A stretch of 64,000 bases of DNA, from contig CAWCRS010000005.1 in the NCBI GenBank assembly GCA_963798085.1, positions 608,001 to 672,000 of the forward strand, in the 5' to 3' direction. Under the pieces are notes generated by a model. That model searched no databases, was not told the origin of the DNA, and saw only the letters and a program-made list of their open reading frames with translations. Shown here piece after piece: positions 1 to 64,000 of the stretch. How positions within the stretch are numbered: position 1 is the stretch's first letter; every line of letters begins with the position of its first letter. This DNA is from an uncultured Gemmatimonadales bacterium. GTDB lineage: Bacteria > Gemmatimonadota > Gemmatimonadetes > Longimicrobiales > RSA9. Both the position numbers and the translations under genes were made by a program.

Positions 1-12
1 CCGGGGAGCCGC

Positions 13-41
13 AAAAAGGGACGCCCCTTCAGGGCGTCCCT
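13..41 (-). terminator. Rho-independent terminator downstream of the PadR gene
   Basis: Perfect 10-bp stem AGGGACGCCC/GGGCGTCCCT (17-26/32-41) next to an A run at 13-17, which is a U tract on the minus strand. Confidence 0.75.
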
Positions 42-79
42 CGTGCATGCATTCCGCGACGGTCTCGAGGCTGGGCGTG

Positions 80-532
80 TCAGTGACGCCGGCCGCGCGC
101 GAGCAATCCCTTGGTCCGCGAAAGCGCGGCCAGATCGGCGACGCGTCGCGCCTCGACCCGCGCGACCGCCCGCCCGAAGGACGTGAGACGGTAATAGCGG
201 CGTCGCTCATCCGGTTTGTTGGGCCCCCGCTCCGATTCTTCGATCAGTCCGTCGTCGACCATGCGGCGGATGGCCGTGTAGAGTGTGCCCGTCCGCAGGC
301 GAACGGCGCCGTGCGTGGCCTGCTCCACGGACAGAATGATGCCGTAGCCGTGCAGCTCCTGATCCACCAGCGCAAGCAGGATGTGGAACACCGGCTCGGT
401 CAGTGGTAACAGTGCGTTAGGTTCCGGCGCTCGGCGCGTGCGCGTGCTCTGCTGATGAACCGGATGGCGACCCGTCTCCTTGCCGTTGCGTGCGCGGCGG
501 GCAATGCTGTCTGCTTCTATCGCGGTTTTCAT
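80..532 (-). CDS. PadR-family transcriptional regulator (start uncertain)
   Basis: Motifs FHILLAL..ELHGYGI, GTLYTAIRRM..DGLIEE and RRRYYRLT. ATG at 532 was chosen within the longer ORF 80..898. Confidence 0.85.
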   Translation of the reverse strand: MKTAIEADSIARRARNGKETGRHPVHQQSTRTRRAPEPNALLPLTEPVFHILLALVDQELHGYGIILSVEQATHGAVRLRTGTLYTAIRRMVDDGLIEESERGPNKPDERRRYYRLTSFGRAVARVEARRVADLAALSRTKGLLARGRRH

Positions 533-576
533 TCCCTCGTAATTCTCGCTCCGTTGGCTGCGGCGGGCCTCGTCTG

Positions 577-2373
577 CTACGCGTCGTGGACGCGATGGAA
601 GAGATCGACCACGCGTGGATCGAAGTGTGTGCCTGCCAGTGATTCGATGTGGTCGCGGGCATGATCGCGCGACCAGGCCTGCCGGTAGGGACGGTCGGAA
701 CGCAGCGCATCCCAGACATCGGCAACCGCGAAAATGCGCGCCGCCAGCGGGATCTGATCGCCGCGCAGGCCACGCGGATAGCCGCTGCCATCCCACTTCT
801 CGTGATGGCAGTATGGAATCTCCAGTGCCGGCCCGAGATAGGCGATGGGCGAGAGCAGCTCGTAGGCCAGCGCCGGATGACGGCGCATCACCGTCCATTC
901 CTCATCGTTGAGCGGGCCCGGCTTTAACAGAATGTTATCCGGTATCCCCATCTTGCCGATGTCGTGCAGCATGGCGCCCCGGCGGATGTGCTGCAGGTTC
1001 TCCGCATTGACGCCGCCCATGGCCTCGGCCAGGCGCATGGTCAACTCGGTGACGCGCCGCGTGTGCCCTTCCGTTTCCCGGTCGCGCAGGTCCAGTGCCC
1101 GCGACCAGCCCTCCAGCGTGCTGTCATAGGCGAGCAGCAGGCCGAGATTGGCGCGCTGCAGCTCGTCGAACAGCAGGGAGCTGTCGATAGCGATCGCGGT
1201 CTGACCAGCCAGCGCTTCGGCGCACTCGAACCACTCCGCATCCGTGTCCAGCACGTCGCGATGGAACACCTCGAGCACGCCCTTGACCTGGCCCTTGGCA
1301 ATCAGCGGCAAGCCGTGGTAGGCGACGAACTGCTCCGCTTCGAGCAATGCCGCGCGCTGCGTTTCCAGGATCGGCTCGCGCAGATTCGGCACGCTGATGA
1401 CCCGGCGCTCGCTGGCGGCGCGGCCTGGCTTGCCTTCGCCCAGGCGCTGCCGCGTCTGCTCGATCAGACCACTGCGGAAACCTCGCCCGGCGGCAAACGT
1501 CAGCGACTGCGAGCGAGGCTCCAGCAGCAGTACCGTGGCGGCATCGACACCCAGCTGCCGCGACACTTCCTCGAGAATCACGCCCAGCGTCACACGCAGG
1601 TCCGTGCTTCCCGCAATGGCGATGTCAATGTTGCGCAGTGCCTGCGTCAGACTCAGCCGGCGCTCGGCCCTGGCGAGCAGCCATGAGTTCGCCACGGCCT
1701 GCGTCGTCTGGTCGGCGATGCCGTACAGCACCTGGATCTGCTCGCTCGTGAATTCGCGCGGTTCGTCCAGCATCATCACCGCCATCATGCCGATCGTCCC
1801 GGTCCGGCTGCACAACCGCACGAGCACGAGGCTGCGCACGCCCAGTGCGCTGTAGACCTCACAATGGGGCACTTCGCTGGTGGCGACTTCGGGGACCGCA
1901 ATGACACGCTCATGGCGGAACAGGCTTTCGATTCGAGTACGCGACGTTGCCGGCCAGTGCTGGCGCACCGCCTCCGGCAGACCGTGCATGGCGGCCAGCG
2001 TCAGCCGGTTCCGGCCCGAATCCTCCAGGAAGATCGCGGCCGCACAGTTCACGGCGGCTGCGGTCTCCTCCACGGCGGCGGTCAGGATGGTCGCGAGATC
2101 CGCGGTGCCCGCCAGCCTCGACGCCACCCGCAGAAGCGGCCGGGCCGAGTCCGAACCCGCAGTCCGCGCCGCCGGGATGGTCTCTGCAGACGCGTGTTTC
2201 CGGACCGGGCGCAACAGCACCCAGGCCGTACCGCCGGTCAGGACGCTGGCAAGAAAGGCATACGCGAAGCTAATGGCGAGTCCCCGGCCCGGTAGCCAGC
2301 CAGTCTCTCGCGCCACCTCGAACGCCGCCAGCAGCGCGGCCGCCACCAATGCCACGGCCAGCAGGCGAGCCAT
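577..2373 (-). CDS. Membrane-anchored GAF-GAF-HD-GYP cyclic-di-GMP phosphodiesterase
   Basis: Two N-terminal TM segments, two GAF-like domains, and intact HDIGK and HHEKWDGSGYP motifs. Start taken at MARLLAV. Confidence 0.9.
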   Translation of the reverse strand: MARLLAVALVAAALLAAFEVARETGWLPGRGLAISFAYAFLASVLTGGTAWVLLRPVRKHASAETIPAARTAGSDSARPLLRVASRLAGTADLATILTAAVEETAAAVNCAAAIFLEDSGRNRLTLAAMHGLPEAVRQHWPATSRTRIESLFRHERVIAVPEVATSEVPHCEVYSALGVRSLVLVRLCSRTGTIGMMAVMMLDEPREFTSEQIQVLYGIADQTTQAVANSWLLARAERRLSLTQALRNIDIAIAGSTDLRVTLGVILEEVSRQLGVDAATVLLLEPRSQSLTFAAGRGFRSGLIEQTRQRLGEGKPGRAASERRVISVPNLREPILETQRAALLEAEQFVAYHGLPLIAKGQVKGVLEVFHRDVLDTDAEWFECAEALAGQTAIAIDSSLLFDELQRANLGLLLAYDSTLEGWSRALDLRDRETEGHTRRVTELTMRLAEAMGGVNAENLQHIRRGAMLHDIGKMGIPDNILLKPGPLNDEEWTVMRRHPALAYELLSPIAYLGPALEIPYCHHEKWDGSGYPRGLRGDQIPLAARIFAVADVWDALRSDRPYRQAWSRDHARDHIESLAGTHFDPRVVDLFHRVHDA

Positions 2374-2848
2374 ATCCGGCTCGGGCTGCTCCGCCGTCCC
2401 ACGGGTTGGCGTCACACCCAACCTGGCGAATGGGCTACTGGTCCACGCGGGCGAGCGCGACCACCCTGCATCGGCCCGCACCGGTGCCACCCCTCCCGCC
2501 GCAAGACTGGAGAGTTCGCGCCGACCATTCCCGGTGCCTTCTTCTCTTGTCGACTTCATTCTCCGCACGCCCGGCGATCCGACCGCGGCCGTGGTGCCGC
2601 GCGAGGCATGGAACCCCTGCCATCCCCTCCGTCCCCGCGCATCCGCACGCTCGGCCGTCCTGTCACCGGCCGGGGCGACTGTCAGCCAGACCCCCAGCTC
2701 GCCGGCGCCTCACGTGTGCATGGCTCAGGAACGTACCCAGCTTGTCCCGGCTGCACATGGGCAATCATCACCTATCTTCCGGCGACATAAATGGCGCCGG
2801 CGCCGCTGCGCCGGAAACCCGCGACAGCGCGCGAAGCTCGCGGAAACG

Positions 2849-2886
2849 CAAACGGGCGACGAAGGTGAACCACCCCTCGTCGCCCG
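2849..2886 (-). terminator. Hairpin/terminator after the ArsR-SRPBCC-DinB operon
   Basis: Stem CGGGCGACGA/TCGTCGCCCG (2853-2862/2877-2886) with an inner GGTG/CACC stem, followed by TTTGCGTTT on the minus strand. Confidence 0.6.
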
Positions 2887-2979
2887 GCTGTTTCGTGCGC
2901 CACCTGTGCCGCGCCCAGCCGACCTGCCGGATCCGCTGCGGCTGCGGCTGCGAACTTCCGCGTCAGCGCTGCGGTTCGG

Positions 2980-3492
2980 TCAGAACCACGGCTCATCCGC
3001 GGAAGGACCGTAGATCGATGGCACCTTGCCGCCCGACATGCGCAGGTACACCGAGAACTGGCCGCGGTGATGAATCATGTCGTGCATGATGAACCACAGG
3101 AACTGCATCTTCGGTATGTCACCCATGGTCTTCGGAGCCACGAAGAACCGTACGCTCGTGTTAGCCAGTTCCTCCTCGGGAGTCTGCTCCACGAGCTCGC
3201 GCAACCGGGTTGCGCCCTGCTCGAAGGCGCCGATCACTTCGGGCATGGTGGCCGGCACCGGCGGCAGGTCCATGGGCATCTTCAGCTCGTTGCGCAGCAC
3301 CAGCATCGCCAGCCCCGGCTCGACCGCGAACATGTACGCCAGCTCCCGTGCCGTTCTGGCCCGCTCGTGCGGCCGCAGCTCGCTGTGCTCTGCGGGGTAC
3401 GCCTTCAGCACCTTCAGCGTGGTCGCAAATTCACGATCCAGCGCATCGAGGTACTGCTGCTTCATGGTCGGAATCGTGGCGGTACTCGACAT
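2980..3492 (-). CDS. DinB/YfiT-family protein
   Basis: RTARELA and HDMIHHRGQFSVYLR..GGKVPSIYGPSADE motifs; GAGGAGG RBS. Confidence 0.9.
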   Translation of the reverse strand: MSSTATIPTMKQQYLDALDREFATTLKVLKAYPAEHSELRPHERARTARELAYMFAVEPGLAMLVLRNELKMPMDLPPVPATMPEVIGAFEQGATRLRELVEQTPEEELANTSVRFFVAPKTMGDIPKMQFLWFIMHDMIHHRGQFSVYLRMSGGKVPSIYGPSADEPWF

Positions 3493-3546
3493 GCGACATC
3501 CTCCTCGTTGTGGTCCTTTCCTGCGGCCGTCACCCCATCGGGGCGG

Positions 3547-3990
3547 TCACAAACACGCTGTCAGCTTGTCCAGCGTCGACTCCCAGCCCTGCTCGTGGCC
3601 GGTCTGCTGCACGCCGTTCTGAAAACCCTCGTGCGTCAGCAGCAGCTCGGTCTCCCCCTCATGCTCGCTCAGTTCCACGGTGACCAGCGTCTCGCGCTCC
3701 ACTGGCTCATGCTCCCATTGCCAGGTGAAGACGATGCGTGCGGGCGGCTCGATTTCGCGATACTCGCCGTGCAGCCGGTATTCCGTGCCGTCGGGCGCCT
3801 GCATGTGAATGCGATACCCGCCGCCCACGCGCAGATCCACCTGCGCAAGTGTCACACGGGCGGGTCCGGGCGCCTTCCACTGTCTCAGCTGTTCCGCTTC
3901 CGTCCAGGCCCGGAAGACTTTTTCGCGCGTCGCCTTGAAGCGCCGCCGGATGCGGAGCGCGACCCGCTCGTCCTGCCTTCCTTCCGCCAT
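3547..3990 (-). CDS. SRPBCC/AHSA1 (START-like) domain protein
   Basis: RRFKATREKVFRAWT, DLRVGGGYRI, GEYREIEPPARIVFTWQW and GWESTLDKL; GGAGG before the ATG at 3990. Confidence 0.9.
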   Translation of the reverse strand: MAEGRQDERVALRIRRRFKATREKVFRAWTEAEQLRQWKAPGPARVTLAQVDLRVGGGYRIHMQAPDGTEYRLHGEYREIEPPARIVFTWQWEHEPVERETLVTVELSEHEGETELLLTHEGFQNGVQQTGHEQGWESTLDKLTACL

Positions 3991-4328
3991 TTCTGCGCCT
4001 CCGCCGCGTCCGCTTCCAGGAAATCCGACAGACGATCGAGACTCGCGTTCCAGAAGGACGCATACCGCGCCAGCCACTGCGCCGCTTCCTGCAGCGGCGT
4101 CGCCTCCAGCCGGCAGCGCCGCACCCGCCCTGCCCGCTGAATCCTCGCCAGACCGGCCCGCTCGAGCACGCGTACGTGCTTCGACACCGCCGGCAGTGTC
4201 ATCGAGAAACCGCCCGCGAGCTCGCTGATGCTGCGCTCGCCTGCGGTCAGCTGCTCGAGGATCGCGCGCCGCGTGGGGTCGGCCAGCGCGCGGAACGCAG
4301 CGTCCAGTTGCGGGCCAAAGTAAACCAT
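3885..4328 (-). CDS. ArsR/SmtB-family transcriptional regulator
   Basis: FRALADPTRRAIL..ELA..PAVSKHVRVLERAGL; the 3' tail overlaps the SRPBCC gene. Confidence 0.9.
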   Translation of the reverse strand: MVYFGPQLDAAFRALADPTRRAILEQLTAGERSISELAGGFSMTLPAVSKHVRVLERAGLARIQRAGRVRRCRLEATPLQEAAQWLARYASFWNASLDRLSDFLEADAAEAQKWRKEGRTSGSRSASGGASRRRAKKSSGPGRKRNS

Positions 4329-4364
4329 ATGGTTTACTATTCACCCGCAGAACCCGCCTGTCAA
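4320..4364 (-). promoter_or_regulatory. Sigma70-like promoter plus 18-bp palindromic operator over the ArsR start codon
   Basis: TTGACA-17nt-AATAGT on the minus strand; perfect palindrome GTAAACCATATGGTTTAC at 4320-4337. Confidence 0.75.
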
Positions 4365-4382
4365 GCACCGCCCGCGTGGATT

Positions 4383-5357
4383 TCAGTCCGCGGCGCGCGG
4401 ACCGCCGCCGGCGGCCGCGTGGGCGGTGGCTTCCTTGGGGGCAGGATGGCGCAGCGAAGCGATCACGACGATGAGCAGAATGGAGCCGATGACGGCGAAG
4501 GAGAGACCGATCGGGATGTCGATGAAGCCGGAGAGCAGCATCTTGGCGCCGACGAAGGAAAGCACGGCAGCGAGTCCCGCTCGCAGGTAGCGAAGGCCGG
4601 CCACGGCGCGCGCCAGCACGAAGTAGAGCGCCCGCAGACCGAGCACGGCGCAGACGTTCGAGCTGTAGACGAGGAATGGATCGGTGGTGACACCGAAGGC
4701 GGCCGGAATGGAATCGAGAGCGAAGACCAGGTCTGTCGTCTCCACCAGAATCAGGACGACGAGGAGCTGTGTGGCGGCCCAGCCGGCGATGTTCTTCGTG
4801 TTGCTGCGCACGAAGAAGCGTCCGCCATGGTCGCCCGGCACCACGGGCAGCAGGCGCCTGGCCACGCGCAGCACAGGCAGGTCCGATGGATCCAGCAGCT
4901 CATCGTCCTTGGAGCGGAGCAGACGCAACCCGGCAAGGACGAGGAACGCGCCGAACGCGTAGATCATCCAGTGCAGGGTCTGGATCAGGTAAACACCCGC
5001 GCCGATGACGGTGCCGCGCAGGACGAGAGCACCGAGAACGCCCCAGAACAGGATCCGGTGCTGATACGCGCGGCGCACGGAGAACGCCGTGAAGATCAGG
5101 AAGAATACGAACAGGTTGTCGACGGAGAGCGCCTTCTCGATGAGATAGGCGGCCATGAACTCGAGGCCCGCCGTGGAACCGAGACGCTTGAAGATGACGA
5201 AGGCGAAGGCGAGGGAGACGAAGATCCAGAGGAGGCTCCAGCCGACCGCCTCCGCGAATGTGCTCTCCCGAGCGCGTCGGTGAAAGACACCCAGGTCGAG
5301 GAGCATCATGCCGGCCACGATGAGGCCGAACCCGACCCAGAGTGTCAGTCGATCCAT
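4383..5357 (-). CDS. terC: TerC/Alx-family membrane protein
   Basis: YLIEKALSVDNLFVF, QHRILFWGVLGALVLRG and ETTDLVFALDSIPA motifs. Confidence 0.93.
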   Translation of the reverse strand: MDRLTLWVGFGLIVAGMMLLDLGVFHRRARESTFAEAVGWSLLWIFVSLAFAFVIFKRLGSTAGLEFMAAYLIEKALSVDNLFVFFLIFTAFSVRRAYQHRILFWGVLGALVLRGTVIGAGVYLIQTLHWMIYAFGAFLVLAGLRLLRSKDDELLDPSDLPVLRVARRLLPVVPGDHGGRFFVRSNTKNIAGWAATQLLVVLILVETTDLVFALDSIPAAFGVTTDPFLVYSSNVCAVLGLRALYFVLARAVAGLRYLRAGLAAVLSFVGAKMLLSGFIDIPIGLSFAVIGSILLIVVIASLRHPAPKEATAHAAAGGGPRAAD

Positions 5358-5842
5358 CAGCGAATTCGATCCGGGCCGAACACGCGACGTGCGACATCAC
5401 GGTCCGCGCCGCCTCGGGCGTCGGATCGTGACCAGAGCAACGTCACTCGCGGCAGCTGCTTCATGCGGTCTCCGCTTCCCAGGGCACGCTCTCCGGGATC
5501 GCCGACCTTCTCGAACAGACGTAGTGGATCGCACGCTGCTGGCAGCGGCCCATCCACGGGGTCCCGCACCGGACTGCCCTGCGGGCGTGTCGAGCGCGGC
5601 GCGTCAGACGTCTGTGGCGTCGATACGATTCATGGCTGGCTGCACTGCGGGGTGACCCGTACGTGCACCCCCGTCGCGCGAACGACCGGGGCTGGAACGA
5701 CATCCGCCTGGGCAGAAAAGAGCAACCGAGCCTCGCTGTGCTCGGACACGGGATCACCTTCGAGACGCTGCGCAGCGCACGCCTTCCCAAGTTCGAACCG
5801 GAGGCGGATGGTGGCAAGTCCCCCGTGGCGGGGCGCCCGGAC

Positions 5843-7222
5843 TCAGCCGTACAGATCGGCGTGCCGGAAGTGGCGGCTCAGCCAGAGTCGCCAGCCTGCC
5901 TGCACGGCGAGCGTGATGAACAGCAGGATGCCGACAGCCAGCGCGGGTGTCACGGCCGGCGAATGTCCCGCGAGAACGCGCACGACATGGAAGGTGGCAC
6001 TCGTGGCAATCGCGAAGGCCAGCGCCGTGCCCCCCCATGTGAGCAGGACGTGGCCGGACTGATGTTCGACCCATCTGGGACCGCGGCGCACGCTGAAGGC
6101 CTGCAGGATCGGCGCCCACGCCAGCACGGCAAGGGGCATCAGCGCGAGCGCTCCCCGAGCCGGCAGATGACTCAGGCTGAAAGACACTTGCACGACATGC
6201 AACAGCAGCACCCCGGCGCCGAGCACCGCGGCCACCTGCAGGTTGTCGAGGAGGCTGGACGCCCACGTCACGCGAGCGCGGTCGCCGCGCGACAGCGGGT
6301 ACGGCACGGGCAGCAGCGGGCCGGGCGTGAGCGTGTGGGCCATGCCCGCGATGACGACCCAGACTTCGCCGCCACCCGACGTACCCATGAACAGGAGCAT
6401 CAGGCTGCCCACCGCGAGCATTAACGCGCGGTTAGTCCAGGCGCCGCCCCGCACACCCCCGAAGCGTTCCAGCCGCAGCGCATGCACCCAGGCCAGTGTG
6501 CCGGCCCCGGAACTGGAAGTCAGCCGGCGATACGGGGTCTGCTTCCCGTCCCTCGCCTCGGGAGCGCCATCCCCTGTCGACGCGAACCAGCCCCGCCATG
6601 GCGGCAGCAGCAGCCGCGTGCGCCGCGCGCCTCTGCCATAGCTGAGCGGGAGGAGCAGCAGTCCCACGGGCAGCGCCGCCAGGGCAGCCGTCTCATGACG
6701 CACTACCGCGGCCAGCAGATCATCGGCGCGCAGCCAGCCGGCAGCCCCCACCAGGGGTCCCACCCACAGAGCCCCGCGCGTCGCCACCCGATCGAAGAGC
6801 GAGAATGCCGCGCAGAAGACCAGAACGTCGAATGCCAGGATCGCTCCGGCCGGACCTGCGCCCGCGGTGGCGGCAACCGCCACCGCAGGCAGCGATGCGA
6901 GCAGCGCCAGACCGGTGAGTGACAGCGCATGGACCGTGTACATGCCCGGCAGCATCCAGCCGAACAGCTTCGATTCCACATTGCGAACAGCCAGACCTGT
7001 GAACAGCCCCGCCACCGCCGGGAGCACGAACAGCGCGTCCGCCAGCGCCTGCGCCGAACCCGGGTCCGCGCTTCCTGTTCGCAGCGCTGCGAGCACCGCC
7101 CGCGGCCCGCCCGCCACCAGCAGACCTGGCGCCAATGCGAACACGGCGATGAGCAGCGCCCATGCCAGCAGCACGGGCCGCCACAACAGCCGGCAGAACG
7201 CTGACCACGGCAGCCGGCTCAC
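5843..7222 (-). CDS. Multi-pass membrane protein, putative ABC transporter permease
   Basis: Many hydrophobic segments; GTGA overlap with the upstream ABC ATPase. Confidence 0.7.
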   Translation of the reverse strand: MSRLPWSAFCRLLWRPVLLAWALLIAVFALAPGLLVAGGPRAVLAALRTGSADPGSAQALADALFVLPAVAGLFTGLAVRNVESKLFGWMLPGMYTVHALSLTGLALLASLPAVAVAATAGAGPAGAILAFDVLVFCAAFSLFDRVATRGALWVGPLVGAAGWLRADDLLAAVVRHETAALAALPVGLLLLPLSYGRGARRTRLLLPPWRGWFASTGDGAPEARDGKQTPYRRLTSSSGAGTLAWVHALRLERFGGVRGGAWTNRALMLAVGSLMLLFMGTSGGGEVWVVIAGMAHTLTPGPLLPVPYPLSRGDRARVTWASSLLDNLQVAAVLGAGVLLLHVVQVSFSLSHLPARGALALMPLAVLAWAPILQAFSVRRGPRWVEHQSGHVLLTWGGTALAFAIATSATFHVVRVLAGHSPAVTPALAVGILLFITLAVQAGWRLWLSRHFRHADLYG

Positions 7223-8130
7223 ACCGCACCCACAAGGTCGGGAAAGACGCGCTCCAGGTTCACGGCCCGCGTCTCGACGCCCGCGGCGTAGCGCACGCTG
7301 AACGCGCCGAGGTCGGGCGCCGCGTCGCGCACCAGGAGACGCGCGCGCTGACTCGTGACCTGCTGCGTCACCACGTACGCTTCATTGAAGCGAGCCGGCA
7401 GTGCTCCCGCCGGCGAGGTGACGACCCATTCCTCGTAGCGTTCGAGCAGCTCGTCCAGCGGCGCCCACGCGCAGAGGCGGCCGCGCTCCAGGCACACGAT
7501 GCGATCCACAATGGTCTCGATGTCGTGCAGCACGTGCGAAGAGATGACGACGGTAGTGCCTTCCTCGCGGATCAGCTCGAGCAGAAAACGCAGCATTTGG
7601 CTGCGCGCAATCGGATCGAGCGCGCTTATGGGCTCGTCCAGCAGCAGCAGTGCCGGGTGATGACACACCGCCGCAATGATCGCGAGCTTCTGGACATTGC
7701 CCGGCGACAGGGCCGCAACCCGCTGGCGCAGATCCAGCTCCAGCTCATCGACCAGACGCTCTTCCAGGTCAGCATCCCAGCGTTCGTAGAACGAAGCGAT
7801 GTAGCGCAGCTGTTGCTGCACCCGCATCCATTGCAGGAAGCGACCCTCCTGGTGCACGACACCGATGCGCGCCAGCTCCGCCGCGCCCAGATCTGCCGTC
7901 GCGCAACCGAACGTGCGGCACCAACCGGCGGTGGGCAGCTGCAGCCCGATCACGTGACGCAGCAGCGTCGTCTTGCCACTGCCGTTCTTTCCGATCAGCC
8001 CAACCACAGCGCCAGCCGGCAGTGCAAGGTCGACATCCACCAGCGCGTCCGTGCTGCCGAACCGCTTCGTCAGACCCCTCGCCTCGAACACGATTCCGCC
8101 TGCGCCAACCCCAACCGCCGATTGCATCAC
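7219..8130 (-). CDS. ABC transporter ATP-binding protein (YtrB-like)
   Basis: Walker A GKNGSGKTT, signature LSPGN, Walker B LLLLDEP and the SSH switch. Confidence 0.95.
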   Translation of the reverse strand: MMQSAVGVGAGGIVFEARGLTKRFGSTDALVDVDLALPAGAVVGLIGKNGSGKTTLLRHVIGLQLPTAGWCRTFGCATADLGAAELARIGVVHQEGRFLQWMRVQQQLRYIASFYERWDADLEERLVDELELDLRQRVAALSPGNVQKLAIIAAVCHHPALLLLDEPISALDPIARSQMLRFLLELIREEGTTVVISSHVLHDIETIVDRIVCLERGRLCAWAPLDELLERYEEWVVTSPAGALPARFNEAYVVTQQVTSQRARLLVRDAAPDLGAFSVRYAAGVETRAVNLERVFPDLVGAV

Positions 8131-8516
8131 GCACGCCTCCTGCTGTCTCCGGCCAGCATCTCGCGGAACACATCCACCGCCTCCGCATTGCTCATTCCCA
8201 GCTGCTTTGCCATGGCCACGCTGGGCGCCAGACTGCGGCGCAGCCGCTCGCCGCGCGCCAGGCGAGTGTGCGCCGCGCTCAGGCCGCGCACCACGAGCGG
8301 TCGCCCCGGCCGCCGCTCCACCACACCCTCCCGCTCCAGCAGCGCGTACGCCTTGCTCACCGTCATCGGATTGACGTTCAGCTCGCCCGACAGCGCGCGT
8401 GTCGACGGCAGCGCATCGCCCGCCGCCAGCAGCCCGCTCGCCACATGGAAGCGGATCTGCTCCATGAGCTGGCGATACACGGGCACGCCACTGTGTGTGT
8501 CGACGACAATGAGCAT
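8127..8516 (-). CDS. GntR-family regulator, YtrA subfamily
   Basis: PVYRQL..QI, LPSTRALS..LNVNPMTVSKAY; short C-terminus; first gene of the ABC operon. Confidence 0.92.
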   Translation of the reverse strand: MLIVVDTHSGVPVYRQLMEQIRFHVASGLLAAGDALPSTRALSGELNVNPMTVSKAYALLEREGVVERRPGRPLVVRGLSAAHTRLARGERLRRSLAPSVAMAKQLGMSNAEAVDVFREMLAGDSRRRA

Positions 8517-8554
8517 GAGTGCGGTGTGTGTGTGTCTGGTGCGTTAGCGCATTG

Positions 8555-8576
8555 GTGTATTAGTTCACCAATACAC
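8555..8576. promoter_or_regulatory. YtrA-type inverted-repeat operator
   Basis: GTGTATT-N8-AATACAC directly upstream of the GntR gene; a weaker second copy lies at about 8532-8552. Confidence 0.7.
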
Positions 8577-8780
8577 TACACGATGGACCCGGCGGGCCGG
8601 TGGATCAAGGGGTCTGGGGTGAAACGTGAAGCGCGCGACGGCTGGGGGCGCGGCGCGCCTGCGCGCAGCTACTGGCCGGCGCCCAGCTTCTCGTAGAACT
8701 GTCGCTGCTCGAGCAGACGATCCTGGGTGCGGCGCATGGCGCCCAGCTCGTCCTCAATGAGGTCGAGGCGGCGTACGGCT

Positions 8781-9518
8781 TCACGCGATCAGGCGGGAGC
8801 GCGCGCGGCCTGCTGCCTCGACGAAACCGCCCACCAGCGGGTGCAGCTCGCCGCGCAGGGCACGCCGCTCCGGCTGGAACATGGTGGCCATGAAGAAGGG
8901 GTGATCGTCGAGTTCGATGATGCGGGCCTCACCCTGGTCGTCTTCGCCCGTAATGCGCAGCGGTCCGCTATCGAAGAGCGAGCGCAGCTGGGGATTCAGG
9001 CCGAAGCTGCAGTGGTACGCCTCGTCGGCGAGGCGGGTGCTGCGGGCGAGCGCGGCTGCGCGCGAACCCGGCTGCAGGCGAATGCTCCCGTGCACTTCGA
9101 CCATGGAACAGGCGAGTCTGCTGATCAGCAGCAGCGGGCTGGCGGCCTCCAGCTCTTCATGATCGGCCTGTTCCAGGCGCAGGACATTGCGCGCATACTC
9201 GAGCAGCGCGTGCTGGTATCCGCCGCAGGTTCCCAGGAACGGGCGATGCTGCTCGCGTGCGAAGCGGATGGCAGCGAGCGCGCCCCCGGTCGACCGGTAC
9301 GGGCTGTCGGGCACGCACCAGATGCCGTCGAAGCCGGCGATCATTGCTGGCTGCGCGGCGATGGCCTCCGTGCCCGGCCACGCCGCCGTCACCGTCTGAC
9401 CGAGGGCGCGGGCGGCCAGCTCCAGCGAGAGAGGATTGGCACGATGCGCGATGACGCGCTCGTCATGGTCTCCGACGATCAGAATGCGCAGGGACAAGCG
9501 TCGCCTCCTGCCTGGCAT
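8781..9518 (-). CDS. Stand-alone CTP-synthase-like class I glutamine amidotransferase
   Basis: FDGIWCVP.SPY, PFLGTCGGYQHA and HPFFMATMFQPE; no synthetase domain. Confidence 0.85.
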   Translation of the reverse strand: MPGRRRRLSLRILIVGDHDERVIAHRANPLSLELAARALGQTVTAAWPGTEAIAAQPAMIAGFDGIWCVPDSPYRSTGGALAAIRFAREQHRPFLGTCGGYQHALLEYARNVLRLEQADHEELEAASPLLLISRLACSMVEVHGSIRLQPGSRAAALARSTRLADEAYHCSFGLNPQLRSLFDSGPLRITGEDDQGEARIIELDDHPFFMATMFQPERRALRGELHPLVGGFVEAAGRARSRLIA

Positions 9519-9685
9519 GAGTCATGGCGTGGCCGTGAAGCAACGAGCGCCCGCGCACGCTCGTGACGCGGCCACGGGTTCTGGCCTGACGCGCGGAGAG
9601 ACTTGACGGTCGGGACCGCCGGCCGCAATCTGCTGGAGGGTCATACCAGCCCGTTGTTCATCGAGCTTCGGCGCACGCGACTACC

Positions 9686-10702
9686 ATGCTGGCCCTTACG
9701 CTGTCGTTGGCGATCGCGGTCATTTATCTGGCACTCATCCGGGTGCTGGACATGAACGAGCGTGAGCCGCTGTGGGCTGTCCTGCTGCTCTTCGGCGCGG
9801 GCGCGGCGGGTGCCGCGCTGGTCCGCCTCTTCATTCCTTCCTTCACGATCGAGCTGACGCTGCTGCACGGCGCCGCCGCAGAAGAGGCGGCGGTCTTTGC
9901 CGCAATCATCCTGGGTCTGTTTCTGGTGCAGCTGGCGGCGCGCTCGCGTGGCTGGTCCGAGCTGAACGATGTGATGGACGGCATCGTGTACGGAGCGGCG
10001 GCCGGGCTGGGTTACGCGACGGGCGGCACCTTTCTGCGCGAGCTGGTGCTGCGCTCGGCGCCGCCCAATGTGTATGCGCGGCCCTGGCTGTCACTGCTGG
10101 GCGCCGCCGCACTCACGGGCCTCGCGCATGGCGTGTTCGGTGCGTTGAGCGGCGTGGGTGTGGCGGCCGCGTTCGAGTACCGCGGGCTGCTCCGGCGACT
10201 GCTGCCGCCCGCCGCCGGTCTGCTGCTGGCGGTGCTGGCTAACACGGGATACCGGTGGCTGTCGTGGAACGGTCAGGGCGGCCTCGCCGTGCTGCGCTCA
10301 TCGCTGGCGCTCGCGCTGCCATTGCTGCTGCTGGTGGCGGTAGGCCTGTACACGCTGCGCAGTGAAAAGCGCGCCATTGTCGAGCAGCTCGCCGGCGAAG
10401 ACGGCCCGGATGGTGCGGCGACCGCTCGCGATCTCGAGCTGCTGGCGGCGCACGGGCAGCGTGCCCGCCTCTACCTGAGCACCATGATGCGGCACGGGCT
10501 GACGCGCAGCGTGCAGCTGCGCGGCCTGCACAACTGCCAGGTGCAGCTGGCGCTCACCAAGCGGCGCGCCGCGGGCGAGACTAATGCAGGCGCGCGCTCC
10601 GCGCTGACGCGCGAGATGGACGCGTTGCGCGGCGCCATCCGCGAGCGTCGCCGGGCCATTGAGGGCGTCACTGCGGCCGCTTCCACCCCGGGCCGCCCAT
10701 GA
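9686..10702 (+). CDS. PrsW-family intramembrane metalloprotease-like protein (degenerate motifs)
   Basis: D..EREP, EE pair, DGIVYGAAAGLG and a conserved H in LAHGVF; multi-TM. Confidence 0.8.
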   Translation: MLALTLSLAIAVIYLALIRVLDMNEREPLWAVLLLFGAGAAGAALVRLFIPSFTIELTLLHGAAAEEAAVFAAIILGLFLVQLAARSRGWSELNDVMDGIVYGAAAGLGYATGGTFLRELVLRSAPPNVYARPWLSLLGAAALTGLAHGVFGALSGVGVAAAFEYRGLLRRLLPPAAGLLLAVLANTGYRWLSWNGQGGLAVLRSSLALALPLLLLVAVGLYTLRSEKRAIVEQLAGEDGPDGAATARDLELLAAHGQRARLYLSTMMRHGLTRSVQLRGLHNCQVQLALTKRRAAGETNAGARSALTREMDALRGAIRERRRAIEGVTAAASTPGRP

Positions 10703-11886
10703 AGCGCGCGCACGGGAGTCGCCTGCGAACACCCGTCCTCGTGCTGCTCAGCCTGCCGCTGCTCATGGCCATGCAGATGCGCGGGCGCGGCGATCGCGAT
10801 CACGACGGCATTCCGGATGACGTGGACAAGTGCCCGGACCAGCCCGAGACGGTGAACGGTTTCGCGGACAACGACGGCTGCCCGGATTCCGTGAACGACC
10901 TGTTTCAGCTGGCGCGCGGCAGCGTCGACCAGTTCTGGCGCGAGGAGACGCCCAAACTCGGTGTTATCTATCGGCCGCCCACGGTGGTGCGCGGCTACAC
11001 CCAGGAGATACAGACGCCCTGCGGCGCCGCGGAACTCGACAACGCTTTCTTCTGCGGCAACGATCACGGCCTGTACTTCGACATGAACTTCCTGGGCGAC
11101 GAGTTCAAGCGCGGCGACTACGCGCCTGTGGTCATCGTGGCACACGAGTGGGGCCACCTCACGCAGTCGAATCGCGGCTGGCAGGACAGCATCCCGCTGC
11201 GCTACGAGCTGCAGGCCGACTGCTACGCGGGCGCGTACACGCGCTACGCCGAGCGGCAGCACATGCTCGAGCCGGGCGACATGGAAGAGGCGATCAGCGG
11301 CCTGTTCCGCGCGGGCAGCACTGACGTGCTCTGGCTGGATCCGCAGGCGCACGGCTCACCCGGCAATCGCATCGACGCCTTCAACTGGGGCTACCACAAC
11401 GCCGCGAAGGCGTGCGCGGAAGCGGTCTTCATGCGCAAAGGCGGCGGCATTGTACCCGTGTGGGATGTGAGTACCTACCCGTCCGGCTCGCTGGGCGACC
11501 GCGTGGAGCCACGCGTGGGCAGCTACACGCTGGTCAATGTCACGCGCCGCAAGGACCTCATGGTCAGCGATGTGACCGACGCGGTGCAGTGTGTCTTCCG
11601 CGATGCGGAGGGCGGCGAGATCTGGCAGGAAATCGTGAAGCTGGTGTCCACGGAGCGCAGCGAATTGTGGATAAGCAGCAATGACAGCCGGCTGGAGCAG
11701 AAGGGCTACACGGTGATCGATCAGGGCCGCATGGTGGGCAAGGACAAACAGCCTGTGGGCCGCTGGGTGCAGGTGCAGAAGGCCGACGAGAAGAGCATCT
11801 TCCTGTGGACCAACGGCGTGTGGTACGCCACCGTTGCCGGCGCTCCCGCGCGGGTCAGCGATTTCGTCAAGCACTACCCCTTCTGA
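10699..11886 (+). CDS. Secreted neutral zinc metallopeptidase (YpfJ-like) with a thrombospondin type-3-like Ca-binding repeat
   Basis: DRDHDGIPDDVDKCPD repeat; NAFFC, HEWGH, ELQADCYAG and HGS...R motifs; ATGA overlap with the prsW-like gene. Confidence 0.85.
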   Translation: MKRAHGSRLRTPVLVLLSLPLLMAMQMRGRGDRDHDGIPDDVDKCPDQPETVNGFADNDGCPDSVNDLFQLARGSVDQFWREETPKLGVIYRPPTVVRGYTQEIQTPCGAAELDNAFFCGNDHGLYFDMNFLGDEFKRGDYAPVVIVAHEWGHLTQSNRGWQDSIPLRYELQADCYAGAYTRYAERQHMLEPGDMEEAISGLFRAGSTDVLWLDPQAHGSPGNRIDAFNWGYHNAAKACAEAVFMRKGGGIVPVWDVSTYPSGSLGDRVEPRVGSYTLVNVTRRKDLMVSDVTDAVQCVFRDAEGGEIWQEIVKLVSTERSELWISSNDSRLEQKGYTVIDQGRMVGKDKQPVGRWVQVQKADEKSIFLWTNGVWYATVAGAPARVSDFVKHYPF

Positions 11887-12049
11887 TTCCATTCCCCGAC
11901 TGCGCCCGCTGGCGGCATGGCGTCCGCGCCGGGCGCAGGCTGCATCCCGCGAGTGCATCGCAGTGTCGAAGGTCTGAGGCGACCGGGTCGATCCGCGTGG
12001 CTCGCCCGCTCCCGCGTGCGCGTCAGGGACGGATCCCGCTGGAGGTCAA

Positions 12050-14422
12050 GTGATGGATGGGCTGCTGCGAGATGTACGCGTGGCGCTGCGCTCGCTGGCG
12101 AGGCAGCGCGCATTCCTGTTGACCGTGGTGCTCACGCTGGCCGTCGGCATCGGCGCTAACAGTGCTGTTTTCAGCATGGTGGATGCGCTGCTGCTGCGCG
12201 CGCTGCCCTGGCCTGACGCCGGGCGGCTGGTGCTGCTCTCGAGCACGGCGGAAATGAAGTCGGGCAACCTCGCCGACTGGCACAGCGCGCTGCCCGCCTT
12301 CGATCGCATGGAAGGCAGCGGCCTGGGCTCGGCTGCGCTCACGGGCGCCGGTCCTGCGCGCGAGGTCGAAGTCAGTCCCGTTTCGGCGGGCTTTCTGTCG
12401 TTGCTGGGCGCGAAGCCGGCCATGGGCCGCCTGCTCGACGGCGCCAATGAACAGCCCGGTGCCGCGCCGGTCGCCGTGGTGAGCGCCCGGCTCTGGCACG
12501 ACGTGCTGGGCGGCGGTCCGTCGCTGACCAATCGGTCGATAGTGCTCGACGGCATTGCGTACGGCGTGGTGGGCGTGCTGCCGGGTGGCTTCGCTCTGCC
12601 CGCAGGTGATGCGGAAGTATGGCTGCCGTTCTCCGGGCCGGACGTTGCCGTGAACCCGCTGGCGCGACTCGCGCCGGGAGCCTCGCTGGAAAGCGCGAAG
12701 CGCGAGGCACAAGCCGCTGCGGCGAGCCGACCGGTCGCGGACTGGGCGCCGCCCGGCACGAAGCCGGCGAGCTACCTCCAGTCGCTGCGCGAGAGCGAAA
12801 CCCGACAGCTGCGCCTGCCTCTGCTCATCGCTCTCGCCGCAGCCGTGCTGGTCATGGCGATGGCGTGCGTCAATGTGGCCACGCTCCTGCTGGCGCGCGG
12901 CAGCGCGCGCACCGGCGAGCTGATGCTGCGCGCCGCGCTGGGCGCCAGACGAGGCGTTCTGTTGCGTCAGCTGCTGGTGGAGAGTCTGGTCACCGGATTG
13001 CCCGCAGGCGCTCTCGGATTGCTCACGGGATGGTGGGGCACGCACGCGCTGCTGCGCTTCGCACCGCCATGGATGGACCAGCTGCGTGCCGTGCGACTCG
13101 ACCCGCTGGTGATTGGCTTCACGCTGGCACTGTCGCTGGTCACCGTGCTGGCGGCCGGTCTGGGTCCGGCTCTGTCCGCGCTGCGCGGAGCGTCCGGCAT
13201 GGCGGCGGGCGCGCAAACGCGCGTGAGTGCGAGTCGTGGTGCGCAGCGTGGCCGCGAATTCCTGATCGGTGGCGAGATCGCGCTGGCGCTGGTCGTGCTG
13301 GTGGCCATGGTCCTGCTGCTGCGCACCTTCCTGACGCTGCAGCCTCGCGCTCCGGGATTCTCCGCCGAAAACCGCCTGGTCGCGGAGGTGCGCGTGCCCG
13401 CAGCCGGTGATGCGACGCGCGCGGCCACGAACTACGCGCAGCGGCTGCTGCAGCGCCTGGCCGTGCAGCCCGGTGTGCGCGTGGCCGCCATTGCCACGAC
13501 CGTGCCCTTCACCGGGCTCACCGGCACGGTGCAGGTGCTGTCGGTGGACGGCCAGCCGCTTGCGCCCGGCGGGTCCGCGCGCTTCCAGTATCGCGCGATA
13601 ACGCAGGGTTACCAGGAAACGCTGGGCATGCGCATCGTGCAGGGGCGCGGCTTCGGGCCGGCGGATGGACCGGGCGGTGCGCCGGTCCTGGTGCTGAACG
13701 AAAGCGCGGCGCGCCGGCTGCTGGGCGGAACCGCCGAGGCGCCGGGTCATCGCATTACGCTCGCCATGGGTCGCAGCCCCCGGGAATTCACGGTGGTAGG
13801 CGTAATCAATGATGCGCGCAGCCTGGGCATGACCGACGCGGTGAGCGCGGAAGTGCTGACCAGTTTCTGGCAGGCGCCGCAGGCGAGGTTCAATCTCGTG
13901 ATGCACACGCGGGACGGCGGTCTGAACGAGGCGCAACTGCGGCGCCTGGCGGCCGAGATCGATCCCGACATTCCGCTGGCCGCGGTGACAACGCTCTCCG
14001 ATATCACCGCCAGGGCGGTCGCGCAGCCGCGCTTCCACCTGGTGCTCATGCTGGGCATCAGCGCCCTGGGCGTGCTGCTCGCGCTGGTGGGCTGCTACAG
14101 CCTGCTGGCATTCACAGTGACCCAGCGGCGGCGCGAATTCGGCGTACGCGCGGCATTGGGCGCAACGAGGCGCGACCTTGCACGACACGTGCTGGGCCGC
14201 GGGTTGCGCTTCATCGGTGCGGGTGTCGCAGTGGGCGTGGCACTGGCCTGGGCTTCGACACGCCTGCTCGTTTCGCTGCTCTTCGGTGTGGCTCCGACCG
14301 ATCCGGCCAGCTTTGCGCTGGCGGCCGCCGCGTTGTGCCTGACCGCCGCCTGCGCGGCGCTGCTGCCGGCGCTGCGCGCCGCCGGTGTGAATCCCGTCGA
14401 AGCGTTGCGCGGCCACAGCTGA
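12050..14422 (+). CDS. ADOP-type duplicated MacB/FtsX-like ABC permease
   Basis: TLAVGIGANSAVFS, ACVNVATLLLARG, EFGVRAALGA and PALRAAGVNPVEALR; two permease halves. Confidence 0.92.
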   Translation: MMDGLLRDVRVALRSLARQRAFLLTVVLTLAVGIGANSAVFSMVDALLLRALPWPDAGRLVLLSSTAEMKSGNLADWHSALPAFDRMEGSGLGSAALTGAGPAREVEVSPVSAGFLSLLGAKPAMGRLLDGANEQPGAAPVAVVSARLWHDVLGGGPSLTNRSIVLDGIAYGVVGVLPGGFALPAGDAEVWLPFSGPDVAVNPLARLAPGASLESAKREAQAAAASRPVADWAPPGTKPASYLQSLRESETRQLRLPLLIALAAAVLVMAMACVNVATLLLARGSARTGELMLRAALGARRGVLLRQLLVESLVTGLPAGALGLLTGWWGTHALLRFAPPWMDQLRAVRLDPLVIGFTLALSLVTVLAAGLGPALSALRGASGMAAGAQTRVSASRGAQRGREFLIGGEIALALVVLVAMVLLLRTFLTLQPRAPGFSAENRLVAEVRVPAAGDATRAATNYAQRLLQRLAVQPGVRVAAIATTVPFTGLTGTVQVLSVDGQPLAPGGSARFQYRAITQGYQETLGMRIVQGRGFGPADGPGGAPVLVLNESAARRLLGGTAEAPGHRITLAMGRSPREFTVVGVINDARSLGMTDAVSAEVLTSFWQAPQARFNLVMHTRDGGLNEAQLRRLAAEIDPDIPLAAVTTLSDITARAVAQPRFHLVLMLGISALGVLLALVGCYSLLAFTVTQRRREFGVRAALGATRRDLARHVLGRGLRFIGAGVAVGVALAWASTRLLVSLLFGVAPTDPASFALAAAALCLTAACAALLPALRAAGVNPVEALRGHS

Positions 14423-14588
14423 ACCAGCCACGTGGGGGAACAGCGCGGTGGAGCGCGCGGCGTGCGGGCGCAAGCCGCATGCGACCCGGCTCCGCCATGG
14501 CCCGATCGTCTGGTGTAGCGGACGGACCGCCTCGTGTGTCCCAAAGACTGCGGGTGACATTCATCATCGAACATCGGCAGGAACTGCC

Positions 14589-16946
14589 ATGGATGCCTTG
14601 CGGCGTGACCTTCGCTTCGCCATCCGCGGACTGCTGCGCGAGCGCACCTTCGCGCTGACCGCACTGCTCACGCTGATGCTCGGCATTGGCGCCAACACGG
14701 CGATCTTCACACTGGTGAACGCGCTGCTGCTGCGTTCCCTGCCCTACCCGGACGGTGATCGCCTGGTGCACATCGCGAGCACCGTCATCCGCCCCGACAA
14801 TCTCGCCGAGTGGCGCGCAGGGCTGTCGTCGCTGGACCGCACCGCGGCGTACGGGCTGGGCAGCGCGGTTCGCACGGGGGCCGGTCCAGCCACACAGTCG
14901 ACCGTGATGCTGGCGTCACCCGAGCTGCTGTCGCTGCTGGGCGCGCGTGCCGCGCAGGGGCGTCTCTGGAGCGAGCAGGACTTCGCAGCCAACGCGTCGC
15001 CCGTGGCACTGGTCAGCGCACGCATGTGGAACACGCTGGCACCCGCCGGCCGCAGTGCGGCGCGCTCGGTGGTGCTGAATGGCGTGAACTACGCGGTCGT
15101 GGGCGCACTGCCTTCCAGCGCCTTCCTGTATTTCCGCGACATCGATTTCTGGGTGCCGGCGACGCAGTTTCCGACGCGCTCGCTCACGCTGATCGGACGG
15201 GTCGCCGCCGGGTCCACACTGGAGCAGGTGCGCACGCAGGCGACAGCGGTGGGCGAGCGCTTCCAGGCCGAGGGCAGTCTGCGCGATGTGCGGCGCATCG
15301 TGAACCCGCAGTGGCTGCGAAATGTGCTGGTGGGCGACCTGCGCTCGCCGCTGCTGGTGCTGCTGGGCGCGTCCGTGCTGGTGCTGCTCATCGCGTGTGC
15401 GAACGTGGCAAACCTGCTGTTATCGCGTACCGGAACCCGCCTGCGCGAGCTATCCGTGCGCGCGGCACTGGGCGCAGGGCGAGGCATGCTGCTGCGGCAG
15501 CTGCTGACGGAGAGCGCCCTGCTGGCCGTGGCCGGCGCCACCGGGGGACTGCTGCTGGCGTGGTGGGCCGTGCACGCCACGACGGCCCTTGCCGCCGGCA
15601 CGATCCGCGGCCTGGAAGACGTCCACCTCGACCCCGCCGTGCTGGGCTTCACGCTGCTGGTCGCGTCACTCACCACCGTGCTGGGTGGACTGGCGCCGGC
15701 GCTGGCAGGCTCGCGTCCGGCGCACGCAACGGGCGCCGCGCTGCGCGTGACGGCCACGCGTGCCTCCCGCCGCTGGCGCGAACTGCTCGTCAGCGGCGAG
15801 GTGGCGCTGGCGCTGGTGCTGCTGATCGCCACCGTGCTGCTGGCGCGCACCTTCCTGATCCTGCGTCCCGCGAATCCGGGCTTCGACACGCGCGACCGCC
15901 TCATCGCCACGCTGGCGCTGCCCACCACCTCGGCGCAGGTCACTAACACGGAGTTCTGGCAGGGGCTGCTGCAGCGCATCCAGGCCGCGCCCGGCCGTCC
16001 GCGTGCGGCACTGGTCACGGATCTGCCGCTGAGCGGGTCATCGATGTTCGTGCGCGTGACCGGCATTGATGGCCGGGCGCCCGACGCTCCTCCGGAACGG
16101 CCGCTCAGTATCCATTTCCGCTCCGCGTCGCCGGATTACTTCGACGTGATGGACATGCGACTGCTGCGGGGCCGCAATCTGCGCGAGGCGGAGGGGCCGA
16201 ACGGCCCGCTGTCACTGGTCATCAATGAAAACGCCGCGCACAGGCTGTGGCCGGACGGCGCCGACCCGCTGGGCCATCACGTGAGCATCGACATCGATGG
16301 CACGGCGCGCGACTTCACGGTGGTGGGCATCAGTGCCGACGTACGCTTCATGGGCGGTATCACCGATGCGCGCGCCGAGGTCTTTGCTTCGTTCTGGCAG
16401 CTGCCATGGGCCCGCACGCAGCTGGTGGTGCACGATGCAACCCGCACCCTGACAGCCGACGGGCTGCGTCAGATCGTCGCTTCGGTGGATCCGGACCTGC
16501 CCCTGCGCAATCTCTCCACCATGACGGAACTGGCGAGCCAGTCCGTCGCTTTCCCGCGCTTCCAGATGACGCTCATGTCCATCTACGGCGTGCTCGCGCT
16601 CGTGCTGGCGCTGGTGGGCTGCTACGGCGTGCTCGCGTACCAGGTGACGCAGCGCACACGCGAGTTCGGCGTCCGCGCCGCGCTGGGCGCGAGCCGCTTC
16701 GCCATCCTCTCGCAGGTCGTGCGCCGTGCGCTGCTGCTCCTCGGCGTCGGCCTCGCCGGCGGGCTGCTGCTGGCGCGCGCCGGCAGCAGCCTGATCGCTT
16801 CCCTCCTCTACGGCGTGACGCCGTCCGATCCACTCACCTTCGTGCTCGCCACCGCCGCACTCGCACTGGCGATCCTGGGCGCCGCGCTGCTCCCCGCCTG
16901 GCGCGCGGCATCCATCACACCGCTCGAGGCGCTGCGCGCGGAGTAG
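14589..16946 (+). CDS. ADOP-type duplicated ABC permease (tandem paralog)
   Basis: MDALRRDLRFAIRGL, GIGANTAIF, IACANVANLLL and PLEALRAE. Confidence 0.92.
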   Translation: MDALRRDLRFAIRGLLRERTFALTALLTLMLGIGANTAIFTLVNALLLRSLPYPDGDRLVHIASTVIRPDNLAEWRAGLSSLDRTAAYGLGSAVRTGAGPATQSTVMLASPELLSLLGARAAQGRLWSEQDFAANASPVALVSARMWNTLAPAGRSAARSVVLNGVNYAVVGALPSSAFLYFRDIDFWVPATQFPTRSLTLIGRVAAGSTLEQVRTQATAVGERFQAEGSLRDVRRIVNPQWLRNVLVGDLRSPLLVLLGASVLVLLIACANVANLLLSRTGTRLRELSVRAALGAGRGMLLRQLLTESALLAVAGATGGLLLAWWAVHATTALAAGTIRGLEDVHLDPAVLGFTLLVASLTTVLGGLAPALAGSRPAHATGAALRVTATRASRRWRELLVSGEVALALVLLIATVLLARTFLILRPANPGFDTRDRLIATLALPTTSAQVTNTEFWQGLLQRIQAAPGRPRAALVTDLPLSGSSMFVRVTGIDGRAPDAPPERPLSIHFRSASPDYFDVMDMRLLRGRNLREAEGPNGPLSLVINENAAHRLWPDGADPLGHHVSIDIDGTARDFTVVGISADVRFMGGITDARAEVFASFWQLPWARTQLVVHDATRTLTADGLRQIVASVDPDLPLRNLSTMTELASQSVAFPRFQMTLMSIYGVLALVLALVGCYGVLAYQVTQRTREFGVRAALGASRFAILSQVVRRALLLLGVGLAGGLLLARAGSSLIASLLYGVTPSDPLTFVLATAALALAILGAALLPAWRAASITPLEALRAE

Positions 16947-16953
16947 CACGTGC

Positions 16954-17009
16954 TTGACGGGGTGCCGGCGCTGCGCTAGTAATGCATCTATACGATTTCG
17001 TATAAATGC
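16954..17009 (+). promoter_or_regulatory. Promoter and palindromic PadR operator
   Basis: TTGACG-17nt-TAGTAA followed by the inverted repeat GCATcTATACGAttTCGTATAaATGC (16984-17009). Confidence 0.7.
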
Positions 17010-17018
17010 GAGGAAGCG

Positions 17019-17369
17019 GTGGCGCGGCGAGACGAGGCGCTGAAAGCGGCCTGGTTCCAGATCCTGCTGTCGGTGGCGGACGCGAGTCTGCACGGCACAG
17101 CGATCATGGAAGAGGTGCTGGAGCGGACGGATGGTGCGCTGCGGCTGTGGCCGGGCGCGCTGTACGGGTCGCTGGCGGAGCTGGCGCAGCGCGGCTGGAT
17201 CCGTGAGGTGCATGCGCCGGCGGATGCGCCGACGGAAGGTGGCAAGCGGCGCTTCTGGGCGATCACGGCTGCGGGCAGGCGCGTGCTGGAGCAGGAAGTC
17301 GAGCGCATGGAGGCGTACGTACGCGCGGCGCGCAGCAAGCGTGTGCTGCGGGGCACGTCGCCGGCGTGA
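17019..17369 (+). CDS. PadR-family transcriptional regulator
   Basis: FQILLS..LHG.AIM, LWPGALYGSL and RRFWAIT; GTGA overlap with the permease. Confidence 0.9.
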   Translation: MARRDEALKAAWFQILLSVADASLHGTAIMEEVLERTDGALRLWPGALYGSLAELAQRGWIREVHAPADAPTEGGKRRFWAITAAGRRVLEQEVERMEAYVRAARSKRVLRGTSPA

Positions 17370-20062
17370 GCGCCACGCAGAGGCTGCTGCGGCTGGCGCT
17401 GCGCGTGTATCCGCGTGCGTTGCGCGAAGGCGGTGGTGACGAGCTGCTGGACGCGTACACGCGCATGCTGGAACTGTCGCGTGCGCGGGGCGAGACACAC
17501 GTCCGGACAATGGCGCACTTGCTGTACGACTGTCTGCGTGGTGGTCTGGTGTTGCGGATGCGGCCTCGCCTGCGGCGCGCGCTGCTCGAGGGTGGCGCCT
17601 GGGAAGCGAGCAATGACATGTCTGGTTCGTGGCGCGCGCAGCGGCGCCGGCGGAGGCCTTCAATGATGGGTTCGATTGCGACGGATGTGAAACTGGGGCT
17701 GCGCAGTATGACGAGGCAGCCCCTGTTCGCGCTGATGGCGGTGCTGACACTGGCGCTCGGTATCGGCGCCAACACGGCCATCTTCAGCATGGTCTACGGC
17801 CTGCTGCTGCGGCCGCTGCCGTATGCGGACGGCGATCGGCTGGTGAACATCTGGTCGGCGAATCACGACCTCGGCTGGACGCACACGGATGCGTCGCTGG
17901 CTGATGCGTGGGACTGGAAGCAGCGCACGCATGCATTCGAGTCGCTGGCCGTGGTGGAGCGGGCGTCACTGAACCTTTCGGGTGTCGAGCGACCGGAGCG
18001 CCTGGAGGCAATGCGGGTCACGGCGGACCTGTTGCATGTGTTCCGGGTGCAGCCCGCGCAGGGTCGCGATTTCGCGGAAAGCGACATGCAGCCGGGTGCA
18101 CCGGGCGTCGCGCTCCTGTCGTGGGCGTTTTTCCAGCGACGTTTCGGCGGTGATGCATCGCTGGCGGGGCGCGTGATCCAGCTGAGCGGCGAGCCGTTCA
18201 CGGTGATCGGTGTGTTGCCCGCAAACTTCGTGTATCCCGAGGGCGCACCGGAGTTGTTCACGGCATTGCGCGAGATTCCGGCGGAGGCGAGGCGAAGCGA
18301 TCACTCACACGTGGTGTTCGCACGGCTGCTGCCGGGTGTAAGCGTGGAGCAGGCCAGCCGCGAGGTCAGTGCGGTATCCGCAGCACTGGCGGCGTCGTTT
18401 CCCGAGACGAACCGTGGTTTCACGTCGTATGCGGTCACGGTGCGCTCGGATCTGCTGGGCGAAGTGGGCCGCCAGGCGGCGCTGGTGCTGATGGTGGCGG
18501 TGACGTTCGTGCTGCTGATGGCCTGCGTGAACGTGGCTAACCTGCTGCTTGCGCGCGCCAACGGACGGCGGCGCGAGCTGGCGGTGCGGGTGGCGCTGGG
18601 CGCGCGACGAACGCGCGTGCTGCGCCAGCTGCTCACGGAGAGCCTGGTACTCGCGCTGGCAGGCGGGGCGGTGGGTGTGCTGCTCTCCATCGCCGGGGTA
18701 CGCGCGATCGCGGCGGCAATGCCGGCGGAGGTGTCACCGGTGTTCCATTTCCGCGTGGATGCGGCCGCGCTGTGGTTCGCACTGGGTGCTTCGCTGGCGG
18801 CGACACTGCTGTTCGGCCTGCTGCCCGCGCTGCGCGCCTCGTCGGCCAGCGGCCGCGAGCTGCGCGATGAGGGCCGCGCCGGCGAGGGCCGCAAGGCCCG
18901 GCGCTTCGGCGGCACGCTGGTGGTGGTGCAGACCGGACTCGCCGTGGTGCTGCTCGTGGGTGGCGGTGTGATGATGCGCAGCGTGGTCGGCATGCAGCGA
19001 CAGGATCCGGGCTACGATGCGGGGCACGTGCTCACACTGCGCATGACGCCGCCGGAGTCGAAGTATGCGAATGCGGCCGCGCTGAACCAGTTGTACGATC
19101 GCGTGCTGGAGCAGGTGCGTGCGCTGCCGGGTGTGCAGGCGGCGGGCACCATCCAGAGCCTGCCGGTGCGCGGCTCGAACAATGTGAACACGTTCACGGT
19201 GAGAGGCGATCTCTCGCCGCGTGCCAATGGGTACGCCGCGCGCATGGGCTACCTCTCGCCGGGCTACCTCGAGGCGATGCGGGTGCGCGTGTTGCGCGGC
19301 CGCGCGCTCACCGGATCCGACAACGCACGCACGGCGAGGGTGGCGCTGGTGAACGAGACACTGGCGCGCCAGCGTTTCCGCGAAACGGATCCAGTGGGCC
19401 GCACGCTGATCGTGAATGATTCCGCGTGGACCATCGTCGGCATTGTGGCGGACATGCGCGAGCGTTCACCCACACGGGCGCCCGAGCCGTCGATCTATCT
19501 GCCGGTGGCGCAGGCCGCCACGCGCTCGCGCAGTCTGGCGATCCGCACGAGCGGCGATCCGCTCGCGCTGGCGGAAGCGGCGCAGCGTGCAGTGTGGTCG
19601 GTCGATGCGGATCAGCCGGTGTTCGAGGTACAGCCCATGCAGGCGCTGATCGATACGCGGGTTGCGCCGTTCCGGCTGATCGCGGCGTTGATGCTGGCGT
19701 TCGCAGCCGTATCGCTGACACTGGGCGCCGTGGGCATCTACGGCGTGACGGCGTACGGTACGGGCCGGCGCGTGCACGAGATCGGCATCCGCATGGCCAT
19801 GGGAGCGGAGCAGACGCGCGTGGTGCGCATGATCGTGCGTGAAGGCATGGTGCGCGCGCTGCTGGGCATTGTTGCGGGCGTGGCACTGGCACTGCCGCTT
19901 TCGTCCGCACTGAAGAGCATGCTCGTGGGTGTGAGCCCGACGGACCCGGTCACGTTCGGCAGCGTCGTCGCCTTGCTCGTACTGGTCACCTTCCTGGGCG
20001 CGTGGCTGCCGGCGCGCAGGGCGGCGAGGCTGGATCCGGTGCGCGCGCTGACGCACGAGTGA
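17366..20062 (+). CDS. ADOP-type ABC permease with N-terminal cytoplasmic prefix domain
   Basis: Prefix LLRLALRVYPRALR..GDEL, followed by canonical ADOP motifs. Confidence 0.93.
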   Translation: MSATQRLLRLALRVYPRALREGGGDELLDAYTRMLELSRARGETHVRTMAHLLYDCLRGGLVLRMRPRLRRALLEGGAWEASNDMSGSWRAQRRRRRPSMMGSIATDVKLGLRSMTRQPLFALMAVLTLALGIGANTAIFSMVYGLLLRPLPYADGDRLVNIWSANHDLGWTHTDASLADAWDWKQRTHAFESLAVVERASLNLSGVERPERLEAMRVTADLLHVFRVQPAQGRDFAESDMQPGAPGVALLSWAFFQRRFGGDASLAGRVIQLSGEPFTVIGVLPANFVYPEGAPELFTALREIPAEARRSDHSHVVFARLLPGVSVEQASREVSAVSAALAASFPETNRGFTSYAVTVRSDLLGEVGRQAALVLMVAVTFVLLMACVNVANLLLARANGRRRELAVRVALGARRTRVLRQLLTESLVLALAGGAVGVLLSIAGVRAIAAAMPAEVSPVFHFRVDAAALWFALGASLAATLLFGLLPALRASSASGRELRDEGRAGEGRKARRFGGTLVVVQTGLAVVLLVGGGVMMRSVVGMQRQDPGYDAGHVLTLRMTPPESKYANAAALNQLYDRVLEQVRALPGVQAAGTIQSLPVRGSNNVNTFTVRGDLSPRANGYAARMGYLSPGYLEAMRVRVLRGRALTGSDNARTARVALVNETLARQRFRETDPVGRTLIVNDSAWTIVGIVADMRERSPTRAPEPSIYLPVAQAATRSRSLAIRTSGDPLALAEAAQRAVWSVDADQPVFEVQPMQALIDTRVAPFRLIAALMLAFAAVSLTLGAVGIYGVTAYGTGRRVHEIGIRMAMGAEQTRVVRMIVREGMVRALLGIVAGVALALPLSSALKSMLVGVSPTDPVTFGSVVALLVLVTFLGAWLPARRAARLDPVRALTHE

Positions 20063-20226
20063 TGGCGCCGGCGCGGTGAATCGAGGGCCGGGCACGCCCG
20101 GACAGCAGTCGTGATGCGCGGCCCGGCCCGCCGCTTTGCGTGCGCTGCGACGGACCCATAGCATCCACGCCTCGGCGCAGCGAGCGTGGGTGCAACCAGC
20201 GAGGTCCGTCTGCAGCGAGCCGCAGT

Positions 20227-21840
20227 GTGAGCGAGAAGCGAGTCGGGCGCTGGCGCCGGGCCGCGGTTACGGGTGCGGTGCAGCGCTGGCTGGCGCAGCG
20301 CGACCGTGCGTCCTGGGTGATCTCGCGTGCCCTGTTCCTGCGACTGCTGGGCTTCGTCTACCTCGTCGCGTTCGTGTCGCTTGCCGTGCAGATCACGGGA
20401 CTCGTGGGCGAGCACGGCATTCTCCCGATCGGCCGGTTCCTGCAGGCAGCGCACGACTATTATGGTTCGCGCGTGTACCCGGTCGTGCCGACGGTGCTGT
20501 GGATTGCGCACAGCGATGCCATGCTGCTCGTCGTGTGCTGGGCGGGCGCCGCCGCGGGCGCCGTGGTCGCGGCCGGCATCGCGCCGCTGCCGCTGCTGAC
20601 GCTGGCGTGGCTGCTCTATCTCTCGATCAGCGTGGCGGGTCAGACGTTTCTCAATTTCCAGTGGGACGGCCTGCTGCTGGAAACCGGGTTTCTGGCCCTG
20701 CTGTACGCCCCCACCGGCTGGCGCGCGCGCTGGTGGCGCGAGCCAGCTTCGCCCGCGGCGCGCTGGCTCATCTGGTTCCTGCTGTTCCGCCTGATGTTCC
20801 TGTCCGGCATCACCAAGCTGCTCAGCGGTGACCCGACGTGGCGCAATCTCACGGCGCTGAACTACCACTACTTCACGCAGCCCCTGCCCACGCCGGCGGC
20901 GTGGTACGCGGCGCAGCTGCCGCAGGCCTGGCAGAAGGCGAGCACGCTGTTCGTCTATTGCGTCGAGCTGGTGGCGCCCTGGTTCGTGCTGGCACCGCTG
21001 CGGGGGTCGCTGGCCCGGCGAACGGCCTGCGCGCTGCTCATCGGGCTGCAGCTGGTCATCGCGCTAACGGGCAATTACGGTTTCTTCAATCTGCTGACGC
21101 TGGTGTTGTGCGCCGCTGCGCTGGATGACGAGCTGCTGCTGCGACTCGCGCCGCAGCGCCTGCGCCGGCGGCTGGCGGCGCTGGTGCAGCCGGGGGCAGC
21201 GGCGCCGCCGGCGGCAGACACGCCCGCAGCCCTGACGCCGCTGCGTTCCGCCTCGCCTGCGCGCAGCAGCACGAGCAAGCGCATGCTGGCGGGCGTGCTG
21301 GCGGCGCTGGCAACCGTCACGCTGGTGCGGGAGATGGTGGCAACGGCCAGCGGTGCTGTGCCGCCGTGGATCAACTCCGTGCTCTCGCCGGTGGCGCCGT
21401 TCCGCTCGATCAACGGCTACGGGCTGTTCCGTGTGATGACGACGCAGCGTCCGGAGATCGTGATGGAGGGCAGTCGCGACACCGTGACGTGGCAGGCCTA
21501 CGAGTTCCGATTCAAGCCGGGCGCGCCGCAGCGGCCGCCTCGCCTGATCGAGCCGTACATGCCGCGGCTCGACTGGCAGATGTGGTTCGGCGCACTCGAT
21601 CCGCGCGGCAACGGCAGCTGGCTGGCGCCATTCATGGAGCGCGTGCTGGAGGGCTCACCGGCGGTGCTGCGGCTGCTGGCGCGCAATCCCTTTCCGGACG
21701 CGCCGCCGCAGTATCTGCGACTCGTGCTGTACCGCTACCGCTTCAGCACGCGGGCGGAACGGCGGGCGAGCGGCGCGTGGTGGCAGCGCGAGCTGCTGGG
21801 CACGCTGACGGCGCCGCTCACGCTCGAGCAGCTGCGCTGA
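20227..21840 (+). CDS. Lipase maturation factor (LMF1) family membrane protein (start uncertain)
   Basis: LFLRLLG.VYL.AF.SL, FQWDGLLLETGF, YHYFTQPLP, NGYGLFRVMT and PRLDWQMWF. Confidence 0.92.
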   Translation: MSEKRVGRWRRAAVTGAVQRWLAQRDRASWVISRALFLRLLGFVYLVAFVSLAVQITGLVGEHGILPIGRFLQAAHDYYGSRVYPVVPTVLWIAHSDAMLLVVCWAGAAAGAVVAAGIAPLPLLTLAWLLYLSISVAGQTFLNFQWDGLLLETGFLALLYAPTGWRARWWREPASPAARWLIWFLLFRLMFLSGITKLLSGDPTWRNLTALNYHYFTQPLPTPAAWYAAQLPQAWQKASTLFVYCVELVAPWFVLAPLRGSLARRTACALLIGLQLVIALTGNYGFFNLLTLVLCAAALDDELLLRLAPQRLRRRLAALVQPGAAAPPAADTPAALTPLRSASPARSSTSKRMLAGVLAALATVTLVREMVATASGAVPPWINSVLSPVAPFRSINGYGLFRVMTTQRPEIVMEGSRDTVTWQAYEFRFKPGAPQRPPRLIEPYMPRLDWQMWFGALDPRGNGSWLAPFMERVLEGSPAVLRLLARNPFPDAPPQYLRLVLYRYRFSTRAERRASGAWWQRELLGTLTAPLTLEQLR

Positions 21841-21876
21841 ACGTGACGCGCGCTGGCCGCGGAGCGGGAGTCCGCG

Positions 21877-23457
21877 TCAGCGAGCGGGCGCGCGCGAGGC
21901 GCCCATGATCAGCACGCGATCCGCCGTGATCTGGTAGCTCGTGGCGCCGCCGGGAATGCCGGTGGGCGGTGTGTCGCTTCCCAGCTTCAGCGTTCCGCTG
22001 AACGAGCCATCCTCGGCCATTGTGCCTGTGAAGGCCACGGGGACGCCCGCATACCCGGCAACGGTACCGGTGGCGGTGGCGGTGAAGGTGCCGTCGGCGT
22101 GCAGCGGCCCGGCCACGGAAACCCAGGGCGCGGGACCGGTGAACGTGATCAGGGGATCATCCGTGCTGGAAGGCGCGGGCAGCACCACGGTGGCTCGCAA
22201 CACCGCGTTAGCAGGCAATCCGATCAGGGGCGCGTTGGCAAACGGGTCCGTGGTGACGGCCAGCGTCGAGTTGAAGGTGGCGTACCAGTTGTCGAGCCGC
22301 ATGACGGCCGTGATCATGGCGACATCGCCGCCGACCAGGTGCACGTACCAGCTGCGCTGCACGGGTCGATAGGTCTCGATGCGATTGGTCTCACCGTTGG
22401 CGAAGTCCGGCAGATCCGGCACATCGAGGGAGTAGTCGCCGGGCGTGTGGTAGTCCGCCACCGGCAGCGTGATCGGCGTGTTGATGACGCCCATGGAGAG
22501 CGTGGCGCCCATGTGCACGCCTTCGGGCAGACCCGTGATGTCGAGCACCAGGAATCCCGCCTGCGCATCGAAGTCCACGACCAGGGGCACATCGAAGCCC
22601 GGAGCCACGGTAAACGTGCCTGCGAAGCTGCGCGGCACCCACCAGAAGCCGTTCGGGTCCACCTCGTAGGTCTGCCAGTTGTAGCCGCCGGGCTCTACCG
22701 CGAAGCTCTGTTTCGCTTCGGTGAATTCGTACGCGGGACCGGTTCCGGGGAATAGTTTGAGCCAGCTGCCCACCGTGGACGGAGGGACGCCCTGCGCCAC
22801 GAAGTCGACCTGTCCCGTCTGCCGATTGTACTGGAAGGCACGCTGCACGCTGTCGTTCTTCTGCAGATCGAACGCGCCGGTGGGTGCGACTCCGGCCCAG
22901 CAATGCTGCAGCGGGCCACCCGTCACATCATTGATGTGCCAGTTCCAGGTGCCCGCCGGCAGATCCTGCAGCGTCGTCGAGGCCGTGATCTTGTGGGTCG
23001 TGTTAGCGGGACCCGTGAGATCGATGTCGGCGTCCACGCCGCTGGCGAGCCCGTTGACTTCCACCACGAGCACGGCCGTGCTGCGCAGCAGCTGGATCTG
23101 GCGTGAAGCCGTGAATTCCGTGCCCGAGCCGGCGCGCACGGTGAGCGTTCCGGTGCCGAGCTGACTCCCGGCCACCTGTACGCTCGCGCCGCTGGCCGAG
23201 CCCACGATGCTGAGAGGAGCGCCGGCCTCCCAGGCGAACGTGGTGGGACAGTTCGCGCCGCTGGATGACCAGTGCGCGGTCGCGGTGAACGGTTCGTTCG
23301 TGTAGAAGAGCGAATTCGCCACGGAAATGGCCAGCGAATCGAGGCAGCCGGCCTGGTCGCTGGAGCACGCGGTGCAAGCGACGACGAGTGCGGCGGTGGC
23401 GCCAGCCAGCTCGAGTACGCGACGACGCGAAATCGGAAGAGGTGTAACGCGGAACAC
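21877..23457 (-). CDS. Hypothetical exported beta-rich lipoprotein, possible Tat signal
   Basis: GGAGG then GTG at 23457; SRRRVL followed by a hydrophobic stretch and ACTAC; repeated G(L/V)P..V beta-sandwich units. Confidence 0.7.
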   Translation of the reverse strand: MFRVTPLPISRRRVLELAGATAALVVACTACSSDQAGCLDSLAISVANSLFYTNEPFTATAHWSSSGANCPTTFAWEAGAPLSIVGSASGASVQVAGSQLGTGTLTVRAGSGTEFTASRQIQLLRSTAVLVVEVNGLASGVDADIDLTGPANTTHKITASTTLQDLPAGTWNWHINDVTGGPLQHCWAGVAPTGAFDLQKNDSVQRAFQYNRQTGQVDFVAQGVPPSTVGSWLKLFPGTGPAYEFTEAKQSFAVEPGGYNWQTYEVDPNGFWWVPRSFAGTFTVAPGFDVPLVVDFDAQAGFLVLDITGLPEGVHMGATLSMGVINTPITLPVADYHTPGDYSLDVPDLPDFANGETNRIETYRPVQRSWYVHLVGGDVAMITAVMRLDNWYATFNSTLAVTTDPFANAPLIGLPANAVLRATVVLPAPSSTDDPLITFTGPAPWVSVAGPLHADGTFTATATGTVAGYAGVPVAFTGTMAEDGSFSGTLKLGSDTPPTGIPGGATSYQITADRVLIMGASRAPAR

Positions 23458-23549
23458 GATCCTGCCTCCTGCTGCCGGGGTTACGCCCGCCCGGGCGGAC
23501 GCAGAAGATGGCAGCGGGCAGGAGCGACCGTCAACCACGGGCACACGCT

Positions 23550-24050
23550 TCAGTCCCCGGTGTCAGCCTCCAGCTCGGCGGTGAATCCGAAGAGTGCCGC
23601 GGGATCACGGAAATTGTCGGGATTGGAGACTTCCTGGATCCACTGCTCGTAGTAGTAGCCATCCTGATTGGACGGCCGCTCGGGCCGAAGCCAGAAGTTC
23701 AGCTCGTGCGACAGCTTCTCCTCCAGCTCGATCTTCTGGTCCGGCGAATACACGGAATACAGCTCGAGACCCGCGGGGCTGATCGCGACCCGCCACGCGC
23801 GGTACAGCCCTTTGCCGTCGGGCGACTCATAGCGCACGTGGAAGCCGTATTCCGCGATCATGCCGCCCGGCGCGCGTGGTAGCGCACGCAACGCGGTCTG
23901 CAGTTTCGTGACGGCCTTGCGCTGCGCGCGCGACACGCCGGATTGGGCGAGGATCCAGTCACCAAGACGAAGTGCTGCCTGGATGAGCGGCTCGTCCGCC
24001 GGACGCAGCGCGTAGTGGGACGGCGCTGCGCGGGGATTGTCGCGTTTCAC
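23550..24050 (-). CDS. Hypothetical protein
   Basis: Protein-like composition; starts 12 nt after the stop of the Ig-domain gene, with a GAGGG RBS. Confidence 0.65.
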   Translation of the reverse strand: MKRDNPRAAPSHYALRPADEPLIQAALRLGDWILAQSGVSRAQRKAVTKLQTALRALPRAPGGMIAEYGFHVRYESPDGKGLYRAWRVAISPAGLELYSVYSPDQKIELEEKLSHELNFWLRPERPSNQDGYYYEQWIQEVSNPDNFRDPAALFGFTAELEADTGD

Positions 24051-24062
24051 CTGCCATGCCCT

Positions 24063-25886
24063 CTACTTCTGGAAGCGAACGATCGCGCCTCTGACCGTGC
24101 CCTCGGCATTGGAAGCCACGGCGCGGTACCAGTGCGCCAGTTCCGAGAGCACCGGCGTAAGGATGAAGGAGAAGGGTTGGGGCGCAAGGCCTGAACCGAT
24201 GACCTGCGCGGGCGTGGTGGCAAAGGTCGCGAATGTCGAGTCGGCGCTCCACTCGAACCAGACCGTGGTGGGCAGGCCGTTGGGGTTGGCCGTCCCGTTC
24301 AGCGTGGCCGTACCCTTGGCGAGATTGGTTGCCGCGTCCGTCGTGATGGCGGGCACCATGCCCGAGGGCGGCGGCGGCCGAATCGCGAAGCTGAGAATGG
24401 CGCCGAAAGCACCACCGGTGGCGCTGCGACCCACGATGCGATAGTAGATCGTCACGCCGGTCGGCGGCGCAGGAATGATGGCGCTGACATTGAGCGGGGC
24501 GGCGCCATTGAACGTCTGCGCGGCTGTGGAATCATAGCTCTGCAGTGAGGGATCCGTGCCCCACTGGAACCACACCTGCGTCGGCGAGTTGTTGGGGTTC
24601 ACGATGCCGGGCAGCGACGCGATCGTGCCCGGTGACACGCTGGTGGGCAGCGTCATCACCGTGGGCAGCACGGGCGGAATGATGAACGTGATCGTGTCGC
24701 TTATCGTCGTGCCGGCCGCATTGGTGGCGACGATGCGCGCGACGTACCGCGTGTTTGGAAGCAGTCCCTGCAGTGCAGCCGACATGGGAATCGAGCCGAG
24801 GCCGCTGCCCAGGTTCTGCCGCGCTGTGAGTGCCGACGGCGTGGGCACGACGCTCGTGCCCCATTCGAACCAGGCCGCCGTGATGGCGCCGTTGGGAATC
24901 ACGCTCGCCTGCAGCGTGGCCATGCCGGAACCGATGTTGGTGACGCGCAGGCTGTCCGTCGCGGGCGCTATGGGGATGCCCGTGGCCGTAACCTGGCCGT
25001 GCGCGCTGCCGCTGGTCGCGCCAATCTGCACACTGCCGATACCCACGATGTGCGCGACACCATGCTCATCGATCTGCAGCACACTCGGATCGGATGATGT
25101 CCACGACACGGGCCGCCCCGTGATGACATTGCCGCGTCGATCGACGAGGACGGCGCTGTACTGCCGCGTGCTGCCGAGCGGTGTGGAAGCCCCCGGCGGA
25201 TCGACCGTGATGCCGAGGGCATCGGCGAAGACGCGCACGATGGTCGTGTCCGCGAACGCGCCCGCGCTCACCACGACATGCGCATCGCCATCCGCGCGCG
25301 CCACCGTGAGACCGCTGGTGTCGACCGTGGCGACGGCCGGGTCCAGGCTGACCCATTGCAGACCGACACCGTCGATGGTGTCACCCGTGGCGAACAGGGC
25401 GGCGCCCTGCAGGCGCAGGCTGTCGCCATAGGCGGGGATGGTGGCGAGTCCGTGCGGCGCGCGCACGGCCGCCACGACGGGCGCAAGTGAAGCATTCACC
25501 GAAGTGGTACGACCGATGCGCAGCACCGCCGGCTGCGTGCCGCGGAACAGGGCCGCGCTGCCGCGCTGCACTTCCACGTCGAGTGAAAGCGTCTCCGTCA
25601 GCTTGTGCAGGCTCACGACGAGCTGCTCGCGCGTCGCCGTGTCGGCAGGCTGGAAACCCACCTGCGATTCCTTGCGCGTGCTGGCGGCATCGCGGAAGCG
25701 CATTAACAGCTGGTTAGACTTCAGAAACGCCTGGCGCGCGCCATCGCCGCTGGCGGCGATGGACCAGCTGAGCGCCACGTCCGCCGGCTGCGCCAGCGCG
25801 GGCGCCTCGACCGGCGCATTGTCACAGGCCGGCTGCGACAGCAGCACGCCACCCACCACGACCGCAAGAACACGCCGCCACGTCAT
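24063..25886 (-). CDS. Surface protein with Big_2 Ig-like domains and three FN3-like repeats
   Basis: Signal peptide with PAC; W.S.DP.VATVD..G twice; three ATL.G.V.PNG..T..WFEWG-type repeats. Confidence 0.85.
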   Translation of the reverse strand: MTWRRVLAVVVGGVLLSQPACDNAPVEAPALAQPADVALSWSIAASGDGARQAFLKSNQLLMRFRDAASTRKESQVGFQPADTATREQLVVSLHKLTETLSLDVEVQRGSAALFRGTQPAVLRIGRTTSVNASLAPVVAAVRAPHGLATIPAYGDSLRLQGAALFATGDTIDGVGLQWVSLDPAVATVDTSGLTVARADGDAHVVVSAGAFADTTIVRVFADALGITVDPPGASTPLGSTRQYSAVLVDRRGNVITGRPVSWTSSDPSVLQIDEHGVAHIVGIGSVQIGATSGSAHGQVTATGIPIAPATDSLRVTNIGSGMATLQASVIPNGAITAAWFEWGTSVVPTPSALTARQNLGSGLGSIPMSAALQGLLPNTRYVARIVATNAAGTTISDTITFIIPPVLPTVMTLPTSVSPGTIASLPGIVNPNNSPTQVWFQWGTDPSLQSYDSTAAQTFNGAAPLNVSAIIPAPPTGVTIYYRIVGRSATGGAFGAILSFAIRPPPPSGMVPAITTDAATNLAKGTATLNGTANPNGLPTTVWFEWSADSTFATFATTPAQVIGSGLAPQPFSFILTPVLSELAHWYRAVASNAEGTVRGAIVRFQK

Positions 25887-27040
25887 CGGACCACCGTACC
25901 GTTGAAACGGATGGAAAGCGAAAGATCGGCACCTGTGTAATGGCTTTCGCCGCCGGCGCTCGATTCCGCGCGCCCGAAGCGGAAGTGCGCGCCGGGCACC
26001 AGCGTGAGCGTGCGCGTGGGCAGCTCGAGTTCGCTGCCCAGGCCGGCCGTGAAACCACGCCGGTCCGCGCCGTCGGAATGAAGAACGCGCAGATCGGCGG
26101 ACGGCACCAGCACCGCCCGGCCTATCGGCGAGCGTATGCCGCCACCCGCGTACAGCAGTCGCTGTGCAGGCAGCAACTCCGGCGGCTGCATGAACTCACC
26201 CGAGTCGCGCCGCAGCCAGCCCAGGTAGAGAATTGCGCTGGAGCGCGCGATCGCGAAATCGAAGTTACCAACCACCTGCAGGCGATTCCCGGTCTGGAAG
26301 AGATTCTGGCCGTCGCCTTCATCGGCGTTGTAGCGCTGCCAGCCCACGCTCAGGGATGCCTTGGCCGCGGAGCCGAGCGTGCGATCGATGGCCGCGCGCA
26401 GCTGCAGCTGATTGCCCGGACGATAGTCGAACACATCGCCGGCCAGCGGATGGAAGGAACGCGAGAGCACGTAACCCGCGCTCACGCCTGCGGCGAAGCC
26501 CGCGAAGGGCCGCGTGACCGCCACACTCATGCCCGCACCGCCGCCGGTGCCCCAGTTGCTGATCCGGAACGGCAGCAGATCCGCCGCCACCGTGCCCGCC
26601 GCCAGGATCTCGTCGAAGGACAGCGAACGCTTGCCCGTGGGCAGCACGACAATCCCCGTGAGCGACGCCATGCCATGGCCGAACGCAAGGCGGGCGCTCG
26701 CTTCCGTGTCGGTGAGCCCCGAGAGCGTGCCCACGGTACCATCCGCCTGCTCCAGCGAGGCGCGCGCATACGCACCCGACAAACTCAGTGTCAGGCCGGG
26801 GCGCACGTCGGTGCGCAGCCCGAACGGCACAGTGAGCAGCGATACCGAGCGGATATCGAGCGCCTCCGGTGTCTTGAACGAATACGACTCATAGGTGACG
26901 CCCGTCCCGAAACGCGGGAGCGTGGCCTGCGCAGACAGCAGGCCGGGCGCGAAGAACGCCGCGAGCAGTGTCGCCTGAAATACGAGGGCGCGCGCGGCAC
27001 GGCTCCGCATACGCGAGGGCATGACCAGGGGCGGCCTCAT
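25883..27040 (-). CDS. Putative outer-membrane beta-barrel protein
   Basis: Signal peptide, amphipathic beta strands, SGLTDT...LPTG motif and C-terminal LSLSIRF; TGATG coupling. Confidence 0.72.
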   Translation of the reverse strand: MRPPLVMPSRMRSRAARALVFQATLLAAFFAPGLLSAQATLPRFGTGVTYESYSFKTPEALDIRSVSLLTVPFGLRTDVRPGLTLSLSGAYARASLEQADGTVGTLSGLTDTEASARLAFGHGMASLTGIVVLPTGKRSLSFDEILAAGTVAADLLPFRISNWGTGGGAGMSVAVTRPFAGFAAGVSAGYVLSRSFHPLAGDVFDYRPGNQLQLRAAIDRTLGSAAKASLSVGWQRYNADEGDGQNLFQTGNRLQVVGNFDFAIARSSAILYLGWLRRDSGEFMQPPELLPAQRLLYAGGGIRSPIGRAVLVPSADLRVLHSDGADRRGFTAGLGSELELPTRTLTLVPGAHFRFGRAESSAGGESHYTGADLSLSIRFNGTVVR

Positions 27041-28347
27041 CAGCGACTCCCCGGCGGACGCACGATCACGATCACACGCGCGCGCCGGTCCAGGCCCTCG
27101 AGCCCGAGCGCTTCCGTCGAAGGATTGCGCAATTCCGGGTCCGGTATCATCGGGTCCACCTCGACGAACCGCAGCCGGCGCCGCATCCAGCCCGGCAGCT
27201 CCCAGCCCAGCTCCATGTCCGCGAGCTGCGCCAGCGACGACGCCGAACGCTGCGACGCCCGCTGCTTCGCCTCGGCCCGCTCGAGCGCGAGCCGCGCCAA
27301 CGCGAAGTTCGCGTCCAGCGTGAGCGCGGCCCGGAAACGCGCCGCAGCCTGCCCCCAGCGGTCCGCGTCATCATCCTCGAGACCGAGGCCGAACGCCAGC
27401 AGCGCCTGCACGTTGTCGGTGGGATGCTGCAGCACCCGCTCCCGCTCCGCCACGGTAAGTTGCACGCCGAGCGCACTGTACACACCCAGCGCCACCTGCT
27501 TCTCCAGATCGAACAGCCGGCTCAGCTGACCCTGCTGCTCGAGCGGCGCACCGCTCGTGTCGCGACCCGCGAGCACGCTGATAACACGCGCGTTGACGGA
27601 GAGCGCACTGGCGGAACCCTGGAGCTGACCCTGCACGATGCGCCCGGCGCCGACCATGTGGCCGGCGCGCGCACCGGTGGCCGGATCGACGGCGCCCGTC
27701 GCGGCCAGTCGCAGCTCGTCAAGCAGATACTGCACACGCGCTCGCTCCACAATGGTGATGCGATCGGTGAGCGCGAGATCCGTGGAAAGCAGCTCCGCGA
27801 AGGCACGGCCCAGCGGCGCGAGGGACGAATCCGCCCCCGCATAGAGGAAGGGAAACACACCGAGCGCGCGCGCGTCGGGCACGCTGGCCTGCAGCGCCGC
27901 CTCCTGCGCAATCGCGTCGTGCACGGCCTGCTCCAGCTCACGACGCTCGAGCAGCACAATCCGATCGCGTGCCGCACGTTCGAGATCGGGCGGACCGCCA
28001 CTGCCCAGAAAATCCTGATACGCCTGCCTCGCCTCCGTGAGACGACCACTCTCCTCGCAGGAAAGCCCGAGCAGGAACAGGGCGGCCGGGTCCCGCGAGC
28101 CGCCCGCCGTGACCTGCTGCAGCAGCGGGACCGCGGCGGCGGGGCGACCACTGGCGCGATAGGCGGCCGCGAGTCGTATGCGCCGATCCGTGTTCGCGCC
28201 GCGCCCCAGATCCGCCTCCAGCGCGGCGACGCGCTGCGGCGAGGGCGGGCGTCCGGGCACCACGCCAGCACTACACGCGCAAAACAGGATCAACAGGGGG
28301 ACCGGCCAGGCACTGCGTCGAGGAGCGACGTATCGAGAGAGCGTCAT
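27040..28347 (-). CDS. TPR plus CsgG/HfaB/FlgO-like domain lipoprotein
   Basis: Lipobox-like FCAC, TPR helices, and ALGVFPF..LGRAFAELLSTDL..ITIVERARVQYLLDEL..ARAGHMVGAGRIVQG. Confidence 0.8.
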   Translation of the reverse strand: MTLSRYVAPRRSAWPVPLLILFCACSAGVVPGRPPSPQRVAALEADLGRGANTDRRIRLAAAYRASGRPAAAVPLLQQVTAGGSRDPAALFLLGLSCEESGRLTEARQAYQDFLGSGGPPDLERAARDRIVLLERRELEQAVHDAIAQEAALQASVPDARALGVFPFLYAGADSSLAPLGRAFAELLSTDLALTDRITIVERARVQYLLDELRLAATGAVDPATGARAGHMVGAGRIVQGQLQGSASALSVNARVISVLAGRDTSGAPLEQQGQLSRLFDLEKQVALGVYSALGVQLTVAERERVLQHPTDNVQALLAFGLGLEDDDADRWGQAAARFRAALTLDANFALARLALERAEAKQRASQRSASSLAQLADMELGWELPGWMRRRLRFVEVDPMIPDPELRNPSTEALGLEGLDRRARVIVIVRPPGSR

Positions 28348-28438
28348 CACGTTGTGGTTGGAGCCGTTGCGGCCCGCGATCACCGCGTCCTACGGGGACC
28401 GCGCAACCTAGAGGGTCCGGGTGCTCGCCACAAGGCTC

Positions 28439-28483
28439 TTGACCGGCGTTCGAGGCAAGCCAAATTGGTAACCATATGGTTAC
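28439..28483 (+). promoter_or_regulatory. Promoter and 16-bp palindromic operator over the ArsR start codon
   Basis: TTGACC at 28439; perfect palindrome GTAACCATATGGTTAC at 28468-28483. Confidence 0.72.
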
Positions 28484-28868
28484 TGATAAGGCATTCCGCG
28501 CACTCGCCGACCCGACACGACGCGCGCTGCTCGACCGGTTGCAGGCGGGCGGGCAGCCGGTGCACGAGCTGGCGCGGCACTTCCCCGTGAGCCGGCCGGC
28601 GATCTCGAAGCATCTGCGCCTGCTGCGCGAGGCCGGCCTGGTGGTGGAGCGGCCGGCCGGGCGGGAGGTTTTCTACGAGCTGAATGCGGAGCAGCTCAAG
28701 GATGTCGATGACTGGCTGGCCTCGTACCGCCGCTTCTGGCAGACGCGGCTGGTGCGGCTGAAGGAGCATGTGGAGCGGAAGCAGATCCAGCGTGGTGTCA
28801 CGGAAGACGGCGGACGGCGAACCGCGGGGCGCGCGAAGCGCACCGCCCGGACAGGAGGCGAGGCATGA
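28476..28868 (+). CDS. ArsR/SmtB-family transcriptional regulator
   Basis: FRALADPTRRALL..VSRPAISKHLRLLREAGLV. Confidence 0.92.
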   Translation: MVTDKAFRALADPTRRALLDRLQAGGQPVHELARHFPVSRPAISKHLRLLREAGLVVERPAGREVFYELNAEQLKDVDDWLASYRRFWQTRLVRLKEHVERKQIQRGVTEDGGRRTAGRAKRTARTGGEA

Positions 28869-29347
28869 CGGAGCGAGCGGGTGCGGCAGTGCGCAACGTG
28901 GTGGTGGAGATCGACATCGAAGCGCCGGCGGCGGAGGTGTTCGAGGCTCTGGTCGATCCCGACGCGGTGGTGCAGTGGTGGGCGGATGACGGCAATGGCT
29001 ATCGCTGCACGCGTTTCCGCTCGGAGCGGCGCGCGGGCGGTTCCTGGTGGAGCGAGCATCGCGGCGCGGGCGATGCGCCCGTGTGCATCCTGGCCGGCGA
29101 ATACATGGCGTACGAGCCGCCAAGCCGGCTGGCGTTCACGTGGCGCTTCGAGCGCTACACGGCGGCCTTCGAGGCGCTGCCGGAGAGCACGGTGACGATC
29201 CTGCTGCAGGCACGCGGTGATGCGACGCACGTGCAGCTGACGCACGCGGGTCTGACGGATGCGAAGCAGGCAGCCGATCACGAGGCTGGCTGGCATGCGG
29301 CGCTGCGCGGGCTCGAGCGTCACGTGATGCACGCGCGACCGGTCTGA
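28865..29347 (+). CDS. SRPBCC/AHSA1 domain protein
   Basis: EIDIEAPAAEVFEALVDP, EPPSRLAFTW and HEAGW; ATGA overlap. Confidence 0.9.
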   Translation: MTERAGAAVRNVVVEIDIEAPAAEVFEALVDPDAVVQWWADDGNGYRCTRFRSERRAGGSWWSEHRGAGDAPVCILAGEYMAYEPPSRLAFTWRFERYTAAFEALPESTVTILLQARGDATHVQLTHAGLTDAKQAADHEAGWHAALRGLERHVMHARPV

Positions 29348-29395
29348 CACGGATTACAGATTGCAGGCGACGACGCGGCTCGCGGTCTGCGTCGT

Positions 29396-31399
29396 TCAGC
29401 GTGTCTTTCCGTTGGCGCCGGGCGCGGCGGCGTCGGGATTGAAGCCGGCGGCACGCCAGAGCGCTGCACATTCGTACATGCGGCCGTTGGCGATGACCCA
29501 GTGGCCGCGGCGGATGTTGTGGATGTCGGCGAGTGGGTCGGCGTCGAGGATGAGCAGATCGGCGCGTTTCCCGGCCTCGAGAGTGCCCACATCCTGCTGC
29601 AGGCGCATCGCGGTAGCGGGCACGCTGGAGGCGGCCTGCAGTGCCTCGCGGGGCGTGAAGCCGCCCTCGACGTACAGCTCGATTTCGCGCAGCAGGCTCA
29701 TGCCGGGCACACCGTCATCGGTGCCGGCGACGATGGGCACGCCGGCGTCGTGCAGGGCTTTCACGATGGCCAGTCCGTTGCGAACACGGGCGTTAGCAGA
29801 AGCGGAATCCGTGTTGTTGTGCACGCTGCTGTAGCCGGCGACGATGGCCCAGGGCGCGCCCGTGATGCCGGGCTGGAAGCTGGCGATGGGCGTTTCGGGC
29901 GCGTGGCCCAGCAGTTCATTCCACGACTGCGTGGGATCGATGACGGTGTGGTGCTGCGCCAGGAAGGCAATGGCGCGCTGCGCTTCGGGTGAGCCGGCCT
30001 GCCCGCGCACGGGCTGGTGCGCGACATGGTCCATGCCGGAATCCACGGCGGCCTCGAGCGTGAGCGCGCGCGGGATGTGACCGGTGACGGTCATGCCCAG
30101 CTCGTGGGCCCGGCGGATGATGGCGCCGACGACGTCGGGCTCGAGCAGCGTGTAGAGCTTCATCTGCTGGAAGCCGGCCTGGTGATAACGCTCGACTACG
30201 GCGCGTCCTTCTTCGGGCGTGGCGGCGGTGACGTCGCCGAAGGCGCCGGGTCCGGGACCATCGACGAGGCCGGCCAGCAGCATGCGCGGACCGGGGCCGC
30301 GTCCCTCCTGCAGTGCGTCGCGGAAGGCGGTGAGGAAAGGCAGCTCGCCGCCCATGTCACGCATGGTGGTGACGCCCGCGGCCAGATAGGCGGGCCCCCA
30401 TTCGATCTGGCCGGCGTGCGTGTGCATGTCCCAGAGGCCCGGCACAATGGTGCGGCCGTGCACGTCAATGACACGCACGCCCGCGGGCACGGCGACGCGG
30501 CCGGCCGGCCCGATCGCGGCTATGCGGCCGTCGCGGATGATAACCGTGGCGTTAGCAAGAGGCGGGCGGTCGGTGCCATCGAGCACGCGCCCGCCGACCA
30601 GCGCGAAGCTGCCCTGCGCAACAGGCGGCACATCACGACCGAGCTGGGCGAAATCGCGCATGCGATCGCGAATCGCGCTGGCCTGCAGCGCGGGCAGCAG
30701 CGGGGCCAGCTCCTCGCGAATCCCTTCGAAGGGCAACAGGCTGGCGCGCGTCAGCAGCGCGGCGAGTCGTCCATTCTGATCCAGCCAGAGCGCTTCCCTG
30801 CCCCATGCTACGCCGGCAACGGAGTAACGGCGCAGTTGCAGCACGCGACGATCCAGGCGCAGCGTATCTTCGCCCCGGTACTCGATCATCACATCGTTGA
30901 TGGGTTGTGCCGGGATGGTGGCGAGGTGACGTGGGCGCCCGTGCATCTCCCAGTAGCGCACCAGCAGTGCCTGGGCCGCGAAGGGCATGGGGCCGGGCAG
31001 AGCGAAAAAGGTCGCCGGCAGGCGCACCTGCATGGAGTCGCCGAGACTCTGCACGGACGCGCTGCCGCCGTTCACGGAGATGTCGGACGCGATGTTGATG
31101 AAGCGATAGGTCTTGCCGTGCGCGTGCATCGCTCGCGGTGTGAGATCAGGGGCGAGGCGCAGCGTCGACGCGAGGCGCACATCGCCCCCGCGGTCGAGGA
31201 AGTGGAAGTCATCGGTGAGCACGAGCGTGTCACCGGCGTGCTGCAGCGTGTAGTGCTCCTGGCCGATGGCGTGTGCGAGGTAGTGCAGCCGGATGGTGCC
31301 GCTGTCGGTCGCGACCGCGGCCTGCGCGCGGACGGCGTGCGCGCGAATCCCGCCGATGATGCATGCCGCGAGCAGCGCGCGGGCGGCGCGTGCGTGCAA
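29396..31399 (-). CDS. Secreted amidohydrolase-family protein with N-terminal beta domain
   Basis: GGAGG then TTG at 31399; PGLWDMHTH, K, H, H and AGTD metal ligands; GTLEAGKRADL. Confidence 0.88.
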   Translation of the reverse strand: MHARAARALLAACIIGGIRAHAVRAQAAVATDSGTIRLHYLAHAIGQEHYTLQHAGDTLVLTDDFHFLDRGGDVRLASTLRLAPDLTPRAMHAHGKTYRFINIASDISVNGGSASVQSLGDSMQVRLPATFFALPGPMPFAAQALLVRYWEMHGRPRHLATIPAQPINDVMIEYRGEDTLRLDRRVLQLRRYSVAGVAWGREALWLDQNGRLAALLTRASLLPFEGIREELAPLLPALQASAIRDRMRDFAQLGRDVPPVAQGSFALVGGRVLDGTDRPPLANATVIIRDGRIAAIGPAGRVAVPAGVRVIDVHGRTIVPGLWDMHTHAGQIEWGPAYLAAGVTTMRDMGGELPFLTAFRDALQEGRGPGPRMLLAGLVDGPGPGAFGDVTAATPEEGRAVVERYHQAGFQQMKLYTLLEPDVVGAIIRRAHELGMTVTGHIPRALTLEAAVDSGMDHVAHQPVRGQAGSPEAQRAIAFLAQHHTVIDPTQSWNELLGHAPETPIASFQPGITGAPWAIVAGYSSVHNNTDSASANARVRNGLAIVKALHDAGVPIVAGTDDGVPGMSLLREIELYVEGGFTPREALQAASSVPATAMRLQQDVGTLEAGKRADLLILDADPLADIHNIRRGHWVIANGRMYECAALWRAAGFNPDAAAPGANGKTR

Positions 31400-31849
31400 A
31401 TCTGCCTCCAGTGTGCGAGTCCGGGAATAATGCGTGTGAAGCGGCGGGCGGGGAAAGACATGGTGAAGTCGCGCCCGGTCACGACGAGAGAGTCGCTCAT
31501 CCCCGGGGGCCGGCAACCATGCCTGGTCGCGGGTAGTGTCGGTGGCTGGGCGGGCCGAGGTCGCGGAGGGCTCCGGAGAGTGGTGTTGCGGCCGTGCGAT
31601 GGGGCGTGCGCTTGCATCGCAATATCGTTCTAGCGGCATCGTGTGACTGGCTGTCAGGCTTCGGGGCGCAACGTGCGATGCGGGACCAGAGGCAGGTGGC
31701 GCATCACACTCCGCAGTTGCGCGGCGCGGAGGTGCGCGGCGCGCTGCTGCGTGGCCGCGTTGCTGCGTGGCCGCGATCGCGAGTGAGGGCCAGCGGTTGT
31801 GTGAGCGGAAACGGGAACAGGGGGATGGATGGAACGGCAGAACCGAGTG

Positions 31850-33706
31850 ATGACGCGGGTGTTGGCTGGAGTTGCCGGGTGCTGGCGGCGTAGAGCTGCA
31901 CTCTGGGTAGTAGCATCGGTGCTTGCGGGGTGCGGGAGGGGGTCCGGGGCGGAGCCGGTGCTGGGGATGTTCCGTGGTGGGCCGGAGCACACGGGGACGT
32001 ACGCGGCGCCGGCGGGCAGTGCCTACGGGGGCATTGCGTGGCGCTTCGCGACGCGTGGACCGATCCGGTCTTCGCCGGTGGTGGTGCGCGATCGCGTGTA
32101 CGTGGGCAGTGGCGATGGCGCAGCGTACGCGCTGGACGCGAACACGGGCGCATTGGTCTGGCGCACGGATCTGGGGAGCAGTGCCGATGGCTCGCCGGCG
32201 GTCACGGCGACGCGTGTGTTCATCACCACTCGCCTGGGGCGCTGCTTCGCGCTGGACCGGGCGACGGGCCGGGTGGTGTGGGAGTACCAGAGCGGGCCGC
32301 CGGCGAAGCTGGCGTGGGGTTTCGAGAGCGGCGACGTGTACACGTCGTCTCCCGTGCCGGCAGGCGGGCTGGTGGTGTTCGGCGCGCGTGACGGCTATGT
32401 GCACGCGCTGGACGCGGCGGGCGGCAGCGAGCGCTGGCGGTTCCGGACCGGGGGTCGCGTCGTGTCGTCGCCTGCAGTCTCTTCCAACACGGTGTTTGCG
32501 GGCAGCATGGATGGCAGCCTCTACGCGCTGCGGCTGGAATCGGGCGAGCCGCTGTGGCGCTTCGACACGCAGGGGCACAGCCTCAATTCCGGCGATTTCG
32601 GCTTCGACCGCAGAACCATCCAGTCATTGCCGGCGGTGGCGGACGGCGTGGTCTACTTCGGCGCGAAGGACGGCAATGTCTACGCGGTGGACGCCGCGGG
32701 CGGGCAGGAGAAGTGGCATTTCTCGCACGATGGCTCGTGGGCTGTCACATCCCCGTCGGTCAGCGATAATGTGGTGTTTGCGGGTTCCTCGGACGCGCAT
32801 TTCATTCAGGCGCTGGCGGCGCCCGCTGGCGAGGAGACGTGGCACACGCCCACCAGCGCCGCGGTCTGGGCATCGCCCGCGGTGGCGGGTGAGCTGGTCT
32901 ATTTCATGGAAACGCAGGGGCGTCTGATCGCGGCAGACCGGGCCACGGGCCAGGCGCGCTGGACGCTGCAGCTGCCCGCGCCCACGATGGGCTCGCCGGT
33001 ACCGGCCGGAAACCAGCTGCTGGTGGCGGCGCGCAACGATCTCTACGCCATCCGGCTGACCCGGGCGCCGCTGCAGCGCGCGGTCTTCTGGGACAGCACG
33101 CTGCTGCGGCAGGGCTGGAGCAGTGTGCATTGGGAGCTGCGCGACTATCTGCGCGACAACGGCTATCAGGTGCTGGGCACACCGGGACTGCTCTCGTTCC
33201 TCGCACAGCGCACCGCGGATCGCGCGCCGAGTGTGATCGTGTTCGCACTGGACGCACTGCCGGAAGCCGCGGCGGATTCGACGACGCGGCCGTTGCGCAA
33301 CTATCTGGATGCGGGGGGCAAGGTGGTGTGGGTCGGCGTGCCCCCGCTGATCTGGCCGCGCGACCCGACAACCGGCGCCGTCTCGTACGACGGCATCAAC
33401 CGCGCGGCCACGGAGAAGCTGCTGGGTGTGAATCATTCGACTGCGCAGTTCGACCGCTTCGGTTCCCTGCTCACGCCTGCGGGTGAGCAATGGGGTCTCG
33501 AGGGTGGCTGGATGGCCGACTGGGCTGTTCCCGCGGACGCCGTCACGACACCACTGGCACTGGATGAGAACGGCAACGCGGTGGCGTGGCTGAAGAACTA
33601 TGGTGGCGGGCCGGGCACCGGGTTTCTGCGTCTGCCCACGAGCGCGGCGATCAACCACTACGACCAGGTGCGCGCCGTGGCGGAGGCGTTTCCGGTCACG
33701 CGCTGA
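31850..33706 (+). CDS. PQQ-like (BamB-type) beta-propeller repeat lipoprotein with extra C-terminal domain
   Basis: LAGC lipobox; repeated SSP.V..VY.GS.DG..YALDA.TG..W units. Confidence 0.88.
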   Translation: MTRVLAGVAGCWRRRAALWVVASVLAGCGRGSGAEPVLGMFRGGPEHTGTYAAPAGSAYGGIAWRFATRGPIRSSPVVVRDRVYVGSGDGAAYALDANTGALVWRTDLGSSADGSPAVTATRVFITTRLGRCFALDRATGRVVWEYQSGPPAKLAWGFESGDVYTSSPVPAGGLVVFGARDGYVHALDAAGGSERWRFRTGGRVVSSPAVSSNTVFAGSMDGSLYALRLESGEPLWRFDTQGHSLNSGDFGFDRRTIQSLPAVADGVVYFGAKDGNVYAVDAAGGQEKWHFSHDGSWAVTSPSVSDNVVFAGSSDAHFIQALAAPAGEETWHTPTSAAVWASPAVAGELVYFMETQGRLIAADRATGQARWTLQLPAPTMGSPVPAGNQLLVAARNDLYAIRLTRAPLQRAVFWDSTLLRQGWSSVHWELRDYLRDNGYQVLGTPGLLSFLAQRTADRAPSVIVFALDALPEAAADSTTRPLRNYLDAGGKVVWVGVPPLIWPRDPTTGAVSYDGINRAATEKLLGVNHSTAQFDRFGSLLTPAGEQWGLEGGWMADWAVPADAVTTPLALDENGNAVAWLKNYGGGPGTGFLRLPTSAAINHYDQVRAVAEAFPVTR

Positions 33707-33787
33707 TCCTAACCGCGTGTCAGATGGTCAGGGCCGCCGACAGAGCGGCCTGCGTGCGGCCATTGGGTACCCGCTGGGTGTGCGGGC

Positions 33788-34240
33788 TCAGGCTCCGAAC
33801 TGGCGCAGGTGATGGTGCGCGTGGCGCCAACCCCAGCGCAGCCATTCCTTCTGACTCAGTCTGCCGAACACGGGATGCTCGGCGGCGGCATTGATGGTGC
33901 GCGTGAAGCGCTCGATCAGCCGCTCGAGGTCCACGACATCGTGCGCGAAGACGGCGGGCGGTGTGCCGCCCGCGAGCTGGTCCATCTCGGGCCTCGTGGG
34001 ATAGCCATGGGGCCAGGGCAGCGGCACCCAGAGCGCGCCCCATTTGAGGACGGTGCGCGTGAACAGGCCGCCCGCGTGCGATGCTTCCTTCTCGCCCAGC
34101 CCCAGACGGAACGCATTGCTCAGGTGGCAGACCATCTGGTGCGCGTTCATGCGGCCCCAGCGGCGAGGCGTGGCTGGCGTCAGCCGCCGCAGGCGCTGCA
34201 GCAGCAGTGTCCGGTCCGCGGTGTCAGCGAGTGTGCGCAT
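33788..34240 (-). CDS. DUF1569/DinB-superfamily protein
   Basis: WGRMNAHQMVCHL and HPVFGRLS..EW....HAHHHLRQFG. Confidence 0.88.
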   Translation of the reverse strand: MRTLADTADRTLLLQRLRRLTPATPRRWGRMNAHQMVCHLSNAFRLGLGEKEASHAGGLFTRTVLKWGALWVPLPWPHGYPTRPEMDQLAGGTPPAVFAHDVVDLERLIERFTRTINAAAEHPVFGRLSQKEWLRWGWRHAHHHLRQFGA

Positions 34241-34476
34241 GCGCGTGCCGGGCGGAAGCCAGCGGCTGCGGCCGCACCGCTTCGGGGTGGGCAGGACTCG
34301 CGGAAACTGCGCAGCGGTGCAGCGCGTTGCGCAGTCGTGAAGACCGTAGAGCGTTCATGACCTGAGGGTACGCCCCGCACGCTGGCTCCGCAATTGCTCG
34401 CCGCCGAGCCTTGTCGCGACAGCCAATCGCATTGAGTATGATGGGCCCTCACGCCCCGGCGGGCCCGGGGGCGACC

Positions 34477-35730
34477 ATGCCGCGACGCCTGCGGGAGGCC
34501 ATCGCCTTGCGCGCACACCTGCTGATCGCCGCCCTGCTGCTGGGGTGCACTAACACGAGTCACGGCACGCGCTGGGACGGCACTGTGCGCGACAGCAGTG
34601 GTGTGGCGATTGTCGAGAATGGCGGGCATGGCCTGTGGCCGGACTCGCTGGCCTGGCGCACGGGCGATGCACTGAGCATCGGCCGCACGGAAGGCGACAG
34701 CGCGTACCTTTTCGGCCGCGTCGTGGACGTTGCCGTGGATGGGCAGCGCGACCTGCTGGTGCTCGACCAGCTGGCGCAGCGGGTGCGCTATTTCGACGCG
34801 AGCGGCCGCTTCCTGCACGCGGCGGGCCGTCCGGGCAAGGGGCCGGGCGAACTGAGCGCGTACGCCAATGCCGTGCTGCTCGGCAAAGGCGACACGCTGT
34901 ATGTGCCCGATTCCGTGCAACGCCGCATCAATGTCTATGGACCGAACGGCGGCTTCGTGCGCGACATTGCCATCGATGCACGGCCGGGCGGCCAGAGCTG
35001 GGCACTGCTGCCGGACGGCCGATTCCTCTTCCGCGGTCTCGCGCTGAGCCGTGATGCGCAGGGCCAGTTCCAGACATGGGATGGGCTGCTCACTACCGCA
35101 GTTGCGGGGCAGATCGACACGATTGCGCCGTTCGACTACGCACGCTCGCCGCTGGGCGGACCGGGCGCGCCACGGGTTCCGCTCATCGTGAACGCCGCAT
35201 TATGGGCACGACTGGATGACGGACGCATCGCGTGGTCATCACTGGACCGCAGCGAGATCCTGGTGCTGGACGCGCAGGGCCGGCTGCAGCGCATCATCCG
35301 CCATCGCCTGTGGCAGCGCAGGCCGCTCACGGCGGGAGACCGCGACGCGCTGCGCGAGCTGCTGCGCCGCAAGCTCACCCTGATCGGCGGCAATGCCAAT
35401 GGTATCGCCAAACTCGACCTTATCTACGACGCGCAGCTTCCAGCGTTCACGGCCCTGCAGGGAGGACCGGACCACACGCTCTGGGTGCAGCTCATGGGCG
35501 ACGTCTCGACGATCGACCCCATGGCGGTCAACGCCACCGATCGAACGGGCTGGCTGGGTGGTCCGCAGTGGCAGGTAATGGACGGCGCTGGACGATTCCT
35601 GGGAGAGGTGACAGTGCCGCCCCGCGTCTGTGTGATGCGCGTCACCAGCGACGCCGTGTATGGCGTGCAGAAGGACGCGCAGGATGTGGAGCACGTGGTG
35701 CGGCTGGAGCTGAGGCGAGGCCGCCGCTGA
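34477..35730 (+). CDS. 6-bladed beta-propeller (NHL/TolB-like) lipoprotein
   Basis: LLGC lipobox, VRDSSGVAIVEN and GRPGKGPGE; C-terminal D..DVE.V.R. Confidence 0.8.
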   Translation: MPRRLREAIALRAHLLIAALLLGCTNTSHGTRWDGTVRDSSGVAIVENGGHGLWPDSLAWRTGDALSIGRTEGDSAYLFGRVVDVAVDGQRDLLVLDQLAQRVRYFDASGRFLHAAGRPGKGPGELSAYANAVLLGKGDTLYVPDSVQRRINVYGPNGGFVRDIAIDARPGGQSWALLPDGRFLFRGLALSRDAQGQFQTWDGLLTTAVAGQIDTIAPFDYARSPLGGPGAPRVPLIVNAALWARLDDGRIAWSSLDRSEILVLDAQGRLQRIIRHRLWQRRPLTAGDRDALRELLRRKLTLIGGNANGIAKLDLIYDAQLPAFTALQGGPDHTLWVQLMGDVSTIDPMAVNATDRTGWLGGPQWQVMDGAGRFLGEVTVPPRVCVMRVTSDAVYGVQKDAQDVEHVVRLELRRGRR

Positions 35731-35788
35731 TCGCACCCAGGCGCCGCCTCAGTGACAGGTGGCGCTGGTCGCGTGCGTGGAGTCATCC

Positions 35789-36298
35789 TCAATGGTCTGG
35801 CCGCGCACGTGGAAGCCCTGCGAAGCGGGAGATGTTCAGCTGGTACGTGCCACTGCCGCCGCAGCTGGCGCCCCAATCCCGTGTTATGGCCAGCCGATAG
35901 GTACCCGTCTGCGCAATGGGAAACCCGTCGACGTGTTCTCCGGCCGTGTACAGCGAGCAGTTGCTGGCACTGATGCAGCGCAGCTCACTGGCGTCCCCGG
36001 TCAGCAGGTTGATGCCGCCCAGCTGCACACCCGGTCCGTAGAGTGCGATCTGGGCGACGGACCCCTGACTCACGGCGTTCACGCGAAGGCTGAGCGTCGT
36101 GCCAACCGTCAGGTCCAGATCGAAGACATCCTGACAGCTCACGCTGTCGGCGCACACCCAGCCGAAGTCGCCGACGTACGTGGTGACCTCCCCGTTGCCA
36201 TCGCTGGGCGATGCTTTCGAGGAACATGCGGCCAGCAGCAATGCCACGCTGATTCCTGCCAGCACTGACAAGAACAGGCGTATCGACGGCGCGCGCAT
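35789..36298 (-). CDS. Small Cys-containing lipoprotein with a PPC-like beta domain
   Basis: GAAGGAG RBS, LAAC lipobox and TGTYRLAI..GTYQLNI. Confidence 0.7.
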   Translation of the reverse strand: MRAPSIRLFLSVLAGISVALLLAACSSKASPSDGNGEVTTYVGDFGWVCADSVSCQDVFDLDLTVGTTLSLRVNAVSQGSVAQIALYGPGVQLGGINLLTGDASELRCISASNCSLYTAGEHVDGFPIAQTGTYRLAITRDWGASCGGSGTYQLNISRFAGLPRARPDH

Positions 36299-36330
36299 CA
36301 CGGATTCTCCTTCCGTGCAACCATGCCAGT

Positions 36331-36706
36331 CTACAGGGAGCGGATCGCGACCAGTGGATCCACGCCCATGGCTCGACGTGCCGGCAACCACGCTGCCAGC
36401 AGGGCAACGCCGCAGAAGAGCAACGCCGTGGCGGCGTACACGAACGGGTCGACACTGGCCAGCACGAAGCCGAACAGCAGGCTGCCGGCCAGCCGGCTGA
36501 GCGCGAGTGTCAGCAGCAGGCCGATACCGAGTGCGACTGCCGTCAGCCGGAGCACGCTGCCGCCGTTGATCAGGCTGAAGATGATCGTGGCCATGCCAAT
36601 GCCGAGGCCGAGCGTAAGCACGACGGCAATGCTGATGCGCCGGTTGCGCAGCGCGTGACGAAGAGCAGTGCGCATGATGGAGCCCGCTGGCGAGCTCATC
36701 GATCAC
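36331..36706 (-). pseudogene. Internally deleted ADOP permease (first TM fused to last TMs)
   Basis: VVLTLGLGIGMATIIFSLING is joined directly to ..LLFG..DPFVY..AAWLPARRAMGVDPLVAIRS; ORF 36331-36675. Confidence 0.75.
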
Positions 36707-36857
36707 CGCCTGTGAGGATTGGCCCCGTGTGCTCTGCTGCGCCTCATGGCCGGCCTCGAACTCGACCCGGCACGCGCTGCACCTTGCGCGCGGCGGCCGG
36801 AAAGTGTTCAGCGCGCCAGCCGTCCACAAGATGCACGGGGCCGTGCGCCGGCCCGGA

Positions 36858-38629
36858 TCAGAAGGACCAGAACAGAGGGGATGATCAGCACGGCGAGTAT
36901 GCCGAGCAGGATGTTGAGCGGCAAACCGAAGCGGATGTAGTCGGTGAAGCGGTAGCCGCCCGGACCATAGACCATGAGGTTGGTCTGGTAGCCGATGGGC
37001 GTCGCGAAACTGGCGGACGCAGCCATCATGATGGCCATCACGAAGGGGCGGAAATCCACGCCCATGCGGGCAGCCGTGGCCGCGGCAAGTGGAAAGATGA
37101 GGGCGGCTGCCGCGGTGTTAGTGATGACCGATGTGAGGAAGCTGGTCAGCGCGTACACGGCAGCGAGTGCGAGCCAGGGGTTGTCGCCCCCGGCGCGCAG
37201 CCAGACGGAAGCGACGCCCGCCGCCGCACCGCTCTTCTCGAGCGCGACAGCAAGTCCGAGCGCCGCGCCGATCACGGTGAGCACCTGCCAGTCCACGGCG
37301 CGCCGCGCAATGGGACCCGTGGTGCAGCGGGTGAGCAGCATGAGCCCGCCCGCGACCAGCGCCGGCGACCAGCATGGGCACGTGGAAGATCGATGCAGCT
37401 GCGACCATACCCAGCAGAATCACCGCGGCGAACGCGCTCTTTTCATGCCGAGGCGGACTCGAATCCTGGAGGGCGCTGACCAGAATGAAGTCGCGGGAAT
37501 GGCGATGCTGCTCGACGAACGCCGGCCTCGCCTCGAGGAGCAGCGTGTCACCGGGACGCAGTGTGATGTCGCCAATGCGGCCGGGAATGCGTTTGCCGCC
37601 GCGCGCGACCGCGACGACGACGGCATCGTAGCGGGTGCGGAAACGACTCTCGCGAATGTTCTGTCCGGATACCGGCGACGACGGCGAGACGACCGCTTCG
37701 ATCAGCAGCCGCTCGGGACGGGGTGCGTCCAGCTTGAACACCTGGTCGGGCGCGGGTACGAGGCCCTTGATCTTGTAGAGGTCGACGACGGAGTCGACAC
37801 CGCCGACGAAGACCAGGCGGTCGCCACCCTGCAGACGCTCCGTGGGCGCCACCGCAGGCAGCAGCCCGCCGCCTCGCCCGATCTCGGCCAGGAACACGCC
37901 GGGCAGATGGCGCAGGCCGGCTTCCTCGATGCTGCGACCCACCAGCGCGCTGCGCTCGTCGACCACCATCTCCAGCGCGTACTCGCGCGGATTGTCGCGC
38001 TGCGTGATGGGCGGTACCCGCTCGGGCAGCAGCCAGCGGGTCATGATGAGGATGTAGAGAAGGCCTAACACCGCGGTAGGAATGCCCACGCGCGCAATCT
38101 CGAAGAATCCGACCGGCGTCAGCTTCGTCTGCGCCGTTACCAGTCCGGCCACCACCAGGTTCGTGCTGGTGCCGATCAACGTGCACGTGCCGCCCAGAAT
38201 GGCCGCATACGAAAGCGGCATCATCAGCTTGGAGACGGAAAGGCGCTGCTTCTTCGCCCAGTCCTGCACGGTGGGCAGAAACATGGCGACCAGCGGCGTA
38301 TTGTTTAGGAATGCGCTGAGCCCGACGATGGGCAACATCATGCGCACCTGCGCGCTGAGCACCGTTTCGGGACGGCCGAACAGGCGGCGGCCGAGCGCGT
38401 GCGCGGCGCCCGTCTCGGTGAGACCCGACACGACGACGTACAGCACACCAACGGTTGCGAGTCCGGGATTGGCCAGGCCGGACAGCGCTTCGGAGGGCGT
38501 GAGCACGCCCAGCACCAGCAGTCCCGTGAGTGCGGCCACCATGACGAGGTCCGGGCCGATGCGCGTGAAGATGAGCAGGCCGGTGGTGCAGGCCACGACG
38601 GCCACCGCGATCCACGCTTGTGGCGTCAC
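36858..38629 (-). CDS. SLC13/CitMHS-type permease with TrkA-C domains (frameshifted near 37360 and 36880)
   Basis: SAFLNNTP, GGTCTLIGTSTNL, two TrkA-C domains and ASASFATPIGYQTNLMVYGPGGY. Removing one extra base at each of two sites restores MLVAALVAGGLM and IIPLFWSF*. Confidence 0.85.
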
Positions 38630-39168
38630 GTTGGGTCCATGGTCCGCTGGTTCACCGCGGAGATCGCTTCAGAATTCAGACGGCGGCGTGATGGCGCAGA
38701 CGTCGCCTGCTCCGCAGCTGCGCGGACGCGCCGTGCAGCAGAGCGCGGCCGGCTCCGCGCAGGACCGCCGCCACCAGGAAGGTGCGAACACGCAGGGCGC
38801 GCACGTACCGCCGCGGCCCGGGTCCGGGTGCGGCTGTGGCGAGGGCCGTGGGCGGCCAGCGCGGCGGCGGCGCGAGCAGTCCTGCGGGGTGGGTGGGAGA
38901 CGCAGTGTGGTCGAACATGAGGCTGCAGAGTACAACCGGGTACGTTCGCGCGCCACGGCGGACGAATTCTCGTGCTCGTCGGGAACGTCGGCTCGTGTCA
39001 GGACCGGCGCTGTTCGTGCCACGTGTTACGACGGCCGCCACCGTGGCCTGACTGGCCTGGACGCGGCGCACGCGGTCGGCGGGCCCAGGGCTGGCCCGGC
39101 CGTCCGGCGTGCAAGGCCAGGCGGGCCGGCGTGCGGGCCGCGTCTGTGGCTCCACCGTTGCGACCGGT

Positions 39169-39389
39169 TGCCGAATGACGGCGAAAGCGCGAAGCCGGAT
39201 CGAGGAGCGCCTGCTCGAGGAGCGGGAACGGAAGTGGCCCGCGCGCCTGGCGGGCCCTACGATGGGCGCACGCGAGAACCGCGGCTGACGATCACTGGAA
39301 TCGTCGAGGCGAATTCACGGGAGAGTGCCGAATGACGGCGAAAGAGCGAAGCCGGATCGAGCAGCGCCTGCTCGAGGAGCGGGAGCGGA
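39169..39389 (+). repeat. 64-bp direct repeat (39169-39232 and 39326-39389) duplicating the 5' end of the dksA-like gene
   Basis: TGCCGAATGACGGCGAAAG(C/A)GCGAAGCCGGATCGAG(G/C)AGCGCCTGCTCGAGGAGCGGGA(A/G)CGGA; 3 mismatches, 157-bp offset. Confidence 0.9.
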
Positions 39390-39688
39390 CGCTGAAGCTG
39401 GTAAACGAGCTGCGCGCGGATGTGCGCGAGCCGGAAGTGGAGTCGACGGGGGACCTGTCGCTCATGCCGACGCATCCCGCGGATCGCGCCAGTGATGTGC
39501 AGGAACGCGAGATGGATGAGACGCTGGCGGAACGTGAGGCAACGCAGCTCGAGCTCATCGACGATGCGCTGCGGCGTCTGCGCGAGGATCCCGAGCACTT
39601 CGACGTGTCTGTCGTGTCGGGTGAGAAGATCCCGTTTGCGCGCCTGGAGCTGGTGCCCTGGACGCGGGTGTTGGCGGGGGAGGACTGA
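39332..39688 (+). CDS. TraR/DksA (YteA-like) family protein lacking zinc-finger cysteines
   Basis: Coiled coil, DLS..PTHPADRASD, IDDALRRL and GEKIPFARLELVPWT. Confidence 0.85.
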   Translation: MTAKERSRIEQRLLEERERTLKLVNELRADVREPEVESTGDLSLMPTHPADRASDVQEREMDETLAEREATQLELIDDALRRLREDPEHFDVSVVSGEKIPFARLELVPWTRVLAGED

Positions 39689-39774
39689 CCCGGACCGTCT
39701 TGGCGTTCTTGGGTTGGGCCGATTCGCCTGTCGAGCGCGCCGACGCCAGGCCGCGCTGCGCATGCGTCTGATGC

Positions 39775-40206
39775 GTGCTGCCATGGCCGGGCAGCGACAG
39801 TGTGTTAGAATGCGAGCCGTGTACATGGGCTGCAGCGGGGATTGCCCCGGGTTCTGACCACGCGGGGATAGTGAGACCGGCCATAACCCAAGAACGCCAA
39901 GACGGTCCGATTGTCACACCGCCCCGCTACCCTTTCCCACACGCAAATCAGAATGGCCACTTCACCCCCGGAGAGTGGCGCGTGGGATGGAACCTGCAGA
40001 GCACGATTGCGCTGGTGGTGGGACTCCTGCTGCTGGCACAGGGACTCCTTGCGGAGCACGCGCGTCGGAAGATCGAGCGGACGCGCATTCGGCAGACGAA
40101 GGAAGCGGAGCCAGACGCGGAATCGTCGCCTGAACCGGGTGTTGCGGTCGACCAGGCGGCGCCCGCCTCCCTGCACCGGCCACGCCGCGAAGTCAGCCGC
40201 CGCTGA
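39775..40206 (+). CDS. Possible small membrane protein (start uncertain)
   Basis: One clear TM segment (IALVVGLLLLAQGLL) followed by a charged tail. Confidence 0.35.
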   Translation: MLPWPGSDSVLECEPCTWAAAGIAPGSDHAGIVRPAITQERQDGPIVTPPRYPFPHANQNGHFTPGEWRVGWNLQSTIALVVGLLLLAQGLLAEHARRKIERTRIRQTKEAEPDAESSPEPGVAVDQAAPASLHRPRREVSRR

Positions 40207-40876
40207 GTTGCGCGGCGCGCACCGTCGGGCCGGCTTCGAGCGAGAGGCCGAGGTTCACGTGCCATGCGACGTTCCAGAGCGAAGCGTGCCCGCCGCTCAC
40301 GTTGACGCGCGCGTGCGCCGCTGTTGCCTTGCTTTCGACGAACACGCCCAGGTGCGGCAGCAACGGCCGGCGCGCAATCAGTCCGAGCTGCGCCGCCGGG
40401 CCCGCAATGAAGCGCCCGCTGCCGAGGATGCCGCGATTCTCGGGGTACGTCATGCCGCGGATGGTGCTTTCCGGATGCGCGATCACGAGGCCCGCGCCCA
40501 CCCGCACTCCGAGGCCGGCACGCTCCGTCCACGTGCGCGTCGCGGTCAGGAGGTTCAGGCCGTGCGAAATCGCGAACGCCTGGATCTCCGGCGGTCGGTT
40601 GCGCAGGTAGATCTTGTGGTGCAGCAGCTCGACGCCCCAGCTGCCGTGCTCGGTACCGCGCTCGATGCGCAACAGCAGGTACGGCGGCGGGTGCAGCGCT
40701 TTCGTTGCGTAACGCGCGCGCAGCCGAATGTCAGGCTGCAGCTGCTGACTGACAACGAGTTGGGTGGGCAGGTTCCAGGCAGTGCCGCTGGCGACATCCA
40801 CGCGCCACACGCTCTGGGCGCGCAGCGGGCTGGCGCCGAACGGCGCCAGACAGCAGAACCACAGCGCGCGTCTCAT
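40193..40876 (-). CDS. Putative outer-membrane beta-barrel protein
   Basis: Signal peptide (LRAQ); ELLHHKIYL.N.P..IQ.F.ISHG.N and G.G.VI.HPESTIRG; alternating beta strands. Confidence 0.7.
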   Translation of the reverse strand: MRRALWFCCLAPFGASPLRAQSVWRVDVASGTAWNLPTQLVVSQQLQPDIRLRARYATKALHPPPYLLLRIERGTEHGSWGVELLHHKIYLRNRPPEIQAFAISHGLNLLTATRTWTERAGLGVRVGAGLVIAHPESTIRGMTYPENRGILGSGRFIAGPAAQLGLIARRPLLPHLGVFVESKATAAHARVNVSGGHASLWNVAWHVNLGLSLEAGPTVRAAQLSGG

Positions 40877-41191
40877 CCATGCACAGTACACCGCGATCGG
40901 GCGGAGCGTTGCACACCGCGAACCGGACGCCGCGCGCGGTGTGCCGCTGCCCACCCAGCGCACGGGCGCGCGAACCGGGCGGGTGCCTTCTGCCCCGATC
41001 CTCGCGTGGGCACGGCGAACATCGGCTGCGTCCCGCGGACATTTCGATCCGCCAGACCAGGCTGAAGCGCGAGGGGTTCGGGATCATCCGCGGGGCGTGC
41101 GCCGCGCACTGCCTGTTCTCACGCCGCGTTGCGGACGAAGCCGGCGGCGCGCCGCAGCCCGCGTTTCGCGATTGCGTTCGCAGAACGTTTG

Positions 41192-42943
41192 TTACGTCCG
41201 GTCGCGGCGCGTGCTGCGCAGGAATTCCTGCACGCGTTCGAGGGGCCAGCAGTTGACCACCGCGTCCGCGTCGAGCCAGCCTTTGCGGGCGATAACAACG
41301 CCGTAGCGCACGTAGTCCAGCTGTGCGGGCGAGTGCGCATCCGGATTGATCGCCGTGGCAATGCCCAGGCTGCGCGCTTGCGGCCAGTAGCGCCAGTCCA
41401 GCTCCATGCGATGAGGATCCGAGTTGATCTCGATCCCAATGCCGCGGCGCGCCGCGGCGCGCAGCACTGCGCCTACATCAATGTCGCAGCCTCGCCGGGT
41501 GAGCAGCAAACGGCCTGTCAGATGCCCGAAGAACGTGAGGTAGGGATTCTCGATAACGCGCAGGTAGCGCTGCGTCTGCTCGGCGCGCGGCAGCGTGAAT
41601 GCGGAATGCACGGAGCCGACGACATAGTCGAAGCGCGCCAGCAGGTCGGGCCGGTCCTCGTAGTCGAGACGGCCGTCGGGCAGAATGTCCGCCTCGATGC
41701 CCTTGAACAGCCACAGGCGACGACCCTGCGCCTCGTTCCACGCGTCGATCTCCGCGTGCTGCGCCACAATCTCCCCGGGCGAGAGCCCGCCCGCATAGCC
41801 CGCGTACTGCGAGTGATCCGCAATACCGAGGTAGCGCCAGCCGCGCTCCAGCGCGGCCTCTGCCATTTCCGCTACTGTCGCCCTGCCATCGCTCCACGTC
41901 GTGTGGCAGTGGAAGCAACCGCGCAGCATGGTCTGCTCAATGAGGCGCGGCAGCTTCGCGGCGCGCGCGACCTCGATCTCGGCGCCCGATTCGCGCAGCT
42001 CCGGCGGCACGAACTCCAGGCCAAGCCGGGCGTAGAGGTCCGTTTCCTCGCCCAGCGCCAGCGCCAGGTCTCCGTCTAACAGCGCGTCAGACGTGAGACG
42101 GAGACCCAGCTGTGTGGCCGCATCCGCGAGCCGCGCCAGGTGTGCGGGTGAGCCGGTCACGGCGAGCAACGTCGTCGCATACGCGCTGGCCGCCACCGGA
42201 GTGAAGCGCACACGGAGGCCGTTCGCCAGGTGGGCCGTGGCGGCGCCGCCTTCCTCACTCGCCCCGGCGAATCCGGCCAGCGCCAGAAACGCCCGGCGCG
42301 CGCGTCCTGCAGCGTCGGGATCAGGCGACGCTTCGATCTCGGCCACGATTTCAATGCGGTTGACGGTTTCGCAACCGCGGCGCAATTCCCCTGCGAGCAC
42401 AGCGCGGCGCACACCGGGCAGCGCGGCCGCGAACGCGAGCAGGCGTTCACCGGTGTCCAGCGCCTCGAAGTAGCGACGCCGTCCGGCCATGGCGCGCACC
42501 TGCGCGATGCCCTCGAGAATCTGCGACTGCGTGCGTGCGCCAAAGCCCGGCACATCGGCAATGCGGCCGGCCTGCGCCGCGGTCTCGAGGTCATCCAGTG
42601 AGGCGATGCCCAGCTGGCCGTGCAGCGCGCGAATACGCGTGACGCCGAGCTGCGGCACACCTAACAGCTGCAGCAGGCCGGGCGGCGTCTGCTCGCGCAG
42701 CTGCTGATGGTAGGAGGATGCGCCCGTCTCGAGCAGCTCGCGAACGACGCTGGCCGTGGCCGGGCCTATGCCGGGAATCGCCTGCAGCCGCTTCTGCCGC
42801 AGCAGCGCGCCCAGGTCTTCATCCGTCTTCGCTACGGCACGCGCCGCGCGGTTGAACGCCCCCGACTTGAAGCGATTCTCGCCCTGGATCTCGAGCAGCG
42901 CACCGATTTCCTCGAGCACGAAGGCAATGGCATTGCGATCCAT
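41192..42943 (-). CDS. polX: DNA polymerase X family / PHP-domain protein with altered polymerase active site
   Basis: GENRFK..AF.RAA, HhH motifs, GELRR..ETV, and a PHP domain with HCHTTWSDG...DH...E...H...DAH. Confidence 0.92.
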   Translation of the reverse strand: MDRNAIAFVLEEIGALLEIQGENRFKSGAFNRAARAVAKTDEDLGALLRQKRLQAIPGIGPATASVVRELLETGASSYHQQLREQTPPGLLQLLGVPQLGVTRIRALHGQLGIASLDDLETAAQAGRIADVPGFGARTQSQILEGIAQVRAMAGRRRYFEALDTGERLLAFAAALPGVRRAVLAGELRRGCETVNRIEIVAEIEASPDPDAAGRARRAFLALAGFAGASEEGGAATAHLANGLRVRFTPVAASAYATTLLAVTGSPAHLARLADAATQLGLRLTSDALLDGDLALALGEETDLYARLGLEFVPPELRESGAEIEVARAAKLPRLIEQTMLRGCFHCHTTWSDGRATVAEMAEAALERGWRYLGIADHSQYAGYAGGLSPGEIVAQHAEIDAWNEAQGRRLWLFKGIEADILPDGRLDYEDRPDLLARFDYVVGSVHSAFTLPRAEQTQRYLRVIENPYLTFFGHLTGRLLLTRRGCDIDVGAVLRAAARRGIGIEINSDPHRMELDWRYWPQARSLGIATAINPDAHSPAQLDYVRYGVVIARKGWLDADAVVNCWPLERVQEFLRSTRRDRT

Positions 42944-43296
42944 GAGCCGCGCTTCGTGAGCCTGCCCGCGCCCGGTCGCGGCAGTCGCGTAGTGGATGGG
43001 GGACCCGCAGCGGCCGCCGCAGTGCCCGATCGTGCGGCCGGGAACGGCCGGAAGCGCCGGCCGCCTCTGGCTGGTTGCCCGGGTCTGCAGCGGGAATCTG
43101 AAAGCGGCGCGCCGACCTGTCCAGTCGCAACCGGCGGCGCAATCACGAGTCCGCACCGCGAAACCGAATACCGTCGCAGCGTGCCTGACCGCCTCCCGCA
43201 CACATGCATTCAGGCGACGACAATGCCTCGGCCTCGCCTCGCGACGCGACTTTCGGGCGAAAGACGCAGTCTGCGCGTGCGGGTCGCCGACGGCGC

Positions 43297-44310
43297 TCAG
43301 CGGCACAGCGGCTTGCCCAGGCCCCCCTTGATCAGCAGCAGCGTGCCGAGCGTCACGCGATGCTGCAGCATGCGCTGGATGTAAAGCCGCGTGTACACGC
43401 GGATCATCGTGCCCTTGTCGATGATTTCGATGCGCTGCAGCTCATCCGGATACATCGTTTTCAGCTCATCCAGGCCGAACGACTTCTCGGTCTCGTCGAT
43501 GAACACGCACTGGGCGTGCAGGTCCCGCGTACCCAGCCGGTCCGCAATGATGTCGTAGGCGCTCCAGTTGGAGCGTTCCAGCAGGGCCTCGCGGTCGAAC
43601 TCGGTACGCGCGTACGGCTGACCGCGCGAGCGCACCTCCAGCTGCTCATCCTGCAATGCGATCATGCGCTGCCCGACGGGATCCGCGGACAGACGGAACC
43701 GCAGCGTCGTGTCGCTCTCCGCGAGGAACGTCACGTGTGCCGGCAGGAAGCCCAGCGCCCGCACCGACACGGTCACACTGTGTCCCCAGGGCACGCCGCG
43801 CAGCCGGAATCCGCCGGCCGCGTTGGTCACGGCCGTGTGTGTGCGGCCCGCATCCACGTCGGCATCCGGCACCTGCCGACCCAATGCATCGTCCACCGTG
43901 CCGCGCACCGTAATGTTGCGTTTGTGAACCGTGATGGTGTCCAGGCGCACAGGCGACGGGTCAAGCTGGATCAGCACCGTCGTGTCCGCGCGCAGCAGCA
44001 GCGCCACCTCGACGGGCTTGTAGCCCAGCGCGTCCACTACCAGCGTCTGCCGTCCCGGGCGCACACCGGACAGCCGGAACCCGCCGTCCGCTGCGGTCTG
44101 CACCACGGAGCCGCCCAGCAGATCCACCGTCGCGCCCGGCACCGCATCATGTGTGCGCCGGTCCTGCACGCGGCCCCGCACCTCCACGCCACTCTGCGCC
44201 CGCGCCGCCTGCGCGAGCACGGCGATCGCCAGCAGCGCGCAGCACACCATCAGCGCGCGCGGCCGCGCGGCGCGCACCGACCGCTTCCTGCTCCGGGGAT
44301 TCTGTGCCAT
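43297..44310 (-). CDS. Exported protein with two carboxypeptidase-regulatory-like domains
   Basis: VRGRVQD..PGATV..T..DGGFRL..ALGY repeated twice; signal peptide. Confidence 0.8.
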   Translation of the reverse strand: MAQNPRSRKRSVRAARPRALMVCCALLAIAVLAQAARAQSGVEVRGRVQDRRTHDAVPGATVDLLGGSVVQTAADGGFRLSGVRPGRQTLVVDALGYKPVEVALLLRADTTVLIQLDPSPVRLDTITVHKRNITVRGTVDDALGRQVPDADVDAGRTHTAVTNAAGGFRLRGVPWGHSVTVSVRALGFLPAHVTFLAESDTTLRFRLSADPVGQRMIALQDEQLEVRSRGQPYARTEFDREALLERSNWSAYDIIADRLGTRDLHAQCVFIDETEKSFGLDELKTMYPDELQRIEIIDKGTMIRVYTRLYIQRMLQHRVTLGTLLLIKGGLGKPLCR

Positions 44311-44430
44311 GCATCGCCTCTGCGGCCGCCGACGTCGCGCGGCTGCCCGGCCGCGCCTGCGCGGCGAGGCCGCTCCGCAAGATTGCGCGCGAACGGCGCG
44401 GCAGCCAGCACGCGGCTGCCTGCAAGTCTC

Positions 44431-44459
44431 TTGACTATGGGTCGAATGACTAGTACAGT
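44431..44459 (+). promoter_or_regulatory. Sigma70-like promoter for padR-ADOP
   Basis: TTGACT-17nt-TACAGT. Confidence 0.55.
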
Positions 44460-44593
44460 CTCCGAGGCGACACCAGCTTCCCGCTTCACCGCGCCACGGA
44501 GCAAGGGAAGCGGCCCATCGTCCAGGACGAATCCGTGTGCGGCCGTGCGCGGTGCACGGCGAGCGCGCGTCCCACTCTGATGGTGGAAGCAGC

Positions 44594-44956
44594 ATGACAC
44601 GACGCGAACCCGACCCGTACGAGCGGCTGCCTCTCGCGCCGCGCGACTTCCTCATTCTGCTGGCGCTGGTGGACGGCGCACTGCACGGCTATGGCCTGGT
44701 GCGCGCGGTGGAGGAGGAATCGGAGGGCCAGGTACATATGGACCCGGCCAATCTCTATCGCTCGCTGCGGCGCATGGAGCGGGACGGGCTGGTGGAAGAG
44801 ACGTCGTCGCCTGCGCCCGAGAGTGCTGAAGAGCGACGCCGCTACTACAGCCTCACGTCATTCGGCCGGCGCGTGGTGTCCGCGGAAGCGGCGCGGGTGA
44901 GCCGGCTGGCGCGGGCAGCGGAAGCGAAGCGGCTGGTGCCGCGAGGGGCGCGGTGA
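44594..44956 (+). CDS. PadR-family transcriptional regulator
   Basis: FLILLAL..LHGYGLV, NLYRSLRRM..GLVEE and RRRYYSLT. Confidence 0.92.
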   Translation: MTRREPDPYERLPLAPRDFLILLALVDGALHGYGLVRAVEEESEGQVHMDPANLYRSLRRMERDGLVEETSSPAPESAEERRRYYSLTSFGRRVVSAEAARVSRLARAAEAKRLVPRGAR

Positions 44957-47713
44957 GCGCGCGCGGTTCCGGGGCGGCGCGGCGGGCGGGTCTGCTGACA
45001 CGCGTGTTGTACGGCCTGCTGCTGCGCGCCTATCCCGCGGAGTTCCGCCGGCAGTACGGCGAGGAGGCGCGCGAGCTGTTTGCCCGGCTGCATGTGGAGG
45101 CGGCAGCGCGCGGGGCACTTGCTCTGTTGCGTTTCTGGGGCCGTACGGTGGTGGCTGTGGTGCGGGACGGGTTCGCCGAGCGTGTGGGCGCGCACGCAGC
45201 GCGGCGGGCGGTGTCGTCGCCTGCCACCGGCGTCCTGACCGATCGTCAGGGCGCGGCGGGCTGGCTGGACATCCTGCGTCATCAGCTGCGTCTGGCGGTG
45301 CGCTCCCTGCGCCGGCGTCCCGGCTTCGCGCTGACCGTGTGCGTGCTGATGGCACTGGGCATTGGTGCTGCCACAACGCTGTTCAGTGTGGTGGACGCGG
45401 TGCTGCTGCGGCCGCTGCCCTACCCTGCACCGGACCGGCTCTACATCGTGAGTCGCGGTGGGGCGGACATGCCGATCCCGGATTTCCACGATGTGCACGA
45501 CAACGCAGGCTCGTTCGACGCGCTGGGGGGTGTGTGGGCCGATAATGCGGCGCTGACCGGCGAGGGCGAGCCGGAACGGGTGAAGCGGGCTCGCATCACG
45601 GGCGATCTCTTCGCCATGCTGGGTGCTCACGCGGTGCGCGGTCGTCTGCTCACGACGGCCGACGAGGCGACCGGCGCCACGCCCGCTGTCGTGATCTCGC
45701 CATCCTTCTGGGTGCGTCACTGGGGTGGGGATCCGGGCGTGATCGGCCGCACCATCCGGCTGGACGGCTCGCCCTACGAGGTCGTGGGGGTACTCGATCC
45801 ACACTTCATCCCTCCCGCGGTGCTGTCGCTGGACAACGCGGACGTATTCGCGCCGCTGCAACCGACGCCGCAGCAGGCGAGCGATCGCAGGTTCTACGTG
45901 CTCGCGGTGGTCGCGCGGCTGCGGGACGGTGCCACGCCGGCGCAGGCCGGCACGCAGCTCAATGCGCTGGCTGCGCGCCTGGCCGAACAGTTTCCCGACC
46001 TGCGTTCTCGCAACGCGAATGCGAAGCCTTTCCCGATGATCTCGCTCGAGAAGGCCACGGCGGGCGACATCGGCACTGTACTCTGGACACTGTTCGGCGC
46101 GGTCGGCCTGATGCTGCTGATCGCGTGCGCGAACGTTGCGAACCTGTTCCTTGCGCGCGCCACGGATCAGCAGCACGAGCTGGCGGTGTGCGCGGCGCTC
46201 GGAGCTTCGCGCGTCCGCATTGTCGCGCAGTCACTGGTGCAGAGTGCGCTGCTCGGCGTGCTGGGGGGCGCGCTCGGTGTCCTGCTCGCCCTGGCCGGCG
46301 TACACGCCTTCCGCGGGCTGCATGACATCGGCATTCCGCGGCTTGCCGAGGTGACGATCGACCTGCGCATCCTCCTGTTCACGCTCGCCCTGTCGCTGGC
46401 CACCGGAGTGCTCTTCGGCCTGGCGCCCGCGCTGCTGTCCGCGCGCTCACGGGCCACCGATGCGCTGCGCGAATCGAACACGCGCACCACCGCCGCGCGC
46501 GGGCGTGCTCGCCTGCGCATCGGCCTGGTGGTCGCCGAGCTCGGACTTGCGCTGATCCTGCTCACGGGCGCGAGTCTCCTCTTCCACAGCTTCGTTCGCC
46601 TGGGCGGCGTGGCGATCGGGTTCCGTCCGCAGCACCTGCTGACCGTGGAGCTCAACGCCGAGCCTCAGGCGATGCCACGGGCGCAGTTCGTCAGCGCCCT
46701 GGAAACACGCATTGCCACGTTGCCCGGGGTGCGGGCCGTGGGTTCGAGCTGGATGCTCCCCTTCTCCGGAGGGCGCTGCTGCTGGGGCTCGCGCATCGTC
46801 GCGGCATCGTCACCCGGCGACACGGTCAGGACCAATTTCGATCCCATAACAACGGGTTATATGGCCGCGCTGGGCGCGCACCTGCGGCGGGGCCGTGACT
46901 TCAACGCGGCCGACGAGCAGAGCGACCGAGTCGGTGGACCGGGTGAGGCACCGCGCGCCGCTACCTTGAACGTCATCGTGAACGACAAGCTGGCGCGGCG
47001 TTTGTGGCCCGACGAAGATGCACTGGGTCGCGTGCTGCGCATGACGACGAGTGCGCCGGTCGAGATGCACGTGATCGGTGTCGTCGACGACATCCGCCAC
47101 TGGGGCTTCCAGTCGGATACGGAAGAGCACGTGTACCTGCCCTATAACGCCGTGGCGCAGTGGTCGCTCGCCAGCATGCTGGAGATCGGCATCCGCCACG
47201 ACGGTGATCAGGGTCCGCTCCTCAGCGCACTGCGCAGTGCCGTGAGGGACCTCGATCCCGAACTCCCCCTTGGTCGCGTGCGCACCATGGATGCGCGGCT
47301 GTCGAGTTCCATCGCCACGCCCAGATTCTATGCGATGCTGCTCGCGCTGTTCGCGGCGCTCGCCTTCCTCCTCGCCGCTGCCGGGGTGTACGGTTCCATG
47401 TTGTACGTCGTGGGTCTGCGTCGCCGCGAGAATGGGCATCCGTCTGGCCATCGGCGCGCGGCGCGGCGACGTCGTACGACAGGTTCTCGGGCGGGGCATT
47501 GCGGTCGTGCTGGCCGGCACACTGCTCGGTCTGGGTGGCGCGCTCGCGCTGACCCGGCTGATGCGCAGTCTGCTGTTCAGCGTCACCGCGACGGATCCGG
47601 CAAGCTTCGCGGCCGCGGCCGTACTGCTGGGCGCTGCGGGCCTGCTCGCCTGTTATCTGCCGGCCCGACGGGCCGGTTCGGTGGATCCGCTGGTGACGCT
47701 GCGCTCGGACTGA
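44953..47713 (+). CDS. ADOP-type ABC permease with prefix domain (+1 frameshift near 47431)
   Basis: LLLRAYPAEFRRQYGEE prefix. GAGAATGGGCATC has one extra A relative to E-M-G-I-R-L-A-I-G-A; the C-terminus DPLVTLRSD is in the next frame. Confidence 0.9.
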
Positions 47714-47758
47714 CGCACACGTGACCGGGCAGGCCGCGAGTGCAGCGCAGCGGCGCGA

Positions 47759-48259
47759 TCAGCCGGACCCTCGATCGTAGAACGCCGTCGTGTCACTGAT
47801 CATGAGCGGCCAGACCTGGCGCTCCGTGAATTCCGCGTAGCGAATGTACTTCGAGGTCTCGCCGCCGATCTCGTGGTACAGCGTGGCCAGCTCGATCACG
47901 AGCTCCGGGTCCAGCACATCGCCTGCACCGCTCTGCATGGCGGCCTCCCACACTTCGGTGGGCGCGCCCTCCGCGCCCGACACGCGCAGCACGAACGGCG
48001 CCGGCCGCTTGCCCGCCGCGACCGCCTGGCGGAAGGCGTCCAGGCCGCCCTGGATGCCCTTGACGTACTCGACGCTCGCCGCACTGAAATGCGTGAGATC
48101 GCGGTACAGTGCGGAGGCCAGCTGATCCGCGCGCTGCAGCGCTTCACGCCCGTCCCGGTAGTTGTCCACCACGAACGCGGCCGACACGCCCACGAACACC
48201 ACCGCCAGCTCGGCAATGATGCGAAGGAAATACGACCCGCGCTCGCGACTGTCTTCCAT
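47759..48259 (-). CDS. Hypothetical membrane-anchored protein, possibly 3'-truncated
   Basis: ELAVVFVGVSAAFVVDNYR TM anchor followed by helical region; AGGGAG RBS. Confidence 0.7.
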   Translation of the reverse strand: MEDSRERGSYFLRIIAELAVVFVGVSAAFVVDNYRDGREALQRADQLASALYRDLTHFSAASVEYVKGIQGGLDAFRQAVAAGKRPAPFVLRVSGAEGAPTEVWEAAMQSGAGDVLDPELVIELATLYHEIGGETSKYIRYAEFTERQVWPLMISDTTAFYDRGSG

Positions 48260-48387
48260 GGGGCTCCCTGCACGCAACGTCGCGGAGATCAGCCTGGCAT
48301 TGAGGGCGGGAATAGGTGCCCTGCGCGGATGGCAGGGAGTGGGGAGCGAGGTGGGCCCGGTCGCGCTGCCGGACCCACCCGCACGGC

Positions 48388-49542
48388 TCACCAGGCGGCC
48401 AGGCCGACCGCGGCGGCGGGCAGGCCGGTGACGCCGGTCAGCGGCGTGAGGCTGCCGTTCGCTTCGACCGTGAACGCGTCAATGGCGTGCGCGCTCGAGT
48501 TCAGCACATACAGGAACTCGCCGCCTGCCACGCTGAGCGCGGCGTCAATGGGTGTGCCGCTGTCATTGGCGGTTACGCCATTGGCGTTGAGCAGCGTCAA
48601 CTCGGTGTTGGGGCCGAGCGCGTAACCGGTGGTGGTATTGCTGCCGGTGTTGGTGGTGTAGGCGAAGCGCCGGTCGCGCGTGATCACCACCCAGCAGGGC
48701 GCCGCCTGGAAGTTGGCAACCTGGCTGGACACTACGCTGGCAATGCCGTTCTTGTCGATGGAGTACGACGTCAGCGAGCCGGCGCCCGGCGCACCGCCCA
48801 CTGCATTGGAAACTACCATGTGGCCGCGGTGATCCACCATGAAGCCGAACGGCGTCGTGCCATCCGAAGCATTGAGCACGCCCGGCGCCAGGGCGCCCGT
48901 GTTATCGACGCGGTAGGTGACGATGCGGTTGGCCGCCTTCTCCGTTACCGCTACGATGCGGTCGCGCACGAACGACACCTGGGCCGGTCCTGCCATGCCC
49001 GGTCCCAGCGACTGCGGCGAGCCCGACGGGATCAGATCCCCCTGCGCCGTGAGCTGGAAACCAGCCACGTTGCCGCCATCCGTCCCCTGATTCACCACCG
49101 CTACCAGCTGGCCCGATGGCGTGCCCGTGCTGGTTACGCTGATGGGAATGCGGCCGCGCGTCGGCTCCGTGTCGGTGAGCGTGAGCGAGCCGTCCGTGGC
49201 GCGCGCGAAAACGGACACCGTGTTGCTGCCCGCATTCACCGCAAACAGCCAGTTGCCATCCCCGCTCAGCGTCACAGCGCCCTGGCTGCCGAGTCCGGCG
49301 CCCGTGCCATTGCCGTTCGTCGCCACCATGCCGGTCATGCTGAGAGCGCCGCCCGCATCGCGCGCGAAGATCAGCACCGCGTTGCCTGACGCGGCATTGC
49401 TCTCCGTGTACACGTTGCCTTCAGCAGCCGCCGAGATCTCGCTGAACTGCGGCCGTTGACCGGACGGTGCCCCGGTCGGATCCTGGGTGCACGCCGCCAG
49501 CCCCGCCGCGGCCAGCAGCATCAGTGTTCCGTACTTCCTCAT
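48388..49542 (-). CDS. Lactonase-family (6-phosphogluconolactonase-like) beta-propeller lipoprotein
   Basis: LAAC lipobox; VYTESNA, GLGSQG, LFAVNAGSNTVSVF and APCWVV. Confidence 0.85.
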   Translation of the reverse strand: MRKYGTLMLLAAAGLAACTQDPTGAPSGQRPQFSEISAAAEGNVYTESNAASGNAVLIFARDAGGALSMTGMVATNGNGTGAGLGSQGAVTLSGDGNWLFAVNAGSNTVSVFARATDGSLTLTDTEPTRGRIPISVTSTGTPSGQLVAVVNQGTDGGNVAGFQLTAQGDLIPSGSPQSLGPGMAGPAQVSFVRDRIVAVTEKAANRIVTYRVDNTGALAPGVLNASDGTTPFGFMVDHRGHMVVSNAVGGAPGAGSLTSYSIDKNGIASVVSSQVANFQAAPCWVVITRDRRFAYTTNTGSNTTTGYALGPNTELTLLNANGVTANDSGTPIDAALSVAGGEFLYVLNSSAHAIDAFTVEANGSLTPLTGVTGLPAAAVGLAAW

Positions 49543-49833
49543 GCAACCTCCAGGGAAAATGTTTCAGGGGTGTGTTCCGGAGCAGTTGCACTCAGGCAAG
49601 CGCAGGACCGCGCCCGGCGCCGCGCCGCACGAATGCGCCAAGCCCCGACGAAAGCAGTAGTTGTCACGCGTACGCGGCGGCGCGTGCGTCACGCCGTGCG
49701 CGTTTCACGAAACACTGCGCATCCCGCCGGGACGTTCCGTTGATCCCGCGCGAGCGCGCCACGGCAACACGAGGACCGGGATGTGGCGCACGTGGGCCTG
49801 GACACCGCGGGTCCGAACCGTGCCTGAAGGCCA

Positions 49834-49893
49834 CACCTAAGAATTTCGTTGACAGCCGCGGGCGGCCGCATTATCGTCACCTAACCTTTTAGG
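49834..49893 (+). promoter_or_regulatory. Promoter and BlaI-type operator
   Basis: TTGACA-17nt-TATCGT; inverted repeat CCTAA-cctt-TTAGG (49880-49893) overlapping the RBS; second CACCTAA half-site at 49834. Confidence 0.7.
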
Positions 49894-49900
49894 AGCGGCC

Positions 49901-50278
49901 ATGCGCATCAGCTTCACGGAACGCGAACTCGACATCATGGCGGTGCTCTGGGAGCACGGGCCATCAACGGCGGCGCAGGTGCGCGAGCAGCTGGCCGACG
50001 CGCTCGCCTATAACACTGTGTTGACGATGCTGGGCATTCTGGAGGAGAAGGGTTACGTGACGCACGAGGAGGTGGGCCGCACGCACCGCTTCCATCCGCT
50101 GGTGGCGAGGGAGGCGGCGGGCGCCAGTGCCATCCGGCGTCTGGTGGACACGGTGTTCGGCGGTTCCGAAGAGCTGCTGCTCTCGCATCTCGTGCATGAT
50201 CAGAAGCTGAGCCGCCGCAAACTGGAGCGCCTGCGCCAGCTGCTGGATGCCCATCTCGAGCGCGGGACGTCGCGATGA
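49901..50278 (+). CDS. BlaI/MecI/CopY-family repressor
   Basis: RELDIMAVLW, LAYNTVLTML.ILEEKG and LVDTVFGGS. Confidence 0.93.
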   Translation: MRISFTERELDIMAVLWEHGPSTAAQVREQLADALAYNTVLTMLGILEEKGYVTHEEVGRTHRFHPLVAREAAGASAIRRLVDTVFGGSEELLLSHLVHDQKLSRRKLERLRQLLDAHLERGTSR

Positions 50279-51984
50279 TGGCCGCGTGGCTGCTGTACAG
50301 TGTGGCGGTCGCCGGATTACTCGGACTGTCGGCGACGCTGCTCGAGCGGCTCCTGCGCGCGCTGCGCCAGCCGGCACGTTTCGTCTGGCTGCTCGCGTGC
50401 GTGGCGACCCTGCTGCTGACGTTCAGCGTGGTGCGTCCGGCGAGCGATGCGTACGGGGATGCCGCAGATGTGACGGCGGCCGGTCGGGCGGTGTCGTCGC
50501 GCGGGGCGGCGGTGCCGCAGTCGCGGCCGGCGTGGGCGCCTCACCGCGCCGCCGACTTTACCGCATTGGCCAGGCGTTTCGACGACGCGCTGGCAGTCCT
50601 GTGGCTGGCCGGCACCAGCATAGCGCTGACAGTGCTGTTCGCATCGCTGCTGCGCCTGCGGCGCCGGCGGGCCGGCTGGCTGCCGCGCACGGTGCAGGGC
50701 ACGCCCGTGCTGCTGACCGATGGCATGGGACCCGCCGTGGTGGGCGTCCTGCGGGGGGTGATTGCCCTGCCGGCGTGTCTGCTCGCGCTGCCGGCGGAGC
50801 AGCAGTCGCTGATCCTGGAGCATGAGCGGCAGCACGTGCAGGCGAGGGATCCGCTGGTGCTGTTCGTCGCGTTGCTCTGCGCCGCGCTGCTGCCCTGGAA
50901 CGCGGCGCTCTGGGCGCTCGTGCTGCGCCTGCGTCGCGCTACCGAAATGGACTGCGACCGCCGCGTGCTGCGCGCGCGGCCCGGCGCCTGCGACTACGCG
51001 GAGCTGCTGATCGAGATGGGCGCGCGCGCGGTGGAGCGGCCGCTTCCCGCGGCGGTGCTCTCGCACTCGGCCTCGGACCTGGAGCGCCGTGTCAGTGCGA
51101 TTCTGCGACCGCCCGTGTCGGCGAGCGCGCTGGGTGCCCAGGGCTACGCTGCGGTTGCCGCCGTGCTGGTGCTCACTGCCCTGATCGCGCCTCGCCCGCG
51201 CGTGCCCGTCACGCTGCGCGTATCGGCCCTGACCGGCAGACTGCCCGCCGTGCCGACCGCAGCTGCGACTCCGAACATGCCACCCTTCGGCGCGGTGCAG
51301 GATACGGCCGCGCTGCGGCATGCGCTGGAGCGGCTGCGCGCCGCCCAAACAGCGCGTTTGGAAGCGCTGCGGCAGCTGCAGCAGAGATTGCGCACCGGCC
51401 GCATGCCCGCCCCGCCCGCAACGGGCGCAGGCGCATCGAGCGGAGCCGGTGCATCGAGCGGCGGTGGTGTGTCGAACGGGGCCGGCGCAGCGAGCGGCGG
51501 TGGTGTGTCGAGCGGCGGCCGTGCGTCGGCTGGGGGCGCGGGCGCGCGGTTCATCAGTGGTGGCGGTGCCGGCGCGCCCGCACCGCCCCGTCTGGGCGCC
51601 AGCGCGGGCGCTGCCACCGGTGTGGGTGCCGGGTTTACGCCGGCCGGCAACCGCACGGCAGCCGGCGGCAGGGATGTCCTGGTCACCAGTGATTCCATGA
51701 TCGTGCTCGCCGTGCACTACTACCCTGAAATCTTCTACGGTCCGGCGCGTGCGGACACCATGGTCGTGGCGTTCGCGGTCGATCGCGCCGGCGAGGTGCG
51801 CGAGAAGGCGGCGCTGCCGCTCACCGCTACGATGCATCGTGACCAGCGACTGCTGCTGGATCTGTTTCCGGACCTGGCGCAGCAGCGTTTGCGCGGCATG
51901 GGCACGAGTCTCGGCACGGTTACCCCGCGCGGCTCGCCCGGCCGCGTCGTGCTCCTGATCTTCGGCATCTACGAACGGACGTAG
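50275..51984 (+). CDS. M56 (BlaR1-like) membrane peptidase/sensor with Gly-rich linker
   Basis: GPAVVG, ILEHERQH..RDP, PWN and EMDCDRRVL; ATGA overlap with blaI-like gene. Confidence 0.9.
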   Translation: MMAAWLLYSVAVAGLLGLSATLLERLLRALRQPARFVWLLACVATLLLTFSVVRPASDAYGDAADVTAAGRAVSSRGAAVPQSRPAWAPHRAADFTALARRFDDALAVLWLAGTSIALTVLFASLLRLRRRRAGWLPRTVQGTPVLLTDGMGPAVVGVLRGVIALPACLLALPAEQQSLILEHERQHVQARDPLVLFVALLCAALLPWNAALWALVLRLRRATEMDCDRRVLRARPGACDYAELLIEMGARAVERPLPAAVLSHSASDLERRVSAILRPPVSASALGAQGYAAVAAVLVLTALIAPRPRVPVTLRVSALTGRLPAVPTAAATPNMPPFGAVQDTAALRHALERLRAAQTARLEALRQLQQRLRTGRMPAPPATGAGASSGAGASSGGGVSNGAGAASGGGVSSGGRASAGGAGARFISGGGAGAPAPPRLGASAGAATGVGAGFTPAGNRTAAGGRDVLVTSDSMIVLAVHYYPEIFYGPARADTMVVAFAVDRAGEVREKAALPLTATMHRDQRLLLDLFPDLAQQRLRGMGTSLGTVTPRGSPGRVVLLIFGIYERT

Positions 51985-52067
51985 CCCGACCGACCCGCAG
52001 CCAACACCACGTTAACGGAGCGCCCTCCACCCGGGGTGCGCCCGCGAACCTGATCCCGGGGGATGTC

Positions 52068-53555
52068 ATGTCACACGCGGTTCTCTGCACTGCTCCAGCG
52101 CACTGCCATGTTTTGCCCGTGAGCCATGCGGTGGGCGCCGTGGCAGCCGGTTCCGCGCGCCGCGCGCCGTTCGCGGTACGCGTGGCGCGCGCAATTCGTC
52201 TGCACGGCGTGCTCGCTCTGCTGCTGGCGGCCGGCGCGCTCCCGGTCGAAGGCGACAGCCTGCTTGCCAGTCGGGCTGGTCTGCTGGTGCGCCGGCCCCA
52301 GCGACAGGACACCACCGTGCGCCAGGCGAACGAGCCTCGGCATCGCGGCGTGGCCGGTCTGCGGCCGGAGCTGACAATCGGCGTGGCGGAGGGTCCGCCG
52401 GAGTACACGTTCGCCACCATCAGCAATGTGGCGGTGACAAGCGACGGCTCGGTGCTGGTGCTGGAGGCGCCGTCGCCGGGCACGCCTTCGCTGCGCCAGT
52501 ACGACGCCAGCGGCCACTTCATCCGGCGCATTGGCGGGCGAGGCGAGGGGCCGGGCGAGTATCGCGGACCGGGCGGCATCGCGGTGCTGCCCGATGGCCG
52601 CATTCTGCTGGCGGACGGGCCTGCGCATCGCATCAACGTGTACTCACCCGCCGGCGAGCCCGTGGACACGTGGGTATTGAGCGTGCCCGTGAGCACCGGC
52701 GGGAACGGCGGCCTGCGCGTCGAGTCGTCGGGCAGCGTCGTCCTGCGAACATCGCTGTTCGACCGCAACGCGCCACCCGCGCAACGCGTACGCCAGGTGC
52801 TGCTCCGCCTGCGCTCCGACGGCACGGTGCTGGACACGCTGTCGCTCACCGACATGCCCGAAGTGCGCAGCAGCGCGGTCACCAAGGTCAACGAAACCGG
52901 CTCGGGCACCAGCACAATGACGCTGAGCGTGCCCTACTCGCCGCGCGCGGTCTGGGCCTGGAGTCCGCTCGGTTACATGGTCACCGGTATAACAGGTCGT
53001 TATGCGGTGGACCTGCGCCTGCCTGCGAACGGCGGGGCGTGGCGCGCCGGCGATCCGGTACGGAGCCTGCGCCGCAGCATCGCGCCCGTGCCCGTGGGCC
53101 GTGACGAGCGGGCGGCGCAGCGCAAGCGCATCGAGGAGCAGCTCAGCAGGGCGCCGGGCCGGCAGACCGGATCGCTGGCGGACATACCCGAGACGAAGAC
53201 GCCATGGAAGGATGTGCGGATTGCCGACGACGGTCGCATCTGGGTGACTCTGTCGACACCATCGGAGAAGTTCGATCCGCAGCTGGATCCGGGCTCGTCC
53301 ACGGCGCCGCCGTCGATCGGCGTGGGCGTGTCCCGCGGCGGGGCGCCGGCTGGCGCCCCGCCCGGCTTCCAGCCGCTGCCCTGGCGTGAGCCCCAGCTCT
53401 ACGACGTGCTTGATCCCGACGGCACCTGGCTGGGTCAGGTGGCCGTGCCCTTCGACACCCGCCTCATCAGCATGAACGGCGACGTGGTGTGGGGCGTGGT
53501 GCGCGACAAGGACGATGTGCCCGTGCTGAAACGCTTCCGCATCGACTGGCACTGA
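52068..53555 (+). CDS. 6-bladed beta-propeller protein (start uncertain)
   Basis: IG..EGPPEY.F, GGRGEGPGEY and YDVLDPDG.WLG; C-terminal D.DDVPVLKRF. Confidence 0.8.
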   Translation: MSHAVLCTAPAHCHVLPVSHAVGAVAAGSARRAPFAVRVARAIRLHGVLALLLAAGALPVEGDSLLASRAGLLVRRPQRQDTTVRQANEPRHRGVAGLRPELTIGVAEGPPEYTFATISNVAVTSDGSVLVLEAPSPGTPSLRQYDASGHFIRRIGGRGEGPGEYRGPGGIAVLPDGRILLADGPAHRINVYSPAGEPVDTWVLSVPVSTGGNGGLRVESSGSVVLRTSLFDRNAPPAQRVRQVLLRLRSDGTVLDTLSLTDMPEVRSSAVTKVNETGSGTSTMTLSVPYSPRAVWAWSPLGYMVTGITGRYAVDLRLPANGGAWRAGDPVRSLRRSIAPVPVGRDERAAQRKRIEEQLSRAPGRQTGSLADIPETKTPWKDVRIADDGRIWVTLSTPSEKFDPQLDPGSSTAPPSIGVGVSRGGAPAGAPPGFQPLPWREPQLYDVLDPDGTWLGQVAVPFDTRLISMNGDVVWGVVRDKDDVPVLKRFRIDWH

Positions 53556-53665
53556 TGCGAAAGTGCGCGTGCGCAGCCGCCATGGCCGCGCACGCGCACG
53601 TTGCCCTGCCCCAAACAGCGTGTTACTGCCGCCGCATCAGAAGAACGAGAAGGGCGGCCGGTCCA

Positions 53666-56086
53666 TCATGCGATAGCCTTCGGCGGCTCCTCGTGCAGCA
53701 GGTTCCGCACGAAATAGTCCCACTGCTTGCGGATCGAGTAGTCGGGCAGGCCGTGGTTCGCATCCGGAATGACCACGAGATCGAAATCCTTGTTGGCCTT
53801 GATGAGCGCATCGACCACACGGAACGTGTTGGCCGGGTGCACGTTGTTGTCCATGTCCCCCGTCATCAGCAGCAGGTTGCCCTTGAGGTTCCCCGCCATG
53901 GTGTAGTTGGCAGAGGCCTCGTAGTTGTCTTTCCCGGTGCGCGGGTCCGTGGTGAGCAGGCCCTGGTACTTCTCGCCCCAGAAATAGCCATAGGTGCGAT
54001 TGTCGTGGTTGCCCGAGCCCGACACTGCGACCTTGAAGAAGTCGGGATAGCGGAGGATCGCGTCGGTCGAGGCGAAGCCGCCGCCGGAATGGCCGTAAAT
54101 GCCGACGCGGTCCATGTCGATCCAGCGGTAGTGCGCCGCCAGCTGCTGGATGCCCGCAATGTGATCGGGAATGCCGTTGTCGCCCATGTTGCCGTAATAG
54201 TAATCATGGAACGCCTTCGAGCGGCCCGGCGTGCCCATGTGATCGAGCTCGATGACGATGAAGCCCAGCTCGGCGAGCGCGCGCGGCTCGTTGCCGCGCG
54301 TTGAATGACCAGCTGCCCACGCTGCCGACCTGCGGGCCCGGATAGATGTGATCGAGGATCGGGTAGCTCTTCGTCGAATCGAAATCCGAAGGCTTGTACA
54401 TCAGCCCCCACAGATCGGTCACGCCGTCCCTCGCCTTGACCGTGAAGATCTCCGGCGGTGTCCAGCCGACGCGACTGGAGCAGCTCGATGTCGCCCCGCT
54501 CCAGCTCCATGATGACCTTGCCCGTATCGGCCGAGCGCAGCACGATAACAGGCGGTTTCGCCGCCGGCGCGTACGTGTCGATGAAGAAGTTCGACTTGGG
54601 GAAGAAGAACGTCTGGTGCGAGGCATCCTCCGGCGTGAGCGGCGTGAGACCGCTGCCGTCGAAGTTGATCGCGGTAGACGTGCGTGTAGTACGGCACGCC
54701 CGGCTCCTTGTCCATCGCCGAGAAGCAGATCTGTTTCGCGACACTGTCCACCTTGTCGATGCCGGTCACCGTGTAGGCGCCCGACTCCACCTGGTTCTTG
54801 AGCTTGCCATCGGCCGAGAAGCGATAGATGTGGGACCAGCCATCGCGCTCCGAAAGATAGAGCATGTCGTCGCCGCCGTTGACCACGCGGAAACCGCGCT
54901 GCTCCACCCACGTCGGGAAGGAGTCCTTCGTGATCATCGTCGTCTGGCCGGTCTTCGTGTCGATGGAGAAGAGCGGCATGCGCTTGTAGCCTCGCGACGA
55001 GCTCATCGCGAACAGGCGGTCCGCCGAGCGCGACCATTGTGCGCGGGCGAGAAGTTGATGATAGGTGACGCCGGCTGGTCCACCTTCACGGCGGCCTTGC
55101 CGATCACATCGAGCGCGTACATCGTCGAACTTCGGATACGCCGTGTCGCCCGGGGCTGCGTAGTAGTAGCTGTGGTCCACCGGATGCGTGCCGGTCGACG
55201 AGTACAGCGGATACTTGCGCACATGGCGGTAATCCAGCCGCTGCAGCACGAGCGGCGTGAGTCCGGAGACCAGGTCACGGGCGCGCGCTTCGGCTTGAAC
55301 GGCGTGGCCTCGGTCCCGCCGAACAGCGCGCCCAGGTCGTCGTCCCACGTCCCATTGCTCCTCGCCGTCCGTCGTGAGCCGCGTGGAGCCGCGCCGGCAG
55401 CGCGACCGAATCCTTGCTCGCGCCGGCCCCGCGGCTCTCGCTGTCCGCCGAGTCCTTTTTCGCGTGTCCTTCACGGCTGTCTCGCGGCGGTCAGCACCGA
55501 ATCGCGCTTCGCGATCGCTTCGTAGTCGGTCAGCTCGGCGGGCCGGACATACAGATCGCAGTCGTAGACGAACACATCCCACTTCCTGTCCGGCGAGCGT
55601 GCGCCCCAGTCGGGCCCGTTCTTCAGCGTCGCGATCCGTGCTCCAGACGATCGTGTCGACTGCTCTCGCACGCGTAAGTCGGTCGCGTTGCAGCGGAAGA
55701 CCTTTTTCCTGAGCTCGCGTCTCGATGGTCTGGCCCGTGTCCACCACCGTGAACGTCGGGAGCTTCGTCGGGTCGAGAATGGTGTCCGGCCGCGAGCGAC
55801 AGCGCCTCCGCGAGGCGAGCATTATCGAAGAGCGCCGCCGCGTGGCCCGTGCCGGGTCCACCACGTAAGTGACGCCGCGGTCATCGCGGCCCGACGAGAT
55901 GTACCAGAAGCGCAGGCTGTCTTCGAGGAACGTCGGACGGACGCTGGTACCGAATACGTAGCGCGCCGCCGTGCGAATGACATCAGCGCGATGGTAGTCC
56001 GGCGTTTGCGCCCGTGCGCCCGTCGCGGGCAGCAGCAGGACGGACAGCAGGCAGGCCGCTGAGCGGATCGGTGTGCAACGCTGCAT
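53666..56086 (-). pseudogene. S9B/DPP-IV-family dipeptidyl peptidase, multiply frameshifted
   Basis: Signal peptide at 56086; fragments RSPDRKW, SERDGW.HIY and IYPGPQ lie in different frames; intact C-terminal GHSGGG, D (DNNV) and H (NHG). Confidence 0.85.
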
Positions 56087-56405
56087 GGCAGTCTCCGATG
56101 GGATGGAGTGTTGTCGGGGGGAAGCAAAGCTGGAAGGAGCGAGCGCCGTTGTAAAGCCGGGCGTGAGGAAACACGGCCCGCCGTGGCAGTTCGCTCCATC
56201 CCTATGACACCAGGCGTCGGGCAGGCGTTGACTCCCTTTGGGCTGAACCGGGCCGCCGGCGGGTCCGAGCGTGACCTTCCAGTGTCGATGAAGCCGGCGT
56301 TCTGCAGTTCCACCGCGACGCGGATGATCTGTGTCGCGCCCCCGCTGGCGTCGGTGTCCACCCGCCCATCCAGTTTTTTCGCCCCTGCCCTGGGCACGCC
56401 GGAGC

Positions 56406-57950
56406 CTATCCGGTTCTTGCGTGGCGCCGCAGCACCGCCTTCGCGGCATTGCTGGCCTGCAGTTCTGTGTCCGCATCTGGCGGCGAAGCGCCTGCGTCCA
56501 GCAGCGCCTGCACGGTGGCTGCATAGTCGCCGGTCTCGCGGTGCCAGCCGTTCTCGGAGCCGTGCAGCGCCCAGCGCAGCGGACCGATGTGCCAGTCGTC
56601 GCTCGTGTCATTGAGCGGCGGATCGTGGCGCAGGATCTCACGCACCATCGCGACATTGCCGTGCCATGCGGCCCAGTGCAGCGGCGTGGCGTTGTGCTGG
56701 CCGCGGGCATCGGCGGGCCAGCCCGCGTCCAGCATCAGTCCGACGGCGCGCGTGTTGTTGCTTTGCGCCGCGTCGGTGACGTGTCTGCGGTCTGCCTCGT
56801 CCATGCTGCGCGCCAGGTCGGGCTGCGAGGCCAGCAGGCTGCGTGAACGGGCGTCCTCGCCCAGCTCGCAGGCGAGTGCGAACTGCAGCGCGTGCGGACT
56901 GCGCTCCATGAGCAGGCGGTACACGTCGTCGTGCCCGAAATCCCGCGCGATCGCGTGCGCCGTCTTGTGCCAGCCGAAAACCCAAATGTAGATGGTGCCG
57001 CCGCTGCGCGGGTCGCGCTTCGGGAACCAACGCTCCGAGACGGTCGTGCGGATGCAGAGGGGATCGCGATCGAGATGCCTGTGCACAAGGTCGACATCGC
57101 CCAGCGCCGCAGCCATGAGGATATCGGTACGGCAACCCTGGGCCACGAGGAAGCGCGCCACATCCTGACGGTCGCGCGCATAGTGATGCGGGTTGGTGAC
57201 GCGCAGCATGTACTGCGCGGGTGTGGATTCGTGATCGACGTCGAGCGCATCAATGTCGGCGCCGTGCTCGAGCAGAAAGCGCGCGACCTCGACGGTAGCC
57301 GCGAAATGCAGCGGCGTCTGACCGTCGCCGCCCCGGGCGTGCACGACCGCGGGAGCTTCCGCGACCCGCTGCTGCAGCCGCTCGAGCATCCCCAGCCGCG
57401 CGGCGACGTGCGCATCGATCACAGCGCCCCGCTCCACCAGCCAGGGAACCAGCTGCGGGTCGGCCACGTCGAGCAGGCCGAAGCCGCCGGCCCACCAGTC
57501 CGTGCGGCGATGGATGTCCGCACCCGCGCGCAGCAGGATTTCCATGACGGCGCGATCGCCGCGCTGCAGCGCGCCAAACAACGCGTTGCTGCCGAAGCCG
57601 TAGTCCGGCACGGGCTCGTTGATTCCCGCCCTGAGCGCGGGAAACTGCTCGAGCAGACGGGCCACCTGTGCGGCATCGCCCGCCAGCACCGCGGCGCGCA
57701 GCGCCACCGGCGCATCCAGCGACAGCGCGTCCACGTGCGCCTTGAGCGCGCTCCAGCTGGCGAAACCGTATTCACGCGCAAGGACCCGCTGTGCGTCGGC
57801 GAGTCGCGGGCGCGTCGTCGCCTGTAATGCGGTGTCAGTGGCCAGGCGGGTGCGCGCATCCGCTTCGCCGCGGCGATACGCACGCAGCAGCGCGCGCGCC
57901 TGTTTGCGCAGATGTTCGAGGCTGGGACGATCGGGCAGATGACGCGACAT
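56406..57950 (-). CDS. Ankyrin-repeat protein with N-terminal LPxRPxLExLRKQA / AREYGFASW helical domain
   Basis: GQTPLHFA and ATPLHWAAWHG ankyrin repeats; strong AGAAGGAGG RBS. Confidence 0.92.
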   Translation of the reverse strand: MSRHLPDRPSLEHLRKQARALLRAYRRGEADARTRLATDTALQATTRPRLADAQRVLAREYGFASWSALKAHVDALSLDAPVALRAAVLAGDAAQVARLLEQFPALRAGINEPVPDYGFGSNALFGALQRGDRAVMEILLRAGADIHRRTDWWAGGFGLLDVADPQLVPWLVERGAVIDAHVAARLGMLERLQQRVAEAPAVVHARGGDGQTPLHFAATVEVARFLLEHGADIDALDVDHESTPAQYMLRVTNPHHYARDRQDVARFLVAQGCRTDILMAAALGDVDLVHRHLDRDPLCIRTTVSERWFPKRDPRSGGTIYIWVFGWHKTAHAIARDFGHDDVYRLLMERSPHALQFALACELGEDARSRSLLASQPDLARSMDEADRRHVTDAAQSNNTRAVGLMLDAGWPADARGQHNATPLHWAAWHGNVAMVREILRHDPPLNDTSDDWHIGPLRWALHGSENGWHRETGDYAATVQALLDAGASPPDADTELQASNAAKAVLRRHARTG

Positions 57951-58072
57951 CAGGCCTCCTTCTTGTGCGCCCGTTTGTCCGCTGGTTCGGGCAGAAGTGA
58001 GGTCGATGCTCGCTGCGTCAGACGACAGGTGGGATGATCCCTTCCCGCGGACGGGTTGCAACCTGGCTTGCA
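57951..58072 (-). ncRNA. Candidate structured cis-regulatory 5' leader of the ankyrin gene
   Basis: Long-range pairing 58047-58055 with 57970-57982 competes with an anti-SD hairpin pairing 57988-58002 with 57955-57973; putative TTGACG-17nt-GAGATT promoter just upstream. Confidence 0.5.
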
Positions 58073-58103
58073 ACGTGCAATCTCGTAAGCACGCCTCGTT
58101 CCG

Positions 58104-59441
58104 TCAACGGGCTGCCGTCTCCGTCCATGCTGGCGCCACCGGCGCCCCGGCGCCGGCCGCTGCGTTGCGCAGCAGCTGATCGCTCTCCGTGTCCAGGTCG
58201 ACTTTCGTGATGTCAGGACGCAGGAAAAGTGAAACCGTCCAGTCGAACACGATGCGCAGGCGAGTATCCCAGCGCGGCATCTGGAACAGATAGTACGTGC
58301 GCCGCAGCCACCAGGCGAAGAAGCCGGTGACCATGAAATGGCGGAAGCGCGCCGCCGCACGCGTGCGGCCCAGCGCCACCATGGTACCCAGCATGCGGTA
58401 GACGAAGGGCGCAGGCTGCCGACCCGCTGCCACGGCGTGCACGTTGCGCGCGACCGCGCGGCCTTCGCGAATGGCGTGCTGCGCAAGCGCGGGGTACGGC
58501 TGGCCATCGGGGCCCGGCACGAAAGCGCAGTCGCCCAGCGCCCACACCTGCGGATGGCTGACACTGCGCATCGTCGCATCCGTGATGATGTGGCCTCGCC
58601 GGTGCCGCTCGACCGGGATCCCGCTGGCCGCCGTGCTGGGCGTGATGCCCGCGACCAGCACAATGGTGGCCGCATCGATCCGATCATCGCCCCAGTGCAC
58701 GCGACCCGGCTCGATGGACTGCACACGCGTGTTCGTGTGCAGCACGGCGCCCCTCTTCCGCAGCACGCGCTGCGCATAGGCCGCGAGATCCGGCGAAGAC
58801 TCGGGAATCAGACGATCGGCACCTTCGAAGAGGTGGAAGTGGACGTCGTCGTGTGCAATGTGATGGTAGTATCGCAGCACGGCATCGGTGAGCGCTGTCA
58901 GCTCACCCAGCAGTTCGACACCCACCAGCCCGCCGCCCACGACGACAACCGTGAGCAGTGCGCGCCGTCGTGCTTCATTGGTCTCGACATCGGCGCGCTC
59001 GAACTGCTCGATCAGGTGGTTGCGCAGGCGCAGTGCATCAGCCACGGTCTTGAAGGTGCCGGCGTTGCTGGAGCCGTCGATCAGGTGCGTGTTCGTCGTC
59101 GCGCCCAGCGCCACAATGAGCTGGTCGTATGCGAGCGCATCGGTGCGACCGTCGGACGCGCGCACATGCACGATCTGCCGGTCCACATCCACCTGTTCCA
59201 CGGTGGCCTCGACGAACTGCGCGCGTTTCAGGCAGGGCCGGATGGGCTGCGCGCAGTGGCGCAGCTCGAGCACGCCGGAACAGGCTTCGAAGAGCAGCGG
59301 ACTCAGCAGAAAGAAGTTGTCGCGGCTCACGAGCACGACTTCGACATCGTGCCGCCCCGCGAAACGGCGCTCGAGCTGGCGCGTGGCGGCCAGGCCGCCC
59401 ACGCCGCCACCGAGCACGACAATGCGCATGTTCTGCTTCAT
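58104..59441 (-). CDS. ndh: Type II NADH dehydrogenase-like FAD-dependent oxidoreductase
   Basis: IVVLGGGVGG, YDQLIVALG, VVVGGGLVGVE, WALGDCA and PALAQHA. Confidence 0.88.
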   Translation of the reverse strand: MKQNMRIVVLGGGVGGLAATRQLERRFAGRHDVEVVLVSRDNFFLLSPLLFEACSGVLELRHCAQPIRPCLKRAQFVEATVEQVDVDRQIVHVRASDGRTDALAYDQLIVALGATTNTHLIDGSSNAGTFKTVADALRLRNHLIEQFERADVETNEARRRALLTVVVVGGGLVGVELLGELTALTDAVLRYYHHIAHDDVHFHLFEGADRLIPESSPDLAAYAQRVLRKRGAVLHTNTRVQSIEPGRVHWGDDRIDAATIVLVAGITPSTAASGIPVERHRRGHIITDATMRSVSHPQVWALGDCAFVPGPDGQPYPALAQHAIREGRAVARNVHAVAAGRQPAPFVYRMLGTMVALGRTRAAARFRHFMVTGFFAWWLRRTYYLFQMPRWDTRLRIVFDWTVSLFLRPDITKVDLDTESDQLLRNAAAGAGAPVAPAWTETAAR

Positions 59442-60031
59442 GATTCCTTCTCGCGCGGCCGCTGTGTTGGAATCAGGCGGCCGGCTGCCGAGTCTTCGAT
59501 CAGGCAATCCAGCCGCCGGCGCCGTGTTGCCTCGCGTTTCGCACTCATGACCCACCACGCCGCCAGTTTGCGGTACGACGGCGTTTGCGCCTGGAAGAAC
59601 GACCACGCCTTGCGCTGCGCGCGCAATGCACGCTCGTACTCGGGCTTCATTTCGACGTGCTCGCGTTCGTACGCGTAGCGGCGCGAGCGTGCCTCGTCGC
59701 GCGCCGCGAATGCGGACACGCCAGCGGGCCGCATGCGGCCCAGCGCGAGCAGCTCTGTCGCGCGATCAATGTTCACCGCGCTCCATATGCTGCGCGCGCG
59801 CCGGGGCGTGAAGCGGATCACGTAGCTGACGTCGTCGAGTGATTTGCGGACGCCATCGATCCAGCCGAAGCAGAGTGCTTCGTCCACCGACTGCGGCCAC
59901 GTGATGCTGGGCCGCCCGCTGCCTTTCCTGTAGAAGCCGACCCACAGTTCCGTCGCCGACCCGTGATGCTGGTCGAGCCACGCGCGGAATGCTTCTGCTG
60001 ATTCGAAGAAGGCCGGAGTCACGCCCACCAT
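59438..60031 (-). CDS. YdeI/OmpD-associated family protein
   Basis: FRAWL..HH, VDEALCFGWIDG, RFTPRR..S.WS.VN and SAKRE.TR.RRL. Confidence 0.92.
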   Translation of the reverse strand: MVGVTPAFFESAEAFRAWLDQHHGSATELWVGFYRKGSGRPSITWPQSVDEALCFGWIDGVRKSLDDVSYVIRFTPRRARSIWSAVNIDRATELLALGRMRPAGVSAFAARDEARSRRYAYEREHVEMKPEYERALRAQRKAWSFFQAQTPSYRKLAAWWVMSAKREATRRRRLDCLIEDSAAGRLIPTQRPREKES

Positions 60032-60729
60032 TCCCTGAGACGTACCAGCGGCTCGCCGGTGACAGGCGCACCGCACGCGCGTACAGATTACCCGCGCGCG
60101 TGCTCAGGTTTCAGGCGAGATGGGCGGGGTAGCCAATGCGTGGCATCGGGGAACGGTCTCGTGCGGCCGCTTGCGCAGCTTCTGCCTCGGACGTCTGGTT
60201 CCATTTCCGCCAGCAGCCGGCGAGGCGCGGCCGGGCGCCAGGCGTCGCGCAGCAGCTGTTCCTTCTGCAAAGACACCCATCCAGCCCCTTGAAGGTCAGG
60301 TCTTGCGGATGGAATCGCCCGATCCGGTTGTGGCAGGCAGGCGCGCGCATAACACCGGGTTACCGTCCGGTCGCGTACGCCGCGGCGCCTGTGTGCAGTT
60401 CGCACTGTGCCTTCCCACGGCACCACTGCGCTCCGTCCATGCCCGGCAGCGTTTGCCTCCACCGCGTACGCGTGTGCGGCGCCGCGGGCCGCGGGGCTGC
60501 GGCGGCAGGGGTGCGGGGTGCGGGGGTGCGGGGGTGCGGCGGCGTTCGCCATTGCGTAATCTTCACCAGCGGTGCCCGTGGTCCACCCGTCGAGGACCGG
60601 CGGGGAGCGGGCACTGGTCTGTGACCTGCGACCGGGTTCACCCTTGCGGTGCAGGCCGGCTGTGCGTTCCGGATCAACGCCCGGCCGGCAGTAAGCACCG
60701 GCGGGCGCGCCCTAACGGGAGGCTCCATC

Positions 60730-61365
60730 ATGGCGTTTTGCGGGCGTCTGTCATTTCCATGCAATGTGGCCCCACTGCTGCTGGCCGCTCTGGTGAGTGG
60801 CTGCGGCCAGGGCGGGCAGGGCAATGCGCCGGCGGCGGACACGCAGGCGCTGAGTGGCACGGACCGGCTGCTGCTGGCCGCTGCGAAGGTGGCACTGCCG
60901 CCCGCCGGCGTGCGGCTCGAGGACCTGCCTGACCCGGAGTCCCCTGGCGCACGCAGTCTGCAGGCCTATTGCACCACCTGTCACGCGCTGCCCAGCCCGG
61001 CCATGCATTCCGCGACCGACTGGCCCAGCGTGACGCGGCGCATGTGGCTGCGCATGGGTCTGCTCGATCCCAGCTACAAGATCCCCGTGCCCGAGCTGGG
61101 CGACCGCATCGCGCTGCTGGACTACCTGACGAGCCATGCGATCAAGGTTTCGTCAGCAACGCTGCCCGATGCGCCCGGACGCGACGTGTTCCAGAAGACC
61201 TGCAACCAGTGCCACGAGCTGCCCGATCCGCGCCAGCACTCCGCGCAGGACTGGGTGGTCGTGGTGCGGCGCATCGATGGGCACATGCGCGACATCCTGC
61301 ACAAGGAGCTGAGCAGCGCGGACACGGAAGCGATCGTCGGGTACCTGAGCCAGGTCTCGAAGTAG
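60730..61365 (+). CDS. Diheme cytochrome c lipoprotein
   Basis: VSGC lipobox; CTTCH and CNQCH, each followed by LP.P..HSA.DW..V.RR. Confidence 0.88.
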   Translation: MAFCGRLSFPCNVAPLLLAALVSGCGQGGQGNAPAADTQALSGTDRLLLAAAKVALPPAGVRLEDLPDPESPGARSLQAYCTTCHALPSPAMHSATDWPSVTRRMWLRMGLLDPSYKIPVPELGDRIALLDYLTSHAIKVSSATLPDAPGRDVFQKTCNQCHELPDPRQHSAQDWVVVVRRIDGHMRDILHKELSSADTEAIVGYLSQVSK

Positions 61366-61413
61366 CAGGGCGTACGCGGAGCGGTGCGCCTGGCGCCGCT
61401 CCGCGCTTTCAAT

Positions 61414-63593
61414 TCAGTGCGCTGCCTGAGCGGCGACGGCCCCCGTCTGCTGCAGCAGGAACGTGAACTCCATGGCGGCGTCGGCAATCGCATGGCTGAT
61501 GCCGCGCCCGCCCGCATGACCCAGCCTGGGATCGTAGTGCAGGATCACGGGAAGGCCCGAGCGCGTCGCGTGCTGCAGCCGGGCCGCAAAGCGCCGCGCC
61601 TGCAGGGGCGGGACCCGCGTATCGAGGTCACCGGTCTGTATCAGGATCGCGGGGTAGTTCGTGCCATCGCGCACGTGCTGATAGGGCGAGTACTGGCTGA
61701 TGGCTGCGAACTGCTCCGGCACGCTCGCGTTCCCGTACTCGAGCAGCGCCGGCATGTTGTTGGTGCGTGTGAAGGTCCAGAAACGCACCATGTCAAGGTC
61801 CGGCAGCCCGACGTAGGCGGCGCGGAAGAGATCGGGCCGCTCCGTCAGCGCCGCGCCCATCAGCAGGCCGCCGTTGCTCACGCCGCGTATCGCCAGGTGC
61901 GCAGAACTCGTGTAGTGATTATCGACGAGGTATTCGGCGGCGGCAATGAAGTCGTCGAAAACATGCTGTTTGTTCTCCAGCCAGCCGGCACGGTGCCAGG
62001 TCTCGCCGAATTCGCCGCCACCGCGCAGCGTGGCCACAGCCCAGAATGCCACCGCGCTCCACCCACAACGCGGCCATGGGATCGAAGCGGGGCAGCAGGC
62101 TCACGTCGAACCCGCCGTAGCCGGTGAGCAGCGCCGCCCGGCTGCCGTCCATGGGGATGCCTCGCCGGTGCATGACGTACATGGGTGCTTTCGTGCCATC
62201 CTTCGAGGTGTACGTCACCTGCTCGACTTCAATGCCGGCCGTGTCGAAAGGCACGTCGGACTTCTCGTAGACGGTGCGCTGGCCGCTCGCCAGGTCGATG
62301 CGCCAGGTGATGGACGGCTGCGTGAACGCGGTGAGCGTGAGCAGCGCGGCGCCCTTCCCCGCTCCGCGGATGCTCGCCGTGGTGTGCGCCGGCACCGCCA
62401 CCTCGCCCGCCGGCATGCCATCCACGGTGTAGACCGCGATGCGGTCGCCCACATCGTGGATGTAGGTAACGTAGAGTTTGCCATCAATCACGCTGAAGCC
62501 ATCCATGGCGTCGTCGCCTTCGGGCACGATGACCTTCCAGCTGGCCGGCTCGGGATGTGCCAGGTCCACCGTGACGATGCGACCCTTCGGCGCGTCCAGC
62601 TCCGAGCGCATCCACAGCTTGCCGTCGATGAACTGCGGCGCGAACTGGGCATCAATGCCCTGCGCCACGGTAATCGTGCGGTGCTGCGCCAGGTCCTGCA
62701 CGAACACCTCGTTATTGCGCCAGCCGTGCTGCACGGTGAGGAGCCGCAGGCGGCCGCCGTCCACGTCGCTCATGTCGAGGAAATCGGTACGGCGCGTAGC
62801 CCTCGCCGAAGATCACGCTGTCGCGCTCCATGGAGGTGCCCAGCCAGTGCCGGCGGATGCGCTCGCCGTCCGTGCGCGAGCGGCGCCCGTAGTAGAGGCC
62901 GCGCCCGCTGCGGTCGAAGGAAATCGCGTTGTAGAGCGCGGGCGGCAGACTGTCGGGCAGTTCCTTGTGCGACTGCAGATCGAGAATGCGCACGGAGAAT
63001 TCGTCGCGGCCGCCATCGCGCACGCCGTACGCCAGCAGGCGCCCATCCGGTGAGAACGACTGGATGGTCAGGCTCACCGTGCCATCCGGATTGAACGAAG
63101 CGGCGTCCACCACCTTCTCGTAGTCCCCCGCGGGATCGACGGGGCCCGGTGATGCCGGCGGTTTGCGCCGGTAGATGGACGCGGTTTCGTCGCCTTTCTT
63201 CCGCAATGTGAAGTACTCCCACTCGCCCGCGCGGCGCGCCCCGCTCGCTGCGGGCACGTCCATCAGCTGGCGGAAGCGCTGCTCCAGATCGGCGCGCAGC
63301 GGCGGGTGCCCGATGATCGTGTCGGCATAGGCGTTCTGCGCGTCGATCCAGGCGCGCACCTCGGGATCGTCCTGATTCTCCAGCCAGCGGTATGGATCCT
63401 CGAAGGCGACGCCGTTGATCGTGTCGACCACCGCGACCCGCCGGCTCTCCGGCGGCGGTGGATACGGCGATCGCGCACACGCGGCAGCGACCAGCGCCGC
63501 CAGCAGTGACAGTCGGGGAAGCCGCCGCAGTGCGCTCTGTGCGGCGGCCGGCGAAGTGCGGCGTCGAGGACAGGTCGAAGACTGGCTGTACAT
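61414..63593 (-). CDS. Prolyl oligopeptidase (S9A) lipoprotein, frameshifted near 62050 and 62780
   Basis: EDPYRWLE, GYGGF, LRGGGEFG, GVSNGG, DTRV and GH spread across three frames. Confidence 0.88.
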
Positions 63594-63847
63594 GGCAGGC
63601 ACCGGTTCGAGGTCTCCGGGGAATGGCGAGCGCTGAAGATGGGGGACTCGTGCGCCGCATACCAGTCGCCCCGCGAAGTAGCGATCGAGCCGCATCGGCG
63701 GCAGAGGCAATCGGACAACTGGGGGGTGGCGCGCGGGCCGCTGCGACCGAAAGCTGTGGGCGCTCGCGCGCCGCGCCGTGGCTGCCTGACCGCGAACCGT
63801 TGCAGGGCAGCTCACTCGCGACGCGACCGGAACCGTTTGCGAAGGGG

Positions 63848-64000
63848 GTGGACGTGTTCTCGCTGTATTACATTTTCAAGTTCATCCACATCCTGGCGGC
63901 GATGCTGTGGCTGGGTGGCGCGGTCACGCTCACAGTGATCAACGGACGTGCGGCGCGTGCGAAGGACCTTGCTTCGCTGGGCCAGCTGGCACGGCACACG
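63848..64000 (+). CDS. DUF2269-like membrane protein, 5' part (runs off the window)
   Basis: Translates as ..LYYIFKFIHILAAMLWLGGAVTL.. Confidence 0.7.
   Translation, partial: MDVFSLYYIFKFIHILAAMLWLGGAVTLTVINGRAARAKDLASLGQLARHT

Follow-up and report, generated by a model that had tools for sequence, protein, structure and literature searches.

A conserved leader RNA, absent from Rfam 15, is coupled to genes for a small basic protein module across bacterial phyla

The rpsO/S15 and alpha operon/S4 leaders are pseudoknotted, and the cobalamin riboswitch has a regulatory kissing loop, L5-L13. BglG-type proteins are N-terminal RNA-binding antiterminators; BglG/LicT (CAT-PRD), with RAT RNA, and the ANTAR regulators act on transcription terminators. 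In the main text of PMC11109978, 'protein binding candidate' (PBC) denotes a class of 5' UTR motifs that includes ribosomal-protein leaders. The leader described here lies on the minus strand of a 64,000-nucleotide stretch of DNA from an uncultured Gemmatimonadales bacterium (the window), where it extends from approximately 58073 to 57951 between an upstream NADH dehydrogenase-like gene and the gene for a 514-residue ankyrin protein (56406..57950, minus strand, ATG at 57950). This protein consists of an N-terminal, basic, helical module (residues 1-77; 57720..57950, minus strand), distantly related to the N-terminal part of PF20066, followed by ankyrin repeats.

A sequence-only reading of the locus had proposed a riboswitch-like leader with two mutually exclusive folds behind a promoter TTGACG-17 nt-GAGATT. 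Every segment quoted in it, including the 5' hairpin, GGGAUCAUCCC, CCUCACUUCUGCCCG, GCGGAC, CGGGC and GAAGGAGG, was located where it had been placed. The putative promoter fares less evenly. Its -35 box TTGACG (58102..58107, minus strand) overlaps the TGA stop (58106-58104) of the NADH dehydrogenase-like gene, and its -10 position GAGATT (58079..58084, minus strand), TAnnnT in most homologues, is degenerate in the window. A consensus promoter scan finds no site, but the position of the boxes agrees with that in homologues: TAnnnT begins 26-33 nt 5' of a conserved CC in 82 of 109 leaders, with a mode of 29 that is also the distance of the window GAGATT, and TTGAC-like boxes cluster 51-53 nt before the same CC (52 in the window). 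Elsewhere in the window, two S9/prolyl-oligopeptidase-like genes (53666-56101 and 61414-63660, both minus strand), their family names read off the translations, each appear as several overlapping frames, read here as frameshifts or assembly errors.

Taken alone, the window leader folds no better than its shuffles (z = -1.11; 30 of 200 reach the same stability). The case for structure rests on homologues. A set of 123 leaders was anchored by sequence landmarks, of which 110 were kept at less than 90% identity; P3 was placed by its own pairing, in five rows complementarity served to locate the 3' strand of P2, and approximately 11 misparsed rows were kept in the covariation ranking but dropped from the pairing tests and from the energy and linker counts. 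The 12 best covarying of 3570 column pairs all fall in five helices, PK1, P3, P2, P4 and Pa. Only three ranked pairs reach E 0.05 against a tree-based null devised for this analysis, the argument being the ranking and not single E-values. Comparison among leaders demonstrates the helices PK1, Pa, P2, P3, P4 and P5.

The leader, all of whose parts are on the minus strand, begins with the P1 hairpin (58056..58073), UUGCAA/UUGCAA with loop GCCAGG, for which fold prediction and conservation provide the support; the GC of its 3' arm is near-invariant and the register of its 5' arm varies among leaders. Within the P1 loop, CAGG (58062..58065) pairs with CCUG (58026..58029) to form PK1, a 4-bp pseudoknot whose column pairs rank 1, 2, 9 and 21 of 3570 and are 84-95% paired, the own partner pairing better in 86 of 99 leaders. 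The 2-bp helix Pa (58045..58055), CC (58055-54) with GG (58046-45), closes the loop C-GUCCGC; its pair CC1-J2 ranks 6 and is CG in 91, GC in 7, AU in 4, UA in 2 and other in 6 of 110 leaders. Neither PK1 nor Pa figured in the sequence-only account. GUCCGC (58052-47), inside the Pa loop, is the 5' strand of P2 and covaries with GCGGAC (57977..57982), which sits in the loop capping the SD hairpin: the P2 column pairs rank 4, 7, 8 and 12 of 3570, and in a sequence-only alignment 99.1% of cells are paired, three of the six pairs showing double changes. Between Pa and P3 lies an unpaired GAA junction (58042..58044) whose last A is 99% conserved, making it a candidate contact site. The P3 hairpin GGGA-UCA-UCCC (58031..58041) is 99-100% paired (ranks 3, 5 and 11). 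A variable linker (58004..58025), 19-33 nt across 99 leaders and never shorter than 19 nt, leads to the hairpin that contains the Shine-Dalgarno sequence. Covariation and pairing tests define its 5' side, the anti-SD (5' strand of P5) and the 5' strand of P4, GCCCG (57988..58003); the 3' strand of P4, CGGGC (57969..57973), ranks 10, 14 and 23, and the Shine-Dalgarno GAAGGAGG (57955..57962) is paired in P5 according to fold prediction and pairing tests.

The hairpin hiding the Shine-Dalgarno, which the earlier reading had assigned to its OFF state, is borne out. It is part of the minimum-energy fold of the window leader, and anti-SD and SD are matched in sequence in all 99 leaders, each anti-SD preferring the SD region of the same leader to that of distant ones (-14.0 against -8.8 kcal/mol). 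Pairing takes in at least five bases of the SD window in 98 of 99 leaders, and the bases of the SD in the window leader are predicted to be paired with a probability of about 0.99. The proposed ON fold, in which GGGAUCAUCCC pairs with CCUCACUUCUGCCCG and GGAAG with CUUCU, can likewise be drawn on the window sequence, but the pairs specific to it do not covary (ranks 470-3182 of 3570; GGAAG/CUUCU 64% paired, the CCC/GGG extension 69%), GGAAG/CUUCU is at chance level in the pairing test (43 of 99), and forcing the fold costs 15 kcal/mol (-28.2 against -43.4). Of this fold, homologues retain only the GUCCGC/GCGGAC core; the CC that it requires covaries with a different partner, in Pa, and its small hairpin CUG.CGU/ACG.CAG falls in the non-conserved linker. 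Mutual exclusion of the two folds is not upheld either. A sliding test, run on 54 leaders of reduced redundancy, found no upstream segment that paired with the anti-SD or SD better in its own leader than in others, so that no conserved alternative pairing emerged, although an invariant partner or a kinetic switch would escape this test. A generic, non-covarying pairing of about -7 kcal/mol between the purine-rich junction and the anti-SD is possible as a transient state.

As GUCCGC, with 1-2 further bases, makes up the loop closed by Pa, and GCGGAC lies in the P4 loop, P2 is a loop-loop pairing, and this geometry lets it coexist with the SD hairpin. The paired segments stand at the 3' side of their loops, with 1-2 and mostly 3-7 unpaired nucleotides 5' of the segment. 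This arrangement and the length of the linker suit a docked state in which the SD hairpin is intact; from both, P2 would coexist with that hairpin, coexistence and alternation being indistinguishable by covariation. P2 is likely to form as a kissing loop between the 5' pseudoknot domain and the tip of the SD-burying hairpin. In eight copies (L196, L275, L283, L323, L330, L394, L018:1223-1358 and L050), nothing but the 5' pseudoknot domain is left or the SD hairpin is partly missing, and most have no intact module gene behind them. They are probably remnants, though a free 5' domain could serve as a decoy. A proteobacterial subtype (L231, L232, L233 and L235), with a longer 3' hairpin and a shorter region from SD to start, precedes ankyrin genes whose module lacks the LPxRP start.

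In Rfam 15, no match at or above the gathering threshold was found in the window, where one chance match (E = 5.4) falls in a coding region, and none was found on the leaders of 20 loci of this class and of the second class described below; the earlier reading, which could match the leader to no riboswitch class known to it, agrees with this. Seventy-five leaders (from 68 of 80 genome loci fetched by their protein, the window and six paralogues) were used to build a covariance model. It gave scores of at least 61 bits at 73 of the 80 loci, most of these strong matches being training sequences, and detected partial copies at two and nothing at five. At these five ankyrin loci, the protein match does not include the N-terminus; for one of them there is no DNA upstream. 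Leaders occur in at least seven phyla as assigned from record titles: Acidobacteriota, Gemmatimonadota, Verrucomicrobiota, Armatimonadota, Actinomycetota, Planctomycetota and Pseudomonadota. In one metagenome collection, approximately 9,300 stretches are estimated to carry the core pattern, of which a sample suggests roughly four in five are real. An origin as a phage element was considered and rejected, viral contigs having given 1 of 65 and 2 of 13 real-looking pattern matches. No sequencing runs are listed as holding the leader RNA. No description of the motif was found in the literature searched, nor by term look-ups in the main texts of PMC11109978, PMC8632094 and PMC5737381 and in supplement files of PMC8632094 and PMC6429828; a prior description is possible among the hundreds of motifs in the supplements of PMC11109978 and PMC5737381. 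As judged from its conservation, the leader is a real RNA, uncatalogued and absent from Rfam 15.

The genome to which the window belongs holds six strong copies of the leader and one divergent copy, each before a gene that starts with the module. Six of the seven leader and module genes lie within 140 kb (contig C2 of G000, about 239,000-376,000), two of these clustered copies (C2:375641 and C2:326101) being broken or short as read. The presence of seven copies might be taken to indicate a non-regulatory dispersed repeat, but all six strong model matches in the genome precede module genes. A leader-peptide attenuator would be expected to hold a conserved reading frame, and no start codon is conserved in the leader (best column 15 of 110). 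These readings, together with the literal two-state model of the sequence-only account, are considered very improbable.

The leader is coupled to the module encoded behind it. Searching metagenomes for a 25-base core pattern gave 120 matches, 94 of them with the module directly downstream; 84 pass an independent filter for PK1 and P2, and 80 of these complete copies directly precede a module gene, the other four comprising three at a contig edge and one with a frameshifted module start. In the leader's own phylum, 27 of 28 loci found through the RNA (26 of 101 genomes) precede a module gene, the exception being half a motif, and across five genomes nine module genes are accompanied by nine adjacent strong RNA matches. 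Among 121 actinomycetotal genomes there are six strong matches, with the module present at all five that were checked, and two weak matches that were checked, neither with the module. Starting instead from the protein, 10 of 14 module genes in Pseudomonadota have a model match of at least 24 bits, two have a variant leader read by eye and two (L237 and L238) have none. The complete metagenomic copies precede modules fused to unrelated partners (ankyrin, beta-lactamase-like, DUF1835 and VOC domains). The leader tracks the module, not the partner domain, as seen in the VOC genes described below and in the five ankyrin loci without a match. As an adjacent leader and module are inherited together, and kin are not independent, co-occurrence in cis would alone be weak evidence. 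The coupling of RNA and module is demonstrated by comparison.

The module is a single small basic domain of about 75 residues, predicted to be a helical bundle (pLDDT 86), and is found in 10,336 protein clusters. Of 150 proteins, 147 carry it at the N-terminus, and in 130 it has a net basic composition. Where it is duplicated internally, the later copies keep the core and lose basic residues (K/R 92, 75, 99 and 71% in the first copy against 23, 32, 41 and 9%), a contrast biased by the profile having been built from N-terminal copies. A second or third, acidic copy stands behind the first in 103 of the 150 top proteins (P0023-P0172); such copies may mimic RNA or mediate dimerisation. Partners among 120 sampled proteins include ankyrin repeats, ClpN with or without a ClpX zinc finger, LRR, FliM, FliG and winged helix domains, and the leader-bearing fusions include beta-lactamase-like and DUF1835 domains. 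The flagellar switch domains FliG_C and FliM accompany the module in six of the 120 (P0035, P0041, P0057, P0074, P0082 and P0098). Fold and profile searches found no solved relative or known RNA-binding fold: Foldseek gave nothing under E 5, the VIA search a best Z of 4.0 and a PDB profile search a designed helical protein alone (E = 0.002), and the ESM Atlas returned three unnamed clusters at 0.85-0.86. The likeness of the module to a helix-turn-helix is an impression only. There is a weak match (E = 0.04) between its second half and the N-terminus of NCBIfam PRK05973, a family annotated as a DNA helicase.

A second class of leader accompanies a related family. The first part of PF20066 (Glyoxalase_8) is matched weakly by 16 of 33 modules (best E 3e-6), and the window module scores 15.4 bits against a cut-off of 23.7, making it a relative and not a member. 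All 16 inspected PF20066 gene starts carry a leader with the same core, termed class II, in which, unlike in class I, the P3 hairpin is nested within Pa and the junction reads UGGUGAA. In a sequence-only alignment of 14 class II leaders, 86% of cells pair, with a covariation score of 0.52 against 0.225 when shuffled and at most 0.205 when slid. Among genes held out from the class II model, it finds a leader before four of four genes combining module and VOC domain and none of four encoding VOC only. In 40 related genomes, a PF20066 gene and an adjacent class II leader are both present in 23 and both absent from 17. Each model misses the leaders of the other class (that of class I gives 16 bits at best on class II), so the kinship of the two rests on common topology and the related protein module. 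Three weak class II matches (24-29 bits) in coding DNA were dismissed as chance. Proteins named 'glyoxalase superfamily' through PF20066 are misnamed.

Four further leaders in the 40 related genomes precede a MATE efflux subfamily without the module, and a leader is found at all nine loci of this subfamily examined. At three (Paracoccus aminophilus pAMI4, Pararhizobium gei p2 and G771), a PF20066 gene directly follows the pump; it has no leader of its own, and in two cases stop and start overlap. Here the leader heads the operon instead of preceding the second-placed module gene. The module gene is elsewhere in the genome at five of the nine, so that all eight MATE cases checked have one in the operon or genome, the ninth locus being in Ensifer. 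A leader at the head of a module-holding operon would be predicted by autogenous control and not by inheritance as a cassette; a common small-molecule signal would fit too.

Such a signal is central to the reading of the leader as a small-molecule or ion riboswitch, in which the pseudoknot domain would bind a ligand, such as a stress or toxic compound, changing the docking and freeing the SD, with module genes and MATE pumps forming one stress regulon. The compact multi-helix fold with near-invariant junction bases, an aptamer-like conserved tertiary fold upstream of an expression platform, is what this predicts, as are leaders before MATE pumps without the module, and the VOC and beta-lactamase-like partners suggest detoxification. 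Against this, the genes downstream (ankyrin, beta-lactamase-like, DUF1835, VOC, Lon-like and others) have one protein domain in common instead of a pathway or ligand, MATE being a partial exception; VOC genes of the same family without the module have no leader, the eight checked MATE cases have a module gene in the operon or genome, and the two leader classes have different junctions. A riboswitch is regarded as unlikely. Of the original proposal, a conserved, covarying and uncatalogued translational leader that buries the SD stands, whereas a protein-bound RNA is more likely than a 'riboswitch-like' one, given that the leader tracks one protein module and not one pathway.

In the reading that is probably correct, the module represses translation by binding the RNA in its docked state. 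The two RNA domains likely dock via the kissing loop, with the ribosome-binding site buried in the SD hairpin. We infer that the module of the encoded protein binds the docked leader and keeps this hairpin shut, repressing its own gene or operon, and that unbound RNA is translated, probably by ribosomes loading before or during the opening of P5. The C-terminal partner, ankyrin repeats in the window protein, would either modulate binding or merely be dosed by the feedback, and the module would extend its control to other genes within operons and in trans, that for the MATE pump among them. The leaders before module-less MATE genes (9 of 9 loci) and the two leaderless proteobacterial module genes run against this reading, as does the failure of the searches to find a solved relative or known RNA-binding fold for the module. 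Opening P5, moreover, is predicted to cost 10.8 kcal/mol in the window and a median of 13.2 kcal/mol over 98 leaders (interquartile range 11.8-14.7) in the absence of any protein. At about 13 kcal/mol, a repressor would seem in part superfluous and the step to the ON state is not accounted for, which keeps alive both the ligand riboswitch and a reading in which the module binds but activates. In the latter, the SD hairpin is closed by default and binding, released on a signal from the C-terminal sensor, opens it in a positive feedback, after the manner of the BglG-type antiterminators. The predicted default state, strongly off, and the fusion of the module to sensor-like partners fit this, but no conserved alternative partner of the anti-SD was found and a long, loose linker could not pull P5 open on docking; activation by the module is thought quite unlikely.

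A wider proposal, advanced tentatively and with some doubt, is of a widespread, unrecognised family of one-component translational regulators, in which a portable RNA-binding module (about 10,000 clusters) is joined to sensor domains of various kinds. Each regulator would read a kissing-loop leader carried by its own mRNA, and also those at operon heads and at distant targets such as efflux pumps. The leader is a common, phylum-spanning, presumably regulatory RNA missing from Rfam, and a testable function is offered for a domain that has not been studied, including the misnamed PF20066 proteins. Binding by the module would make this a compact RNA-protein switch in two natural classes, and binding by a small molecule instead a new class of riboswitch. 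Culturable hosts exist in Paracoccus aminophilus and Methylobacterium radiotolerans.

Of the described systems, PF20066 is connected through its first part, weakly like the module, and through the class II leaders of its genes; its family name tells no function, and it is not named in the literature searched. BglG/LicT and the ANTAR regulators similarly join a small RNA-binding domain, here a putative one, to sensor domains and a cognate leader RNA, but the target here would be an SD hairpin, and in Pfam the module belongs with neither family. As in the cobalamin riboswitch, the loop of a receptor-like domain pairs with the loop of a downstream hairpin beside the ribosome-binding site; the leader differs in having no Rfam match, no B12 genes, the SD in a stem and not a loop, and another core. 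Unlike the PBC examples, it has no match in Rfam, its binder would be an unstudied module with many unrelated fusions and several paralogues per genome, and it has apparent targets in trans (MATE) and docks by a likely kissing loop on the SD hairpin. It resembles the PBC class in the two features examined: a conserved, pseudoknotted 5' UTR structure overlaps the initiation site, which it would block or bury, and with the exception of lone MATE genes it heads the gene or operon of its likely binder, encoding the same protein family (80 of 84, 23 of 23 and the operon heads).
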